Shown: in pieces, positions 1-64,000 of the stretch | How positions within the stretch are numbered: the first letter of the stretch is position 1 | Layout: each line of letters begins with the position of its first letter | Origin: Candidatus Cloacimonadales bacterium | Lineage (GTDB): Bacteria > Cloacimonadota > Cloacimonadia > Cloacimonadales > JAFGVF01 | DNA: 64,000 bases | Assembly (NCBI GenBank): GCA_963663475.2 | Contig: CAXXJV010000001.1 | Span: 448,001 to 512,000 of the forward strand | Reading direction: 5' to 3' | Made by a program: the position numbers and the translations under genes | The notes under the pieces: model-generated | Seen by the model: the letters and a program-made list of their open reading frames with translations, nothing else | What the model was told of the DNA's origin: nothing | The model's database searches: none

Positions 1-10
1 TTCTCGATTA

Positions 11-766
11 TTAGTGTATTTTTCCATCTACTATTCCTATTATTGCTATTTGCCTTTCAGCTGTCTTATCCCTTCTATAAGAATTATAAGAAGTGTTTTC
101 ATAAGTGCAAACATTACTAGCTATTATATTATTTGCTAAAACTCCACTTTGAACAAGATCTCTTATAATTACCTTCTGCATATCTATATGACGATATTCT
201 TGGTCTAATTTTGTTATTCTTAGAAAATCACTATAGATTTCTGGTGATACTTGATAGTTAGGTCCACTTATGGCAGGACCTATCATAACTACTAAATCAG
301 AAGCTAAAACATCATAGTCTTTTATCATAGTCTCCACTAGAACTTTGACAATTCCATTCTTGCTCCCTTGTCTTCCTGAATGGCAACCACCAATAAGATT
401 CTTCTCTTTAGCATAAACTAAAATAGGACTACAATCAGCTGCTTTGATAACAATAAAAACATTGCATTTATCAGTAATAAAACCATCAACATGACTTACT
501 TCAGCTTTATTATTTGCAAATCCAGCTCCCAAATCTTCATCTGTAATAATTTTTATATCTGTAGAATGAGTCTGCTCTGCCATAACTAATCTGTCATGTG
601 GAATAATCTTGTTTCCTAAAAGTATCTGTCTCTTTCCCTCTTTGAGTAAGGAAAGACTGTCTGTTTTATCACCAAAAGAGTAAAAGATGTTTTGATTTAA
701 TGATTTATTTAACTTCATGATAATAAACAAAAAAGAATCTCTTTTTTTGTCAATTTTTTTTATCAT
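11..766 (-). CDS. pgeF: Peptidoglycan editing factor / polyphenol oxidase (YfiH/PgeF family)
   Basis: Motifs QTHS, DGFIT, ADC-x-P, HSG, IGPAIS and SYRRD; the true start may be the downstream Met (MKLNK). Confidence 0.85.
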   Translation of the reverse strand: MIKKIDKKRDSFLFIIMKLNKSLNQNIFYSFGDKTDSLSLLKEGKRQILLGNKIIPHDRLVMAEQTHSTDIKIITDEDLGAGFANNKAEVSHVDGFITDKCNVFIVIKAADCSPILVYAKEKNLIGGCHSGRQGSKNGIVKVLVETMIKDYDVLASDLVVMIGPAISGPNYQVSPEIYSDFLRITKLDQEYRHIDMQKVIIRDLVQSGVLANNIIASNVCTYENTSYNSYRRDKTAERQIAIIGIVDGKIH

Positions 767-805
767 CTATTAGGCTAAAATGCAGAATGTAAGCCCTAAA
801 ATGCT

Positions 806-919
806 TTAATCCGAATGGTGGAAAAGAGCTTTAGAGAAGAGTGGAGATTCTTTTTAGCAAAATAGCTTGCAAAAGAATATGGTGCTATTCTCAAAGATCT
901 ATTGCATTATTGGGTTTAA
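806..919 (+). repeat. Dispersed ~170-bp hairpin repeat, internally deleted copy
   Basis: Both arms match the full copy at 48492-48661; the apical half is missing. Confidence 0.8.
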
Positions 920-955
920 GGATTCAAGAGGAGAAAAAAACTAAGCTAAGAAGTT

Positions 956-1330
956 TTATTTACTAATCCACATTCCACATTGGTTAAATTTAAAGCCACA
1001 CTTTTCATAGAAGGCTCTTTTACCCTCAGTATGAGTTAGAAAGAAGTAGGTTCCTTTATACTTTTCTAAAATTCTTAAGATTAGTTGTTTACCAATACCC
1101 TGTTTTTGGTAGTGAGGATGAACAATAACATCAAAGATATTAGTATAGTAATAATCATCACTTATAGCTCTAGCAAATGCTATTAATTTATCTTTATCAT
1201 AACAAGTCACATAGTGAGACTTATTAAAAGCAGGGATAATATCATCAGGATTCTTATTCCAACCTACTGATTTAAAAAGACTTATAACTTCTTCTTTTGT
1301 TAATTGATTATTTTCAAAATAGTGGTACAT
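956..1330 (-). CDS. GNAT family N-acetyltransferase
   Basis: Acetyl-CoA motif VHPHYQKQGIG and C-terminal FYEKCGF. Confidence 0.85.
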   Translation of the reverse strand: MYHYFENNQLTKEEVISLFKSVGWNKNPDDIIPAFNKSHYVTCYDKDKLIAFARAISDDYYYTNIFDVIVHPHYQKQGIGKQLILRILEKYKGTYFFLTHTEGKRAFYEKCGFKFNQCGMWISK

Positions 1331-1401
1331 AATAACTCCTTATGAATAAAAAGTACAATTTTGTTGACTAAATGAAGTAAATTTTCCAAGCTGTAAAAAG
1401 G

Positions 1402-1478
<77 letters not shown>

Positions 1479-1545
1479 GATTTGCTTAGAATGAACAAAA
1501 CAGATAGTTATAAAATTTGTCAAGAAAAAATAAAAAGGAGATAGT

Positions 1546-2094
1546 ATGGAAGTCTATATGACCTTCGTGAAAGAGAATGTTATCTTATCTGCTATCATTC
1601 ACTTCGCTATATTAGGTACCTTTGGGGAGATTCTCTCTAAATGGGTTGTAAATAAGAGTGTTAAGTATCCATTTGCTTTCTTTATGACCATCAAGAAAAT
1701 GGTAATTTGGGCTCTTTTAGGTGTTGCTATAAAATACACATTTGTTGGTTTTGCTGGTAATGCAGGCCATAATGATGGCTTTGTAAATGCTTTAATGAAT
1801 CATAACTTTTTGCCTAAACTAGGGCATGATTCATTTTTGTTTGCTTTCTTTGTATCAGCATTTATGAACTTACAGTTTGGACCATTTTTAGTAATAGTTC
1901 ACCGTGTTTTAGATAATCTAGCAGCTGGAGAGAGTAATTGGAAAGGAATAAACAAAGGCTTATATTGTTTATTATGGTTCTGGATTCCAGCCCATACAGT
2001 TACTTTCTTGATGCCAACAGATCTTCGTATTTTAATGGCAGCTGTCTGGTCTTTAGCCTTAGGAATATTGTTAGGCTATTTTAATCGTAAATAA
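1546..2094 (+). CDS. Membrane protein, probably Mpv17/PMP22-like
   Basis: Several hydrophobic segments; C-terminal WFWIPAHTVTF resembles this family; AAGGAG RBS. Confidence 0.55.
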   Translation: MEVYMTFVKENVILSAIIHFAILGTFGEILSKWVVNKSVKYPFAFFMTIKKMVIWALLGVAIKYTFVGFAGNAGHNDGFVNALMNHNFLPKLGHDSFLFAFFVSAFMNLQFGPFLVIVHRVLDNLAAGESNWKGINKGLYCLLWFWIPAHTVTFLMPTDLRILMAAVWSLALGILLGYFNRK

Positions 2095-2108
2095 ATAAAG
2101 AAGGAAGA

Positions 2109-4190
2109 ATGGTTAGTATAGAGGGAGAAATAAAATTTCTGAAAGGGGTTGGTGAATATAGGGCAAAATTACTTAAGAAAGTGGGGGTTGAAACACTGTT
2201 AGATATGATGGAGTACTTTCCCCGAGCCTATATTGACAGAAATGCTGATGTTAAAATTGCTGAGATTGAAAATGATACTAATATAGCCTTAGTTGGTAAA
2301 ATAGTTGATGTCTATGAACAAGCTTACGGCAATAATAAGAAAAAATTACATGCAGTTATTTCAGATAATTCTGATTCCTTAATGCTAACCTGGTTCCGTT
2401 ATCACAAGTGGTTAAGTGATAAACTAAAGATTGGTAAAGAAGTATGGATTAGTGGGAGAGTATCTATCTTCATGAATTCCTTAAATATTGTCCATCCAGA
2501 AATAGAGTTTATTGATGGAGAAGGTGGTGAAGATGATTTTTGGAAGAAGAGACCTCTCCTACCTATTTATAGATTAACAGGTAATTTAACAAATAAAGCT
2601 TTAAGGAAAATAGTATTAAACTGTTTCTCTGAGTATTCCGACTTAATAAGAGAGAATCTTCCACCAAGAATTATTAAAGAGCTTGGCTTAAAAGATAGAA
2701 GATCAGCCTTACAGATTATGCACTTTGCTACTAATGAAGCCTTAGCTTTGCAAACTAGAAAGAGATTTGCCTTTGAAGAACTCTTCTATACCCAAATATT
2801 ACTAGCTAGAACAAAATTCAGACATAAAAAAATTGTGCAAGGTCTTGAATTTAAACTTTTCCATACCTATACCACAAAACTTAAAGAATCTCTCCCATAT
2901 GAACTTACTGGTGCCCAAAAAAGGGTTATTAATGAAATAGTCCAAGATATGACTTCTAAGAAACAAATGAATAGGTTAATTCAGGGAGATGTAGGCTCAG
3001 GAAAGACAATAGTTACTCTCTTTTGTATGCTTTTAGCAGTTGAGAATAGCTATCAAGCTATCATGATGGTACCAACTGAGATTTTAGCCCAACAGCACTT
3101 TCAGACTATTTCAGGATATTTAAGTAACCAGCCAGAACTCAAAATAGCTCTTCTTAAAGGTGGTGTGTATAAGGGTAAAAGTCAGATAAAAGAAGGAATT
3201 AAAGAAGGTAAATTTAACATAATTATTGGGACTCATGCTCTTATTCAAGATGATATTCAATTCTATAAAGCAGGTTTCCTAGTAGTTGATGAACAGCATA
3301 GATTTGGAGTTGAACAAAGAGCTAAGTTATCTCAGAAAATGAACTTTCCTGATATGCTTTATCTCTCAGCAACGCCTATTCCCCGTTCTTTAGCCCTAAC
3401 AGTTTATGGAGACTTAGATGTTTCTCAAATTGACGAATTACCACCCACAAGAAAGCAAGTCAAAACTATCTGGCATGGTCAAGCTAAAAAGAAACACGTT
3501 TATCAAGAAATTGAGAATGAGTTAAAAAAAGGTAGACAGGCTTATGTAGTCTGCCCCCTCGTTGAAGAATCAGAAAAAATGGACTTACAAGATGCTGAAA
3601 CTGTTTTTCAAAGACTTTCACAGGTAGAATTCCCTAACTATAGAGTAGCTCTTTTGCATGGCAGAATGAAAAGTAGTGAGAAAGATGAGATTATGCTGGC
3701 TTTCAAAAATTATGACTATGATATTTTGGTTTCAACAACAGTAATCGAAGTAGGATTAGATGTTCCTAATGCCTCAGTAATGATGATTGAGCATGCAGAA
3801 AGATTTGGATTAAGCCAAATCCACCAGCTTAGAGGCAGAGTTGGTCGGGGTTCAGACCAAGCCTTTTGCTATCTGATAAGTTATCCTCCTATCAGTTCTG
3901 AAGGCAGAGAAAGACTACAAACAATGACAGCCACTAATGATGGATTCTTGATTGCAGAGAAGGATCTAGAATTGCGAGGACCAGGAGACTTCTTTGGAAA
4001 AGAGCAATCAGGAATGCCTCGCTTTAAATTTGCCTCCATAGTAAACGATCAAAAAATCTTACTAGTTGCTAGAGATTTAGCCTTTCAATTAATTAAAGAT
4101 GATCCACATCTAGAAAAAGAAGAAAATAGAATTATCAAAGACTATTATTTTAAAGCATTCTTTGAAAAAGAAAAATTGATAAGATACTAG
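2109..4190 (+). CDS. recG: ATP-dependent DNA helicase RecG
   Basis: QGDVGSGKT, DEQHRFGV, SATPIPR, QLRGRVGRG and DLELRGPG motifs; 693 aa. Confidence 0.97.
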   Translation: MVSIEGEIKFLKGVGEYRAKLLKKVGVETLLDMMEYFPRAYIDRNADVKIAEIENDTNIALVGKIVDVYEQAYGNNKKKLHAVISDNSDSLMLTWFRYHKWLSDKLKIGKEVWISGRVSIFMNSLNIVHPEIEFIDGEGGEDDFWKKRPLLPIYRLTGNLTNKALRKIVLNCFSEYSDLIRENLPPRIIKELGLKDRRSALQIMHFATNEALALQTRKRFAFEELFYTQILLARTKFRHKKIVQGLEFKLFHTYTTKLKESLPYELTGAQKRVINEIVQDMTSKKQMNRLIQGDVGSGKTIVTLFCMLLAVENSYQAIMMVPTEILAQQHFQTISGYLSNQPELKIALLKGGVYKGKSQIKEGIKEGKFNIIIGTHALIQDDIQFYKAGFLVVDEQHRFGVEQRAKLSQKMNFPDMLYLSATPIPRSLALTVYGDLDVSQIDELPPTRKQVKTIWHGQAKKKHVYQEIENELKKGRQAYVVCPLVEESEKMDLQDAETVFQRLSQVEFPNYRVALLHGRMKSSEKDEIMLAFKNYDYDILVSTTVIEVGLDVPNASVMMIEHAERFGLSQIHQLRGRVGRGSDQAFCYLISYPPISSEGRERLQTMTATNDGFLIAEKDLELRGPGDFFGKEQSGMPRFKFASIVNDQKILLVARDLAFQLIKDDPHLEKEENRIIKDYYFKAFFEKEKLIRY

Positions 4191-4269
4191 GAAACTTAAG
4201 CAATATTTTATTGACAAAATACCCTTGATTTACAAGCTTATGCTATCTTACTAAAAAAGCAGGAAATCT

Positions 4270-4896
4270 ATGAAAGAGATTAAGGATAAAAGAGAAAGTT
4301 GGGTTGATAAGAAGAAAAAAAAGAAGCGAGAAAGGATTATTAAAGCTGCAATAGAGCTACTTTCTGACAAGGGTTTTGCTAAAACAAAGATTAAAGACAT
4401 TGCCCAAGATGCTGGAGTAGCTGATGGGACAGTTTACACTTACTTTAATTCAAAAGAAGATTTAATGATGAAAGCCCTAACTGAAAGTCTCCATATCAAA
4501 CTTCTAGAAGTCAAACAGATCACTGCTAAAGAGGCTGATGCAAGAGCTAAAATTCTTAAATTTTTTGATATCCATGCAATTGTCTTTACTCAACACCCCG
4601 AGATAGCTAAATTTTTAGTAGAAGATATTCGCCAGATTAAAGAGTATTACAATAAATATCCTGAATATTCAATCTTTGATGAGTATAGGGATTATATGAT
4701 AGAAATCTACAAAGAAGGAATTGATAAGGGTAGATTCCGTGATGTTTCAGCAGAAGCCTTTGCTTTAACTGTAATTGGAGCTATGGATTTTGTCCTAACT
4801 CAATGGGTTTTAAAGAAACACCAATTTGATTTGAGAGCCATGGTCTTTAGAATAATAGATTTAATCCACTATGGTACAGGTAACTTAGATGTATAA
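4270..4896 (+). CDS. TetR/AcrR family transcriptional regulator
   Basis: N-terminal HTH IAQDAGVADGTVYTYFNSKEDL. Confidence 0.92.
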   Translation: MKEIKDKRESWVDKKKKKKRERIIKAAIELLSDKGFAKTKIKDIAQDAGVADGTVYTYFNSKEDLMMKALTESLHIKLLEVKQITAKEADARAKILKFFDIHAIVFTQHPEIAKFLVEDIRQIKEYYNKYPEYSIFDEYRDYMIEIYKEGIDKGRFRDVSAEAFALTVIGAMDFVLTQWVLKKHQFDLRAMVFRIIDLIHYGTGNLDV

Positions 4897-5695
4897 TATC
4901 ATTCAAATTTCAGATAATGTAAGCCTTCTCCAAGCTAAAAATTCCTTACTAAATTCAACAGTAATTGAAAATGAAGATGGCCTATTAATTATAGATTCTT
5001 TACTACTTCCTAAAGATAGTAAAGATCTATACCAGTTTTGCCTTGAAAAGAAAAAACCCGTTAAATACATCATCAATACCCATTGGCATAGTGATCATTG
5101 CTATGGGAATAGATTTTTTGATTCCTACAAACCTATCATTATTGCTCAGGAAAGTTTCTGGCAGACTATTGAGTCTGAAAAAAATGTCATTGCCCCCAAC
5201 AAGCCCAATATCATTAATAAAAAGCTCTTACGACTTCCCCATATTACTTTTAGTAAAAGCTTACAGATTCCTGAATTTGATTTAATTATCCAGCATGCAC
5301 CAGGCCATTCCTATGACTCCACAAGAATATATTCGAGCCAAGAAGATATTTATTGGACTGGTGACAACTTGCTTAACTCTAATGATGGGAGAATTGCAAT
5401 TCCTTATTTTTACTGGGGAGATCCCCATGCACACCTAGCTGAATTAAAAAGTCTCTCAGAAAAAAAACCAAGACTAATTATTCCTGGCCACGGTTTGCCT
5501 TGCGGATTAGCTAAGGTCCAAAAAGATATGATTTATCTACAAAATCTCCTATTGCAGTATTCAAAACTAGCTTCTTTATGTTTGGAAGGAGACTACCCAA
5601 GCTTAGAAACTTGTTACCCTAAAGAAGCGGGACAAGACTTTTGGGTTGAAAAAATGCATGACCTTAATCTTGAAAAGCTAAAGATGACTAAATAA
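4889..5695 (+). CDS. Metallo-beta-lactamase fold hydrolase
   Basis: THWHSDH, PGHS, TGD and IPGHG motifs; overlaps the tetR stop codon. Confidence 0.88.
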   Translation: MYNIIQISDNVSLLQAKNSLLNSTVIENEDGLLIIDSLLLPKDSKDLYQFCLEKKKPVKYIINTHWHSDHCYGNRFFDSYKPIIIAQESFWQTIESEKNVIAPNKPNIINKKLLRLPHITFSKSLQIPEFDLIIQHAPGHSYDSTRIYSSQEDIYWTGDNLLNSNDGRIAIPYFYWGDPHAHLAELKSLSEKKPRLIIPGHGLPCGLAKVQKDMIYLQNLLLQYSKLASLCLEGDYPSLETCYPKEAGQDFWVEKMHDLNLEKLKMTK

Positions 5696-5836
5696 CCAAA
5701 TAAATCTCTGGAGAAAATCCGATAAACTATCGGGTTATTTAGCATAAATCCCATAAAAATTTATCACAAAAATTAATATTATTGACAGTTTAGCTAGCTT
5801 CAAGCAAATTGCCTAAAAGTGAATATGGGAGTTAAT

Positions 5837-6733
5837 ATGCCTAAAATTGAAGAACTTAGTATAGTTAAAAATCATTACAGTGGAAAAGTGAGAGATATTT
5901 ACGATTTAGGAGACCTTTTATTAATAGTTACAAGTGACAGAATTTCTGCATTTGATGTGGTCTTCCCTAATGAGATTCCTAACAAGGGAAAAATTCTCAA
6001 TCAAATTTCAGTCCACTTTTTTAAAGAAACAAAATCCATTATCGATAACCATTTTGTTACAGATAATATAGATGAATATCCTGAAGAGTTACATACTTTT
6101 AGAGATGAATTAGAAGATAGAAGTATGCTTGTTAAAAAAACTAAAGTAATCCCTTTTGAATGTATTACCCGTGGCTATATAACAGGATCTGCTTGGAGCG
6201 AATATCAAAGAGGTGGTACTGTAGGAAGCACTCTCTTACCTGAAAACATGAAGGAAAGTCAGAGATTTCCAGAAGTTTTATTTACTCCTTCTACAAAAGC
6301 AGAAGAAGGACATGATATTAATATTTCTTACATGGAAATGTTAGCTAGATGTGATAAAATGATTGCAGAAGAACTTAAAAACAAATCACTTGAATTGTAC
6401 AAATATGCTCATTCTATTATGTGGGAAAAGGGTATAATTCTGGCTGATACCAAGTTTGAATTCGGTGTTATAGGTAACAAAATAATCTTAATTGATGAGA
6501 TTCTAACACCTGATTCTTCAAGATATTGGGATATGGATGATTATGTTGTAGGGCAAACTCCTAAATCATATGATAAGCAATATGTGAGAGATTACATCTC
6601 TGAAACTGCTTGGGATAAAACTCCTCCTGCTCCTCAATTACCATTAGAAGTAATTGAAAAAACTTATGAAAAATACTATAATGCTTACAAAATAATTGTA
6701 GGGGATAAGGCAAAAGTATGGGCTACAAAATAG
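5837..6733 (+). CDS. purC: SAICAR synthetase
   Basis: SGKVRDIY, SDRISAFD, FTPSTKA, ADTKFEFG and DEILTPDSSR; start placed at ATG 5837 after GGGAG (ORF track starts at 5819). Confidence 0.96.
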   Translation: MPKIEELSIVKNHYSGKVRDIYDLGDLLLIVTSDRISAFDVVFPNEIPNKGKILNQISVHFFKETKSIIDNHFVTDNIDEYPEELHTFRDELEDRSMLVKKTKVIPFECITRGYITGSAWSEYQRGGTVGSTLLPENMKESQRFPEVLFTPSTKAEEGHDINISYMEMLARCDKMIAEELKNKSLELYKYAHSIMWEKGIILADTKFEFGVIGNKIILIDEILTPDSSRYWDMDDYVVGQTPKSYDKQYVRDYISETAWDKTPPAPQLPLEVIEKTYEKYYNAYKIIVGDKAKVWATK

Positions 6734-7092
6734 TAATAGTTGATGATGAAGTTGAAATTACAGATAACCTAAAAGATGACCTTACTGATTTAACAGATGA
6801 ATTTGAAATAAAATGCTTTAACTATGGCTATGATGCTTTGAATGAAGTTTTTCATGGTGATATTGATTTAATAATTAGTGATATAGCCATGCCAGATATG
6901 GATGGCTATGAGCTTTACAACAGGATAAAAGATTATAATAAAGACCTTCCTATTATCATGATGACTGGTTTCGGTTATGATCCAAATCATGTTCTTGTTA
7001 ATATTAAGAAGTTTGAAAAAGTTGAAGTTTTATTGAAACCTTTTGATCCTGAAGAATTACTTGAAAAGATACAAAGACATTTACACAAATGA
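6718..7092 (+). CDS. Single-domain response regulator (REC)
   Basis: IVDDE, SDIAMPDMDG and KPF. Confidence 0.9.
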   Translation: MGYKIVIVDDEVEITDNLKDDLTDLTDEFEIKCFNYGYDALNEVFHGDIDLIISDIAMPDMDGYELYNRIKDYNKDLPIIMMTGFGYDPNHVLVNIKKFEKVEVLLKPFDPEELLEKIQRHLHK

Positions 7093-7859
7093 AAGAATTT
7101 GATAAATTAGTGAATATTGTCTCTCGCTTAAGAGATCCAGATCATGGTTGTCCTTGGGATCTAAAGCAAAATAGCAAGACCTTAATTAGTGGCATGATTG
7201 AAGAAGTCTATGAAGTAGCTGAAGCAGTAGAATCAGAGAATCAGACTGACCTGCAAGAAGAGTTAGGAGACGTTTTACTACACATCATCCTACAGGCTCA
7301 AATTGCTAGTGAAGAAGAATCATTTACTATAAAGCAGGTTATTGAAGGAATAAGTAGCAAGCTAGTTAGACGTCATCCTCATATTTTCGGAGATGTTAAA
7401 ATGTCTGACCCTCATTTGGTTAAAGAACGCTGGGAGCAGATTAAACTTGCCGAAAAACAAGAAAGAGAGTCTGTGTTAGATGGAGTTCCTCAAGCTATGC
7501 CTGCTTTATTACAAGGTCAAAGACTGCAAGAAAAAGCTGCTTCAGTAGGATTTGATTGGCCAGATATCGAGCCTGTCTTTGCTAAAATACAAGAAGAGAT
7601 AGGAGAAGTAAAGGCTGAAATCCTCAATAATAATCACGAACAATTACAAAATGAAGTAGGTGATCTCCTATTCTCAGTTGTTAATTTAGCAAGAAAACTC
7701 AAGATTGATTCAGAATTGGCAATGAAAAGTGCTAATCGTAAGTTCAGTTCAAGATTCAAGAAAATTGAAAACGAACTAAAAAAAACAGGGAGTAAAATCA
7801 ATGAAAAATCTTTGGAAGACTTGGATAAAATCTGGGATAGTGTCAAAAAAACTGAATAG
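7089..7859 (+). CDS. mazG: Nucleoside triphosphate pyrophosphohydrolase MazG
   Basis: LRDPDHGCPWD, EELGDVLL, RRHPHIF and a second EVGDLLF domain. Confidence 0.95.
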   Translation: MKEFDKLVNIVSRLRDPDHGCPWDLKQNSKTLISGMIEEVYEVAEAVESENQTDLQEELGDVLLHIILQAQIASEEESFTIKQVIEGISSKLVRRHPHIFGDVKMSDPHLVKERWEQIKLAEKQERESVLDGVPQAMPALLQGQRLQEKAASVGFDWPDIEPVFAKIQEEIGEVKAEILNNNHEQLQNEVGDLLFSVVNLARKLKIDSELAMKSANRKFSSRFKKIENELKKTGSKINEKSLEDLDKIWDSVKKTE

Positions 7860-9438
7860 ACATAATTTTTCTACAATATATTTCACTCTTGGCTTTTTAA
7901 TAATTATAGGAATATTTATAGGCTTTAGCCAGATACTTATCAAAAGTCTGAGAGAGGACTCAAAGAAAGCCCCCTCCTTATTTGCTAACTATATATATAA
8001 CACAAAATCATATCTTGATGAAGCTCAAAAGAACTACAATGAGATTGTTACCAGTTTAGAAGTAATAAACGATAATTACCGACAGGCAAATGAGAATTCT
8101 CAACTATTAGCCAAGATTTTTGATCGCTGGATTAGGTCTTTAAGTGAGTTTAAAGGGGAAGAAGATTTTTACGATTACTTCTCTTCAGAATTCACAGAAG
8201 ATTTAAGTTTCCCACTTATTCTAACTGATGATAAAAGAATACCACTTACTTGGCGGAATATAGAAATCCCTGAAATATCCTATCAAGATCTTTCTCGAGC
8301 TGAGAAGGATAGTCTTATTTCTCTCATAAATCGCATGGAAACTATAGATGTAGAAATTTCAGGAAAAATAATAAATTATGTTTATTACCTACCTATAAAA
8401 AACTATCTCAAAGAGCCTCCCCTACCACCCAAGAAATTTGAAGATTTTATAAAATCAATGGAACAACCAATCATTATTACTAACAAGAATAACAATCCTA
8501 TCATCTGGAACAATATTGAAGGCGTTAGTAATGATAATGATTATATATTTCTTTCAACTGCTGAGAAAAGCACATTAACTTCAGCTATTAATAAAATGAA
8601 TGCTATTCCTATTGAATCAGACAACCTAGATATAGGTCGGATATATGTAAGTGAACTACAGGCAATTAAGAATCTTAATATGTTTACAGTTGTTCAGTTA
8701 AGTTTGGTAATCATTTTCTTTTTAATCGGTTTTTTAGGTCTCAAGTTAATAAAGAGAACAGAAAATGATTTAATCTGGGTAGGACTAGCTAAAGAAACAG
8801 CTCACCAGCTAGGAACCCCCATTACTTCCTTAATAGGATGGATTGAATATTTAAAGATAAAGGAAGAGTTTCAAGACCCTGAAAATGCGGAAATGCTTGG
8901 TTTTATGGAGAATGATGTCTTCTATCTCAAGAAGATAGCCTCTAGATTTGGAAAGATTGGCTCTAAGGTTGAGCTTATTCCTTTAGAAATAGCTCCCTTA
9001 CTTGAAGAGAGTGTTAGTTATGTAAGACAGCGATTACCTCATTTAGGTAAAACTATAAGCTTAGAACTCAAGAGCAATGTAGGTCAAAGTAAGATAAAAA
9101 CAGAGAAAGAACTTTTTGGTTGGGTTCTTGAAAACTTACTCAAGAATTGTGTTGATGCACTAAGTGACAAAGGTGGCAAGATAGAAGTCGTAGCTAAAAT
9201 TAAAAATAACGATATCATAATTCTAGTTAGTGATAATGGGAAAGGCATTGATAAGCATTACATAAATAAGATTTTTGAAGCAGGAGTAACAACGAAAAAG
9301 AGAGGTTGGGGTTTAGGCCTAAGCCTAGTAAGAAGGATTATTGTTGATTATCATAAGGGTAAGATAAGAGTAGCCAAAAGTGTTGTAAATAAGGGAACTA
9401 CCTTTGAGATAGTCCTACCTATATACCAGGAGGTTTAA
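7801..9438 (+). CDS. Membrane-bound sensor histidine kinase
   Basis: Two TM segments, H-box ETAHQLGTP, N-box ENLLKN, DNGKG and GWGLGL; the start may be GTG 7840. Confidence 0.9.
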   Translation: MKNLWKTWIKSGIVSKKLNRHNFSTIYFTLGFLIIIGIFIGFSQILIKSLREDSKKAPSLFANYIYNTKSYLDEAQKNYNEIVTSLEVINDNYRQANENSQLLAKIFDRWIRSLSEFKGEEDFYDYFSSEFTEDLSFPLILTDDKRIPLTWRNIEIPEISYQDLSRAEKDSLISLINRMETIDVEISGKIINYVYYLPIKNYLKEPPLPPKKFEDFIKSMEQPIIITNKNNNPIIWNNIEGVSNDNDYIFLSTAEKSTLTSAINKMNAIPIESDNLDIGRIYVSELQAIKNLNMFTVVQLSLVIIFFLIGFLGLKLIKRTENDLIWVGLAKETAHQLGTPITSLIGWIEYLKIKEEFQDPENAEMLGFMENDVFYLKKIASRFGKIGSKVELIPLEIAPLLEESVSYVRQRLPHLGKTISLELKSNVGQSKIKTEKELFGWVLENLLKNCVDALSDKGGKIEVVAKIKNNDIIILVSDNGKGIDKHYINKIFEAGVTTKKRGWGLGLSLVRRIIVDYHKGKIRVAKSVVNKGTTFEIVLPIYQEV

Positions 9439-10923
9439 GTGCAAAATGATTATGTAATAAATCGTGAGCAAATGTATAGTCTAGATAAAAGAACTATGCA
9501 TGAGTTTGCTATTGAATCGCCAATATTAATGGAAATAGCTGGCTTAAAATCTTGCCAAGCTATAGTTGATTTATATCCAGTTCATGACTATAATTATCTA
9601 ATAATGTGTTCTCATGGCAATAACAGTGGAGATGGTTTTGTTATTGCTCGTTGGTTGCATAATCTGAATGCTAATCTTGATATCCTCTTTGTAGGTGATA
9701 AAAAGAAAATGACTGCTGAAAGTTGGAATAACTACAAGCTCTGTCAACAACTCAAAATTAACTTTGTAGATAAGGATAGTTTTAGTTTTGATAAATTAGC
9801 ATCAAATACTATTATTATTGATGCCTTATTAGGAATAGGCTTTACAGGCCAACTTAAAAGTCCCCTGTTTGAATTAATAAGCCAAGCTAACCAGCTTTCT
9901 AATCCAAGAATAGCTATTGATATACCTTCTGGACTTGATGCTAATACAGGACAGACTAGTCTAGCTTTTAAAGCAGACTATACCTTCACCATGGCAGCTA
10001 TTAAACAAGGAATGCTCCTTAATAATGGACCAGCTGTCTGTGGCCAAATTCAGGTTATTGATATTTCTATTCCTGATGACTACTATCATGAACTTGATTT
10101 TTATGCTAAAGTAAACAAGACTATGATCTATCCTGAAAGATATCAACATTCTCATAAGGGACATTATGGTAAGATACTTATTATTGCTGGATCCGAATCA
10201 TTTTCTGGAGCTGCTATCCTGTCTGCAAAAGCATGCGTAAAAGCTGGAGCAGGCTTAGTTAAACTGCTTCATCCTCAAGGAATGGAATCTATCTTTGAAA
10301 CTGAGCTTACAGAAGTTATGACCAAAGGTGTTAGTGGTGAAACTAATATTGGGGATTTTTTACTTTGGGCAGACACAATTCTAATAGGACCAGGCTTAGG
10401 ACAAAGCAAGGATGCTGAACATCTGTTAATAAATGTGTTAAAACATTTTGAAAAGAATATTATTATTGATGCAGATGGGCTTAACTTACTAGCCAAGAAT
10501 AGACATCTCTTATTGAGAAGTAAAGCAAATATTTTACTAACACCTCATCTGGGAGAGTTTGCTAGACTTTGTGGCATTACTTTAACAGATTTAATGCAAG
10601 ATATAATCAGATATGCTAAAGCATTTGTGAAGGATTATCCAATTTCCCTTTTGCTTAAAAGCGCTAAGACTCTTTATTTGGATAGAGAAAAAGCTGTCTT
10701 TAATGTTTCAGGAAATGATGGTTTATCCACAGGTGGTTCAGGAGATGTTTTAGCTGGGATAATTAGCAGTTTTGTAGGCCAGAAGCTCCCCTTAGACCAA
10801 GCTGCAATAAGTGCTTCCTATTACTTAGGCAAGCTAGTAGAAAATATGGCTAGCCAACAAGCAACTTTTTCTATTATCCCTAGTGAGATTATTAAGTCTA
10901 TCGGAAAATACAATATAAGATAA
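9439..10923 (+). CDS. nnr: Bifunctional NAD(P)HX epimerase/dehydratase
   Basis: GNNSGDG, DALLGIG and DIPSG (epimerase); HKGHYG, GPGLG, DADGL, TPHLGE and GGSGDVLAG (dehydratase). Confidence 0.93.
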   Translation: MQNDYVINREQMYSLDKRTMHEFAIESPILMEIAGLKSCQAIVDLYPVHDYNYLIMCSHGNNSGDGFVIARWLHNLNANLDILFVGDKKKMTAESWNNYKLCQQLKINFVDKDSFSFDKLASNTIIIDALLGIGFTGQLKSPLFELISQANQLSNPRIAIDIPSGLDANTGQTSLAFKADYTFTMAAIKQGMLLNNGPAVCGQIQVIDISIPDDYYHELDFYAKVNKTMIYPERYQHSHKGHYGKILIIAGSESFSGAAILSAKACVKAGAGLVKLLHPQGMESIFETELTEVMTKGVSGETNIGDFLLWADTILIGPGLGQSKDAEHLLINVLKHFEKNIIIDADGLNLLAKNRHLLLRSKANILLTPHLGEFARLCGITLTDLMQDIIRYAKAFVKDYPISLLLKSAKTLYLDREKAVFNVSGNDGLSTGGSGDVLAGIISSFVGQKLPLDQAAISASYYLGKLVENMASQQATFSIIPSEIIKSIGKYNIR

Positions 10924-10944
10924 AACTTTTACTCAGGAGGTAAG

Positions 10945-12552
10945 GTGAGAAGGATAAGTTTTCTTATCTTCTTAATGGTGGTTTGGTTAGATAGCTATTG
11001 CTCAATAGTCATTAATGAAGTCATGTATGATGCTGTAGGAAGTGACCAGGGAAAAGAGTGGATAGAACTCTATAATAATGGTCAAGAGGATGTTGATCTA
11101 CAAGGTTGGTTACTCCAAGCAGGAGGTTCTAGTTTTACTGATATCCTAAGCTTTCCAAGTATTAATATTAGAGCCAAGTCCTTCTTTCTTATCAGCGAAC
11201 AAGCTAGTCCTCTAACTAATTATATTGCAGAATTACATTTTGAGAATGGTGGTTCTACCTCCGATGGCATCCGAATACTTAATCCTAGAGACCAATATAC
11301 AGATACTATTCTCTACGATAGTCCAAACACTAACAACTTAGTTGGAGATAACGGAGACTATGATTGCTTATGCCCTGCAGTCACACCTGGCCAGTCTTTA
11401 GCTAGGATCTCTGATGGAGTAGATACAGATTGTCCAGAAGACTGGTTAGCCACTAGCCAATCAAGTCCTGGAAATTCAAATGAGATTGTAAAGATTGTAG
11501 AAATGACATCCTGCAAGGCACTAATATCAACTGATAATATTGAAGTATCCACAATTATCCTCAACTTATCCACATTTAAAGTGGATAAGTCTGATTTAAG
11601 TATTAAAATCATCTTTAATAATGAGTTAAAATATAATAGCCCATTATCAGAGATTCCGCCTCTAGATAGCCTAAACATCTGTCTTCTAATAGAAAATGAG
11701 AATTATCAAAATGGTCAGTTAAGTATAGAACTTGTTAATAATACAAATGTTGATATTGTGGATAACTTGTGGGAAACTCTAATATGCTATGACATCCCAG
11801 ACTTGCAATTATCGGAAATTATGCATTCTCCCCTGACTGGTAATTCTGAATGGATAGAAGTTAAACTACTTGAAGATATTAAGGATCTACAAGTAAGATT
11901 ATCTGATTCTGCAGGTAATTATGCCCAAGCAGTGATTTCTGGTTATGCTGGTGATTATTTGGTTATTGCCCAAGATAAGAATAAACTACTTGCGACCTTC
12001 TCAGTTAGTGATTCTTCTTTAGTTATGCAGCCTACTACTTGGCCTAGGCTAAATAATAATGGAGATAAGATTAATCTTGAAATCTATAATACCCGCATTG
12101 ATTCTCTTATCTATGGACCAAATTCAACTTCCAAAGGTTACTCTTTAGAATATCACGAAACTAGTCAGCAATGGAGTCAGTGCACTTTTCCTACCAGAGC
12201 AAGTCCAACTAAAGAAAACTCTCTGCCAACTCCTAACCATGATATTAAAATAAACAATATCCAAGTTGCTAATAGTTTAATCTCTAGAAAACAAGATAAG
12301 TTATTAAGAATAGACTTTGCATCTGAAGATGAAAATTGCTTTCTATCATTAAAGATATTTGATATCAGAGGTAAAGAAATTACTGTAATAAAATCAGATA
12401 TAGCAGGGAAATATGGTGGTCAATTGGCTTGGAATGGCTATTTACAAGGTAAGTATTTAGCTAGCGGTTTATATCCAGCAGTAATTAGATTAAATTCAGA
12501 AAATGGCAGACTAATAGCAGAAAAAAAGACATTAATCACGATAAATAGATAA
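10945..12552 (+). CDS. Secreted lamin-tail-domain protein with FlgD/T9SS-like C-terminal domain
   Basis: Signal peptide; two LTD-like motifs (INEVMY...EWIELYN; LSEIMH...EWIEV); C-terminal IFDIRGK...WNG...LASGLY. Confidence 0.75.
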   Translation: MRRISFLIFLMVVWLDSYCSIVINEVMYDAVGSDQGKEWIELYNNGQEDVDLQGWLLQAGGSSFTDILSFPSINIRAKSFFLISEQASPLTNYIAELHFENGGSTSDGIRILNPRDQYTDTILYDSPNTNNLVGDNGDYDCLCPAVTPGQSLARISDGVDTDCPEDWLATSQSSPGNSNEIVKIVEMTSCKALISTDNIEVSTIILNLSTFKVDKSDLSIKIIFNNELKYNSPLSEIPPLDSLNICLLIENENYQNGQLSIELVNNTNVDIVDNLWETLICYDIPDLQLSEIMHSPLTGNSEWIEVKLLEDIKDLQVRLSDSAGNYAQAVISGYAGDYLVIAQDKNKLLATFSVSDSSLVMQPTTWPRLNNNGDKINLEIYNTRIDSLIYGPNSTSKGYSLEYHETSQQWSQCTFPTRASPTKENSLPTPNHDIKINNIQVANSLISRKQDKLLRIDFASEDENCFLSLKIFDIRGKEITVIKSDIAGKYGGQLAWNGYLQGKYLASGLYPAVIRLNSENGRLIAEKKTLITINR

Positions 12553-12679
12553 AAGCATTGACAAAAGCTAGAGATAAAATTTTTTTGACATTAGAAGGGA
12601 GTCGAAAGATATATGATAATGAAAAATAAAATAGTGGTGTTTTTAATTTTTAGTGTTTCTAAAAATATATATAATGATA

Positions 12680-12719
12680 AAATAGCATTTACTCATTAGG
12701 GTAGATGCTATTTTTTTTT
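12680..12719 (+). terminator. Terminator-like hairpin immediately upstream of nadC
   Basis: AATAGCATTTAC-loop-GTAGATGCTATT followed by a long T run. Confidence 0.65.
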
Positions 12720-12738
12720 CAAGAAATGGGGTATAAAT

Positions 12739-13563
12739 ATGGATATTAAAGAATTAGTTAAACAAAGCTTGCTAGAGGATATTGGAAGCGGTGATATTAC
12801 AACTGACTCCTTAGAATTAGTTAAGACTATCACTCAAGCTACTATCGTAGCCAAAGAAGATGGAGTAATTGCTGGTTTGAATATCTTTGCTGAAGTATTC
12901 AAACAAGTTGACCCCGATATTAACATCACCTTGTACAAAAGAGATGGTGATAAAGTACATAATAAGGAAGAAATTGCTAAGTTACAAGGCAATCCAATGT
13001 CCTTACTTAAAGGAGAAAGAGTAGCCCTTAACTTTATCCAAAGAATGAGTGGTATTGCTAGTCTCACAGCTAAGATGGTTGAGCAGATAGCAGGCACTCA
13101 TGCCAAACTCTTAGATACTAGAAAAACAACTCCCATGTTACGTTCTCTAGAGAAGTACTCAGTTAAAGTTGCCGGTGGTTATAATCATCGTTTTGGACTT
13201 TATGATATGATAATGCTGAAAGAAAACCATATCAGGGCTGCTGGTTCGATTAGCAAGGCTGTAGAAATGGTTAAGAAAAATAACTGTACATACAAAATAG
13301 AAGTTGAAGTAACTAACTTAGAAGAACTTAAAGAAGCTGTAGAAGCAAAAGTTGATAGAGTTATGCTAGATAATATGTCTTTGGAAAAAATGAAAGAGGC
13401 TGTTGAACTTTACCACGGCAAAGTAGAGTTAGAAGCTTCAGGTAATGTAAGATTAGAGACAATACGAGAAATTGCAGAGACTGGGGTAGATTTTATCTCA
13501 AGTGGAGCAATTACTCATTCTTATAAATCGTTAGATATTAGTTTATTATTCAGGGAGAACTAG
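12739..13563 (+). CDS. nadC: Quinolinate phosphoribosyltransferase
   Basis: EDIGSGDITT, LDTRKTTP, NHRFGL, LKENH, EVEV, MLDN and EASG. Confidence 0.96.
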   Translation: MDIKELVKQSLLEDIGSGDITTDSLELVKTITQATIVAKEDGVIAGLNIFAEVFKQVDPDINITLYKRDGDKVHNKEEIAKLQGNPMSLLKGERVALNFIQRMSGIASLTAKMVEQIAGTHAKLLDTRKTTPMLRSLEKYSVKVAGGYNHRFGLYDMIMLKENHIRAAGSISKAVEMVKKNNCTYKIEVEVTNLEELKEAVEAKVDRVMLDNMSLEKMKEAVELYHGKVELEASGNVRLETIREIAETGVDFISSGAITHSYKSLDISLLFREN

Positions 13564-14274
13564 ATGAAGAAGAAAGTTGAATGTTTGATTGAGATGCAAA
13601 AGTATGATGACAGAATTGCTGAGAAAGAGACACTTAAATCAGAGTTACCTAAACAATTAAAAAGTTTGATTGAGGAAGAAGCAGAAGCTAAAGCAGCTGT
13701 AGCTGAGACTATTGAAGATATTAACAAGCTAGTAATTCTTCAAAAGGATAAAGAAATTGAAATCAAACAAAATAAAGAAAAAGCAGCTAAATATGAAGAA
13801 CAATTAGCTTCAATTAAAACAAACAAAGAGTATAAAGCTCTTAATAGCGAAATTGCCCTTCTAGCTAGCTTAAATTCTGAACTAGAATCAGAAATTATTT
13901 CCTTAATGGAACAAGAAAATCAATTAAAACAAATTAAAGTAGAACGTGAAAAAGTCTTACAGGAAAAACAAAAGAATCTTTCTGACCAAGAAGATGTTTT
14001 AAAAGATCAAATTGCTGGTCTTGATGGAGAAATCGAAAAGTTCAAAAAAGAAAGAAACTCTCTTGCTATTGATTTACCTAAAAATATGATCAAGCAGTAT
14101 AAGATTCTTATTATAAATCGTAATAGAAAAGCTGTTGCTTTTGAACAAGAAGGTGCTTGTTCTGCTTGCGGTTTTAAAATAAGACCTCAGCTTATTATCG
14201 AACTTGAAAAACAAGATAAAATCCTCTTCTGCGAAAACTGTAATAGATTCTTAGTTAGAAAATCAATTCATTAA
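13564..14274 (+). CDS. Coiled-coil protein with C-terminal C4 zinc ribbon (DUF164/CT398-like)
   Basis: Long coiled coil with NKEYKAL; CSAC...CENCNR. Confidence 0.85.
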   Translation: MKKKVECLIEMQKYDDRIAEKETLKSELPKQLKSLIEEEAEAKAAVAETIEDINKLVILQKDKEIEIKQNKEKAAKYEEQLASIKTNKEYKALNSEIALLASLNSELESEIISLMEQENQLKQIKVEREKVLQEKQKNLSDQEDVLKDQIAGLDGEIEKFKKERNSLAIDLPKNMIKQYKILIINRNRKAVAFEQEGACSACGFKIRPQLIIELEKQDKILFCENCNRFLVRKSIH

Positions 14275-14288
14275 ATAAATCTTTTTTA

Positions 14289-14684
14289 GCTAAAAGAGGA
14301 TAAAATGTCTGCGTGCTTTGCTTTGGCAAGTCACGAGGAAAGTCCGGACACCATAGGGTAGGATGCTTCTTAACGGGAAGTCTTGGCAACAAGAAGCTAG
14401 CTCCACAGAAAGAAACCGCTTAGATACGAAAGTTGAATAAGTAAGGGTGAAAAGGTAGTGTAAGAGACTACCAGATGCCTTGGTGACAAGGTATGCTCGG
14501 AATGCCTCATCAGGTGCAATGCCAAATAGGGGAGCTTGAAGTGACCCGCTTCTATAACTCTCGGGTAGGCAGCTTAAATCGGCTCATTGAGACATTAGTG
14601 TATGGCAACATCCGATTTAGATGAATAGACATTATGCTACTTCTTAGGTAGTATACAGAATCCGGCTTAATATCTTCTTTTAGC
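14289..14684 (+). ncRNA. rnpB: RNase P RNA
   Basis: Conserved GAGGAAAGTCCGG, ACAGAAA, AAGGGTGAAAAGG and ACAGAATCCGGCTTA; the P1 helix pairs GCTAAAAGAGGATA with TATCTTCTTTTAGC. Confidence 0.95.
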
Positions 14685-14701
14685 ATTAGTATATTATTAT
14701 T

Positions 14702-14734
14702 AAGCTTACGAAATTAATCTCGTAAGCTTTTTTT
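14702..14734 (+). terminator. Intrinsic terminator after rnpB
   Basis: AAGCTTACG-loop-CGTAAGCTT followed by a T tract. Confidence 0.8.
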
Positions 14735-15081
14735 ACAGGCATGTGGATACTTAATTTTTTCATCCAGCCACTCTACTTGAGAGAGAGTCTTAAAATGAGG
14801 CGTAATAATAGAAGAAAGCCACAGCCCAATATGTTAAAAATGACTCAAGTTCAAGTCTAGTGGGAATAATATAGGAAAATGAGAATATTTCATTAGAATA
14901 TTGATTCATCAAAAATCCCTGAAAGGGATAAAATAATTTAGCCCAGGGTAAGATGCTGAAAGTATCGCAAGCCTGGGTAATGATGGCTAGCCCAAAGATA
15001 TTACTCTGTAAGGGTTTACTAAAATGATAAATAATGTATTATCCCAAATAGTACAGTAGAGCTTGGTGAGTTTCCTTCTAG

Positions 15082-15160
15082 CATCCTTAATCCTTCCTTT
15101 ACAGTCTTTCGATGAAAGTCCAGGTTTCATCGAAAGACTGTAAAGGAAGGGTTAAGGATG
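15082..15160. repeat. Long palindrome, repeat family 2 (copy 1)
   Basis: 36-bp stem with one G-T pair and a 7-nt loop; homologous to 44312-44392. Confidence 0.9.
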
Positions 15161-15300
15161 AAATAAGCAAGAAGATGTTTCTTAGGAATCAATCCAAGCT
15201 TGAAATAAATGGGAAAAAATATTGACAATCACATTAAGATAATATTTTTATAGTAATTGGATTCTCTGAACAAATTACATCTGATAATGAAAAATAAAAT

Positions 15301-16035
15301 ATGAGAGGGTATAAAATGTCTAAGTTAAGATTATTGATTATTGCAATTTCATTCATAATGCTGATAGGATGTCATGTAAACCCATATAAGGTATATGATT
15401 TAACACCAGCTGATAAAAATATGGAAAGCATGTGGTTAAATGGAAAAGAGCTTGTTAAGCTTAGTGGTGATAAGGCTGATATTATTGTTAATTATGACAC
15501 TTCAGATAATGGGATGCTAATCTTTGATCTCTCAGTTCTAAATAAGACCACTGAAACTATTTTAATTTCTCCTACTGATTTCTCTTGCAAGACTAATAAT
15601 AGATTAAATGAAGTCAGGGAAATTGAGGCAATTGATCCTGAACTTAAGATTAAAGATTATAATAAAAAAATTGAAAAATTAAGAGCAAGATCTAAGGCAA
15701 AAGCAAGAGATCATTTAGTATTCTCAATATTTGAAGTGGTTGATAACTTTACTTATAGCAATCCTGAAGAAAAAGAGCAAGCAAAAGAGGATTATGCAGA
15801 GCAAGAAGAAAGACGCAATAAAGCACTTTCTCAGATTAATTCTCAAATGCAAGATGCCAAAGCAAAAAGACAATCTTTTGAAGTTGAAGCTCTTAGGAAA
15901 ACTTCTTTAATAGCAGGAAACAAGATTGGAGGTAAACTTTATTTTCCAGTTCGAGACTCCCTAACTGAATTTTCTTTAGTAATCCCAATTGGACAAGAAG
16001 TATTTGTTATCCCCTATGCGATAGAAATATTTTAA
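15301..16035 (+). CDS. Hypothetical lipoprotein
   Basis: Signal peptide ending in a LIGC lipobox; start probably at the second Met (15316). Confidence 0.65.
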   Translation: MRGYKMSKLRLLIIAISFIMLIGCHVNPYKVYDLTPADKNMESMWLNGKELVKLSGDKADIIVNYDTSDNGMLIFDLSVLNKTTETILISPTDFSCKTNNRLNEVREIEAIDPELKIKDYNKKIEKLRARSKAKARDHLVFSIFEVVDNFTYSNPEEKEQAKEDYAEQEERRNKALSQINSQMQDAKAKRQSFEVEALRKTSLIAGNKIGGKLYFPVRDSLTEFSLVIPIGQEVFVIPYAIEIF

Positions 16036-16226
16036 CCGAATGGTAGAGTAAAACTTTATCCCAGATAGTGTAGTAGAATTTTAGTGAAGAATGCAGATTA
16101 TTCTAGCAAAATAGCTTGCAGAATTCTGACCCATATAATATATATATTCTAAAGAATTATGTAAGTTACTTTTGCAAAAGAAGATATTGCTATTTTCAAA
16201 GATCTATTGCATTATTTTGGCTTTAA
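16032..16226 (+). repeat. Dispersed ~170-bp hairpin repeat (left-arm fragment plus full copy)
   Basis: CCCAGATAGTGTAGTAGA...GATCTATTGCATTATTTTGG matches the family consensus. Confidence 0.85.
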
Positions 16227-16244
16227 TAAAAACTATGGACTTAT

Positions 16245-16292
16245 GGCATCCTTGCCATAAGAAAAATGTGGAAGCAAGGATGCTTCCACTCC
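16245..16292. repeat. REP-like inverted doublet
   Basis: GCATCCTTGC ... GCAAGGATGC, each embedded in a small palindrome; GC-rich in an AT-rich spacer. Confidence 0.45.
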
Positions 16293-16330
16293 ATAAGATC
16301 AAATACATTATTGGGATTATTTTCATAGAA

Positions 16331-16358
16331 AAAGAGCTTTTGTCACCATAAGCTCTTT
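16331..16358 (-). terminator. Probable terminator of the decarboxylase gene
   Basis: AAAGAGCTT-loop-AAGCTCTTT just past the stop codon. Confidence 0.55.
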
Positions 16359-16374
16359 ATTTATTGAATATATA

Positions 16375-17535
16375 TTAATCGATTACATAAGTTGTTAGAG
16401 GTGGGAAACCATTAAATTCAATTGAACTATAGGAGGTAGTATATGCTCCAGTTGATAGGAAATAAACTCTATCACCTATAGCCAAATTTAGAGGAAGGTC
16501 ATATTTAAAATCTTCATACATTATATCCTGAGAATCACAGGTTGGTCCTGCCAAAATACACTCTTCAGTTTCTCCCCGTCTTTCAGTGAAAATTGGGAAC
16601 TTAATAGATTCATCAAGAGTTTCAATCAAACCACTGAATTTGCCTATATCAGTAAATATCCAGCGATTTAAGGCTGTTCGAGACTTTCTTGATATCAGAA
16701 CTACTTCACTAACAATAACGCCTGCATCAGCCACTAATGAACGACCTGGTTCTATCAATATTTCAGGAATATCATCACCAAAGTCTTCGTTTAAATATCT
16801 TTTAATTTCTGAGGCATATACTTCCAACTCATTAGTTCTAGAAGTATAGTTAGCTGGGAAACCACCGCCCATATTAATCATTTTTAATTTAATGCCTTCT
16901 TCTTCTTCAAGCCAAGAGAAGATATACCTAACTTTGGCAATTGCTGCATCCCAAGATGCAATATCACGTTGTTGAGAACCTACATGGAAGGATATACCAT
17001 AAGGTTCAAGACCTAATTTTTTAGCAAGAACAATTAAATCACATGCCATATCAGATTGACAGCCAAATTTTCTGGAAAGAGGCCAGTCTGCTGTTTCAAC
17101 CCCTTCAGTTAATATACGAACAAAAACTCTTGAGCCTGGAGCAGCTTTAGCAATATTTCTCAAATCAGCTTCTGAATCAGAAACAAAGAGTCTGACACCA
17201 GCCTCGTAATGTTCACGGATATCTTTAGCTTTTTTGATAGTATTCCCATAGCTTATTCTATCAGCAGAAATACCTAGAGCAAGAAGTTTTCTTAATTCAT
17301 AGATTGATGCTACATCAAAATTTGAACCTAAGTCTCTCAAGAGACTTAACACTTGGGTAGCTGGATTAGCTTTGACAGCATAGTGGATTTTAGCGTAGGG
17401 AAAGTTTCTAGTAAGCTCTTCATACTTTTCTTTAATTGTACTTAATTTGACTACTAAGAATGGAGTTTCTTTGTCTTCAGAAAAGGCAAGTAATTTTTGC
17501 CATTCAGCTTTGGTAATATAGGAATCTCTTAACAT
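16375..17535 (-). CDS. Fold-type III PLP-dependent ornithine/lysine decarboxylase
   Basis: YAVKAN (PLP lysine), FDVAS, KFG, FHVGSQ, GGGFP, EPGR, GPTCDS and GAYT; GGAGG RBS. Confidence 0.92.
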   Translation of the reverse strand: MLRDSYITKAEWQKLLAFSEDKETPFLVVKLSTIKEKYEELTRNFPYAKIHYAVKANPATQVLSLLRDLGSNFDVASIYELRKLLALGISADRISYGNTIKKAKDIREHYEAGVRLFVSDSEADLRNIAKAAPGSRVFVRILTEGVETADWPLSRKFGCQSDMACDLIVLAKKLGLEPYGISFHVGSQQRDIASWDAAIAKVRYIFSWLEEEEGIKLKMINMGGGFPANYTSRTNELEVYASEIKRYLNEDFGDDIPEILIEPGRSLVADAGVIVSEVVLISRKSRTALNRWIFTDIGKFSGLIETLDESIKFPIFTERRGETEECILAGPTCDSQDIMYEDFKYDLPLNLAIGDRVYFLSTGAYTTSYSSIEFNGFPPLTTYVID

Positions 17536-17562
17536 GATAAATCCTCCGATTTTAATATTTTT

Positions 17563-17649
17563 TTATAAAAACCCGAGGAGGTTTTTGATTAGTAAAGACA
17601 TGTAGTTAGGCGGTTGATATCTAACACCGCTTAGAAGTCTATTACTCAT
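17563..17649 (-). CDS. Putative 28-aa leader peptide MSNRLLSGVRYQPPNYMSLLIKNLLGFL
   Basis: GGAGG RBS 7 nt before ATG 17649; ends 27 nt before the decarboxylase start; below the ORF-track size cutoff. Confidence 0.6.
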   Translation of the reverse strand: MSNRLLSGVRYQPPNYMSLLIKNLLGFL

Positions 17650-17853
17650 AGCATTTCCTCCAATTTTAAGTTCTTGAAATACTTTCAAATTGCAAGAGGT
17701 ATTTTTTAGCAAGAAAAAAAATAATTATTTTTATAAGTAGAGATATCTTCTTTATTTATAGTTAATTAAAGCTTGACACTTTCTTAGAAATATATTAAAA
17801 AGTTTAATAGAAATTTCCTAAAACTAAAACATTATAAGAGAGGATTTAAAAAG

Positions 17854-18738
17854 ATGAAAAGACTTAGTTTTATTATTATTACTATTGGAGCTATTAGTCT
17901 ATTGCTTGCCCTAATGGCATGTCAAACTAAAGAGGAAGATATGAAAATATGGCATACAATTGCAGCACAAGATTCTACTAGCCAAGAAATTTCCTACTTT
18001 GTTCAACCTAATCTTGACACATCTTACCTGGCTAACAAGCAAATTAAGGCCAGAATAGAAGGAGAATGGACTGATCTTGAGGTTAGTGACTTTCCTCAAT
18101 CATTTGTTAAATGGAATTTCCAAAGAAGATTAGAACAATTAAAAGAGATTAAGGAAGGATTAGAAACTGGTAATATGAGAATGCCGACCTTATCAGGACC
18201 ACACAATGGCATGGTAGCGACCCATGGCAACAAACGCAAAGATGCTATTTTCAGTATTAATAATGCTGTTAAAGGTATGGGTTGGTTGCCCAAGGCAGAA
18301 AAGATTAAAGAAGTAAAGCAGATGCTTTTAGATACTTGGGAAGAAGATATTTTTAAGAAATTAGATGTTTTAACTAAGCTATATGAGCAGGGAGAAGAGA
18401 TTTTTGATATGTCCAAACAGACTTCCCTTGAATTGTATTCTCATCCAGGCTATGAAACCCAATCTTTTTTAAATCAGATGGCTGACCCAGGTGTTACTAT
18501 AGTATTTTTAGATTTACCAGAGTCATATAAATTGAAGTGTATAGTTCAAATGATACATCCCAATAATCCTAATTTAACGGAATATGAAAAAGATGTAGTT
18601 GATTACATCAATCTTGTTCATGACTATTTTCATGGTCAAATGCCTCGCAAATCCATTGGGGTAGTCTATCATGCTATTCAAGTATATGATAATTCTCCAA
18701 AAGGTAAAGGAAAACTTATTAGTCCAATGTTTCCTTAA
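17854..18738 (+). CDS. Hypothetical lipoprotein
   Basis: Signal peptide with LMAC lipobox and GAGGA RBS; no confidently recognised family. Confidence 0.65.
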   Translation: MKRLSFIIITIGAISLLLALMACQTKEEDMKIWHTIAAQDSTSQEISYFVQPNLDTSYLANKQIKARIEGEWTDLEVSDFPQSFVKWNFQRRLEQLKEIKEGLETGNMRMPTLSGPHNGMVATHGNKRKDAIFSINNAVKGMGWLPKAEKIKEVKQMLLDTWEEDIFKKLDVLTKLYEQGEEIFDMSKQTSLELYSHPGYETQSFLNQMADPGVTIVFLDLPESYKLKCIVQMIHPNNPNLTEYEKDVVDYINLVHDYFHGQMPRKSIGVVYHAIQVYDNSPKGKGKLISPMFP

Positions 18739-18768
18739 GTAACAAAGAATTTCACTACAGATAGGGTA

Positions 18769-19179
18769 TAATCCCAGATAGTGTAGTAGAACTTTAGTGA
18801 AGAGTGCAGATTCTTCTTTAAACCCAGATAGTGTAGTAGAGCTTTAGTGAAGAGTGCAGATTATTCTAGCAAAATAGCTTACAGAATTTTGACGCATATA
18901 TTTTATATATTCGGAGAAATTATGGAAGTTACTTTTGCAGAAGAATATAGTGCTGTTCACAAAGGTCTACTGCATTATTGGGTTAAAATCCTACTGCACT
19001 ATTTTTGTTTAACCCAAATGGTGCAATAGAGCTTTAGAGAAGAGTGCTAGATTCTTTTAGCAAAATAGCTTACAGAATTTTGACGCATATTTTTTATATA
19101 TTCGGAGAAATAATGGAAGTTACTTTTGCAAAAGAATATAGTGCTATTCTCAAAGAACTATTGCATTATTTGGGTTTAA
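18769..19179 (+). repeat. Cluster of ~170-bp hairpin repeats: left fragment, full copy 18817-18987, right fragment, full copy 19008-19179
   Basis: Direct sequence similarity between the copies and to 48492-48661. Confidence 0.9.
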
Positions 19180-19324
19180 CCACTTACGTCAAAAAAGATA
19201 CCACTAAATTAAATAATCTTGTTGAATGGAGAAAAACCGATTATTTGTCTTACTGTTATAAAATGACATTGAAAATTATGTATAAGATTAAGAAATCAAA
19301 ACAAATAATAAAGAAGAGGTTTTT

Positions 19325-20698
19325 ATGGTAAAAAGAATTTTACTAGCACTTTTCGTGCTTAGTTCTTTAAGCATAGTCTTAGCTTTAGACAGGTTAAACT
19401 TAGACAAAGCTAAAGAAATGGTATTAGAAAACAATCTAGAATATCTTTCCGTTCAAGCAAGTAGAGATAAAGCAGACTACAATAAAAAGTCAGCCTTTTA
19501 TTCCTATTTACCTAGTGGAAATTTTACAGGTAGCCATACACGCTATGAGCCAGAGCTCATGATGTCAGGTAAGTATAGTAATCAGTTTGGATTAACTCTA
19601 AATCAGCCCTTATTAGCTAATGGAAGTATATATTATAGGAATAAAGTTCAAGCAGAAAATAGTAAATCAGCCAATATTAGTGTAAGGCAGAAAAGAGTAG
19701 AGCTTTTAACTCAAGTTGAGATTTTATACTACAACGTCTTAGAATCCCAGAAGAACTTGCAATTAGCCCAGACCAATGTTGAGAGAGCTTGGAAAGCCTA
19801 TGAAAGTGGTAAAATAAGCTTTCAGCAAAATGTGCTATCTAAAGCTCAACTACTTAGATTACAGGTTGATGCCACTAACAAAGCAATAAGCCAGCTCAAT
19901 AGCAAAAACGCTTATTCTGATGCTTATCGTGCCTTGCAATTATACCTAAATAGTGATGATGATTTTAGTTTAGAGGAAGTAGATTTCATCGCAGAAGAAA
20001 AATCAAAAGATTATCTGAAGATGTCTGGAAAATTTGCCTTGAATGATCAAGGAGCTTTAATTAAGGATACTAAGGCCTATACTAAGCTGTTAAATAAACT
20101 TCTTACTACTTCAATCCAAGAAAATCCTCAAATAGCCATAGCTAAAACAGGTATCAATCTAGCCCAATATTCTTTGAAGCAAGAGCAAAGTTCTTTCCTT
20201 CCTAGTCTAAATTTATCTCTAAATCATAATTGGTCAGCCAATGAACTTGCAACAGACTATGAAGACCAAACAAGTATAATGCTCAATGCCTCAATATCTT
20301 TCTTCCCTTTAATGAATAAAGTCCATAATGTTAATTCTCAAAAAATGAATCTCAAACAAGTGAACTATAATTACCAAGCCCTATTGAAAGATATCAAATC
20401 AAGAATTGAAACATCTTTAAACAACTATTTGATATCTTTGGAAAGAATAGAGCTAGCAGGTCAAACACTAAGACTTAACCAAGAGATATTTAAAGAGCAA
20501 GAAGCAAAGTTTCAGAACAATTTAATTTCAGTCGATGACTATTTAGATTCTCAAGCAGAGCTGGATCAAGCCAGCCTTCAATATAATTCTTCCCTTTATG
20601 GCTTCCTCAAAAGCCAATCTAATCTAGCCTATACAATAGGGTTTGAGGACTCTAGCCAAATCGCAAATATAATTACACTAATTCTAGAGGAGCAATAA
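19325..20698 (+). CDS. TolC family outer-membrane efflux protein
   Basis: Signal peptide, two OEP-like repeats (YLPS; NPQI...FLPSL), first gene of the RND operon. Confidence 0.88.
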   Translation: MVKRILLALFVLSSLSIVLALDRLNLDKAKEMVLENNLEYLSVQASRDKADYNKKSAFYSYLPSGNFTGSHTRYEPELMMSGKYSNQFGLTLNQPLLANGSIYYRNKVQAENSKSANISVRQKRVELLTQVEILYYNVLESQKNLQLAQTNVERAWKAYESGKISFQQNVLSKAQLLRLQVDATNKAISQLNSKNAYSDAYRALQLYLNSDDDFSLEEVDFIAEEKSKDYLKMSGKFALNDQGALIKDTKAYTKLLNKLLTTSIQENPQIAIAKTGINLAQYSLKQEQSSFLPSLNLSLNHNWSANELATDYEDQTSIMLNASISFFPLMNKVHNVNSQKMNLKQVNYNYQALLKDIKSRIETSLNNYLISLERIELAGQTLRLNQEIFKEQEAKFQNNLISVDDYLDSQAELDQASLQYNSSLYGFLKSQSNLAYTIGFEDSSQIANIITLILEEQ

Positions 20699-21804
20699 TG
20701 AACATAAATAAAAATAAAATGATAAAGTTTGTTGGTATAATCTCTCTACTAATCTTAGCTGTCAGCAGTGGATGTGCTAAAAGAGATAAAGAAGATAATC
20801 TTAGTAAAAATGGTAATGGAGCAACAAGAGTAATAGTTGAAACTATCAAAAAAGAACCAATAGTAAGAACAATCCAGCTTTCAGGTAAAGCAGAAGGCAT
20901 AGTAGATATTGATGTACATGCAGAAATTAGTGGCAGACTTGTTTCTCTCAATAAAGCTTTGGGAGATTACGTTAAAGAAGGTCAAGAAATTGGTCGTATT
21001 GAATCTGCCCAATATGAATATGCTTTCAAACAAGCAGAAGCCCAACTTATTGCAGCAGAAGCAGGACTCAAATCAAAAGAGATGCAAGTCAAAGCAGATT
21101 CTCTTCTTTTCTCACAAGAATCAATATCCCAACAAGCCCTTCTAAACTCACAAAATGCTTACCAAATGGCACTAGCTTCCTATAAAGGAGGACAAGCACT
21201 TTATGAACAAAGCAAAAGAACACTTGCTAGAGCAATCATTAAAGCTCCAAAATCAGGCTATATTTCTTATCTTCCTGTAAAAGTAGGAGAAGCTATACAA
21301 GCTAATACCCTGCTTTACTCATTAGTAGATGATTCAGAAATAATTGTCAGAACAGGATTAGGACAAAACTATATCAATCTAATAGATAAAAATGATAAAG
21401 TTTCTATCACCTGTAATTCTACTAATCTTGAGACCAAGGGAATAGTCAAAAGAATTGGTAGATCTGCAAAACTTGGAGATTCACTCTACCCCATAGAAAT
21501 AACATTCAAGAATCCAGGACAAATGAAGTCTGGTATGATACTTAACTTAGAATTGGAAAAAGAGACAGAACAATCTATGTATGCAATCAGATTTTCTGTA
21601 GTAGAACAACGCTATGATAAAAGATATGTCTATGTTGCAGAAGGTGATAAAGCAAAATTAAAAGAAGTAAAATTAGGTGATATGTTTGGCAACAATGTTG
21701 TAGTCACAGAAGGTTTAGCAGAAGGCGACCTTCTTATCGTTGATTCTGCAGGAAAATTATCTGATGGATATCCCATAATTTATAATCAATCAGAAAAGGA
21801 GTAG
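20698..21804 (+). CDS. RND efflux periplasmic adaptor (MFP)
   Basis: Lipobox SSGC, lipoyl halves (AEISG...GDYVKEGQ; IKAPKSG) and C-terminal GLAEGD. Confidence 0.9.
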   Translation: MNINKNKMIKFVGIISLLILAVSSGCAKRDKEDNLSKNGNGATRVIVETIKKEPIVRTIQLSGKAEGIVDIDVHAEISGRLVSLNKALGDYVKEGQEIGRIESAQYEYAFKQAEAQLIAAEAGLKSKEMQVKADSLLFSQESISQQALLNSQNAYQMALASYKGGQALYEQSKRTLARAIIKAPKSGYISYLPVKVGEAIQANTLLYSLVDDSEIIVRTGLGQNYINLIDKNDKVSITCNSTNLETKGIVKRIGRSAKLGDSLYPIEITFKNPGQMKSGMILNLELEKETEQSMYAIRFSVVEQRYDKRYVYVAEGDKAKLKEVKLGDMFGNNVVVTEGLAEGDLLIVDSAGKLSDGYPIIYNQSEKE

Positions 21805-21807
21805 GAT

Positions 21808-24800
21808 ATGTCTCTCCCAAAATTCTCGATAGATAACCCAATTCTCGTAAACATGTTTATGATTATAGTCTTTATATTTGGCTTCATAACCATATACGAG
21901 ATACCAAAAGAAGAAATGCCAGGAATTGAATTCGGTGCATTTAATATTGTAGTTACCTACCCAGGAGTTTCTCCAGAAGAAATTGAACAGAATGTAGTAA
22001 ATAAGATCGAGAAGCAAATCCAACGAATGGATGGTATTGATTATATATCTTCCACTTCCCAAGAAGGAATGGCTACAATCTATGTTCAAATGGAAGCAGA
22101 TGCTGATATGGAAAGAGCTTGGTCGGATATAAATGCAGAACTTGATAAGGTAAATGATTTACCAGAAAACGCTAATGAACCAATAGTTACCGAAATCAAG
22201 ATGCGAGAATTTAATTCAATAGCATCAGTAGTCATTAGTGGTGATAAAGATGATAACACCTTAAGAGAGATTTCAGAAGATTTCGAAGACGCCTTGTTTA
22301 AAATTCCTTTTATCTCAAAAGTAGAAATATCAGGTACAAGAGATCGCCAGTTTTGGATTCAGGTAGATAACGATAGACTAAATCAGCTGGGAATTACTTA
22401 TAATGAAGTTGCTAATATAATTTCTCAAACAAATGCAAATGTTCCTGCGGGAGAATTAGATGTAGGCTCAAGTCAATATCTAGTTCGCACTATGGGAGAA
22501 TATGCAAGTGTAGAGGAAATTGCAAATCAAGTAGTCAGGATGAATAGTGATGGTTCTGCTATCAAGGTAAAAGACTTTGCCCAAGTTTTAGATACCTTAG
22601 AAGACCAAGAAACAATAGGAAAATATAATGGAATGCAAGGAATCAACATATCTGTCTATATGAAGGGAGAAGGTAATATAATAACCGTTATAGAAGATGT
22701 AAAAGAGCTTGCAAATAGATTCCAAGAAGATATTGATGGTATTCGTGTTGATGTAAGAAATGATGGCTCAATCAGGGTAAAGAATAGCATAGCCACTCTT
22801 TCAACAAATGCTCTTATGGGTATTGTTCTTGTATTTATCGTTCTCTATATATTCTTAGGCTTTAAAAATGCTCTTTACGCAGCTTGGGGAATTCCTTTTT
22901 CTTTCCTTCTAACAATTATTTTTATGGATTACTTCGGAGTAACCTTAAATAATCTGAGTCTTTTTGGACTTATCTTAGTCTTGGGTATGATAGTTGATGA
23001 CGCGATTATTGTCTTAGAAAATATCCACAGGTATAGCGAAATGGGTTATACCAAATATGATGCAGCTTTGAAAGGAACTCAAGAAATCATGTGGCCAGTA
23101 ATAGCAGCAGTAGCTACAACAGTCGCTGCTTTTGCTCCAATGCTCTTCATGGAAGGAAACATGGGTAAGTTCTTAGGTAACTTCACTATAGTTGTAAGTT
23201 TAGCCCTTACTGCTTCTCTGATAGAATGTTTATTACTTCTTCCTTCTCATGTTAATGAATTTGGAACAGCAAATTTTGTTGAAGGTCAAGACCATAAGCT
23301 TCATAAAGCCTTAACTTTAAAATATAAGAAAGCAATCTCATGGGTATTAAAACATAGAACAATATCTTTAAGTACAGCCATTCTAGCTCTTATTGCTTCA
23401 GGAGGACTTCTAGTAGCTGGAGCAGTAGGCTTTGAGTTTTTCCCAAAATCAACTCCTAAAACGCTTAAGATTATCATAGAAACTGAAGTAGGTTCAAGTC
23501 TTGATAAAACTAATCAAGTAGTTTCTAAGATTGAACAAGGTATCATTACTATGAAAGAAAAGGACGATATCGAAGCTATTGTTTCTACAATTGGTTCCTA
23601 TAGAGATAGAAGAATTACAGAACAAGCAACTAATTACGCCTCTGTTTCAGTTGATTTAGTTGATGCAGACCTTCTAACTAACGATTATAGGTCTATTCGT
23701 AGAAGAATTATGAAAATACTTGATTCAACTGATGGTTTAAAACTCTATAAACTTAAAGAAGCTCAAGGCGGTGGTCCAAGAGCGGAATATGATATTGAGC
23801 TTAGACTTTATGGTGAAGACATGAAAGAGTTAGATCAGCTTTCAAACTACCTTACTGGTATTCTTGATGAAATACCTGGTGTTGAAGAGATAGAACTAGG
23901 ACAAGCTGATGGTAAATCTGAAATTAGAATTCTTCCTAACAAAAATGCACTCTATATCAATGGTTTAAATGAAGCTTCTATTTCCAATACTGTTGCTACT
24001 GCACTTTATGGAAGAAAAATATCTGTCTTTAGAGGTTCTGGTATTGAAGAATATGACATTATACTCAAGTCAGATAAAGAACAATTATCTAAATTCTCTG
24101 ATTTAGAAAACCTAAAAATACGTAACAAGAATCAACAGTTAATTCCTCTCCAAGATCTAGCTAGCTTCAATATTAGCCAAGCTTCATCTAAAATAGAACA
24201 CTATGATTTAGAAAGAATGTACACAATAACTGCCCAGTGTGGCTTCTATGAAGAAAATGGTGTCCAAAGAAAAAGAGTTCCAAATGAAGTTACAGAAATC
24301 CTCCAAGGTTCTAGAATTAAGGGAACTGAAGGATTACTATCTAACTTTAGTCAAGAAAATCCTGGCTATCGAGTTGAGTTAGGTGGTATCCAGAAACAAC
24401 AAGATGAAACCTATTCTAGCTTAGGTAAAGCTTTTGGGATTGCTCTTTTGTTAATCTTTACTATCCTGGCAACCCAGTTTAAATCATATTTCAAGCCACT
24501 CATTGTTATGTCTGCCCTACCTTTCGCCTTTATTGGTGTGGTATTTGGACTATTTATAACTGGCCAATCATTCTCAATGATGACTATGATTGCCGTGCTT
24601 GCTTTGGCTGGTATTGTGGTGAATGATTCTCTTGTTCTTGTGGATTTCATTAATAAAGAAAGATTTGAAGGTCGTGATAGATGGCATTCTCTTGTTAATG
24701 CAGGAGCTGTAAGACTTAGACCTATCATTATGACTACAGTGACTACTATTGCTGGCTTCTTGCCTATGATATTGTCAAATTCTGTAGCAACAGCTGACTG

Positions 24801-24954
24801 GAAACCAATGGCTACTGCAATTGCCTTCGGACTTGGCTTTGCAACTGTATTAACACTTTTCCTTGTGCCTGTTCTTTACTCTATAGTTGATTCAATCACT
24901 GTGAGAATTACTGGTAAAGGTGAAAAAACTAAAGCTAAAGATGTTCTAAACTAG
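21808..24954 (+). CDS. RND efflux permease (AcrB/AcrD/AcrF family)
   Basis: 1048 aa; YPGVSPEEIE, GMIVDDAIIVLENI, GIVVND and RLRPIIMTT. Confidence 0.95.
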   Translation: MSLPKFSIDNPILVNMFMIIVFIFGFITIYEIPKEEMPGIEFGAFNIVVTYPGVSPEEIEQNVVNKIEKQIQRMDGIDYISSTSQEGMATIYVQMEADADMERAWSDINAELDKVNDLPENANEPIVTEIKMREFNSIASVVISGDKDDNTLREISEDFEDALFKIPFISKVEISGTRDRQFWIQVDNDRLNQLGITYNEVANIISQTNANVPAGELDVGSSQYLVRTMGEYASVEEIANQVVRMNSDGSAIKVKDFAQVLDTLEDQETIGKYNGMQGINISVYMKGEGNIITVIEDVKELANRFQEDIDGIRVDVRNDGSIRVKNSIATLSTNALMGIVLVFIVLYIFLGFKNALYAAWGIPFSFLLTIIFMDYFGVTLNNLSLFGLILVLGMIVDDAIIVLENIHRYSEMGYTKYDAALKGTQEIMWPVIAAVATTVAAFAPMLFMEGNMGKFLGNFTIVVSLALTASLIECLLLLPSHVNEFGTANFVEGQDHKLHKALTLKYKKAISWVLKHRTISLSTAILALIASGGLLVAGAVGFEFFPKSTPKTLKIIIETEVGSSLDKTNQVVSKIEQGIITMKEKDDIEAIVSTIGSYRDRRITEQATNYASVSVDLVDADLLTNDYRSIRRRIMKILDSTDGLKLYKLKEAQGGGPRAEYDIELRLYGEDMKELDQLSNYLTGILDEIPGVEEIELGQADGKSEIRILPNKNALYINGLNEASISNTVATALYGRKISVFRGSGIEEYDIILKSDKEQLSKFSDLENLKIRNKNQQLIPLQDLASFNISQASSKIEHYDLERMYTITAQCGFYEENGVQRKRVPNEVTEILQGSRIKGTEGLLSNFSQENPGYRVELGGIQKQQDETYSSLGKAFGIALLLIFTILATQFKSYFKPLIVMSALPFAFIGVVFGLFITGQSFSMMTMIAVLALAGIVVNDSLVLVDFINKERFEGRDRWHSLVNAGAVRLRPIIMTTVTTIAGFLPMILSNSVATADWKPMATAIAFGLGFATVLTLFLVPVLYSIVDSITVRITGKGEKTKAKDVLN

Positions 24955-24986
24955 AAGCTATATTTGCTTGTGGTGTTTAATTAATT

Positions 24987-25012
24987 AAGGCGGACTTTTG
25001 TTCGCCTTTTTT
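24987..25012 (+). terminator. Intrinsic terminator after the RND operon
   Basis: AAGGCGGAC-TTTT-GTTCGCCTT followed by a T tract. Confidence 0.8.
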
Positions 25013-25190
25013 ATTGCTCTCCCCAAAGTAGAGTGGCGAGGTTCCAGCCCGTATTTACGGAGATGACAAGAAGAAAAAGATCCTTAACACAGAGTTCACA
25101 GAGGTTACCACAGAGTTTAGAAGGGAATGTTTACTCTCCCCGCCTTACGGCACCCCTCTCATACCGCTCTTACGAGCTGAAAGGGGAATG

Positions 25191-25262
25191 TCAATCTCTC
25201 AATCTCTCAATCTCTCAATCTCTCAATCTCTCTATCCCTCAATCTCTCAATCTCTCTATCCC
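25191..25262. repeat. Octamer tandem repeat (TCAATCTC) x9, two units variant (TCTATCCC)
   Basis: Read directly; overlaps the last codons of pabC. Confidence 0.9.
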
Positions 25263-25994
25263 TCCAATTAACCAGGGGGAAAATTCAATATCATCAATTG
25301 ATTTAACAGCTACTACTCCCTGAACAGAGTTACTTATAAAAGCTTGTTCGAAGCTTGCTAAGTCATTTAGATAAATATCAACTTCTTCAACAGGGTACTT
25401 GTCAATAATTTTCTGTCTCATAATACCATTTAGAATATTATTATTTGCTTTAGGAGTATAGATTTTCCCTTTTTTACTGAAGAAAATATTAGCATAACAA
25501 CATTCGCAGATCATTCCTTGAGAATTAACTAATAAACCTTCATCATAGCCTTGCTTGCTAGCCAACCTATGCAAGAATACCTGTTCTAGGTAATTAAGAG
25601 ACTTAATATTGCGAAAATCATTAGCTTGATAAGTGTGAGATATGACTTTTATTCGGATGGCTTCTTGCAAAAGATTTAGTTGGGAGGTTAAGATTATCAG
25701 ACTTGATTCTCCTCCTAAATTTTCATAGATTATTATTTTAATTCTCAGGTTATCTTTTTTATTTAAGACAAGTAAATGGCTAATAATCTCCTTATAATCT
25801 ACTTGGGGAAAAGTTAATTTAAGTTTCGCACAAGATGTCTTAAGTCGTAAAATATGCTTATCTAAATCTAAAGCTATTCCGTCTTTTGTTCTTAAAGAAG
25901 TAAAAACCCCATAAGCATATTGGAATCCAGAGCAGGTCAAAGGAATATTAATCTCTGACTCTGATCTATAACAGCCATTATGATAGGCTATCAT
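25239..25994 (-). CDS. pabC: Class IV aminotransferase, probably aminodeoxychorismate lyase
   Basis: GFQYAYGVF, HILRL, IKSLNY, ILNGIMR and SNSVQG; in an operon with pabA and pabB. Confidence 0.8.
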   Translation of the reverse strand: MIAYHNGCYRSESEINIPLTCSGFQYAYGVFTSLRTKDGIALDLDKHILRLKTSCAKLKLTFPQVDYKEIISHLLVLNKKDNLRIKIIIYENLGGESSLIILTSQLNLLQEAIRIKVISHTYQANDFRNIKSLNYLEQVFLHRLASKQGYDEGLLVNSQGMICECCYANIFFSKKGKIYTPKANNNILNGIMRQKIIDKYPVEEVDIYLNDLASFEQAFISNSVQGVVAVKSIDDIEFSPWLIGGIERLRD

Positions 25995-27271
25995 TTTCCC
26001 TCCTTAATATCTAAAAAGTTTCGAATTTTATGTAATATTTCCTGATACTCATTTGCAGGCTGGGAATCAATAGTAATTGCTCCTCCACTATTAACATAAA
26101 GTTTATCATCAACAATAATACCTGTTCTTATCACAATACTGCTAGTTAAAAAAGTCTTATTTACCAGCAAGATACTACCTGTGTAGAGATTTCTTTTATA
26201 GCTTTCCAAATCTTCGATTACTTTCATGGAAGCTATTTTAGGGCAACCAGTTATTGAACCACCAGGAAAGCAGGCTTTTATCAGATTAACAATTGAAATA
26301 TTTGGTTTTAGTCTGCCCTCCACTATCCCAACCAAGTGAAAAACATTAGCAAAAACTTCTAATTTATTGGGGTTAAGAACCTTGACTGAACCAATTTGAC
26401 AGACTTTTGATAAGTCATTTCTTAGTAAATCAACTATCATGTGTAATTCAGCTAAATCTTTCTTAGAACTCAATAAGAAATCTCTATTAGCTTGATCTTC
26501 TTGGTCATTTTTCCCACGTGGTGCAGTTCCCTTAATAGGTTTAGTACTTACCTTTCCTTGGTCACAATAGAGAAATTGTTCAGGAGAAATACTAGCTACA
26601 GTAAAATCTGAGTAGCTTAAATATGCTGAGAAAGGGCCATTGTTCTTCTCATATAAGTTAAGAAAAAAGGCAAGTGAACTACCTATAAAGTCTGCTGAAA
26701 ATTGCTGAGTAAGGTTAACTTCATAGACTTCTCCTTGCAGGATTAAATCTTGAATAGTTTCCACTTTTTGGCAATATTCACTTTCATTACATTCTTGGGT
26801 AAAGTTTGCTAGCTGATAGTTTTCTAAATAATTAGTTTTTTTAGAAGTTTCATATTCAGTGAAAGCAAATTCTATTTCCCAACATTTATTGTTTTTATTA
26901 TCCCAGTAGCGGTAGTTCTTATAGATAACTAATCTAGCTTGAGGAATCTGATATGAGTATATATTCTTATCAGGTATTGACTCTATATAGCGGCCTAAAT
27001 CATAGTTCAAGTAACCTATCCAACCACATCTGTTAGCAGGATAAACTAAATGAGCAAAATCATACTTATTTATCAGTTTATCAAGTTTAGCCCACACTTG
27101 TTTATCATTAGAGAAAAGAGCTTCTTCAACTGGATTCCAGCCACATATTGAAAATTCTGATTGTAGGGGATCACCAGTTAATAAGGCGGAATTTTGGTAG
27201 TTATTTTCTTTAATCCACAAGCTAGCTTCATTAAAATCTACTTGTTTTATTTTAGCAATTTCAATTTTCAT
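25991..27271 (-). CDS. pabB: Aminodeoxychorismate synthase component I
   Basis: GEVYEVN, SPEQF, PIKGT (PabB-type), MIVDLLRNDL and FPGGSITGCPK. Confidence 0.9.
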   Translation of the reverse strand: MKIEIAKIKQVDFNEASLWIKENNYQNSALLTGDPLQSEFSICGWNPVEEALFSNDKQVWAKLDKLINKYDFAHLVYPANRCGWIGYLNYDLGRYIESIPDKNIYSYQIPQARLVIYKNYRYWDNKNNKCWEIEFAFTEYETSKKTNYLENYQLANFTQECNESEYCQKVETIQDLILQGEVYEVNLTQQFSADFIGSSLAFFLNLYEKNNGPFSAYLSYSDFTVASISPEQFLYCDQGKVSTKPIKGTAPRGKNDQEDQANRDFLLSSKKDLAELHMIVDLLRNDLSKVCQIGSVKVLNPNKLEVFANVFHLVGIVEGRLKPNISIVNLIKACFPGGSITGCPKIASMKVIEDLESYKRNLYTGSILLVNKTFLTSSIVIRTGIIVDDKLYVNSGGAITIDSQPANEYQEILHKIRNFLDIKEGK

Positions 27272-27843
27272 TAGCTCTCCAAGTTAGCGAGAAAATTCTT
27301 GATCATCTTACTTCCCTGCGGTGTCATAAAAGATTCAGGGTGAAACTGAATTCCAAAAATAGGCAATCTTTTATGCTCAATAACCATAGGAAGCTGGTCA
27401 CTAGTAGTAGCGGTAATTGCTAGTTGGGAAGATACTTCTGAGATCATAAGAGAGTGATAGCGAGCAACCTTAATCGGTTCACACAAACCTTGCATAATAA
27501 TTCCTGGGTCAAGAATTCTAATTTTTTCCTGTTTACCATGCACTGGATAAGGAGCTTTTATTGTTTTCCCACCAAAGAATTCATTTATACACTGCATACC
27601 TAAACATATACCTAATATTGCTTTAGTTTCATAATACTTGTCTATGATTTCCATAGTTAGGCCAGTATCAGCTGGTCTGCCTGGTCCTGGAGATATTACA
27701 ATTGCCTGGTATTGGGCAACATTTCCCAGCTCTATTGCATTATTCCTTACTACTTCAACTAATCCTGAATAGTTTTGCTGAATTAAGTAATATAAGTTAT
27801 AAGTGAATGAATCATAGTTATCTATCAATAATATTTTTTCCAT
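27271..27843 (-). CDS. pabA: Aminodeoxychorismate synthase component II (glutamine amidotransferase)
   Basis: IDNYDSFTYNL, SPGPG, GICLG, RYHS and QFHPES. Confidence 0.9.
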   Translation of the reverse strand: MEKILLIDNYDSFTYNLYYLIQQNYSGLVEVVRNNAIELGNVAQYQAIVISPGPGRPADTGLTMEIIDKYYETKAILGICLGMQCINEFFGGKTIKAPYPVHGKQEKIRILDPGIIMQGLCEPIKVARYHSLMISEVSSQLAITATTSDQLPMVIEHKRLPIFGIQFHPESFMTPQGSKMIKNFLANLES

Positions 27844-27925
27844 AGAAGTTAGATTATTTAGTCTTATTATTTAGTCAATTTAATATTTATTTTAGCAAAT
27901 CTTTTTAAAAAAGAGAAAAAATTAT

Positions 27926-27964
27926 TTGACATATTGAGCATACTGTATATATTGTACATATACA
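27926..27964 (+). promoter_or_regulatory. Sigma-70 promoter overlapped by a YtrA-type operator palindrome
   Basis: TTGACA-16 bp-TATATT; inverted repeat TGTATAT-N7-ATATACA at 27944-27964. Confidence 0.65.
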
Positions 27965-27991
27965 TTATATACTAAAACTAAAGGAGTTCAT

Positions 27992-28369
27992 ATGGTAATT
28001 TTAATAAGTAATTCTTCTGAACTACCGATTTACATGCAAATAGTTGAGCAGATTAAGCAACAAATACTAAGCCAAGAACTAAAAGAAGGTCAAATGCTTC
28101 CTTCAATTAGATCATTAGCACGTGACTTAAAAATTAGTGTAATCACTACTAAAAAGGCTTATTCTGAACTAGAGAAAGAAAACTTTGTAGAAACAGTTCC
28201 TGGCAAAGGAACTTTCGTTGCTCAAGCAAACTTAGAATACTTACAGGAAATGAGATTACGTAAGATAGAGAATCATCTTCAAATAGTCTTACAGGAAGCT
28301 AAATTTATCAATTTATCTAAAGAAGATTTAATAGAAATGCTAAACACTTTGCTAGAAGAGGAGAAATAA
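27992..28369 (+). CDS. GntR family regulator, YtrA subfamily
   Basis: PIYMQI, LPSIRSLA...ISVITTKKAY and GKGTFV; 125 aa; followed by an ABC ATPase. Confidence 0.92.
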   Translation: MVILISNSSELPIYMQIVEQIKQQILSQELKEGQMLPSIRSLARDLKISVITTKKAYSELEKENFVETVPGKGTFVAQANLEYLQEMRLRKIENHLQIVLQEAKFINLSKEDLIEMLNTLLEEEK

Positions 28370-29223
28370 TGAAGAATATTTTGGAAATAAAGGATCTTGT
28401 TAAGAAATTTAAATACTTTCAATTAGGTCAAATTTCGCTGAGTTTAGAGGAAGGTTCAATACTTGGGATTGTAGGACCAAATGGTGCTGGGAAAACCACA
28501 TTAATCAAGTCTATTTTAGGATTAGTAGTAAAAGATTCAGGCACTATTAAAGTTTTTGATAAATATCTGGATAAATCTGGAGTTGAAATCAGAGATAGGA
28601 TTGGTTTTGTAAATAATGAAATGATTATGAGGGGTATTGTTAGTCCTAAATCACTAGGAAAGATATATGGAAAATTCTATAGTAAATGGAATCAAAAAGT
28701 ATATGATGACTATTTAGCGAGATTTGATATTATCCCATCTAAAAGCATATCCAAACTCTCACAAGGTATGCAAATGAAGACTTCTCTAGCCTTTGCTTTA
28801 TCACATGATGCTGACTTATTAATCTTAGACGAACCTACGGCAGGTTTAGACCCAATCTTTAGAGAGGAAATTATTGATATCCTTCTAGAAGAATTAGAAG
28901 ATACAGCTAAATCTATCATCATTTCCTCCCACATCACCTCTGATTTAGACAAGTGTGCAGATTATTTGCTGGTTATGAACAAGGGTAAAATCCTTCTTCA
29001 TGGTGGTAAAGACGAGATTATTGAAAATCACCGTTTAGTAAAAGGGGATAAGGCTGATTTAAACGAGACTAGCCAAGAGCTCTTTGTTAATTATAGAGAG
29101 AATAAGTATGGCTTCGAAGGCTTGACTAAAGATTTGAGTAATCTCAAGAAAACTGTTTCTAGTGGTTATGTAATAGAGAGGCCACGCGTAGAAGACATAA
29201 TGTATTATTATTGCAAGAAGTAG
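28369..29223 (+). CDS. ABC transporter ATP-binding protein (YtrB-like)
   Basis: GPNGAGKTT, LSQGM, LDEPT and SSH. Confidence 0.93.
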   Translation: MKNILEIKDLVKKFKYFQLGQISLSLEEGSILGIVGPNGAGKTTLIKSILGLVVKDSGTIKVFDKYLDKSGVEIRDRIGFVNNEMIMRGIVSPKSLGKIYGKFYSKWNQKVYDDYLARFDIIPSKSISKLSQGMQMKTSLAFALSHDADLLILDEPTAGLDPIFREEIIDILLEELEDTAKSIIISSHITSDLDKCADYLLVMNKGKILLHGGKDEIIENHRLVKGDKADLNETSQELFVNYRENKYGFEGLTKDLSNLKKTVSSGYVIERPRVEDIMYYYCKK

Positions 29224-29229
29224 GTAGCT

Positions 29230-29820
29230 ATGAAAAATATGATATTAAAGTACTTTCGTAAACAGGCTACTCTTTTATTCTCTTTATTTGTTTTACCTGC
29301 CGTCTTTATTTTGATTGGGAACACCAATTTAGTTTTTCTGGCTTACATTAGCTTGACTTTTGCCTATATTTTTATGCTTGATGATTTTTCCTATTCGCTT
29401 GCTCTTCCCATAAGTCGTAAGGATATAGTTATTGCCAATTATCTTGCCTATCTTATCTTGGGGGTAATAATTGTCTTTTACATGGCAGGATTATTATTTA
29501 CAGCTTCTAAGTTCTTTAATTTGGCAACAGACCAATCACTATCGCTACTAGGAATCTTATACACGTTTAATATTCTGGCTATATTTTCAATAATTATACC
29601 ACTCTCAATCATCTCAAAATATAATCATTTTGTCTCAAGAATAGCCTTTTTACCTGGTGTTTTGGGTTATCTTTTAATGCTTCCTATCTTGAATTACTTT
29701 GAATACTTAGCGAAAATTAATATTCTCTATCACCTAATTTTCACTCTCTTATTAACTAGTTCTCTTGCTTATTGTGGTATTAAAATTTCACTTAAAAAAA
29801 TAGAATCAATTGATTTTTAA
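29230..29820 (+). CDS. ABC-2 type permease
   Basis: Multi-TM; LALPISRKDIV motif; operon context. Confidence 0.75.
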   Translation: MKNMILKYFRKQATLLFSLFVLPAVFILIGNTNLVFLAYISLTFAYIFMLDDFSYSLALPISRKDIVIANYLAYLILGVIIVFYMAGLLFTASKFFNLATDQSLSLLGILYTFNILAIFSIIIPLSIISKYNHFVSRIAFLPGVLGYLLMLPILNYFEYLAKINILYHLIFTLLLTSSLAYCGIKISLKKIESIDF

Positions 29821-29829
29821 GGAGCTACT

Positions 29830-30432
29830 ATGTTGTTGAAATTGTATAAATATTATCTCTACCAAAGCAGATTCATTAGTTTTGGAGCTTTACTAGCTGC
29901 CTCAATTTATTCTCTATTAATCCTGGAGATGGAAGTAACCACCACAGTATTGATTATATCAGCTTTTGTTACTAGTTATTATATCTCACAAACCCATGCT
30001 TGTCACAAAGCCTTACTAATGCTACCTCTTTCTAGAAATAAAACTATCTTAGCTGATTACTTAGCCTTGATTAGCAATTTACTTATTAGTAATTCTGTTT
30101 TTTTACTAATATTTTATTGTCTCAAGTTTATGCTAAATAATCCAAAATTACATAGCCCTCTTTCTTATCTACTAATTAACATAGGAGCAAGCATAACTGT
30201 TTCTCTAATAGCAAAATCCTGCCATGATTATTTTAGGAAATTTGGAGGAATTGGACACATTGTTACAATCATAATTGCCATTCTTTTATTTTTTGGATTA
30301 GTAATAGCTTCTTTGTATGTAGTTAAGTTGGCTAGTCCCTTATTTATCTATCTCAACTACGCTATTTATTTATTTTTGATATTTGCATTATTTCTTGTAA
30401 CCAAGAGCTACTTTGCCCGTTTAGACTTTTAG
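29830..30432 (+). CDS. ABC-2 type permease
   Basis: Multi-TM; MLPLSRNKTI motif; operon context. Confidence 0.72.
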   Translation: MLLKLYKYYLYQSRFISFGALLAASIYSLLILEMEVTTTVLIISAFVTSYYISQTHACHKALLMLPLSRNKTILADYLALISNLLISNSVFLLIFYCLKFMLNNPKLHSPLSYLLINIGASITVSLIAKSCHDYFRKFGGIGHIVTIIIAILLFFGLVIASLYVVKLASPLFIYLNYAIYLFLIFALFLVTKSYFARLDF

Positions 30433-30466
30433 AACACAGTAATGTATCCTCTCACTACCTAAATTG

Positions 30467-30496
30467 ACCGATCTTATTACAGAGATCGGTCTTTTT
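30467..30496 (+). terminator. Intrinsic terminator
   Basis: GACCGATCT-loop-AGATCGGTC followed by a T tract. Confidence 0.75.
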
Positions 30497-30577
30497 AACT
30501 TTATAAGACAAAGTTGTGCCATACCATATAAGTGGACTAGTAAATATTACGTCCTTCCACTAGGCATAATTTAGAAT

Positions 30578-32812
30578 CTATTTTAACAGAATCATCTTTC
30601 TTGATTTAGAAAAAGAACCATTTTTCATACGATAAAGATAGACACCTGAAGCCACATTTTCTCCCTGGTCATTTTTACCCTTCCAGACTATGCTATGCCT
30701 TCCTTGTCCATATATATTTTCAGTTAAAGTCTTAACTTTCCTTCCCTTGATATCATAAATTTCAATAAGAACAGGACTTTGCTTTTCAACATAAAAACTA
30801 ATGGTTGTCTGAGGGTTAAAAGGATTTGGATAGTTTTGCTGGAGTTGAGAAAGAAGTGGCGCTACAGGATTATCATCATTAGAGACACTTGTAATTTCTG
30901 CTGTTAAAGGTATTTCAATTAAGGCATTTTCTGGGTCATTAGTATGAACTCTAATATTTGCGTGATATTGACCACTAGGAACTTGGTATTGGGGAACACT
31001 AAGGGTGATAGTTTCAGGATTATTCTCACTAACTACACCCTGCCATTTATCAAGCTGAACCCAAGGTGCATTATAAGATATTTTTATTGCCTGGTAAGAA
31101 GATAAATAGTTGCCGTTGTAGATTACTTGAAGTCCATCACTTGCATCTGCATTTTCTATACCAATAGTAGCACTATATAAGTTACCATCCATCAAGTCAT
31201 AATAGAAATAGATATCTCCATTATCATAGAGGTGGGCTTGGAAGTTAAGGTTTCCAGAACCATTAAAGAAAGGGAAATTTGAATATTGGACTATAAATCT
31301 ATTATTCTCTTGATCATGATAGTAATAAAAATCTGCACTTGACCCATTCAAATCATCCCAGAAGATAGCAATTAAATCATTGGGTTGGAAGGGTGAAGGA
31401 ATAGGATCATTACTATAATCTACCCCATCTTCCCCGAAGGTAATATAACCATTAGTAGATACTCTTGCCTGATGCTTTATTTGACCATAAAATGGGAAAG
31501 CAAAAGGTAAATCTAAATCCACAAAATCATCAGTACTCAAAAAGTTAACATAAGTTCCAAGGTCACTAATATCAAACCAAACATAGTCTAAATTTGTCTG
31601 CTCACTATCATGCCATGAGTAGCCATATAAGTCTGGTCCTCCAGAATTTCTTTCTGTTTCAAATACTTCAATCCAGTATTCAAGATCTTGCTGGCCTAGA
31701 TTATTTAACTCAAAAGAAATCTCTCCATCTCCATTATAAGAGTCAATTTCTAAAGCTGTAGGATAATCAATAGCTGGGAAAGTATAATTATTTATTGAGA
31801 CGGGTATTGAGATATTAGGGTTGTTAGGGTCATTTGTTTCAAACTCAATCTCACCCTCATAAAATCCAGACTGGTCATTTTCAAATTCAACTTCTAACAT
31901 TAAGATATTGCCTAAATCTAGCACCATATCGCCAGTATTAACAATATTAAAAGCTGGATTAGTTGATAGAATATTAGATATTTCTAGTGGATTATTTCCT
32001 AAGTTTTGCAGTAAGATAGTTTTATTAACCTGTTGGCCAGGAACAATAGTTCCAAAATCAAGAGATGATTGATCTAACAAGAGTTCAGGTCCTGGGTTAT
32101 CTGTTAGATATGAGATATATAGTCTCATTAAGTTCTTTTTGGTATTTAAGTTTTCACTATCAATAACAGAGGCTACCAAGAAGGAAGAAGCAATTGTCCT
32201 GTAATTTCTTGTCTCATTAAAAACTGTTCTAACATGATTATCATTTGATCTAAATAAGACTTGCCCATTAGTAGCTGAAAACCAATTATTATGGATATCA
32301 GCGTAAGTATTAACTTGGTGTGCTAGTAACTTACCTTGAGCAAAAGTACCTTCTTGACCTGATAAACTGGATATACCAGTATGAAGCAGACCTTGCCCTT
32401 CAAACTCAAGTCCAAAATAACTTAAAAAGTCTGTGCCATCATGATCTTGACCAATATTTACACCTTCGAAATAAACTGCTCCACCATTATCCAAATAGTT
32501 TATGAGAGCTTCTTGTTGAGGGGTGTTCACGACACCCGGAGGTGTAAGTCCTCAGGATTCACAGAAAGTGCCATTAGACACAATCACAAGGTCATAATCT
32601 GATAGAGAGGTAGTTAGTTCTGGTGCTACTACATTATCTATACCTAATTCTGTAAGGATATTGCCCATAGCATTGGCTGCTGAGCTAGGAAAACCTGTTT
32701 CAGCATTAACTATTTGAGCAGTAGGAACTTCATTCTTCCAAATATATACATTTATTGCAGATAATGACAGTAAAGAAAGCATTATCATCAGTATTATTGT
32801 TAATCTTTTCAT
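30578..32812 (-). CDS. Probable secreted selenoprotein (~744 aa, CxxU, Sec87) with GATase-like, Ig-like and FlgD/T9SS-like C-terminal domains; joins track ORFs 32552..32833 and 30578..32530
   Basis: The TGA at 32554-32552 is in frame with the downstream ORF (7 sense codons between): NGTFCES-U-GLTPPGVVNTPQQEALINYLDNGG. Signal peptide and RBS are only on the first part; the QNYPNPFNP domain is only on the second. Confidence 0.78.
32517..32551 (-). promoter_or_regulatory. Candidate bacterial SECIS element
   Basis: GC-rich hairpin GGGUGU-CGUGA-ACACCC (32537-32521); the loop starts at nt 21 after the UGA with GU at loop positions 2-3. Confidence 0.6.
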
Positions 32813-32870
32813 GTTTATCTCCTTTCTTATCAAACATTATATTGTATTTGTAAGAAAATGCAAATTCAAT

Positions 32871-34265
32871 TTAATTATCTCCGAACAAACCAAACTTTTT
32901 AAGCTTCTCATAGAGAGTTTTTCGACTTATCTTCAAACTAGAAGCAGCTGAACTTTTATTGCCTTTATTTGATTTAATTGCATGCTTGATAACTTCTCTT
33001 TCAAATAGCTCAATTTTCTCACTGATAGATATTGGCTTATTTATAATCTCATTCATTAAATTGTTTTCTTTCTCTAAGGTCTTAGCATCACTATGACCAG
33101 AAATTCTTATATGTTCATTATTTAAAGTAGTACCAGAACAGAGTAAAACTGCTTTTTGAATAACATTAATCAATTCTCTAATATTACCAGACCAGTCATG
33201 ATTCTGTAAGATTTCCATTGTTTGAGGAGCTACTTGCTGAACATTTCTCTTTAGTTCTGTGTTAAATTTAGTAATAAAGTGATTAACTAAAAGGGGAATA
33301 TCAGTTTTCCTAGCTTTTAAATCTGGGACCATTAAATCAAAGCCATTAATTCGATGAAAAAGATCTTCTCTAAAACTACCACGAGACACTTCCTCTAATA
33401 GCTTAGCATTTGTAGCTGAGATTAGTCTAACATCAATCTCAATCTCTTGTGTACCCCCAACTTTTCTATAGATCTTATTTTGCAGAACCCTTAAGAGAGA
33501 AGTTTGAGCAGACGAAGAAAGATTACCTATCTCGTCCAAGAAAATTGTCCCTCCCTCAGCCATTTCAAACAAGCCCTTGCTTTCATTATCTGCTCCAGTA
33601 AAAGCCCCTTTCACAGAACCAAACATTTCTTTTTCAAATAGACTATCCTGAATAGCTCCACAATCCACTGCAATAAAGGGACCATCACTGCGGTTGCTAT
33701 TGTAATGAATATACTTAGCTATCTCTTCCTTTCCAGTTCCATTAGAGCCATTGATAATAACATTTATATCAGTTGTAGCGACTAGAGCTGCTTCTTGGAG
33801 TAAATCCTGAAAGTTTTTTGACTGGCCAATAAGATGATAATTTTGCTTAGCCGGATTAGCTACTTTAGTAGATGTCAAAATCTTACTTGAAATCTTTAAA
33901 CTTCCTATTTTTAGAGCTTTATTAATTATTAAATTAAATTGTTCATCTTCAAAAGGCTTAGTAAGGTAGTCTATAGCTCCTAGTTTAATTGCATGGACAG
34001 CATCAGCTATTTGACCAAATGCTGTTAGCATTATTATAGGGTAAGACTTACACTCTCTAGCTAATTTTTCTAATAACTCAAAGCCAGACATTACGGGCAT
34101 TTGATTATCCAAGATAGTTAAGTCTGGATTATGTTGTTCAAGTTTCATATAACCTTCCATACCATTATAGGCATGGTAGAAAGTTATCTGTCTGTTTTTA
34201 CTAAGTAAAGCTTCTAAGACTGTATGAATATCTTGATTATCATCTACTATAAGTACCTTTTTCAT
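32871..34265 (-). CDS. Sigma-54-dependent response regulator (NtrC family)
   Basis: REC domain, GSNGTGKE, GAFTGA, FLDEIG, WSGNIREL and a Fis-type HTH. Confidence 0.95.
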   Translation of the reverse strand: MKKVLIVDDNQDIHTVLEALLSKNRQITFYHAYNGMEGYMKLEQHNPDLTILDNQMPVMSGFELLEKLARECKSYPIIMLTAFGQIADAVHAIKLGAIDYLTKPFEDEQFNLIINKALKIGSLKISSKILTSTKVANPAKQNYHLIGQSKNFQDLLQEAALVATTDINVIINGSNGTGKEEIAKYIHYNSNRSDGPFIAVDCGAIQDSLFEKEMFGSVKGAFTGADNESKGLFEMAEGGTIFLDEIGNLSSSAQTSLLRVLQNKIYRKVGGTQEIEIDVRLISATNAKLLEEVSRGSFREDLFHRINGFDLMVPDLKARKTDIPLLVNHFITKFNTELKRNVQQVAPQTMEILQNHDWSGNIRELINVIQKAVLLCSGTTLNNEHIRISGHSDAKTLEKENNLMNEIINKPISISEKIELFEREVIKHAIKSNKGNKSSAASSLKISRKTLYEKLKKFGLFGDN

Positions 34266-34285
34266 GATTCTCCTTTAGATTAAGC

Positions 34286-34372
34286 TTTAACCTAAATAAT
34301 AACGTAGACTTTTAGGAAAGCATGATTACTCTTCTGCTGTTCACAAAGGTCTCTTGCATTACTTGGGTTTAA
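34286..34372 (+). repeat. Dispersed hairpin repeat, terminal arms only
   Basis: TTTAACCTAAATAAT... and ...TGCTGTTCACAAAGGTCTCTTGCATTACTTGGGTTTAA match the family ends. Confidence 0.7.
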
Positions 34373-34525
34373 TAACTAAATAAAATAATACTTTGATGTC
34401 AATAAAAAAACAAATGAACTCTTGCCTGATCTAGATTTTTTATTATAATAATAGAGATTGTAATAATTTCTTGACTACTATATAGTCTAAAAAATTATGT
34501 CATAATTACTTAAATAGGAGATTAA

Positions 34526-35785
34526 ATGTCGAAAAAGATAATAATATTATGGGGATTAATACTTTTCACAATTAGTGCAATGGCCCTAAATCAGAAAGAC
34601 TTTATAAGAGAATATCAAGATAGACAAGTTGTTGAAATTACAGTAAATGGACTTAAAAGAACCAGTGAGAAAACTTTCCTAAACTGGCTAGAAATTGAAA
34701 CAGGTAAAAAAGTTTCTGAATATGATTTAAATTACATCTTTAAAAGAATTGACGATAAGGGAATTTTTGCTCTTGAAAAAAGTGTTGAGTTCTTTCCTAC
34801 TGATAACCAAGCCCTTATGATTATAAGTGTTGCTGAGAAATTTTCCCTCTTTGCTGTACCTTTCTTCAACTCTGTAGATGGTGATAAAATGTATGGTGGA
34901 GCAGCCCTAGACAGTAACTTCTTAGGCTATGGAGCAACCTTACTAGGTGTTGGTGCTTTCAGTAAAAAGGATGTGACAACTTTCCTACTACTCACCCAAG
35001 ATGAAATGATAAATAACCAATATGCAGGTAAAATTATCCTTAATTATCGTACCAATGAGATAGAAATGACCGATATCTATGACAATGACCCCTACTATGA
35101 AAGTAAGCAAAAAACAATAAACCTAGGGGCAAGTATTGGGAAAAAATTCTTTGATAAGAAACTTACTATCGGACCTGATCTGGAATGGCAGAAAATTAAA
35201 ATGGATAATGAAGATAATAATCCAGAGAAAGATGCTAACTTAATCTTTCCAGGCTTACTTATGACCTATGATAACACTAATCAAAATTTCGTTTTTAGAG
35301 ATGGTTTTAAGGCAGAATCACTTACATCAAGCGTCTTCTCATTAGATGATAACTATGATAACTTCTTCCGTTCTTACACTAAATTATCTTATTCCACAAC
35401 TTATGATTCTAAGATTAATTTTACTTTAAAAAATACCTTTGGTTTGTTTGATAGACCTGATAATGCTGAAGAAGTTCTCAGTACTTACCACGGAACTAAA
35501 TCACTTCCCAACATGCAAGTATGGGCTGATGATTGGGTTAACGGAGCTTTTATAGTAGAACATACTTTGATAAGTAAACATAAACTAAACCCTACAATGT
35601 CATACTATTATGAAGGGGGTTATTATAACAATGATGGACTTAATGAAAAATATCATGGAATAGGAAGCGAGTTTAAAGTCTATTTCGATAAAGTAGCAAT
35701 CCCTGCTATAGGTCTCGGTCTAGCCTATAATTTCACCAATGAATCTACTATCCTAACCTTTAGCTTTGGCATGGGTGGGGAATAA
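34526..35785 (+). CDS. Outer-membrane protein, Omp85/BamA-TamA-like (one POTRA domain plus beta-barrel)
   Basis: Signal peptide; ITVNGLKRTSE POTRA-like start; VAEK...DSNFLGYG barrel entry; amphipathic strands. Confidence 0.65.
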   Translation: MSKKIIILWGLILFTISAMALNQKDFIREYQDRQVVEITVNGLKRTSEKTFLNWLEIETGKKVSEYDLNYIFKRIDDKGIFALEKSVEFFPTDNQALMIISVAEKFSLFAVPFFNSVDGDKMYGGAALDSNFLGYGATLLGVGAFSKKDVTTFLLLTQDEMINNQYAGKIILNYRTNEIEMTDIYDNDPYYESKQKTINLGASIGKKFFDKKLTIGPDLEWQKIKMDNEDNNPEKDANLIFPGLLMTYDNTNQNFVFRDGFKAESLTSSVFSLDDNYDNFFRSYTKLSYSTTYDSKINFTLKNTFGLFDRPDNAEEVLSTYHGTKSLPNMQVWADDWVNGAFIVEHTLISKHKLNPTMSYYYEGGYYNNDGLNEKYHGIGSEFKVYFDKVAIPAIGLGLAYNFTNESTILTFSFGMGGE

Positions 35786-35792
35786 GATTTAC

Positions 35793-36881
35793 TTAGGAAT
35801 GACTTTCCAAAGGTAAAGAAAAATAGAAAGTAGAACCTTTATCTAACTGACTTACTAACCAGATTTTCCCCTCATGGGCTGTGATTATCTGTTTAGATAT
35901 TGCTAACCCCAGTCCAGTTGATTGCTCATTGATTAAGGTGCTTGATCTAGCTTTTTTGAAAGGCTCAAAAATTAAGCCAAGTTCACTCTCATCAATACCA
36001 AAACCTTGGTCTTTACAAGAGAATATTAAGTTTGTACTATTAACTATGCAGGCAATTTCTATTTCTGAATTAGTTGGGGAATATTTAATAGCATTAGAGA
36101 TAAAGTTACTTATAACTTGCTGAATTTTATTCTTATCAATATTTACATAAAGGCCTTTCGGGGCCTTATAACCTGTTACTTGAATAGACTTCTTAGCCCC
36201 AAGGGTACTAGCCCATTTGATATTTTCAGCATATAAATCGTAAAAGTCAATAAGCTCTTTATTGAGAGATACTTTACCTGACTCTAAATATGTTAAATCT
36301 AGAAGTTCCTCAACTAGACCTAGCATGAATTTAGCTGTTGAGTTTATATCTGCAATAAATTCAAGTTTTTCTTCATCTAAGCTATCCTGGCAATCTTCAA
36401 GCAGAAGCTGACTATAACTATAAATAACGGATATTGGATTTCTTAAATCATGGGCTGCTACACCTACTAACCTGTTTTTCAGTTCATTAACCTTGATCAA
36501 TTCTTTATTCTTTTTATTCAGGGCTTTTTGAGTTAAGATAAGTTCATTATTGATACTTGTTAAACTCCCGAAGAGTCCATAATAATCGCTTTCTTCTTGT
36601 TCAGCTAAAATAAGGTAATAATCTTCAACAGCAATACTCTTGAAATATAGAAGAAGGAAGTTTTGACCAGCAGGGACATATAACTCATACTCTGAATATG
36701 ATTCTTCATCAGTTTTCTGGGCTTGAAGAAAAAAAGCTTGGGCTTTTTCATATGTAGCTTGGTCAAATAGTTCAACAAACTTCTGCCCTTTTTGAACTTC
36801 TAACTGAGGTGATTTATTGAAGATTATTTCTTGGATAATGCCTAGGTGACTACACTTTAGAGCGAGTATGGCTTTTCTCAT
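35793..36881 (-). CDS. Soluble sensor histidine kinase
   Basis: AAHDLRNP, SNAIKYS, DQGFGI, GLGLAI and GSTFYF; no TM segment. Confidence 0.93.
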   Translation of the reverse strand: MRKAILALKCSHLGIIQEIIFNKSPQLEVQKGQKFVELFDQATYEKAQAFFLQAQKTDEESYSEYELYVPAGQNFLLLYFKSIAVEDYYLILAEQEESDYYGLFGSLTSINNELILTQKALNKKNKELIKVNELKNRLVGVAAHDLRNPISVIYSYSQLLLEDCQDSLDEEKLEFIADINSTAKFMLGLVEELLDLTYLESGKVSLNKELIDFYDLYAENIKWASTLGAKKSIQVTGYKAPKGLYVNIDKNKIQQVISNFISNAIKYSPTNSEIEIACIVNSTNLIFSCKDQGFGIDESELGLIFEPFKKARSSTLINEQSTGLGLAISKQIITAHEGKIWLVSQLDKGSTFYFSLPLESHS

Positions 36882-36882
36882 A

Positions 36883-37947
36883 TCATCCTGCCACTTTCAA
36901 GAGTTTGTCTGCAAATCTTATAGCATGGTCTGGATCAGTAGCCCAACCATCAGCACCTACCTTTTTCCATAAAGTCTTATCATTGTTAAAAGGGTAACCA
37001 CCAACCATTATTGGAGTTTTTATACCCTCATTTCTTATCTTCTGAATAAGCTTAGATAGCTTATCAAGATGAAAAACAACCGTAACAGAAAGAGCAATTA
37101 AATCAGGTTTCTTATTCTTAATCATAGTAATTATCTCATTATCTGGTAGGTTAGAACCTAAAAACCAAGTATCCCACCCTTCTATCTCAAAAATATCAGT
37201 AAGCATCCTAAGTCCTATTTCATGTAATTCTCCACTAATGCAAGAAGCTACAAGAGTTTTATTCTCTTGTTTATCGCTTAAAATATAGGGATATATTTGG
37301 GAAATCACTAATTGAATAAGACTTGTAATATAGTGTTCTTGAGCTATACTTATCTTGTTACTGTGCCAGAGATGACCAACCTCATATTGAACTTTTTGTA
37401 AAACATCTAAGTAAATCACTTTAATAGGGACTCCTTGCTTAACCAGTGAGAGAATTAGTTTAGAGGCATCATGTCTCTTGCCTGCTAAAGCGAAAGAGAG
37501 AAATTCTAAAGCATATTTACTATAAGGATTTGCTGGATCAATATAGCTTACATCATCAGATACTTCACTTTTAAGTTCGTCTATTCCTTGATTAATGAAA
37601 TCATTTATGAGCTTATGATATTCAATAGGTAGATTTTGATTTAAAATTAATTTCATAGCTCTAAAATTCTCAATCAGAGAAACTGAAGACATCCCTAAAT
37701 CTTGCATTAACTTCTTAAGCCATTTAGCATAGGAAACAAAAACTCCAGGAGAATTTAATTCTATTGCTTGACTAAGATAAGATAAGGTATAACCAATATC
37801 TTTGAGACTAGCCTCTCTTCTCTTTTCACTTTGGGGGCCTTTAGTATATGGTGCTATATCAAACTGCTTCTTCAATATCAGTGGTCTCAAACTATTATTC
37901 AATTCGTCTATCTGTACTTTTAGCTCTTCATTCAATTTATTAAGCAT
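36883..37947 (-). CDS. Cobalamin-binding sensor protein (globin/phycobiliprotein-like N-domain plus CarH-type B12 domain)
   Basis: W-x9-EH (WHSNKISIAQEH), ExHxxG (ELHEIG), IMVGG and VGADG. Confidence 0.85.
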   Translation of the reverse strand: MLNKLNEELKVQIDELNNSLRPLILKKQFDIAPYTKGPQSEKRREASLKDIGYTLSYLSQAIELNSPGVFVSYAKWLKKLMQDLGMSSVSLIENFRAMKLILNQNLPIEYHKLINDFINQGIDELKSEVSDDVSYIDPANPYSKYALEFLSFALAGKRHDASKLILSLVKQGVPIKVIYLDVLQKVQYEVGHLWHSNKISIAQEHYITSLIQLVISQIYPYILSDKQENKTLVASCISGELHEIGLRMLTDIFEIEGWDTWFLGSNLPDNEIITMIKNKKPDLIALSVTVVFHLDKLSKLIQKIRNEGIKTPIMVGGYPFNNDKTLWKKVGADGWATDPDHAIRFADKLLKVAG

Positions 37948-38079
37948 AATACTCCCCTAATTGCTTTTTAAAATAATAACTAAGAAGTTGATAAATGCAA
38001 TATTTATTTATAAAATATTCTTGATAATTTGAATTATATTGACAGTTCTGAGGAGATAAATAAAGTAGTTTTAAATGTG

Positions 38080-38235
38080 TAGCTCAATGGTGCAAGAGTA
38101 AAAGGGAATCCCGTTAGAATCGGGAACGGTCTTCGCCACTGTAAGTAGCAATTATGAGTAATAGGTGTCACTGGATTTATTCTGGGAAGGCACTTATAAT
38201 AACTCGCTACAAGTCAGGAAACCTGCCACTGAGTC
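38080..38235 (+). promoter_or_regulatory. Cobalamin riboswitch
   Basis: TGGTGC...AAAAGGGAATCCCGTTAGAATCGGGAAC...GCCACTGTAA...CACTGG...GGGAAGG...AAGTCAGGAAACCTGCC (B12 box), upstream of B12-uptake genes. Confidence 0.93.
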
Positions 38236-38343
38236 CGTAATGATTGCGAAGTACAATCTAATATGACGGTTCTTCTTCTAAACAAGAATTTAAAAATACT
38301 ACTATACTATTTGAGTTACACAAGTAAAATATTTAGAGGATAA

Positions 38344-39111
38344 ATGATACACATTAAGAATCTCAAAGCAGGTTACCTAGATAAAGAAATCTTTACTAGT
38401 TTAGATGTTAGCTTTTCTCCATCCGAGTTTGTCTCGATATTAGGACCTAATGGGGCTGGGAAATCAACCTTACTCAAACTTATCAATGGCTTTCTTAAAG
38501 TTGAAGCAGGAGAGATATTAATATCTGGCAAAGATGTAAGCAAGTGGAAGCAGGAAGAATTAGCTAAAGTAGTTACCTATATACCTCAAGAGAATTATAT
38601 TCAATATAATTTTACAGTAGAAGAAATTATTCTTATGGGTAGATATCCCTTTATTTCGCTTTGGCAAGACTATTCGGGACAGGATAGAGCTATTGTGGAC
38701 AAGATTATCCAAGACCTAGACCTTGTCCACTTAAGAACTAAATTCATAAATCAGCTGAGTGGTGGTGAGAAACAGAGAACACTTATTGCTAGAGCTATTG
38801 CCCAAGATTCTGATTACATATTACTTGATGAGACTTTTTCTCATTTAGATATCAACCACCAAATTGAAATTTTAAATATAATGAAGGATTTACACCAAAT
38901 AAAGGGTAAATCTATAATTATGGTATCTCATAATATCAATTTAGCAGCCAACTATTCTCAACGTATGATAGCCTTAAAGTCTGGCCAACTTATAGCTGAT
39001 GGTAGCCCTGAAAGTGTGATTACTTCAGAAAACCTGCAAAAGCTTTTTGGTATCAAGCTAGGTGTTGTTACAAATCCTTTAACTAATAAACCTAATATAA
39101 TCTACCCATGA
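38344..39111 (+). CDS. Cobalamin/iron-chelate ABC transporter ATPase (BtuD/FepC-like)
   Basis: GPNGAGKST, MGRYP, LSGGEKQR, LLDE and SH; downstream of the riboswitch. Confidence 0.9.
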   Translation: MIHIKNLKAGYLDKEIFTSLDVSFSPSEFVSILGPNGAGKSTLLKLINGFLKVEAGEILISGKDVSKWKQEELAKVVTYIPQENYIQYNFTVEEIILMGRYPFISLWQDYSGQDRAIVDKIIQDLDLVHLRTKFINQLSGGEKQRTLIARAIAQDSDYILLDETFSHLDINHQIEILNIMKDLHQIKGKSIIMVSHNINLAANYSQRMIALKSGQLIADGSPESVITSENLQKLFGIKLGVVTNPLTNKPNIIYP

Positions 39112-41279
39112 TGAAAATAATTACTTTCATTATTATCTTTATCTTAAGCCTCAGTTCAAGTCTTATCGCTGAGATTTACCAGGGTTATGTATATGACCAA
39201 AATAAAAGGCCCTTGCAAGAAGTCTTAGTCATTCATGGTCAGAATTCTACTTTTTCCCAAGAAAATGGCTACTTTAAACTTAACTCTAAAGCTGAAGCAG
39301 ATTCTCTAATAATCTATTATGCATTTCATGAGATTATTAAAATCAATAAACGAGATTTTACTAAAGTAATGAATTTTACTATGTTACCTTTAGATATTGA
39401 GTTAGATTCTTTTACCTTTACAACCAAAAGAAAGAACAATCAGCTGCCAAATTCTCAAGAGATGGTAAGAATTTCTTTAAAAGATAAGCCTAAAGAAAGT
39501 AATAATCTTGCCCAAGTAATTACTCAAGACAAGAGTATTAAGCTTGAGGGAGTTCAGCTTGCAGGAGAAAAACAAACTGCTTCAATCTTAGGTCAAAGTT
39601 CAAGGCATACCTTGGTCATGTTAGATGGAATACCATTAAATAACAGTGGAGAAGATTTTGATTTAGCTTCTATTCCAGTAGAATTGGTAGATGAAGTTGA
39701 GATCTACAAGAACAATGTTTCTTCTCTGAGTGGTGGTGGTGGTATGGCAGGGGTGATTAATATTAAGACGAGAAAATCTTCAAATAACTCAAATAGTGAA
39801 TTCTCCCTTAATAGAAATGATGGTAGCTATAATTTCCATAAAGTATCACTTACAAGTGGCTTTAACATAGCTAATACTTCGGTATATGCAGTCTTCTCTA
39901 AGCAAAAGTCTGATAATAATTTTAAGTATAAGATAAAAAAAGGCAATGCTTGGAAAAAACTTACTAGAGAAAACAATTCAAAAGAATCTAAAAATGCAAT
40001 GCTGAATCTGGCAAGTAAGTTTTCCTATTTTGATTTTTATTATAGCGGAAACTTGAGTCAATATGATAACCAACTTCCAGGACCTACTAATTATCTAGAC
40101 CTCTATAATGGTGCTTTTATTGAGGGATATGACCTATATAATAATTTCAAACTTCAAAAAAGCATTAGATCTCTAACTAATACTCTTGAAGTTTATTTCT
40201 TGAATAAAGATTCAGAATATAAAAACCTGAAGCCCAACATTCCTTTAACAAAGGCAGATAATCATTCAGAAAACAAACGAAGGGGAATAAAATTAAAGAA
40301 TTCTTTAAGTTTAGATAAATGGGAAATCTCACTAGTTAATAGTCAGCTTGTTGAATCCTATTCACACAGCAATAAGTTCCAACCTGCTTCTAATATTGAG
40401 GAAAGGTTCCAATACTCTTATGCTAGTAGCTTGGTAAGTCAGTATAGCGATAATCACCAACTCTTCAATTATAATCTTATCAGTTCTCTGCGCTATGATA
40501 AACATAACCGCTTTGATGATTTTGTTACTTATAGACTTAGCGGAGATATTAGCTATGATCATATAATCAAGCCCAGTCTGCTCTTTAGTTATGGTAGCAG
40601 TTTTACCTTCCCGTCCTTTTATAGTCTCTACTGGAAGGGAGATTCTCATGCTGTTGGTAATCCTGATCTACGTCCAGAAGAGTCTCAAGGCTATCAAATT
40701 GGACTTACCTTAGAGTATTCTACTTTGGTTTTAAAGATGAATCATTCTTTAAACGAGATAGATAATCTAATTCAGTGGGTAGAAGTTCAACTACAAGGAA
40801 AAGTATGGAAACCTTTAAACATTGGTTCAAGCCAAATAGCTAATTATGAGTTGGAAGCAAATTGGGAAGTAACAAAGAATTTGAGACTTTCATCAAAAGT
40901 TCTTTTTACAGATACAAAAAATAAGACTAGAAAAGAAGATGGTTCTCCTTCTAGTTATTATGGGAAAGAACTTGTTTATATTCCTGACTATAGTATAAAT
41001 CTTGCAGCAGAGTATAGCTATAACAAGTATAATTTCAAAATTGATTACAATAAAACTGGCCCTCAATGGATAACTCAAGATAACCTAAAAGATCCACTTG
41101 CTAGCTATGAACTAGTTAACCTTTCCCTGTCAAAAGTAATTAGTCATAATAATTTTGAGCACAACTTGAATCTAAAACTAAATAATCTTTTAAATAAGTA
41201 TTATGAAATTTATAGCTATAATCCTCAGGCCCCCTTCAATTACAGCCTAGGCTACACAATCAAATATTATCTAAAATAA
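39108..41279 (+). CDS. TonB-dependent receptor, probably for B12 (BtuB-like)
   Basis: Plug motifs HTLVMLDGIP, VEIYK and GVINIKT; GNPDLRPE; NNLLNKYY; riboswitch context. Confidence 0.85.
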   Translation: MMKIITFIIIFILSLSSSLIAEIYQGYVYDQNKRPLQEVLVIHGQNSTFSQENGYFKLNSKAEADSLIIYYAFHEIIKINKRDFTKVMNFTMLPLDIELDSFTFTTKRKNNQLPNSQEMVRISLKDKPKESNNLAQVITQDKSIKLEGVQLAGEKQTASILGQSSRHTLVMLDGIPLNNSGEDFDLASIPVELVDEVEIYKNNVSSLSGGGGMAGVINIKTRKSSNNSNSEFSLNRNDGSYNFHKVSLTSGFNIANTSVYAVFSKQKSDNNFKYKIKKGNAWKKLTRENNSKESKNAMLNLASKFSYFDFYYSGNLSQYDNQLPGPTNYLDLYNGAFIEGYDLYNNFKLQKSIRSLTNTLEVYFLNKDSEYKNLKPNIPLTKADNHSENKRRGIKLKNSLSLDKWEISLVNSQLVESYSHSNKFQPASNIEERFQYSYASSLVSQYSDNHQLFNYNLISSLRYDKHNRFDDFVTYRLSGDISYDHIIKPSLLFSYGSSFTFPSFYSLYWKGDSHAVGNPDLRPEESQGYQIGLTLEYSTLVLKMNHSLNEIDNLIQWVEVQLQGKVWKPLNIGSSQIANYELEANWEVTKNLRLSSKVLFTDTKNKTRKEDGSPSSYYGKELVYIPDYSINLAAEYSYNKYNFKIDYNKTGPQWITQDNLKDPLASYELVNLSLSKVISHNNFEHNLNLKLNNLLNKYYEIYSYNPQAPFNYSLGYTIKYYLK

Positions 41280-41292
41280 AAAGGAGAAGAAG

Positions 41293-42540
41293 ATGAAAAA
41301 ACTTCTTATTTTAATTACTTTGCTTGTTGCTACTAGCCTCTTTAGCAATAATATCTATGTTGTTAACTCAGTTAGTGGAACTCTTTCTAAGATTGATTTA
41401 GAGAATGAAAGTGTAAATAACACCTATGTACAACTAGGTACTACCCCTAACTTAATCGATATCTATGATGATTTTGCTTATGTGGTTAATTCTGGAGATA
41501 ACTCTGTTCAAAAAATTGATCTAACTAGTGGTAATACTGTGAGTAATATTTATGTCGCTGATTCCTCAAATCCATGGTATGCTAAAGTTAAAGGAGAATT
41601 TTTATATGTAACTGCTTTTAATACTAACAAACTTTACAAAATTAGTTTAGCAAGTGAAGAGATTGTTGCAGAAGTAGAAGTGGGTCAAGCTCCCGAAGGT
41701 ATAGAGTTTGCTCTGGGTAAAATCTATGTTTCTTGTACAGGTGGCTATGTCAACAACTACCAAGATAGTCAAATTACTGTCCTTTCTGAAGATAATTTGG
41801 AAATTATCACTAGCATACCTACTTCCCTTAACCCACAATATGTTCACTTGTATAATGGAAAAATTTACGTTATGTGTACAGGTAACTGGCTTGATGTCAT
41901 GGGTTATGTAGAAGTTATAAATCCTCAAACAGACACTATAATGGCTAGTTTAAATATCGGTGGTAATTTAGGTAAAGCAGCCTTTATCAATAACCACGCC
42001 TATATTACTGATGCTATGAATACTGGACTTTACGCGATTGAAACAGATACAGATACAATCCTAAATGACTCTTCTAACCCCCTCAACCCCGGTGGATCAA
42101 CTATTGCTAGTAATGGGCAAATGCTTGCTTTTGTTAACTCAGAATGGGGCTCCAATGGCACTGTCTGGATAACAGATGCTAATCTAGAAAATGGCCAATC
42201 TTTTGAAGTTGCTCTCGCTCCATCTGATGTTATTTTCCAATATCAAGCTGTTGCTAACTCTGATAACAGTGTTTCTCCTGCCCAAATATCTGTTAATGCC
42301 TACCCTAATCCTACAAGTAAGGGCCTTAACTTCCAGCTGCAAGGTAACACAAGAGGAGAAAGTCATGTCCAAATCTATAATCTAAAAGGACAGTTAGTCG
42401 ACCAATTTACTGCCCAAGAAAATCTCTTCCGCTGGAACTCAAATAGAATAAATAATGATAATTTGGCTTCTGGCCTATACTTCTACAAAATAACAAACAA
42501 TAACCATAGCCTTAGTGGTAAATTCATAATTCTCAAATAG
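41293..42540 (+). CDS. YncE/BtuG-like beta-propeller with FlgD/T9SS-like C-terminal domain
   Basis: Repeated YVVNS/IYV...V-G-x-x-P blades; C-terminal AYPNP...IYNLKGQ...LASGLYFY. Confidence 0.75.
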   Translation: MKKLLILITLLVATSLFSNNIYVVNSVSGTLSKIDLENESVNNTYVQLGTTPNLIDIYDDFAYVVNSGDNSVQKIDLTSGNTVSNIYVADSSNPWYAKVKGEFLYVTAFNTNKLYKISLASEEIVAEVEVGQAPEGIEFALGKIYVSCTGGYVNNYQDSQITVLSEDNLEIITSIPTSLNPQYVHLYNGKIYVMCTGNWLDVMGYVEVINPQTDTIMASLNIGGNLGKAAFINNHAYITDAMNTGLYAIETDTDTILNDSSNPLNPGGSTIASNGQMLAFVNSEWGSNGTVWITDANLENGQSFEVALAPSDVIFQYQAVANSDNSVSPAQISVNAYPNPTSKGLNFQLQGNTRGESHVQIYNLKGQLVDQFTAQENLFRWNSNRINNDNLASGLYFYKITNNNHSLSGKFIILK

Positions 42541-42551
42541 AGAAACCCTGT

Positions 42552-42583
42552 TCCCTCTGTGTTGTTGCCACAGAGGGTTTTTT
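42552..42583 (+). terminator. Intrinsic terminator
   Basis: CCCTCTGTG-loop-CACAGAGGG followed by a T tract. Confidence 0.8.
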
Positions 42584-42942
42584 ATCCTATTTAGAATCTC
42601 CTTAAGCTTCCTATATGGTAAGTATTTTTTTAAATGATTTGACTAATTCTAGATAAAATATTTAATGACATTAATACAATATTACTGATTTTTTACTAAA
42701 ATATTAATTTTCGAAATAAGAAAAATATTTAAATCCAAATTATGTAAATTAACTTTTGCAATAGAAGATTACGCTATATACAAAAGTCTTATACATTCTT
42801 TGAGTTAAATTTCTAGCAATGATTATTACTTAATTATTAATGAAATATTTATGTAGCGTCAGTTTAGTGTTTATAAAATTAAAAGCAAATTCTTAGGAAT
42901 AATAAACACTGAAGCAATTAAAAAAAGAAGGTAAAGATATTT

Positions 42943-44001
42943 ATGAGTGAAACATTCACAGGGATATTAATCAAGAGAAAGCCTGTTTCTAAAATAGTGA
43001 CTCCTGATGATATCAATAATAGAAATCCTATCACAATTTCAACTAAATTAGTAAATAAGTTGAAGTTAGAACATGGATTAAGAATGACAGTTACTTACAA
43101 AACTGTTAAAGGTACAAAAGTAGTTGATGAGATACTAGAGATTTGTGGTAAAGACCCCCAAGTATTCTACGAAAGAAGTGATTTAAGTCGCTATACAGTA
43201 ATTAATCCAGAAGATAAATTTTCATTCCATGAAAGCTCTTTTAACTCTCTCAGATTAATAGATAAATTCTCTCCAATCGCTAGAGGCTCAAGAGCCCTAA
43301 TTGTTTCTCCCCCACGTTCAGGTAAAACAACCTTACTCAAAGAACTGGCCCTTGATATTAAAAGAAACTACCCTAATGTACTTCCTGTTGTTGTTCTAGT
43401 TGATGAAAGACCAGAAGAAATTACTGATTTTAGAAGAGAAATTGATGGGATAGTTCTAGCTAGTAGCAATGACCAAAATCTTGGTGCCCATGTTTTTATT
43501 ACTTCTCTAGCTATGAGTATTGCCAAGAATGAACTTGAATGCGGAAACGAAGTAGTCTTCTTAGTCGATAGCTTAACTAGAATAGGAAGAGTCTATAACC
43601 TCAATTATAAAGGAAATGGGAAAGTAATGAGCGGTGGAATTACCGCTGGTGCCCTAGAAATACCTAGAAAATTCTTCGGTCTTGCTCGTAATATTGAAAA
43701 CGGTGGTTCTCTCTCTATAATTGCTACAATTTTAGTAGATACAGGTTCTAGAATGGACCAACTAATCTTTGAAGAATTTAAAGGAACTGGCAACTGTGAA
43801 ATAGTCTTAGATAGAGAGATTGCAGATAATCGTATTTTCCCTGCTATTGATATCCTGCATAGTGGTACTAGAAGAGACGAACTTTTCTATACTACTGAAG
43901 AATTTGAGAAAATTAATGAATATAGACGTTCATTGCTTAAAAAAGATAAAATATCAGCAATAAAAGATGCAATTACTACTGTTGAGAATGATGAATTTTA
44001 A
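42943..44001 (+). CDS. rho: Transcription termination factor Rho, short atypical form
   Basis: SPPRSGKTT, VDERPEE, DSLTR, ARNIENGGSL, FEEFKGTGN and SGTRRDE; N-terminus abbreviated. Confidence 0.85.
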   Translation: MSETFTGILIKRKPVSKIVTPDDINNRNPITISTKLVNKLKLEHGLRMTVTYKTVKGTKVVDEILEICGKDPQVFYERSDLSRYTVINPEDKFSFHESSFNSLRLIDKFSPIARGSRALIVSPPRSGKTTLLKELALDIKRNYPNVLPVVVLVDERPEEITDFRREIDGIVLASSNDQNLGAHVFITSLAMSIAKNELECGNEVVFLVDSLTRIGRVYNLNYKGNGKVMSGGITAGALEIPRKFFGLARNIENGGSLSIIATILVDTGSRMDQLIFEEFKGTGNCEIVLDREIADNRIFPAIDILHSGTRRDELFYTTEEFEKINEYRRSLLKKDKISAIKDAITTVENDEF

Positions 44002-44131
44002 TTTTTACTAGACCTATAAGCTTGGCATTAATTTACTTTATTTAGCTATATAAGGATAAATAAACTGTTAATTTTTAAGAATCTTCACTCTAAATAAGCA
44101 ATAATAATAATCTATTTTTTTAAAAGTTATC

Positions 44132-44301
44132 TTATATCCAAAATGCTACAATAGTACTTTAGGGAAGAGAGCTGATTATTCTAGCAAAATAGCTTTCAGA
44201 ATTAGGACACATATAACATATATATTCCTAATAATTATGGATCTTACTTTTGCAAAAGAAAATAAGGCTACTCACAAAGATCTACTGGATTATTTAGCTT
44301 T
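44132..44301 (+). repeat. Dispersed ~170-bp hairpin repeat, diverged copy
   Basis: GATTATTCTAGCAAAATAGCTT...CTTACTTTTGCAAAAGAA...CACAAAGATCTACT. Confidence 0.8.
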
Positions 44302-44311
44302 CTCAGCTATT

Positions 44312-44392
44312 GCATGCTTATTCCTTCCTTTACACTCTTTCGATGAAAGTCCGCTTTTCATCGAAAGAGTGTAAAGGAAGGAATAAGCATGC
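44312..44392. repeat. Long palindrome, repeat family 2 (copy 2)
   Basis: Perfect 37-bp stem with a 7-nt loop; homologous to 15082-15160. Confidence 0.9.
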
Positions 44393-44509
44393 TACAAGTA
44401 TAATAGGAAATTTGAATTTATAGCAGACAATTTTTTTCAATTACTTCTTGACCATAATTCCCCTTTTGTTAAAATATGAAAAATAATAAAATCAAGATAT
44501 GGAGGAACA

Positions 44510-45589
44510 ATGGAAAATCGCGTATTAGCAATTAATCCTGGTTCAACATCAACAAAAATCGCAGTATATGATGACGCTACAGAAGTATTTACTAAAACAT
44601 TAAGACATGATGCAGAAGTTTTAGATAAATTTGGTGGCATAATCGAACAGTATGATTACAGAAAGAAATTAGTTTTAGAAGCAATGGCTGAAAACAATGT
44701 AGATCCTAAAACATTAGCAGCAGTTGTAGGCCGCGGTGGTTTAATGAAAGCCATTGCTGGTGGTACATATGCAGTCAATGAAGAAATGAAAAAAGATCTT
44801 AGTGACCCAGCTTTATGGGGCAGAATCCATGCTTCAAATCTTGGTGCTTTCATTTCTGAATCAATTGCTAAAGATTATGGTATTCCTGCTTATATAGTAG
44901 ATCCTGTAGTGGTTGATGAATTCGATGAAATTGCAAGAATTTCTGGTATTCCTGAAATCAAAAGACAATCACTTTTCCATGCTTTAAATATCAGATATAT
45001 AGCTAGACTTTTAGCTGAGAAATTAGGAAAACCACTATCAGAATGCAATATGGTTGGTATCCATATGGGTGGTGGTGTATCTGTTGCAGCTATCAAAGAA
45101 GGTAGAGTAGTCGATGTAAATAATGCACTTTTAGGAATGGGACCTTTCTCCCCTCAACGTGCTGGTGCTTTACCAATAGGTGACCTCATAGAAATGTGTT
45201 ATTCTGGTGAATATACTAAAAAAGAATTACTTGGTTACTTATCTAAGAAAGCTGGTTATTTAGCTTACTTAGGCACCGATGATGGCAGAGATGTAGCAGA
45301 AATGATTAAAAATGGTGATAAAAAAGCTAAATTAATCCAAGATGCTATGTGTTACCAAGTAGCAAAAGAAGTTGGTGCTTGTGCAAGTGTTCTTAATGGC
45401 AAAGTCGATGTTATCTTTATGTCAGGTGGTCTTGTTTATAATGATCTTATTGTTAAAACAATTTCTGATAGAGTTGAATTTATTGCTCCTATTGAGCTTT
45501 TCCCTGGAGAAAAAGAAATGGAAGCCCTCTGTCAAGGTGGAACTAGAGTTCTTAAAGGCTTAGAAGAAGCTAAAGTTTACGGAAAGTAA
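44510..45589 (+). CDS. buk: Butyrate kinase
   Basis: INPGSTSTK, GRGG, HASNLG, VDPVVVDE, HALN, HMGGG and GPFSPQRAG. Confidence 0.95.
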   Translation: MENRVLAINPGSTSTKIAVYDDATEVFTKTLRHDAEVLDKFGGIIEQYDYRKKLVLEAMAENNVDPKTLAAVVGRGGLMKAIAGGTYAVNEEMKKDLSDPALWGRIHASNLGAFISESIAKDYGIPAYIVDPVVVDEFDEIARISGIPEIKRQSLFHALNIRYIARLLAEKLGKPLSECNMVGIHMGGGVSVAAIKEGRVVDVNNALLGMGPFSPQRAGALPIGDLIEMCYSGEYTKKELLGYLSKKAGYLAYLGTDDGRDVAEMIKNGDKKAKLIQDAMCYQVAKEVGACASVLNGKVDVIFMSGGLVYNDLIVKTISDRVEFIAPIELFPGEKEMEALCQGGTRVLKGLEEAKVYGK

Positions 45590-45616
45590 CTAATAATAAA
45601 TTTAGATAAAAGACTA

Positions 45617-45645
45617 GAGGCACGAATAATCGTGCCTTTCTTTTT
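45617..45645 (+). terminator. Intrinsic terminator
   Basis: AGGCACGA-loop-TCGTGCCT followed by a T-rich tail. Confidence 0.75.
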
Positions 45646-45717
45646 ACTTGACACAAAAAGTCTATTTTACTCCTTGATACAATAGATTAATATTAATAAC
45701 TTTACGGAGAAAAAATT

Positions 45718-48312
45718 ATGAGAAATAGTAGCGAAATAAGAGCTCAATTTATAGATTTTTTTAAGAGCAAAGGACACACCTTTGTTAAATCATCACCTGT
45801 TATACCTCAAGATGACCCTACCTTACTCTTTATAAATGCTGGTATGAATCAGTTTAAAGATATCTTTTTAGATAAAGTAGAGGCAAAATATTTAAGAGCA
45901 GTAAACTCACAAAAATGTATTAGAGCTGGTGGCAAGCATAATGACCTTGATGAAGTGGGTAAAGACGGTTATCACCATACTTTTTTTGAAATGCTGGGTA
46001 ACTGGTCCTTCGGTGATTACTATAAAAAAGAAGCTATTTCTTGGGCATGGGAATTAATTACCCAAGTCTGGAAACTAGATAAATCAAAACTCTATGCTAC
46101 AGTACACCATTCTGATCAAGAAGCCTACGATTTATGGAAAGAAGTGACTGATATAGACCCTTCCCACATTAGCTATCATGGTGATAAAGATAACTTCTGG
46201 GAGATGGGAGAAACTGGACCTTGTGGACCTTGCACAGAGATTCATTATGACCGAGGCAGAGATTACTGCGGTGTTGAAGGAGACCATAATTGTGATGTCA
46301 ATGGTGACTGTCACAGGTATATGGAGATTTGGAACCTTGTCTTTATGCAATATTATCGAGAAACAGATGGTTCTCTAACTCCTCTTAAAAAAACTCATGT
46401 TGATACAGGGTCTGGTTTTGAAAGAATTTGTCAGATTCTACAAGGCAAAGATTCTAATTACCATACAGATCTTTTCATGCCAATTATTAATGATATAAGC
46501 AAAATCTCAGGTTTTGAATACCATCCTGATAAATCTGTCTCTCATCGAGTTATTGCTGACCATATAAGATGTTTAACCTTTGCTTTAAGCGATGGAGGCA
46601 TGCCTGCTAATGAAGGAAGAGGTTATGTCTTGAGAAGAATCCTAAGAAGAGCTGCTCGTTACGGACGAAACATAGGTCTTAAAGATCCTTTCTTGTACAA
46701 GCTAGTAGATTCTGTCATTTCTGTTATGGGAGACCACTTTAGTGAACTTAAAGATAAAAGAGATTACATCATGATGGTTATCAAATCTGAGGAAGAAAGG
46801 TTTAATCAAACACTTGATAAAGGTTTAGAAAAATTTGAAGAAATTGTTAATTCTTTAACTTCCAAAACTATCCCTGGCCAAGAAGCTTTTACCCTTTATG
46901 ACACCTTTGGCTTCCCAATAGATTTAACTAATATTCTGGCTGAAGAAAGAGGACTCTTAGTTGATATGCAAGCCTTTGACCAAGCAATGGACCAACAAAA
47001 AGAAAGAGCTCGTCAAGCTTCTAAATTCTCCATGGATCAAGATGATAGTGACTGGGTAATATTAGAAAAAAATCAACAAACTGACTTCGTTGGCTATGAC
47101 AGTTTAACCAGCTCTAGCAATATCTTACGCTATGCTTTAGAAGATAAAAACCTTGTAAAAATAGTTCTCGATAAAAGTCCTTTCTATGCAGAATCAGGCG
47201 GACAAACAGGAGACAAAGGCCAGATAAAAGGGCAAGACTTCCTAATTCAAATCTTTGATGTAAAAAAAGTAGCAGATAATTTCATTCACTTAGGCAAATT
47301 AGTCCAGGGAAAAATTACTAGTAAAGAGGTTGAGGCTTCTGTAACTCAATCAACTAGAAGAGATACTGCCTCTAATCATACTGCAACCCACTTACTTCAC
47401 TCAGCTTTAAGAAAAGTTCTAGGTCCACATGTCCAACAAAAAGGATCTTTGGTAGATAGTAAGGGACTTAGATTCGATTTTACCCATTTTTCAGCTGTAA
47501 ATCCTGAAGAAATTAAGCAGGTTGAAGATCTTGTTAACTCAGAGATTAGAAAGAATTTACCAGTAAATGTTTCTATTAAAAGTATCGAAGAAGCAAAAAA
47601 ATCTGGTGCTATGGCTCTCTTTGGAGAAAAATATGGTGACCAAGTAAGAGTTGTTACTGTTGCTGATTTTTCTCAAGAACTATGCGGTGGAACTCATGTA
47701 AAATCTACTGGCGAAATTGGACCTTTCAAAATTATTAGCGAATCATCTTCTGCAGCTGGTATTAGAAGAATTGAAGCTATTACAGGCCAAAGGAGCTTAG
47801 AATATTTCTCTAATCTAGAAGGCAAATTGGATTCTATCAAGAATCTTCTGACTGCTAATGATAAAAATCTTCTGGAAAAAGTTGAGAAAGTTTTAGCTGA
47901 AAATCATGACCTTAAGCGAGAAATTGAAGTTTTGAAAGCTAAACAAGCTAATTCTCTTATTACAGATTTACTTGCAAATGTAAAAACAATCGGTCAAGTT
48001 AAACTCCTTGCTAGTCAAGTAAAAGTAGATAACCCCAACGACTTAAGATTACTAGGTGATCAATTGAAAGATAAACTGCAGTCAGGTATTGCTGTCTTAA
48101 TTGCTAATCTAGGCAACAAAGTTTCTCTCTTAACTATTGTAAGTCAAGATCTTACTAAACAGTACCACGCAGGCAAAATTGTTGGGCAACTAGCTTCTAT
48201 CCTAGGAGGAAAAGGGGGAGGTAGACCAGATTCTGCTATGGCTGGAGGAAAAGATGTTGATAAAATACCGCAAGCACTTAATAGCTTAGAAGATATTATC
48301 AAGGGTAAATAA
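45718..48312 (+). CDS. alaS: Alanine--tRNA ligase
   Basis: NAGMNQFK, HHTFFEMLGN, GPCGPC, IWNLVF, HTATHLL, ELCGGTH and GGGRP. Confidence 0.98.
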   Translation: MRNSSEIRAQFIDFFKSKGHTFVKSSPVIPQDDPTLLFINAGMNQFKDIFLDKVEAKYLRAVNSQKCIRAGGKHNDLDEVGKDGYHHTFFEMLGNWSFGDYYKKEAISWAWELITQVWKLDKSKLYATVHHSDQEAYDLWKEVTDIDPSHISYHGDKDNFWEMGETGPCGPCTEIHYDRGRDYCGVEGDHNCDVNGDCHRYMEIWNLVFMQYYRETDGSLTPLKKTHVDTGSGFERICQILQGKDSNYHTDLFMPIINDISKISGFEYHPDKSVSHRVIADHIRCLTFALSDGGMPANEGRGYVLRRILRRAARYGRNIGLKDPFLYKLVDSVISVMGDHFSELKDKRDYIMMVIKSEEERFNQTLDKGLEKFEEIVNSLTSKTIPGQEAFTLYDTFGFPIDLTNILAEERGLLVDMQAFDQAMDQQKERARQASKFSMDQDDSDWVILEKNQQTDFVGYDSLTSSSNILRYALEDKNLVKIVLDKSPFYAESGGQTGDKGQIKGQDFLIQIFDVKKVADNFIHLGKLVQGKITSKEVEASVTQSTRRDTASNHTATHLLHSALRKVLGPHVQQKGSLVDSKGLRFDFTHFSAVNPEEIKQVEDLVNSEIRKNLPVNVSIKSIEEAKKSGAMALFGEKYGDQVRVVTVADFSQELCGGTHVKSTGEIGPFKIISESSSAAGIRRIEAITGQRSLEYFSNLEGKLDSIKNLLTANDKNLLEKVEKVLAENHDLKREIEVLKAKQANSLITDLLANVKTIGQVKLLASQVKVDNPNDLRLLGDQLKDKLQSGIAVLIANLGNKVSLLTIVSQDLTKQYHAGKIVGQLASILGGKGGGRPDSAMAGGKDVDKIPQALNSLEDIIKGK

Positions 48313-48374
48313 AACATTTTTTCTTAACTAACTAGAAATATCAAACCCTTCCCTAAAGGATAATTTAGAATATA

Positions 48375-48661
48375 TTTGCAAAGTAAGTTACAGAATTTGA
48401 AGGCATATAATATATATATTCCTGAAAATTCTGTAACTTACTTTTGCAAAAGAAGATAGTGCTATTCGCAATGGTCTACTGCATTATTGGGTTAAACCCA
48501 GATAGTGTAGTAGAGCTTTAGTGAAGAGTGCAGATTATTCTAGCAAAATAGCTTACAGAATTTTGACGCATATAATTTATATATTCGGAGAAATTATGGA
48601 AGTTACTTTTGCAGAAGAATATAGTGCTATTCACAAAGGTCTACTGCATTATTGGGTTAAA
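48375..48661 (+). repeat. Two tandem hairpin repeats (partial 48375-48495; full reference copy 48492-48661) sharing a TTAA junction
   Basis: Junction GGGTTAAACCC; the full copy is nearly identical to 18817-18987. Confidence 0.9.
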
Positions 48662-48822
48662 CTCAACTGTGCTAAAAGTTCACCATTATTCACTTCTTTC
48701 TGGCAAATAAAATCTTTTTAAAAAACATATTTTACCGCTTAAAAAAAGTATTTAACAAAAGATAAATTCTTTGGGTAAATTATTATCTTGACAATAAAAT
48801 GTGACAACCGTAAAATTAGTCT

Positions 48823-50172
48823 ATGAAAAATAATATAAAGAACTCAAGAGCTAATATACTGATTGTCGATGATGAAATAGTCATTCAAAAACTATTCTCA
48901 GACTTTCTTGCTAACAGTGGTTTTTCACTCTTTTGTGCTTCTAATAATCAAGAAGCTAGAAGTATTCTCAAAAGTGAAGCCATCGATGTTATGCTACTAG
49001 ACGTCTATATGGGACAAGACTCTGGGATTGACTTAATTCCAGAAGCACGTAGAATCTCTGAGAATACAGAGATAATAGTCATCTCAGGCACGTCCAGAGT
49101 ATCTGATGTAATAAAAGTCATGAAATATGGAGTTGCTGACTTCCTTCTTAAACCAATTAAGAAGAATGAGCTTCTAGCCCTGATAGATAAAATTGTAGGT
49201 AGCAAAAATAATTATCAAGCTATCACTCAAAGCCAAGATGTCTATATCGGCAAATCTTCCATAGTAAATGATATAGTTGATCGGATTAAAGTAATCGCCC
49301 CTACTAATCTAAATGTTCTAATAACAGGGAAAAGTGGTACCGGTAAAGAAGTTTTTGCTAAGCTTTTATACCAGTATAGCAAAAGAGCAAATCAACCTTT
49401 TGTAGCTGTTGATTGTGGTGCTATCCCCGAAAACTTGATTGAAAATGAACTCTTTGGTTCAGCTAAAGGAGCTTACACGGGAGCAAGTGGACATAAAGGG
49501 AAATTTGAGCTTGCCAATAAGGGTACTATTCTTCTCGACGAAATCACTAATTTACCTCTTAGTAGCCAAGCTAAACTGCTAAGAGCAATTCAAGAAAAGA
49601 AGTTTTATCCGATTGGTAGCAATAACGAAGTACATTCTGATTTTAGAATTATTGCCACAACTAATATTGCTTGTGATCCTCTTATCAAACAAGGTAAATT
49701 TAGGGAAGATCTCTTCTTCAGACTAAATGAAATATCTTTAGAAATTCCCGATTTAAATGAAAGAGATGAAGACTTCGAAAAGATGGCTCTCTTCTTTCTC
49801 GATAAAGCAAATAATGAGTTGAATAAAAATATCAATGAAATTTCGGAGAAAGCTGTAAAACTTCTGCAAGCGCACGAATGGAAAGGTAATGTTAGAGAAT
49901 TTAAACATGTTCTTTTTACCGCCGCCTTGTATTGCCCAGGAACAGTTATCCTGCCTGAACATCTTTCTATTAATAATGATGAAAATAAAATAAATTCACG
50001 TCTCAGCGATAAAGCAGGCTTCTATGATGTTCTTAAAGAGACTGAGAAAGAACTTATCTTAGAAGCTCTTGACCAATGCAAATGGAATAAGAGTGAAGCT
50101 GCCAAAAAGCTACAGATTAATAGAAAAACACTCTATAGAAAAATGTCGGAACTTAATATTAATGAACTGTGA
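48823..50172 (+). CDS. Sigma-54-dependent response regulator (NtrC family)
   Basis: REC domain, GKSGTGKE, GAYTGA variant, LLDEI, WKGNVRE and a Fis HTH. Confidence 0.95.
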   Translation: MKNNIKNSRANILIVDDEIVIQKLFSDFLANSGFSLFCASNNQEARSILKSEAIDVMLLDVYMGQDSGIDLIPEARRISENTEIIVISGTSRVSDVIKVMKYGVADFLLKPIKKNELLALIDKIVGSKNNYQAITQSQDVYIGKSSIVNDIVDRIKVIAPTNLNVLITGKSGTGKEVFAKLLYQYSKRANQPFVAVDCGAIPENLIENELFGSAKGAYTGASGHKGKFELANKGTILLDEITNLPLSSQAKLLRAIQEKKFYPIGSNNEVHSDFRIIATTNIACDPLIKQGKFREDLFFRLNEISLEIPDLNERDEDFEKMALFFLDKANNELNKNINEISEKAVKLLQAHEWKGNVREFKHVLFTAALYCPGTVILPEHLSINNDENKINSRLSDKAGFYDVLKETEKELILEALDQCKWNKSEAAKKLQINRKTLYRKMSELNINEL

Positions 50173-50308
50173 TTAATTCGAGAACAGTCTCAGAATTGCT
50201 ACATAAACTAGAAAATTTTAAGTAGCCTTTGCTTTTAAAACTAAACTTTAAGATTCTTATGTCACTGAAAGATAAGAATTAAAGAAAAATATATAAATTT
50301 GGATATTA

Positions 50309-50325
50309 TTGGAACTAGTCTTGCA
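50309..50325 (+). promoter_or_regulatory. Candidate sigma-54 (-24/-12) promoter
   Basis: TTGGAACTAGTCTTGCA: GG-N10-GC, one mismatch to TGGCAC-N5-TTGC. Confidence 0.65.
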
Positions 50326-50381
50326 TTATAATGATGTAGTTGAGAGAAAAATTAAACATTAAACCTATAAATGAGGAAATT

Positions 50382-53300
50382 ATGAAAAAGTTTTTACTAA
50401 TTTTTAGTCTTTTATTCTTGTCGATTATACTTTTTTCAGAAACCGTAATCGATTATCCTGATGTCTATGGTAACTGGAATGTACAAGGTTCACCTTATAT
50501 CGTGACTACCAACATTGAAATACCTCAAGGACAAACATTAACCATTGATTCAGGTGTTGTAGTTTCAATGAGTGAAAACACTAGAATCACAGCTTATGGT
50601 GTTCTCAGTGTTAACGGTATTGAAGAAAACCTAGTACATATTCAAGGTGCTACAGAAACCACTCAATGGTTAGGTATTGAAGTAAATTCTGAAAATGGTA
50701 ATTTCAATCATACTAATATTATAGGTGCTTGCAAAGGATTAGCCCTTTATAAAACTAACAGTGTTGAATATTGTAATATTATTGGCTATGATAGTCCTGA
50801 CTTCCAAGAAGGCCTTTATGTTGCTAATGATAACCAATCAACTATTAGTAATGTTGAAATCTATGGCTATTTAACTGGTGTTACTATCAAAGCTGATGAC
50901 GACGATGATGACGAACCTCATGGTCCTACTACACCTACAATGGATATTATTAGAATTTATTATTCACCAGATAGCTGGAAAAATGATAGAACCGAAACTA
51001 CAAAAGGTATCTACATGGATGATGATGTAGAACCTACTCTTACTAATATTGAAATTGAAAACTATGATGAAGGTATCACTATCAAAGCTGATAACGACGA
51101 TGATGATGAACCTCATGGCCCTACTACTCCTACTATGGATATTATTAGAATTTATTATTCACCAGATAGCTGGAAAAATGATAGAACTGAAACTACCAAA
51201 GGTATCTATGTTGAAGGTAATGTTAATCCTTCTATGACTGATGTAGAAATTGAAAACTATGATGAAGGTATCACTATCAAAGCTGATAATGACGATGATG
51301 ATGAACCTCATGGTCCTACTACACCTACAATGGATATTATCAGAATTTATTACTCACCAGATAGTTGGAAAAGTAATAGACTTTGGGAAACCAAAGGTAT
51401 CTATGTTGAAGGTGATGTTAATCCTTCTATGACTGATGTAGAAATTGAAAACTATGATGAAGGTATCACTATCAAAGCTGATAATGACGATGATGATGAA
51501 CCTCATGGTCCTACTACTCCTACTATGGATATTATTAGAATTTATTATTCACCAGATAGCTGGAAAAGTAATAGAACTTGGGAAACCAAAGGTATCTATG
51601 TTGAAGGTGATGTTAATCCTTCTATGACTGATGTAGAAATTGAAAACTATGATGAAGGTATCACTATCAAAGCTGATAACGACGATGATGATGAACCTCA
51701 TGGTCCTACTACTCCTACTATGGATATTATCAGAATTTATTACTCACCAGATAGTTGGAAAAGTAATAGAACTTGGGAAACCAAAGGTATCTATGTTGAA
51801 GGTGATGTTAATCCTTCTATGACTGATGAGAAATTGAAAACTATGATGAAGGTATCACTATCAAAGCTGATAATGACGATGATGATGAACCTCATGGTCC
51901 TACTACTCCTACTATGGATATTATTAGAATTTATTATTCACCAGATAGCTGGAAAAGTAATAGAACTTGGGAAACCAAAGGTATCTATGTTGAAGGTGAT
52001 GTTAATCCTTCTATGACTGATGTAGAAATTGAAAACTATGATGAAGGTATCACTATCAAAGCTGATAATGACGATGATGATGAACCTCATGGTCCTACTA
52101 CTCCTACTATGGATATTATCAGAATTTATTACTCACCAGATAGCTGGAAAGAAGATAGGTTATGGAATACTACTGGTATATCTATAGAAGGAAGTGTTAA
52201 CTTAGTATGTTCAAATGCAGAAATTTCTAACTATGATAATGGTATAAACTTCAAATCTTCAGGTAGTCAAAACCTATCTAATATCCTCATACCTAATAGC
52301 CTTCCAAGCTGGAATAACTATGGAGTAAGATTTAAAGGTCAAAATGATGTTAATATCGAAAATATTAATATTCAAAATTATGATAATGCTATTTTTAGTA
52401 CATCAGCTACTGAAGAAGCAAATGTTAATATCATAAATGCTGTTATCAGTAATTATGATTCTGAAAGATCAAATACCAAGGCCATCTACTTCAAGGGTCC
52501 TGTTAATCTCTATGTAGATAACAGTCATATAACAGACTATGATCAATCAATTTATCTAAAAAATAATTATAATACTATTGTACAAGCTAAAATTGAACAC
52601 ACTGAAATTTACCAAACAGATGCTAGAAGAGGAAACTATAAAGGTATCTATATTCAAGGAAAAGCAAACGCCATAATAGCGAATAATGTTCTTAAGTCTT
52701 GTGATCCAGCTATTAAGGTAAATGGTTCAAATGCTCAAGCAGAAATTAATAGAAACTTAGTATTCATTACTTATGAAAAGAATAATTCTAAAGCTATTGA
52801 TGTAAATAACATTGATAATAATGTTATGAAGCATAACACAGTATTTAACTACGATAAAGGCCTTATTAGTAATTTTACACCTTCTGAACTAGTTAATAAT
52901 ATTATTTGGAATGATAATCCTGGAAACAATATCGTTCCTAACTATAATTATGTTGAAGCAAGATATAACAATATCTCTCTTCCAAATGGAAATATCTACC
53001 CTGGTATTGCTAACATAAATGAGCTTCCTGACTTTGTTGGAACTAGTGACGATAATCTTACTAAAGAAGATTTTGCAGAGAAATTCGTTGAATTCCAACT
53101 TAATCCAACCTCTCCTTGTATTGATGCAGGAGACCCAAGTGAAGAAGCTGATAGCGATGGAACTATACCTGACCAAGGTGTCTTTGAATATGTTGGTAAT
53201 AAGGACTTTACACAGGTAATGGAGCAAAATGTAAGCTTACATAATTATCCTAACCCATTTAACCCAACTACAAATATTCTGTTCAATGTTGCCCAAGAAG

Positions 53301-53500
53301 GTAATGTTGATATCAAAGTATATAATATTAAAGGACAGGTTGTTAAGTCCTTACTAAACGAAAATAGAACTATTGGAAGTCACAGAATTGTCTGGAATGG
53401 AGATAATAATAGTGGTTCAAAAGTGGCTTCAGGTATCTATTTCATTAGAATGAAACAAGCTAACAATAGCTTTACCAGAAAAATTCTATTGACTAAATAA
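50382..53500 (+). pseudogene. Secreted beta-helix-like repeat protein with FlgD/T9SS-like CTD (~1039 aa if restored), split by a 1-bp deletion (real or sequencing error)
   Basis: The repeat unit reads GATGTAGAAATT elsewhere but GATGAGAAATT at 51825-51835; restoring the T fuses ORFs 50340..52016 and 51914..53500. Start placed at ATG 50382 after GAGG. Confidence 0.8.
50883..52150 (+). repeat. 195-bp (65-aa) intragenic tandem repeat, about 6.5 units
   Basis: Unit starts at 50883, 51078, 51273, 51468, 51663, 51857 and 52052. Confidence 0.95.
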
Positions 53501-53532
53501 TCTTCTCTCCATAATAAAGCATATATGTAAAA

Positions 53533-55643
53533 ATCGAGTAGGGTGGTGCGTTAGCACCATCCCTCTCACAGAACCGTGCGTACGGGTCTCGTACACGGCT
53601 CCTGATAAACCTTGTAATTATTCATAATAATTAAATAAAACACCTGTGGGTTTCGATAGTAAGTCATATAATCCTAATTGCTCAAACCACTCATTAGGTA
53701 GAGCTCTGTGAATATGGTAACAACCAGAATTCTTCCAGTGAGTCATAGATATTTTCGGAAAATCACTTTTATGACCTACTCTTCTAAGTTGTTGGTGTAA
53801 AGCTTTCCAACTTTTCCATTCCCGCATTTTCTTCATTCTTAGCCGTCGCCTTATCCATGATAATAAAGACTGAAAGACTCCTTTGCAATTTGCTACTCTA
53901 AAGTAATTCGACCAACCTCTCAATATCGGATTGAGTCTTTTAATCATAGTCTCAACATTAATTCCGCTATTTCGTGGAGTCAGTGTCCGAATTTTATCTT
54001 TGAACGCTTTTACCCTCTTATCTTCTATTTTGACATACTCCTCATGTATCTCAAAACCAAGATATTTTACTCCATTTAATACACTTGCAATATGTGTCTT
54101 TTCTTCATTCACGATGAGATAAATAGAGTTTAGGTATTCAACCGCAATTCGTTGATATTGTTCTGCTTTCTTCTTAGTCTTGGCAAAAAGTAATATATCA
54201 TCAGCATAACGGACTATCTCAATTCCTAGACTCTTCATTTCTTGGTCAAAGCTATCAAGATATATGTTCATAAGAAGTGGAGAGATTACCCCTCCTTGTG
54301 GACTCCCTATTTCTGTTTCACTATACTTACCTTCTTGCATAACTCCAGATTTTAAGATTCCCTCTATCAGCTTTAATAATGTCCCGTCACTAATTTTCCT
54401 GTTTAATGATTGCATTATGAATTTATGATTTAATGTATCAAAACATTTGGATAAATCCATATCTACTGCATAAGGAAGTTCATCACGTACCATTAATACT
54501 TGTGCTCTAGCCACTGCCTTTTGACAACTTTTGTTAGGTCGGTAGCCATAACTTTGCGGATGAAAATCAGGTTCAAAAATCGGTTGGATGATGTTATTTA
54601 TTGCCTGCTGTACGATTCTATCTTTTACAGTAGGTATCCCTAATGGTCTCATCTTACCATTTGCTTTAGGTATCTCTACCCGTTTTACAGGTGATGGGAT
54701 ATAATTCCCACTTTTCAATTCTAAATGAATATTCTCTAAGTTCTCTTGAAGGTCTTCCCCAAATTTTGATATAGTAATATTATCTATACCAGCTACACCT
54801 CTGTTTTTCTTTACTTTTTGAAAAGATTCATAGAGATTACCTTTCGAGTAAACTTTATCAATTAAACTATACCATTTCTTCATTTAGTTTCTCCTTTTTC
54901 ACAATAAACAAAATTAAGTTTATACTTTCAAATGACAGTTTATTCAATGAAGACCTTTGACGTTTTTAGCTCTATGCAATCTTTATCAAAGATTTTTCAG
55001 GTTTTGACTATTATCCTTTATTAACTTCATCTACTCAGTCTCGTAAGGTCGTGATAGAAAGAAGGTACTCACCACCGTCTATCCGAGCCTTGAATCTAGC
55101 GATTCTCTTCGTTTCCTACTTTTAAGAAAATACTCTTTCAACATGTTCATTCTTTGGTTTATCTTCATCCCTTCGCATGAATTATGACCTTTTGAGTCAT
55201 ATTCCTCAATATTACTATGAATATTGTCCCTTTTGTTTTATCCTCCAGTCTGTCACCAGCCTTCATTGGCAAAAGGTTTATCACTACTACGGAATCATCT
55301 GCCACCTGCTAAAGCTTGATACAACTCTTGCCTTTCAGCTTGAAGTCATAGTTACTCTTTTAGAGACTTTAACAGGCTTCCCCAGTTAAGCTATCCTACC
55401 TGAATGCAAATCCATCTGTTATAATCCATGTAGTCGACTGACATTTGGGCGTCCTCACTTTTTGAAAAGTTACCCACTACATAAACCAAATTCAGTTCAC
55501 TTTCGCTATGTTCCACATTCTTCCTGCGTCTTACTTCAGACCCTGCCGTTGCCAGCAACGCCCTTGACCTCAGATTGACTTCCTGTCAGTTGGGTGTCAG
55601 GACTTCTTTCAGTCCATCGGCTCAGATAACATTCTGGGCAAAC
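53533..55643 (-). mobile_element. Group II intron, class C (IIC), about 2.1 kb
   Basis: 5' GTTTGCCCAG directly after a terminator hairpin plus T5; short DV GAGCCGTGTACG-AGACC-CGTACGCACGGTTC; DVI ending CCCTACTCGAT; RT ORF inside. Confidence 0.9.
53618..54883 (-). CDS. ltrA: Group II intron reverse transcriptase/maturase (no endonuclease domain)
   Basis: RPLGIP, SYGYRP, DLSKCFD, PQGGVISP, RYADD, YLG and X-domain LRGWSNYF; 421 aa. Confidence 0.95.
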   Translation of the reverse strand: MKKWYSLIDKVYSKGNLYESFQKVKKNRGVAGIDNITISKFGEDLQENLENIHLELKSGNYIPSPVKRVEIPKANGKMRPLGIPTVKDRIVQQAINNIIQPIFEPDFHPQSYGYRPNKSCQKAVARAQVLMVRDELPYAVDMDLSKCFDTLNHKFIMQSLNRKISDGTLLKLIEGILKSGVMQEGKYSETEIGSPQGGVISPLLMNIYLDSFDQEMKSLGIEIVRYADDILLFAKTKKKAEQYQRIAVEYLNSIYLIVNEEKTHIASVLNGVKYLGFEIHEEYVKIEDKRVKAFKDKIRTLTPRNSGINVETMIKRLNPILRGWSNYFRVANCKGVFQSLLSWIRRRLRMKKMREWKSWKALHQQLRRVGHKSDFPKISMTHWKNSGCYHIHRALPNEWFEQLGLYDLLSKPTGVLFNYYE

Positions 55644-55675
55644 AAAAAGCAACCCTCTTTTGAGGGTTGTCTTTT
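55644..55675. terminator. Bidirectional terminator hairpin, target site of the intron
   Basis: AAAAAG-CAACCCTC-TTTT-GAGGGTTG-TCTTTT. Confidence 0.8.
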
Positions 55676-55701
55676 AAATCTATCTGTCTAGTAATTCAAA
55701 G

Positions 55702-55897
55702 TTTAAACCTGAATAGTGCATTTGAACTTTGATAATACTTCGCTAAAGCTAGGTATCACAGGTGAAGAGTGCTAGATTCTTTTAGCAAAATAAGTTACAG
55801 ACTTTGAAGGCATATAATATATATATTCCTGAAAATTATGTAGCTTACTCTTGCAAAAGAAGATTCTGCTATTCGCAGAGATCTACTGCAGAGTTTA
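55702..55897 (+). repeat. Hairpin repeat copy with ~29-bp insert
   Basis: Family core plus TAATACTTCGCTAAAGCTAGGTATCACAG at 55733-55761. Confidence 0.8.
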
Positions 55898-55922
55898 GAA
55901 GAAATATAAAATGGGGAGATGA

Positions 55923-58900
55923 ATGAAGTTTAAGAGTTTTGTACCAGATTTTGTTTTAAATGAATTTAGTAGATGCAAGTATCATAAAGAACTATTTGCT
56001 CATGTCGTAATAATCGATATCTCAGGTTTTACCGAGTTAACCCAACTCCTAATGGATAAAGGGTCTGCTGGTGCTGAAGAGCTTGCTAAGATTATTAGAA
56101 AACTCTTCCAACCATTAATCGAAATTATTGAAGAAAATCATGGTTTTATTTCCTCTTTTGCTGGAGATTCTTTTATAGCTATCTTCCCTGACACTGAAAT
56201 AGCCCATATAGATTTTACAGGACTAACCAATCGCGTTATTTCTTCTGTTGATATCTTTAATTCAGAAAACAACTTTGCTCTCTCTTTCTTATTGGGTATA
56301 AAAGTGGGAGTTGGTTTTGGAGAGATTAGCTTAAATATCTTTAATTCTGACCATTATTCTACTTACCTATTTTCAGGGCAAGGAGTTGATTCTGCTATAG
56401 CTGCAATTAAACGTGCCAGCAGAGGTCAAGTGATATTCTCTTTTCCAGTAAGTGATAAAGGCCATAAAACAGACCAAAAGGTTATTGAATATAAAGATGA
56501 AATCTATGATAACTATAATAAATTTTTGCCTCCTTTATTGAGAAATCATGATAAGATAGGAGAATTTAGAAAGGTTGTAAGTTGCTTCATAGCAATTGAA
56601 AATACAGCAAACTCTGAAAAAATAATTACTAAAGTAATGAACTTATCCCTTCGTTATGGAGGCTATTTCAATAAGGTAGATTATTCTGATAAGGGACTAG
56701 TCATGTTAGTAATTTTTGGTGCTCCCAAGACTTATTATGATTCACCTATTAGGGCTTGTAGCTTTGCTTTAGAGGTGAAAAACTATCAAGCAGATATCTC
56801 CCATATAGGTATCACTTATGGAGAAGCTTTTGCAGGTTTTGTTGGTTCTTTCAGTCGCGGAGAATATACAGTATTAGGTATGTCTGTTAATCTATCAGCT
56901 CAAATGGCTATTCAAGCTAATCCTAATGAGATTCTTGTAGATAAATATATCTTTAACAAGGCAAGAAAAAACTTCAAGATTATTATGAAGGGTTATCGTA
57001 ACTATAAAGGTTTCCAGGCTAAAATACCTACATATGTTTTAAATAATCCCAAATATATTAGTGAGTTTCTGGCCTTCAATAACAAGTTTATTGGTAGGGA
57101 GAAGCAACTATTAATAATTAGCAAGAAAATCAGCTTATCTACCAATGATGTTGTCTCTAAACTATTAAATATCTATGGTCATGAAGGGGTTGGTAAGACC
57201 CGTCTTATTGCAGAATCTGTTAACCTATTAGGTAAATCTGAATACAGCTGGGCCTATATGGAATGTGATACTGTCCTAAGGCAAAACTTTAACCCTCTTA
57301 TTTCCTTCTTTAAATTCTTCTTTAAACTTAATGATTCTGACGAATATCACGTTAATCATGAAAGAATAGTAAGGGTAATAGATGCCTTAGCTGAGAATGT
57401 TAATAACAAAACTCTTATCCACGAGTTAAATAGTGGAATTAGCTTGCTAGAGACTTTTATAGGCTTGAAAGAATTCAATGCAGATAATGTAGCAAGTGAA
57501 ATTATAAAGAGTAGGTATGAGAATACTCTTTATGCTATTTCCAATATTTTCCGTTTAATGTCATTAAACCTACCTACTGTCATTATTATTGATAATTTTG
57601 ATTTCATAGATCCTGAAAGTTATAACTTTTTTAAATATTTCTATCCTCTGATACAAGACTATCCAATAACCATAATAGTTTTAAGTAGAGAAGAACAATA
57701 TAATTTATTTCATGATTTACAAATAACAGCAGATAACCGAATATGTAAGCTAGACAATCTAGATTACAATGAATCTATACAAATGATAAAATCTTTCTTG
57801 CAAGACGATCTAGAAGACCAGCTTGTCATTACTGATAAATTCCTGAATAAAATTATAGATCAAGCAAAAGGTAACCCTTTCTATATTGAACAAATTATCA
57901 GCTATATTAAACGAGAAAAGCTACTCAAAGATGACAGGTATATGAATGAAGACACCTTCTCAATACCAGATAATATAGAGGCAATGATTATTGAAAGAGT
58001 TGATAAGCTGGATGATATTCTTAAAAAAGTTGTTAAAGTAGCAACAGTTTTAGGAAACAAGTTTGACAAAAGAATCCTGCAAGAAATGATGGGCGGTAAT
58101 GATATATCTCGTTTTCTTGCAGAAGGTGAAATAGAGAATCTCTGGTATCCTGTCTTAGAATTCAACTATGTCTTTAGAAATACTATTTACAGAGAATGTA
58201 TCTATAGACTCCACCTTGCAAGTCAGTCTATAAATATACACAGAAAAGCCTTGATTTCTATGGAAAAGATATATAAGGATAATCTTAATAATCATTATGA
58301 AGAGTTGATTTATAACTCGATTAATGGCCAGCTAATCGAAAAGGCAGTTTCATACCTTCAATTAGCAATTGATGATTCAATAAAATATCATAAATACGGA
58401 GCTACACTTGAATACTGTGCTAAGCTTATAAAATATATGAAAGAAAATAATATCATAGATGAGGAAATTATGATTGATACAAGATTAAAAGTTGTTGAGG
58501 TCAATCTAGAGGAAAGTAGGATAGATATTTCCAATCGAGATATTGAAGAACTAGAAAAAATCATAGAATCAAATACTGACCACTGGCTAAAGCTAAATTA
58601 TTTAAAAGCCAAATCATTATTTATCCAAGAAAAGTTTAATGAGTTAGTTGATCTTACTGAAAAGATAATGCATCTTTATGAAAGATCTGAGTATAAGATT
58701 CATTTGACTATTTATTACTTAGATTCTCTACGTTATCTAAATAGAGGAGAGGAGTTTGAAAAAACTTCTATCGAACTATTAGATAAATATTTAGATGCAG
58801 ATAACGATCTCTATATTAGTAGAATAGCCAATCTCCTTGGTGTCTATTATATGGAAAAATCTAAGTACTATGATGCTCTTCACTATTTTAAACTAAATAT

Positions 58901-59705
58901 GAACTTAATTGAAAGTATTAACAACTCAAATCTTCTAGGGTCAGGTGCCCATAATATCGGAGTTATGACCTACCACCTAGGAGATAAATTCCAAGCTAAA
59001 AGTTACTATCTTAAAGCTCTTAAATACTCTGATGAAACTGGTAACAGAATCACTAAATGCAGGATTATGTCTGACTTAGCTATGTTAGAATATAATGAGA
59101 AAAATGTTAGTGAAGCTCTTTCTCTTTTGTTAGAAGCTCTTGAGATAGCTAGACTTAGTCACAATATTAACCAAGTTTCTAGAATATTATATAATCTAGC
59201 CTTGATATATATATCAGACAATGAGTATGAGCAAGCCTTAAGTTATGCTACAGAATGTAGAGAAATAGGTATCTCTGTTGGCAATCTGAGAACTCAAAGT
59301 TTTGTTAATAATATCATAGCCCAAATTTATATAAAAATTGGTAAATATCAGCAAGCTAATCAAATTATTACAGAAAATATTCAACATCAAAATAAGATTG
59401 AAGATTTAGAAGGTGTAGCTAATTCCTATGGTTTACTAGGAGTTTCCAATAAGGAACAGGAAAACTATCTTGCAGCTGCTGAAAACTTCCAGGAAGCCTT
59501 TAAAATTCTCAATAAACTTGGTAGCAAACAGAGTGAAGGTATTGCCTTGTTTAACTGGGCTACCTGCGATATTGAACTTGAAAACATCTCAGAAGCAAAA
59601 AAGAAACTCAATGAAGCGCTAGCTGTTTTTGCTAAATGTAATTACGAAAATGGCATCTTGATGGTGAATGAAGTCCTTTCTTCTCTAGAGAAAAAAAATA
59701 AGTAA
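55923..59705 (+). CDS. Class III nucleotide cyclase (two domains)-STAND/AAA ATPase-TPR protein (soluble-adenylyl-cyclase-like)
   Basis: IDISGFT, FAGD, DKG and EYTVLG-x-x-VN; FIGREKQL, Walker A GHEGVGKT, GNPFYIEQ; C-terminal TPRs. Confidence 0.88.
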   Translation: MKFKSFVPDFVLNEFSRCKYHKELFAHVVIIDISGFTELTQLLMDKGSAGAEELAKIIRKLFQPLIEIIEENHGFISSFAGDSFIAIFPDTEIAHIDFTGLTNRVISSVDIFNSENNFALSFLLGIKVGVGFGEISLNIFNSDHYSTYLFSGQGVDSAIAAIKRASRGQVIFSFPVSDKGHKTDQKVIEYKDEIYDNYNKFLPPLLRNHDKIGEFRKVVSCFIAIENTANSEKIITKVMNLSLRYGGYFNKVDYSDKGLVMLVIFGAPKTYYDSPIRACSFALEVKNYQADISHIGITYGEAFAGFVGSFSRGEYTVLGMSVNLSAQMAIQANPNEILVDKYIFNKARKNFKIIMKGYRNYKGFQAKIPTYVLNNPKYISEFLAFNNKFIGREKQLLIISKKISLSTNDVVSKLLNIYGHEGVGKTRLIAESVNLLGKSEYSWAYMECDTVLRQNFNPLISFFKFFFKLNDSDEYHVNHERIVRVIDALAENVNNKTLIHELNSGISLLETFIGLKEFNADNVASEIIKSRYENTLYAISNIFRLMSLNLPTVIIIDNFDFIDPESYNFFKYFYPLIQDYPITIIVLSREEQYNLFHDLQITADNRICKLDNLDYNESIQMIKSFLQDDLEDQLVITDKFLNKIIDQAKGNPFYIEQIISYIKREKLLKDDRYMNEDTFSIPDNIEAMIIERVDKLDDILKKVVKVATVLGNKFDKRILQEMMGGNDISRFLAEGEIENLWYPVLEFNYVFRNTIYRECIYRLHLASQSINIHRKALISMEKIYKDNLNNHYEELIYNSINGQLIEKAVSYLQLAIDDSIKYHKYGATLEYCAKLIKYMKENNIIDEEIMIDTRLKVVEVNLEESRIDISNRDIEELEKIIESNTDHWLKLNYLKAKSLFIQEKFNELVDLTEKIMHLYERSEYKIHLTIYYLDSLRYLNRGEEFEKTSIELLDKYLDADNDLYISRIANLLGVYYMEKSKYYDALHYFKLNMNLIESINNSNLLGSGAHNIGVMTYHLGDKFQAKSYYLKALKYSDETGNRITKCRIMSDLAMLEYNEKNVSEALSLLLEALEIARLSHNINQVSRILYNLALIYISDNEYEQALSYATECREIGISVGNLRTQSFVNNIIAQIYIKIGKYQQANQIITENIQHQNKIEDLEGVANSYGLLGVSNKEQENYLAAAENFQEAFKILNKLGSKQSEGIALFNWATCDIELENISEAKKKLNEALAVFAKCNYENGILMVNEVLSSLEKKNK

Positions 59706-59725
59706 TATAATCAAAGGGCCTTGAC

Positions 59726-59885
59726 TTTATCCTAGATAGTGGAGTAGAACTTTAGTAATACTTCGCAAAGCTACGTATCACAGGTGAAGAATACAGATTC
59801 TAGCAAAATAGCTTACAGAGTTTTGAAGTATATAATATATATGACTCAAGTTCAAGTTTGGTGAAAAAAACTTGAACTTGAATCA
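59726..59885 (+). repeat. Left half of the hairpin repeat (with insert) fused to a family-3 hairpin
   Basis: Family sequence to 59842, then TGACTCAAGTTCAAGTTT...AAACTTGAACTTGAATCA; the left arm also occurs at 14840-14856. Confidence 0.75.
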
Positions 59886-59978
59886 AACAAATTAATTGAC
59901 ACTAATTTAACTTTTGATAAAGTATTCCATATCTGACATAAAAGTCAATAATCTTTAGAATATAATAAGAAAATTAGC

Positions 59979-60178
59979 TTAAACCAGATAGTGTAATAGA
60001 GCTTCAGTAATACATCGCTAAAGCTAGATATCACAGGTGAAGAGTGCAGATTATTCTAGCAAAATAGCTTACAGAATTTTGACGCATATAATTTATATAT
60101 TCGGAGAAATTATGGATCTTACTTTTGTAAAAGAATATTCTGCTATTCACAAAGATCTACTCCACTATTTGGGTTAAA
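59979..60178 (+). repeat. Full hairpin repeat copy with ~29-bp insert
   Basis: TTAAACCAGATAGTG...TTTGGGTTAAA; insert at 60008-60036. Confidence 0.88.
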
Positions 60179-60208
60179 GTCAGATAAGGAATTTTTGAAA
60201 GAGGTATT

Positions 60209-61225
60209 ATGTTAGAAAGAGTTAGTAATCCTAATGAGAGTTTTGAAGACAAAGATTTTGATAGGGCTCTCAGACCAAAATCTCTAAGTGATTTTGTAGG
60301 ACAAGACCATATAAAAGAATTATTAGACATTTCCATTAAGGCTGCTAAATTAAGGAAAGAACCTTTAGATCATATCTTACTATACGGTCCTCCAGGACTG
60401 GGTAAGACGACTCTCTCAAATATTATAGCTAATGAACTAGGAGTTGAGATTCGAGTTACCTCAGGACCAGTATTAGATAAACCCTCTGACCTTGCTGGTA
60501 TCTTAACTAACCTGCAAAGAAATGATGCCCTCTTCATCGACGAAATACATAGATTAAATCATGTTGTAGAAGAATATATCTATCCTGCTATGGAAGATTT
60601 CCAAATGGAAATTATCTTAGATTCTGGTCCTTCTGCTCGTTCGCTCCAGATAGATCTAGAACCCTTTACTATGATAGGAGCTACAACTAGAGCAGGACTT
60701 TTAACCGCTCCTCTTCGGGATAGATTTGGCTTAACACTTAGATTAAATTACTATGAGCAAAGCGCTATTGAGCAAATTATAAAACGTTCTGCCTCAATAC
60801 TACAAGTACCTATTGAAGATGACGGAGTTAGTGAATTAGCTCGCAGATCTAGAGGTACTCCTCGTGTGGCAAATAGATTACTTAGACGTGTTAGAGATTA
60901 CGCCCAGATAAAAGGTGATGGAGTAATTACTCATGACATAGCTCTGAGAGCCCTCAAAATGCTAAATGTAGATGAAGAAGGTCTAGATGAAATGGATAAA
61001 AAAATTCTCCTCACTATCATTGAAAATTATAAGGGTGGTCCTGTAGGTATTAAAACTCTTGCTGTAGCAGTAGGAGAAGACCCTGGTACTATTGAAGAAA
61101 TCTTCGAGCCCTATCTTATCCAACAAGGGCTACTTGAAAGAACTATGCAGGGAAGAAAAGCCTCTTTTAAGGCTTATAAACACTTTAAAATTGATACTAA
61201 TGAAGAACAGATGAGTCTTTTTTAA
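60209..61225 (+). CDS. ruvB: Holliday junction branch migration helicase RuvB
   Basis: LRPKSL, GPPGLGKTT, FIDEIHRL, GATTRAG, LRDRFG and SRGTPR. Confidence 0.98.
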   Translation: MLERVSNPNESFEDKDFDRALRPKSLSDFVGQDHIKELLDISIKAAKLRKEPLDHILLYGPPGLGKTTLSNIIANELGVEIRVTSGPVLDKPSDLAGILTNLQRNDALFIDEIHRLNHVVEEYIYPAMEDFQMEIILDSGPSARSLQIDLEPFTMIGATTRAGLLTAPLRDRFGLTLRLNYYEQSAIEQIIKRSASILQVPIEDDGVSELARRSRGTPRVANRLLRRVRDYAQIKGDGVITHDIALRALKMLNVDEEGLDEMDKKILLTIIENYKGGPVGIKTLAVAVGEDPGTIEEIFEPYLIQQGLLERTMQGRKASFKAYKHFKIDTNEEQMSLF

Positions 61226-61383
61226 TTCAATTATTACTCGAAAATCTTAGAATTTACTAGTCACTTGAATGCTATTCAACTAGCTTATATTGTAACTTAA
61301 GCTATTATAAACTAGTCTTTACTTGACATGATTTAACCTGATTAAAATATGAGATAAATAAATATTATTATGGAAAAGAATTA

Positions 61384-62028
61384 ATGCAAATTGATAGAAA
61401 AATTGACCACGTCTTATTTGATTTTGATGGAACACTGGCAAATACACTTCCTTTAGGATTTGAGCTATATAACGAAATTGCAGGACAGTATAATTTTATA
61501 AGTGCTGATGACTCTGAGATACCTCAGTTAATGAATATGTCAATTGCTGAAATTCTTAAGTTGAAAAACATACCTCTTTATATGGTTCCAATAGCTCTCT
61601 ATAATGTTAAAAAGAAGATGAAGGCAAGACTTTCAGAAGTTGAACCTTTTGATGGAATTAAAAAATTTCTTTATAATCTTAAAGATGCTGGTTACCATCT
61701 CTCAATAATCTCTTCCAACTCAAAAGAGAATATGATTAAATTCTTAGATATGAACGATATTAATGTCTTTAATTATATCTATTCTTCTACCTCCTTGTTT
61801 GGTAAAGACAAGTTAATCAAACACTATCTTAAGGCTGTTAAGACTAGTGCCGAGAAAGTTCTTTATGTAGGAGATGAAATAAGAGATATCGAAGCAGCTA
61901 AATCCTCTGGAGTAAAAATAGTCTCTGTTACCTGGGGATATAATGATATTGAACTACTAAAAAAACATGAACCTGATTTTCTAGCTGAAAGCATTAATCA
62001 GCTAGAAGATATTATTCTTTCTAAATAA
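61384..62028 (+). CDS. HAD family hydrolase (phosphoglycolate phosphatase-like)
   Basis: FDFDGTL, SSN, YVGDE-x-RDI and VTWGY. Confidence 0.88.
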   Translation: MQIDRKIDHVLFDFDGTLANTLPLGFELYNEIAGQYNFISADDSEIPQLMNMSIAEILKLKNIPLYMVPIALYNVKKKMKARLSEVEPFDGIKKFLYNLKDAGYHLSIISSNSKENMIKFLDMNDINVFNYIYSSTSLFGKDKLIKHYLKAVKTSAEKVLYVGDEIRDIEAAKSSGVKIVSVTWGYNDIELLKKHEPDFLAESINQLEDIILSK

Positions 62029-62045
62029 AAGGCATAGGGAAAAAA

Positions 62046-63302
62046 ATGAAAATAGCTGTTATAGGTTTTGGAGCTGGAGCTATTGGTTTTTTAGGTGCTC
62101 TCAAAGGTAGTGAACACCAAATAGACGTTTTTGAAAAAGCAAAAGACATTCACTCAAGTTCTGTCTCAGGAATTAGAGCTGATGGTAAAATATTTGTTTC
62201 TGCCGATATGGGAGGAGATTTACAGGTTGATTTAGACCTTCAAAAGAAAGTAGTTGAATACTACCTCTCAAAAGTTTCTTGCTCACCTGATAAAATAGAA
62301 AAAGGTTCATCCTTTACTAATTCTAAGTACTTTGAAAGCTTCTATGCCCAAGGTTTTAATCCTATTCATGCTGAATTCTGGCATATTGGAACTGATGAAC
62401 TAAAAAATGTGGTTACTAATATCTATGAAGAACTAAATTCCTATGATAATATAAACTTCCATTTTAATAGTCAGGTTGATAAAATTAATCTTAATCCAAA
62501 AGCTGAAATCCACTTAAGTAATGGAGATAAGCAGCAATTTGATAAAGTTGTAGTTGGTGTAGGTAGGACTGGTCATAGGCTAGTAAAATCGATAATAAAT
62601 CAACACCCCGACTTAATAATGGAAAATACTAAGGTGGATTTAGGAGTTAGATTTGAGCTACCTAATCATATAGTAGAAAATCTCAACAGAGAAATGTATG
62701 AATTTAAAGTCCAGCTTCGTACTGCTTCTGGCTACTCAGTTAGAACCTTCTGTAACAATCCTTCAGGCTATGTAGTTACTGAAAAATATGAAGACTTCAT
62801 GACTGTTAATGGCCATGCCAAACTAAATGAAAAAAGCTCTAATACTAATTTTGCTATTTTAGTTACCCACTCCTTTACCCAACCCTTTAACGACCCTATA
62901 GGCTATGGCTCATATATTGCCAAACTGTCTAATATCCTAGCTGGCGGAGATAAAGTTATTTTGCAAACCTTCGGAGATTTTGCCAGATCAAAAAGAACAA
63001 AACACTTAGGAAGAGTTAAAGCTACCCTACCTCAAAATGAATATATACTAGGAGACTTAAATTTAGTCTTCCCTGGAAAAACTTGTCAAGCCCTAACAGA
63101 ATTTATAATAAGTCTTGATAAAGTCCTTCCTGGTATTGCCTACAGCGATAACCTCATGTATGGTACTGAATGCAAATTCTATAGCAATAAAGTAGCGAAT
63201 AATCTTAATTCTAATATCTTATTTATGGGAGATTGCTCTGGCTGGACTAGATCTATTACTTATGCTACTGCTCACGGAGCTATGCTAGCCCAAGATATAT
63301 AG
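62046..63302 (+). CDS. NAD(P)/FAD-dependent oxidoreductase
   Basis: IAVIGFGAG Rossmann motif, HIGTD, VDLGVRFE, RTFCNNP and GDCSG. Confidence 0.8.
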   Translation: MKIAVIGFGAGAIGFLGALKGSEHQIDVFEKAKDIHSSSVSGIRADGKIFVSADMGGDLQVDLDLQKKVVEYYLSKVSCSPDKIEKGSSFTNSKYFESFYAQGFNPIHAEFWHIGTDELKNVVTNIYEELNSYDNINFHFNSQVDKINLNPKAEIHLSNGDKQQFDKVVVGVGRTGHRLVKSIINQHPDLIMENTKVDLGVRFELPNHIVENLNREMYEFKVQLRTASGYSVRTFCNNPSGYVVTEKYEDFMTVNGHAKLNEKSSNTNFAILVTHSFTQPFNDPIGYGSYIAKLSNILAGGDKVILQTFGDFARSKRTKHLGRVKATLPQNEYILGDLNLVFPGKTCQALTEFIISLDKVLPGIAYSDNLMYGTECKFYSNKVANNLNSNILFMGDCSGWTRSITYATAHGAMLAQDI

Positions 63303-63409
63303 TCGCATAAAATGTAGTCTAATAGCTTCCACCTGTATTAGTTTTAATTTACTGATATACTCTTCAATCTATGCAAATAGTATCTTCATGATTTTTCATT
63401 CTTAACAAA

Positions 63410-63576
63410 TTATCCCAGAGTATAGTTGAACTTTCTTGAAGATTGCAGATTATTCTAGCAAAATAAGTTACAGAATTTGAGTGCATATAATATATATATT
63501 CCTGAAAATTATGGATCTTACTTTTGCAGAAGAATATAGTGCTATTCACAAAGGTCTACTCAATTATTTGGAATTA
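63410..63576 (+). repeat. Dispersed ~170-bp hairpin repeat
   Basis: GCAGATTATTCTAGCAAAATAAGTTACAGAATTT...GCTATTCACAAAGGTCTACT. Confidence 0.85.
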
Positions 63577-63685
63577 TCTACTCAGGCTAGTTTACTAATT
63601 ATCTTAATTCAAAATAAATAAGATATTCATAGCCATTTCCAAGAAATTACTTATATTAATAAAAAAACATCGAATAGGAAGATTC

Positions 63686-64000
63686 ATGAGAATAGAAAAA
63701 GATTTATTAGGTGATTTAGAAATAAAGAAAGAAAAGTTATATGGTATAAATACAGCAAGAGCTCTAGATAATTTTAAAATATCATCTTTAAAGATGCCTT
63801 CCCTCTTTATCAAGTCTTTAGCCCAAGTAAAATTAGCTTGTGCTAGAACTAATTTCCAGCTTGAATATCTTGATGATGAGAAGTATGAAGCAATCTTTTT
63901 TGCCTTGAATGAAATTATAACAGGTAAACATGATAATGAATTCCCTACAGATGCTTTGCAAGGTGGAGCAGGAACCTCTACAAATATGAATATGAACGAA
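63686..64000 (+). CDS. aspA: Aspartate ammonia-lyase / class II fumarase family, 5' part (runs off the window)
   Basis: Hand translation: MRIEKDLLG...YGINTARALDNF...QGGAGTSTNMNMNE. Confidence 0.85.
   Translation, partial: MRIEKDLLGDLEIKKEKLYGINTARALDNFKISSLKMPSLFIKSLAQVKLACARTNFQLEYLDDEKYEAIFFALNEIITGKHDNEFPTDALQGGAGTSTNMNMNE

Follow-up and report, generated by a model that had tools for sequence, protein, structure and literature searches.

The window analysed here, a stretch of 64,000 nucleotides from a Candidatus Cloacimonadales genome, contains on its minus strand one 744-codon frame, which runs from an ATG at 32812 to a TAG at 30578 and is broken only by a TGA at 32554-32552 (Table 1). 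Translation table 11 splits this gene into a 93-aa ORF (32552-32833) and a 650-aa ORF that starts with GTG (30578-32530). The minus-strand letters at the break are TTC TGT GAA TCC TGA GGA CTT ACA CCT CCG GGT GTC GTG AAC, and translation with read-through, which involves one non-standard step, places codon 87 in the context F-C-E-S-U-G-L-T-P-P. An earlier note on this DNA had proposed that an in-frame TGA within a CxxU motif joins the two ORFs; the joined frame was recovered with its Cys at residue 84 and its putative selenocysteine (Sec) at residue 87, and the AAGGAG ribosome-binding site described ahead of the first part was seen at 32824-32819. The promoter-like site further upstream agrees with the consensus at 10 of 12 positions and is a consensus match only; a scan of the region found 17 such sites, compared with 11.5 expected in shuffles.

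Table 1. Features of the 744-codon gene and its 5' flank, in window positions
Feature	Position	Strand	Details
Promoter-like site	32836..32864	-	TTTGCA, 17 nt, TATAAT; lies in the 58-nt gap that follows the upstream gene
Shine-Dalgarno-like AAGGAG	32819..32824	-	6 nt 5' of ATG; direct reading
Predicted complete selenoprotein gene, 744 residues	30578..32812	-	ATG 32812-32810, Sec-UGA 32554-32552, TAG 30580-30578
N-terminal signal-peptide-like segment	32753..32812	-	MKRLTIILMIMLSLLSLSAI...; judged by eye from the translation
N-terminal alpha/beta domain, residues 22-237	32102..32749	-	bears the C-x-x-U-G-x-T-P-P loop
Cys84-Glu-Ser-Sec87 motif (predicted)	32552..32563	-	TGT GAA TCC TGA; TGT = Cys84 at 32563-32561
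SECIS-like hairpin	32521..32537	-	GGGUGU-CGUGA-ACACCC; 6-bp stem, 5-nt apical loop CGUGA
Ig-like domain (HYDIN/VesB-like, DUF1573-like), residues 242-336	31805..32089	-	PF22544
NIDO-like (nidogen-like) domain core, residues 450-506	31295..31465	-	PF06119
Type IX secretion system type A C-terminal sorting domain, residues 661-741	30590..30832	-	TIGR04183, PF18962

The domains of the read-through protein suggest export. The signal-peptide-like segment has counterparts in the homologues, whose N-termini were judged by eye in the alignment to be comparably hydrophobic. The N-terminal alpha/beta domain matched no Pfam or NCBIfam family. The Ig-like domain scored 48.7 bits with PF22544 (cut-off 25.5), and the NIDO-like core scored 25.0 bits with PF06119, exactly at the cut-off of 25; this core lies within a longer conserved central region in which the block NGYLTFG...FWDDL is common to 14 full-length relatives. 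The C-terminal sorting domain claimed in the earlier note is of type A of the type IX secretion system (T9SS) and lies above both cut-offs, with 39.1 bits for TIGR04183 (cut-off 23) and 34.1 bits for PF18962 (cut-off 27). PorU, the sortase and the only component of the T9SS machinery that was searched for, is encoded in the genome (571.6 bits, cut-off 420). Judging from these domains, the Sec translocon would export the protein by way of its N-terminal signal peptide, the type IX system would then move it across the outer membrane by way of the sorting domain, and the protein would probably be anchored at the cell surface.

Homologues were compared at the codon level. A single-protein locus search found four close loci in Cloacimonadales or Cloacimonadota MAGs, and across 41 related genomes 16 of the 26 matched places contained one TGA, always in the same alignment column. 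When the search was extended to 232 genomes of the phylum Cloacimonadota, 83 had a match. The strong loci, tallied from the resulting table as the 103 rows at E<=1.4e-54, included 94 with one TGA in this same column, while the other nine had no TGA and a Cys there. They represent 102 distinct sequence windows, 94 with TGA and 8 with TGC, all within the motif G-x-[FYW]-C-x-x-[U/C]-G-x-T-P-P, and the first Cys of the motif is kept in at least 90% of the aligned sequences. The homologous loci share the gene organisation of the discovery locus, with an open frame once the TGA is read through. The TGA forms come from 74 genomes and extend down to about 28% identity; UGA is used at about 92% of the sampled loci, often by several paralogues per genome. 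CxxC is found at the site in the proteins P0015, P0016, P0017, P0019, P0020 and P0023. The lone exception is P0018, a metagenomic protein known from its protein sequence alone, which has W in the Sec column. The column is TGA or Cys in all 102 distinct windows, not Trp, Arg or Gly. A profile search with the N-terminal domain gave 1459 relatives at E<=0.001. The loop that bears the CxxU motif is missing from loop-less relatives.

The machinery for Sec insertion, for which the earlier note had asked that the genome be searched, was found in full: selA, selB, tRNA-Sec (selC, 62.5 bits) and selD are all encoded, with selB, selA and tRNA-Sec clustered at C1:2346370-2349783. An in-frame TGA also occurs in two other genes of the genome, selD and grdA (one TGA). 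A crude genome-wide scan for selenoproteins was too strict, recovering selD and the 744-codon gene while missing grdA. TGA otherwise acts as an ordinary stop, as the earlier note had reported for the window: across the genome it ends 141 of the 1297 open frames that span 300 codons or more, and only two of these 141 frames stay open for another 150 codons or more. Of the 74 genomes in which the TGA form occurs, 69 had SelA when family and machinery were cross-tabulated. The five without a SelA match (G158, G226, G173, G166 and G146) are all fragmented MAGs. Family f4 has SelA in none of 98 genomes, and the domain in none of the 98.

A SECIS-like hairpin follows the UGA, as had been claimed. 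The bacterial SECIS (bSECIS) model of Zhang and Gladyshev, as given in PMC13188914, calls for (i) an apical loop of 3-9 nt on an upper stem of 4-16 bp, (ii) a G at loop position 1 or 2, usually followed by G or U, (iii) a distance of 16-37 nt from UGA to apical loop and (iv) a minimum free energy no higher than -7.5 kcal/mol. The hairpin at this locus agrees with all four, having a UGA-to-loop spacing of 20 nt and a folding energy of -7.6 kcal/mol when taken alone. Points i to iii hold for 91 of the 94 TGA sequences, with a spacing of 20 nt in 54, 21 nt in 30, 29 nt in 6 and 19 nt in 1, and in 87 of these 91 the loop starts with CGU, GGU, GUU, GUC, GUG or AGU. Only 32 of the 94 hairpins, folded alone, reach -7.5 kcal/mol (median -6.5).

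The stem covaries across the family. In the 102 sequences 74.4% of stem cells are paired, compared with 58.8% in shuffles, a value that none of 500 shuffles equalled; the covariation score is 0.451 versus 0.209 in shuffles (reached by 0 of 500) and at most 0.198 in slid controls, and five of the six stem pairs show changes on both sides. Perfect stems of 6 bp or more were seen in 81 of the 102 real sequences and in 22% of synonymous-codon shuffles. Stems of 5 bp or more form in 59% of synonymous shuffles, and the P-P-G-x-V-G coding sequence by itself favours a hairpin. The folding energy of the whole 91-nt segment is unexceptional (z 0.12 versus dinucleotide shuffles), and the mean folding z versus synonymous shuffles is -0.69. 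RNAalifold predicted no consensus pair from the ungapped alignment of 102 sequences, in which the hairpin occupies at least three registers across sub-families, and the Rfam covariance models, SECIS families included, matched nothing in 32400-32650 at E<=10. The hairpin is not exclusive to the UGA forms, because the eight Cys forms retain it.

This last observation would fit a different use of the codon, in which UGA is decoded as Cys, Trp or Gly through near-cognate pairing or a local recoding signal, or serves mainly as a selenium-responsive attenuator that leaves the truncated peptide as the bulk of the product. Two further points are in keeping with such a use: one homologue, the W-bearing protein mentioned above, has Trp at the site, and insertion of Sec competes with termination. 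Against it, TGA is an ordinary stop genome-wide, a column that alternates between TGA and Cys inside a CxxC-type motif classically marks Sec, the TGA forms accompany SelA while the domain is lacking in the SelA-less f4 genomes, and the hairpin has the geometry of that in selD of the same genome, which likewise has a 20-nt spacing and GU in the loop. We consider decoding by anything other than Sec, or a mainly attenuating role, to be improbable.

More improbable still are two separate genes, one for an 86-residue secreted peptide that ends at the TGA, the other for a 650-residue protein with its own start at the GTG at 32530. These correspond exactly to the two table 11 ORFs and are what gene callers annotate, and the public records contain such pieces: all 13 database homologues consist of the downstream piece only, at 638-650 aa. 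Similarly, 93 of the 150 best 50%-identity cluster representatives from the profile search start just past the Sec column, and 78 of these 93, which lack the N-terminal part, begin with M. However, the called starts are spread over profile positions 67-111, as expected from arbitrary first-start calls and not from a conserved start. Moreover, the domain is conserved without a break across the TGA in the 102 windows, the Cys forms L010, L016, L017 and P0015-P0017 are single uninterrupted proteins, and the downstream piece would have no signal peptide despite its T9SS sorting domain. The earlier claim that one domain pattern spans the stop was upheld, while the GATase/flavodoxin-like fold proposed for that domain drew only faint support.

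The sequencing runs compared agree on the TGA itself. Four of four public runs from three studies cover the site and show no difference from TGA at 32552-32554: X5 record 9 (whole stretch), X9 record 23 (32263-33000), X7 record 11 (30400-32784) and X15 record 7 (32320-32703). Contigs from RNA libraries bridge the TGA, which shows its presence and does not thereby prove transcription. Among 8 orthologues (28 pairs), differences at codon positions 1, 2 and 3 numbered 372, 261 and 921 in the 66 codons upstream and 366, 165 and 786 in the 66 codons downstream; evolution on both flanks of the TGA is of the coding type, in one frame. An explanation by nonsense mutation, pseudogene or sequencing error has nothing in its favour besides the stop at codon 87 itself, and its chance of being right is negligible given 94 distinct windows, drawn from 74 genomes, with TGA in the same column, the integrity of this codon in four independent runs and purifying selection on both sides.

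Taken together, the sequence comparisons indicate that 30578-32812 on the minus strand is very probably one gene for a 744-residue selenoprotein with Sec at codon 87. None of the three refuting conditions set in the earlier note, missing Sec machinery, Trp, Arg or Gly at the site in homologues, or reads at odds with the TGA, overturned this reading. The protein is most likely the first member of a seemingly undescribed family in the Cloacimonadota that mostly uses Sec. During its synthesis, SelB-GTP with Sec-tRNA(Sec) would bind the hairpin on the translating mRNA and deliver selenocysteine at this UGA, whereas in selenium's absence translation would end after 86 residues. The function is presumably a thiol/selenol redox or binding activity at the surface. 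The motif tentatively suggests that Cys84 and Sec87 form a reversible selenenylsulfide or, alternatively, a binding site for soft metals or chalcogens at the surface of this anaerobe, and the predicted site could act on disulfides, on sulfur or selenium species, or on metals.

The gene neighbourhood was examined for partners. An operon with the sigma-54 response regulator directly upstream was rejected, as this adjacency was not kept in any other flanked locus. In G144 a DsbD_N / TlpA-like / DUF6029 / CcdA module sits between three paralogues. Only 3 of 44 neighbourhoods, the discovery one included, have the module at 10 kb or less, and in the genome studied here it is 343 kb from the gene. 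A redox-relay context by way of the DsbD/TlpA/DUF6029 module is only a lead.

A fuller reading, to which we give slightly less than an even chance, is that the protein founds a phylum-wide, strongly Sec-preferring family that presents a selenol at the surface by way of the T9SS, on an inserted loop of a non-thioredoxin domain, for extracellular chemistry. As part of this reading, it would provide the first known case of a selenoprotein that the T9SS exports and displays at the surface. In secreted C25 and S8 proteases the same alpha/beta scaffold, there without the loop, would act as an accessory domain. The selenol chemistry outside these strict anaerobes might include protein disulfide reduction or the handling of sulfur, selenium or metals, and such proteins could be a main reason for which the Sec trait is retained.

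Nearly all public members of the family are mis-annotated as truncated 'hypothetical' or 'T9SS sorting domain' proteins, so the finding corrects the annotation of a whole Cloacimonadota family. It also contributes to selenium biology a family that normally uses Sec in place of Cys and whose scaffold is unlike thioredoxin. Cloacimonadota are key uncultured fermenters and syntrophs in anaerobic digesters. A literature search found no paper on their selenoproteins, and a word search of two phylum-wide papers returned no 'seleno', 'T9SS' or 'type IX'. No selenoprotein at a type IX-secreted surface location was found in the literature searched or in the main table of PMC13188914 (Table 1). The family raises the questions of what a selenol does outside an anaerobic cell and how it is kept reduced there, and of whether selenium supply and trace-element dosing in digesters act partly through such surface proteins.

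The N-terminal domain was compared with known folds and families. None of the thioredoxin-like families matched residues 1-240 at E<=1 among 80 members. For a local match to the DUF4159 profile hhalign gave a probability of 23.5% (E=8.7e-4 over 47 columns), a similarity that is not significant; controls gave 0.4% and 0.1%, the former with a catalytic class I GATase. The aligned part covers 'L..YD-hhhh ... s.e...L..YL..GG.hY', and against DUF4159 the CxxUGxTPP loop shows up as an insertion. Faint Pfam matches among the 80 members were to GLMA_2nd (3), ThuA (2) and DUF4159 (1). Across the 41 genomes GLMA_2nd occurred in one and Glyco_hydro_42M in six, too few for comparison profiles, and ThuA in one, below its cut-off. 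A PDB sequence search with the N-domain profile gave chance matches only (best E=0.065), and one with the whole protein only Ig-like matches to HYDIN and FlgD. We place the DUF4159 and ThuA-like families in the class I glutamine-amidotransferase-like fold, among its non-catalytic members.

The earlier note had placed the protein outside known selenoprotein families, which holds within the two collections compared. NCBIfam 20.0 had no match on residues 1-240 and no consistent match in any of the 80 members, and none of the 119 selenoprotein families catalogued in 2026 in the main table of PMC13188914 (its Table 1) fits. A predicted outer-membrane selenoprotein resembles the protein in being extracytoplasmic, with a CxxU motif, Cys homologues and a bSECIS just 3' of the UGA. 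It differs in that its fold and family are unrelated, with no NCBIfam match in the 744-residue protein or 80 relatives, and in that it is inserted in the membrane, whereas the C-terminal sorting domain of the 744-residue protein marks it as predicted T9SS cargo. The DUF1573 / OS_HP2 family (PF07610, NF041425) is related to the Ig-like domain of the 744-residue protein, here at residues 242-339 (PF07610 E=6e-4; NF041425 32.9 bits, far under its cut-off of 100). The known Sec of this family belongs to a UGC motif within that Ig-like domain (PMC13188914, Table 1), unlike the sole UGA of the 744-residue protein, which is in a separate N-terminal domain. Table 1 of PMC13188914 contains a selenoprotein on a GATase-type alpha/beta scaffold and not a thioredoxin fold. 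That protein is a cytoplasmic enzyme in which Sec replaces the Cys of the nucleophile elbow, whereas the predicted Sec87 occupies another loop, in a domain that is predicted to be exported, looks non-catalytic and has no NCBIfam match. The TlpA, DsbA and DsbG-like selenoproteins of the thioredoxin fold likewise have a redox motif with two-residue spacing, are exported and alternate between Sec and Cys, although the order of their motif is UxxC rather than CxxU. Extracytoplasmic CxxC/UxxC oxidoreductases of this fold are most likely the best analogy for how the 744-residue protein works.

The gene on the minus strand at 30578-32812 is very probably a genuine selenoprotein gene. When its in-frame TGA is decoded, the frame encodes 744 residues, in which Cys84-Glu-Ser-Sec87 is followed by G-L-T-P-P-G-V-V-N; translation table 11 instead gives two ORFs of 93 and 650 aa, the second from a GTG at 32530. 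The earlier note had proposed that a TGA within a CxxU motif joins these two ORFs, and this was borne out by the single 744-residue frame and by conservation of the TGA column.

Features of the read-through gene, its product and its surroundings (window positions unless residues or contig C1 of the window's own genome, G000, are named)
Feature	Position	Strand	Remark
Promoter-like TTTGCA-17-TATAAT	32864-32836	minus	58-nt gap after upstream gene; consensus match only
Shine-Dalgarno-like AAGGAG	32824-32819	minus	before ATG 32812
Read-through frame	ATG 32812 to TAG 30580-30578	minus	sole interruption TGA 32554-32552
Hairpin GGGUGU-CGUGA-ACACCC	32537-32521	minus	14 nt past UGA; 6-bp stem, 5-nt loop
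Ig-like HYDIN/VesB-type domain	residues 242-336		48.7 bits
NIDO-like core	residues 450-506		25.0 bits, at cut-off; within strongly conserved central block
Type A T9SS sorting domain	residues 661-741		TIGR04183, 39.1 bits vs 23
AcrB-type transporter	21808-24954
Aminotransferase class IV, chorismate-binding enzyme and class I GATase	25239-27843	minus	adjacent
Sigma-54-dependent response regulator	32871-34265	minus	upstream of selenoprotein gene
ORF, 419 aa	34526-35785	plus	no Pfam family; between response regulator and histidine kinase
Histidine kinase	35793-36881	minus
B12-binding-domain protein	36883-37947	minus
selD	C1:619467-620393		in-frame TGA; hairpin spacing 20 nt, GGU loop
grdA	C1:1036454-1037989		one TGA; adjoins grdB

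Four public runs from three studies (two of wastewater or microbial-mat DNA and two metatranscriptome libraries) were compared over 30400-33000. All four covered 32552-32554 with 0 differences, leaving the TGA unchanged. A 2523-nt contig from an RNA library spanned 30400-32784, nearly the entire read-through gene, which shows presence rather than proven transcription. In the window's own genome (3.30 Mb, 33% G+C), TGA terminated 141 of the 1297 open frames that run for 300 codons or more, and because only 2 of these 141 stayed open for at least 150 codons beyond, TGA is an ordinary stop in this genome. Among eight orthologues (28 pairs), substitutions at codon positions 1, 2 and 3 numbered 372, 261 and 921 upstream of the TGA and 366, 165 and 786 downstream, a third-position excess in one frame on either side.

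Residues 25-240 matched 13 proteins in a word-indexed search of 5.8 billion, all 638-650 aa long and consisting of the downstream piece only, with no full-length call among the matches. Searched in six frames, 41 related genomes gave 26 matched places in 21 genomes, 16 with one in-frame TGA and 10 with none. All of these TGAs aligned to one column, the U of the motif G-x-[F/Y/W]-C-x-x-U-G-x-T-P-P. Four of the TGA-less loci carried Cys there, three as WC(T/L)GCGSTPP and the fourth as WRTGCSATPP, its first Cys lost, and the loop (the C-x-x-U-G-x-T-P-P stretch) was wholly absent from the six distant ones. Across the phylum, a profile search matched 83 of 232 genomes at E ≤ 1e-15, several with two to five paralogues, and the 103 rows of its table with E ≤ 1.4e-54 comprised 94 with one TGA and 9 with none. 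Placed on the profile, 102 distinct 72-nt windows had their codon in this one motif column, TGA in 94 and TGC in 8. The expectation in the earlier note of TGA or Cys at this site thus held throughout this set, and failed for one metagenomic protein, P0018 (344 aa), which reads CSGWGLTPP; its W reflects a genuine TGG codon or else gene calling under a table in which TGA encodes Trp.

HMMER, run exhaustively against 1.84 billion cluster representatives, gave 1459 relatives with E ≤ 0.001, of which 709 had E ≤ 1e-10. Among the best 150, 93 start at profile positions 67-111, directly past the Sec column, with M as first residue in 78 and V or L in 15; this is the trace left by gene callers that resume beyond a stop codon. 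The remaining representatives that cover the column include a few CxxC forms, P0018 and many loop-less forms, the last residing within T9SS-exported C25 and S8 peptidases.

The genome has the means of decoding, as the earlier note had asked to be confirmed: selA, selB and tRNA-Sec (62.5 bits against a gathering score of 47) are clustered at C1:2346370-2349783, and selD is also present. A grdA with one TGA was found as well; FdhA gave no match in this genome. SelA was found in 109 of the 232 genomes of the phylum. In a cross-tabulation of the phylum searches it was present in 69 of the 74 genomes with a TGA form, the other five (G158, G226, G173, G166 and G146) all being fragmented MAGs, and in 6 of 6 genomes carrying Cys forms only. 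In f4, the largest SelA-less family, neither SelA nor the N-terminal domain was found (0 of 98 genomes each). The own genome also has three near-identical occurrences of TGA followed by CGCGG-GAUUCCAGC-CCGCG in similar frames (DSSPRLRRUQVV...; C1:1399892, 783033 and 56048), probably a repeated element and not a selenoprotein gene.

The SECIS-like hairpin reported earlier 3' of the TGA was upheld by comparison with a bacterial model and by covariation of its stem. Under this published model (PMC13188914, section 5), the loop should measure 3-9 nt and the stem 4-16 bp, one of the first two loop positions should be G, the spacing should fall within 16-37 nt and the MFE should be at most -7.5. The window hairpin (G-U at loop positions 2-3, 20 nt from UGA to loop, -7.6 kcal/mol alone) agrees with 4 of 4 of these criteria. 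The first three hold in 91 of the 94 TGA sequences, with spacings of 20 nt in 54, 21 nt in 30, 29 nt in 6 and 19 nt in 1; the spacing of the window hairpin equals that of the genome's own selD. With the structure fixed on an ungapped alignment of 102 sequences, 74.4% of cells were paired compared with 58.8% in shuffles, and the covariation score was 0.451 compared with 0.209 (0 of 500 shuffles as high in either case; slid controls ≤ 0.198). Both sides vary in five of the six pairs, columns 24-34 for example being U-A in 30, A-U in 25 and C-G in 13, and perfect stems of 6 bp or more are seen in 81 of the 102 real sequences as against 22% of protein-preserving shuffles.

Several results count against the hairpin. 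The P-P-G-x-V-G coding sequence itself favours pairing, and strong hairpins (-3.8 to -10.1 kcal/mol) are kept in the eight Cys forms. RNAalifold predicted no consensus pair for the 102-sequence alignment, in which the hairpin lies in at least three registers. Whole-segment folding energy was unremarkable (z = 0.12 for a 91-nt segment against dinucleotide shuffles; mean z -0.69 against synonymous shuffles), only 32 of 94 hairpins reached -7.5 kcal/mol on their own, and Rfam gave no match for the hairpin region.

In the Cys-form loci L016, L017, L023, L055, L059, L063, L073 and L079 a strong hairpin with loop GGUCG lies 20 nt after the TGC (-8.6 to -10.1 kcal/mol), and paralogues differ in it by compensatory changes. 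This hairpin may be a 'fossil SECIS' or a structure with another role. In a sub-family of L012, L015, L018, L019, L072, L080 and the Cys form L050, the usual place has no hairpin and GCUC-GGUC-GAGC lies 9 nt further 3' (spacing 29 nt); here the SECIS seems to have changed its place in the reading frame. In a quick tree with long branches, rooted on loop-less relatives, the Cys forms are nested among Sec forms, seven as one clade (SH-aLRT 100) and the eighth unresolved beside it, a topology suggestive of one or two switches from Sec to Cys, with 'fossil' hairpins left behind.

Residues 1-240 matched no Pfam or NCBIfam family, nor did the N-terminal domains of 80 diverse members beyond scattered chance matches. 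The faint Pfam matches were to GLMA_2nd (3 of 80), ThuA (2 of 80) and DUF4159 (1 of 80), which we take to be members of the class I glutamine-amidotransferase-like clan. When profiles were compared, DUF4159 proteins from this phylum gave a probability of 23.5% (E = 8.7e-4, 47 columns), compared with 0.4% for a catalytic GATase and 0.1% for a receiver domain as controls; the matched region is L..YD-strand, loop, helix and GG.hY, with the CxxUGxTPP loop as an insertion. Short paralogues of ~320-360 aa consist of the N-terminal domain and the sorting domain and nothing else.

Surface export is predicted because of the T9SS sorting domain and the PorU sortase encoded in the genome (571.6 bits). 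Dozens of further ORFs bear T9SS sorting C-termini (51 scored matches; >100 places by tblastn with one CTD protein), which points to a large T9SS secretome. By established Sec biology, SelB carrying Sec-tRNA would bind the hairpin and Sec would be inserted at position 87; judging from the domains, the protein would then leave through the Sec translocon and be transferred and attached to the surface by T9SS. Outside the cell, Cys84 and Sec87 could act as a redox couple through a selenenylsulfide or could bind soft ligands, a tentative reading of the motif.

The gene looks monocistronic. The adjacent response regulator was rejected as a conserved neighbor, not being kept beside the gene at other loci. 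Elsewhere in the window, the gene order at 25239-27843 looks like pabC-pabB-pabA. In G144, a related genome, three paralogues flank a redox-type set (L159:8587-15982) of DsbD_N-like, 4Fe-4S, two TlpA-like, DUF6029 barrel, T9SS cargo and CcdA-type membrane proteins. In 3 of the 44 neighborhoods examined, some of this DsbD/TlpA/DUF6029 module is no more than 10 kb away from a family member. The own-genome module (C1:823051-828570; DsbD of 571 aa, a lipoprotein with WCGTCP, TlpA-like, DUF6029 barrel and T9SS-cargo proteins) is 343 kb from the gene; that it might reduce the CxxU motif in the periplasm is a weak lead, not evidence.

Family members, of which all named ones come from Cloacimonadota, appear in public records as 'hypothetical protein', 'T9SS type A sorting domain-containing protein', 'FlgD immunoglobulin-like domain containing protein' and 'large repetitive protein'. 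Full-text literature searches returned nothing relevant on Cloacimonadota selenoproteins or selenoproteomes, nor, judged partly by titles and abstracts, on selenocysteine or selenoproteins in type IX secretion. No entry in Table 1 of a 2026 catalogue, which covers 119 families of prokaryotic selenoproteins, corresponds to this one (PMC13188914), and the N-terminal domain has no NCBIfam family, in keeping with the earlier placement outside known selenoprotein families; this family is probably undescribed. The catalogue entries that come nearest (PMC13188914) are the FCYXU TonB-dependent receptor, the DUF1573/OS_HP2 family and a GATase-type selenoprotein; membership tests made here assigned the protein to none of the three. 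The decoding mechanism is the known one. What appears to be new is the family itself, together with its scaffold, the strength of its preference for Sec and where the protein is sent.
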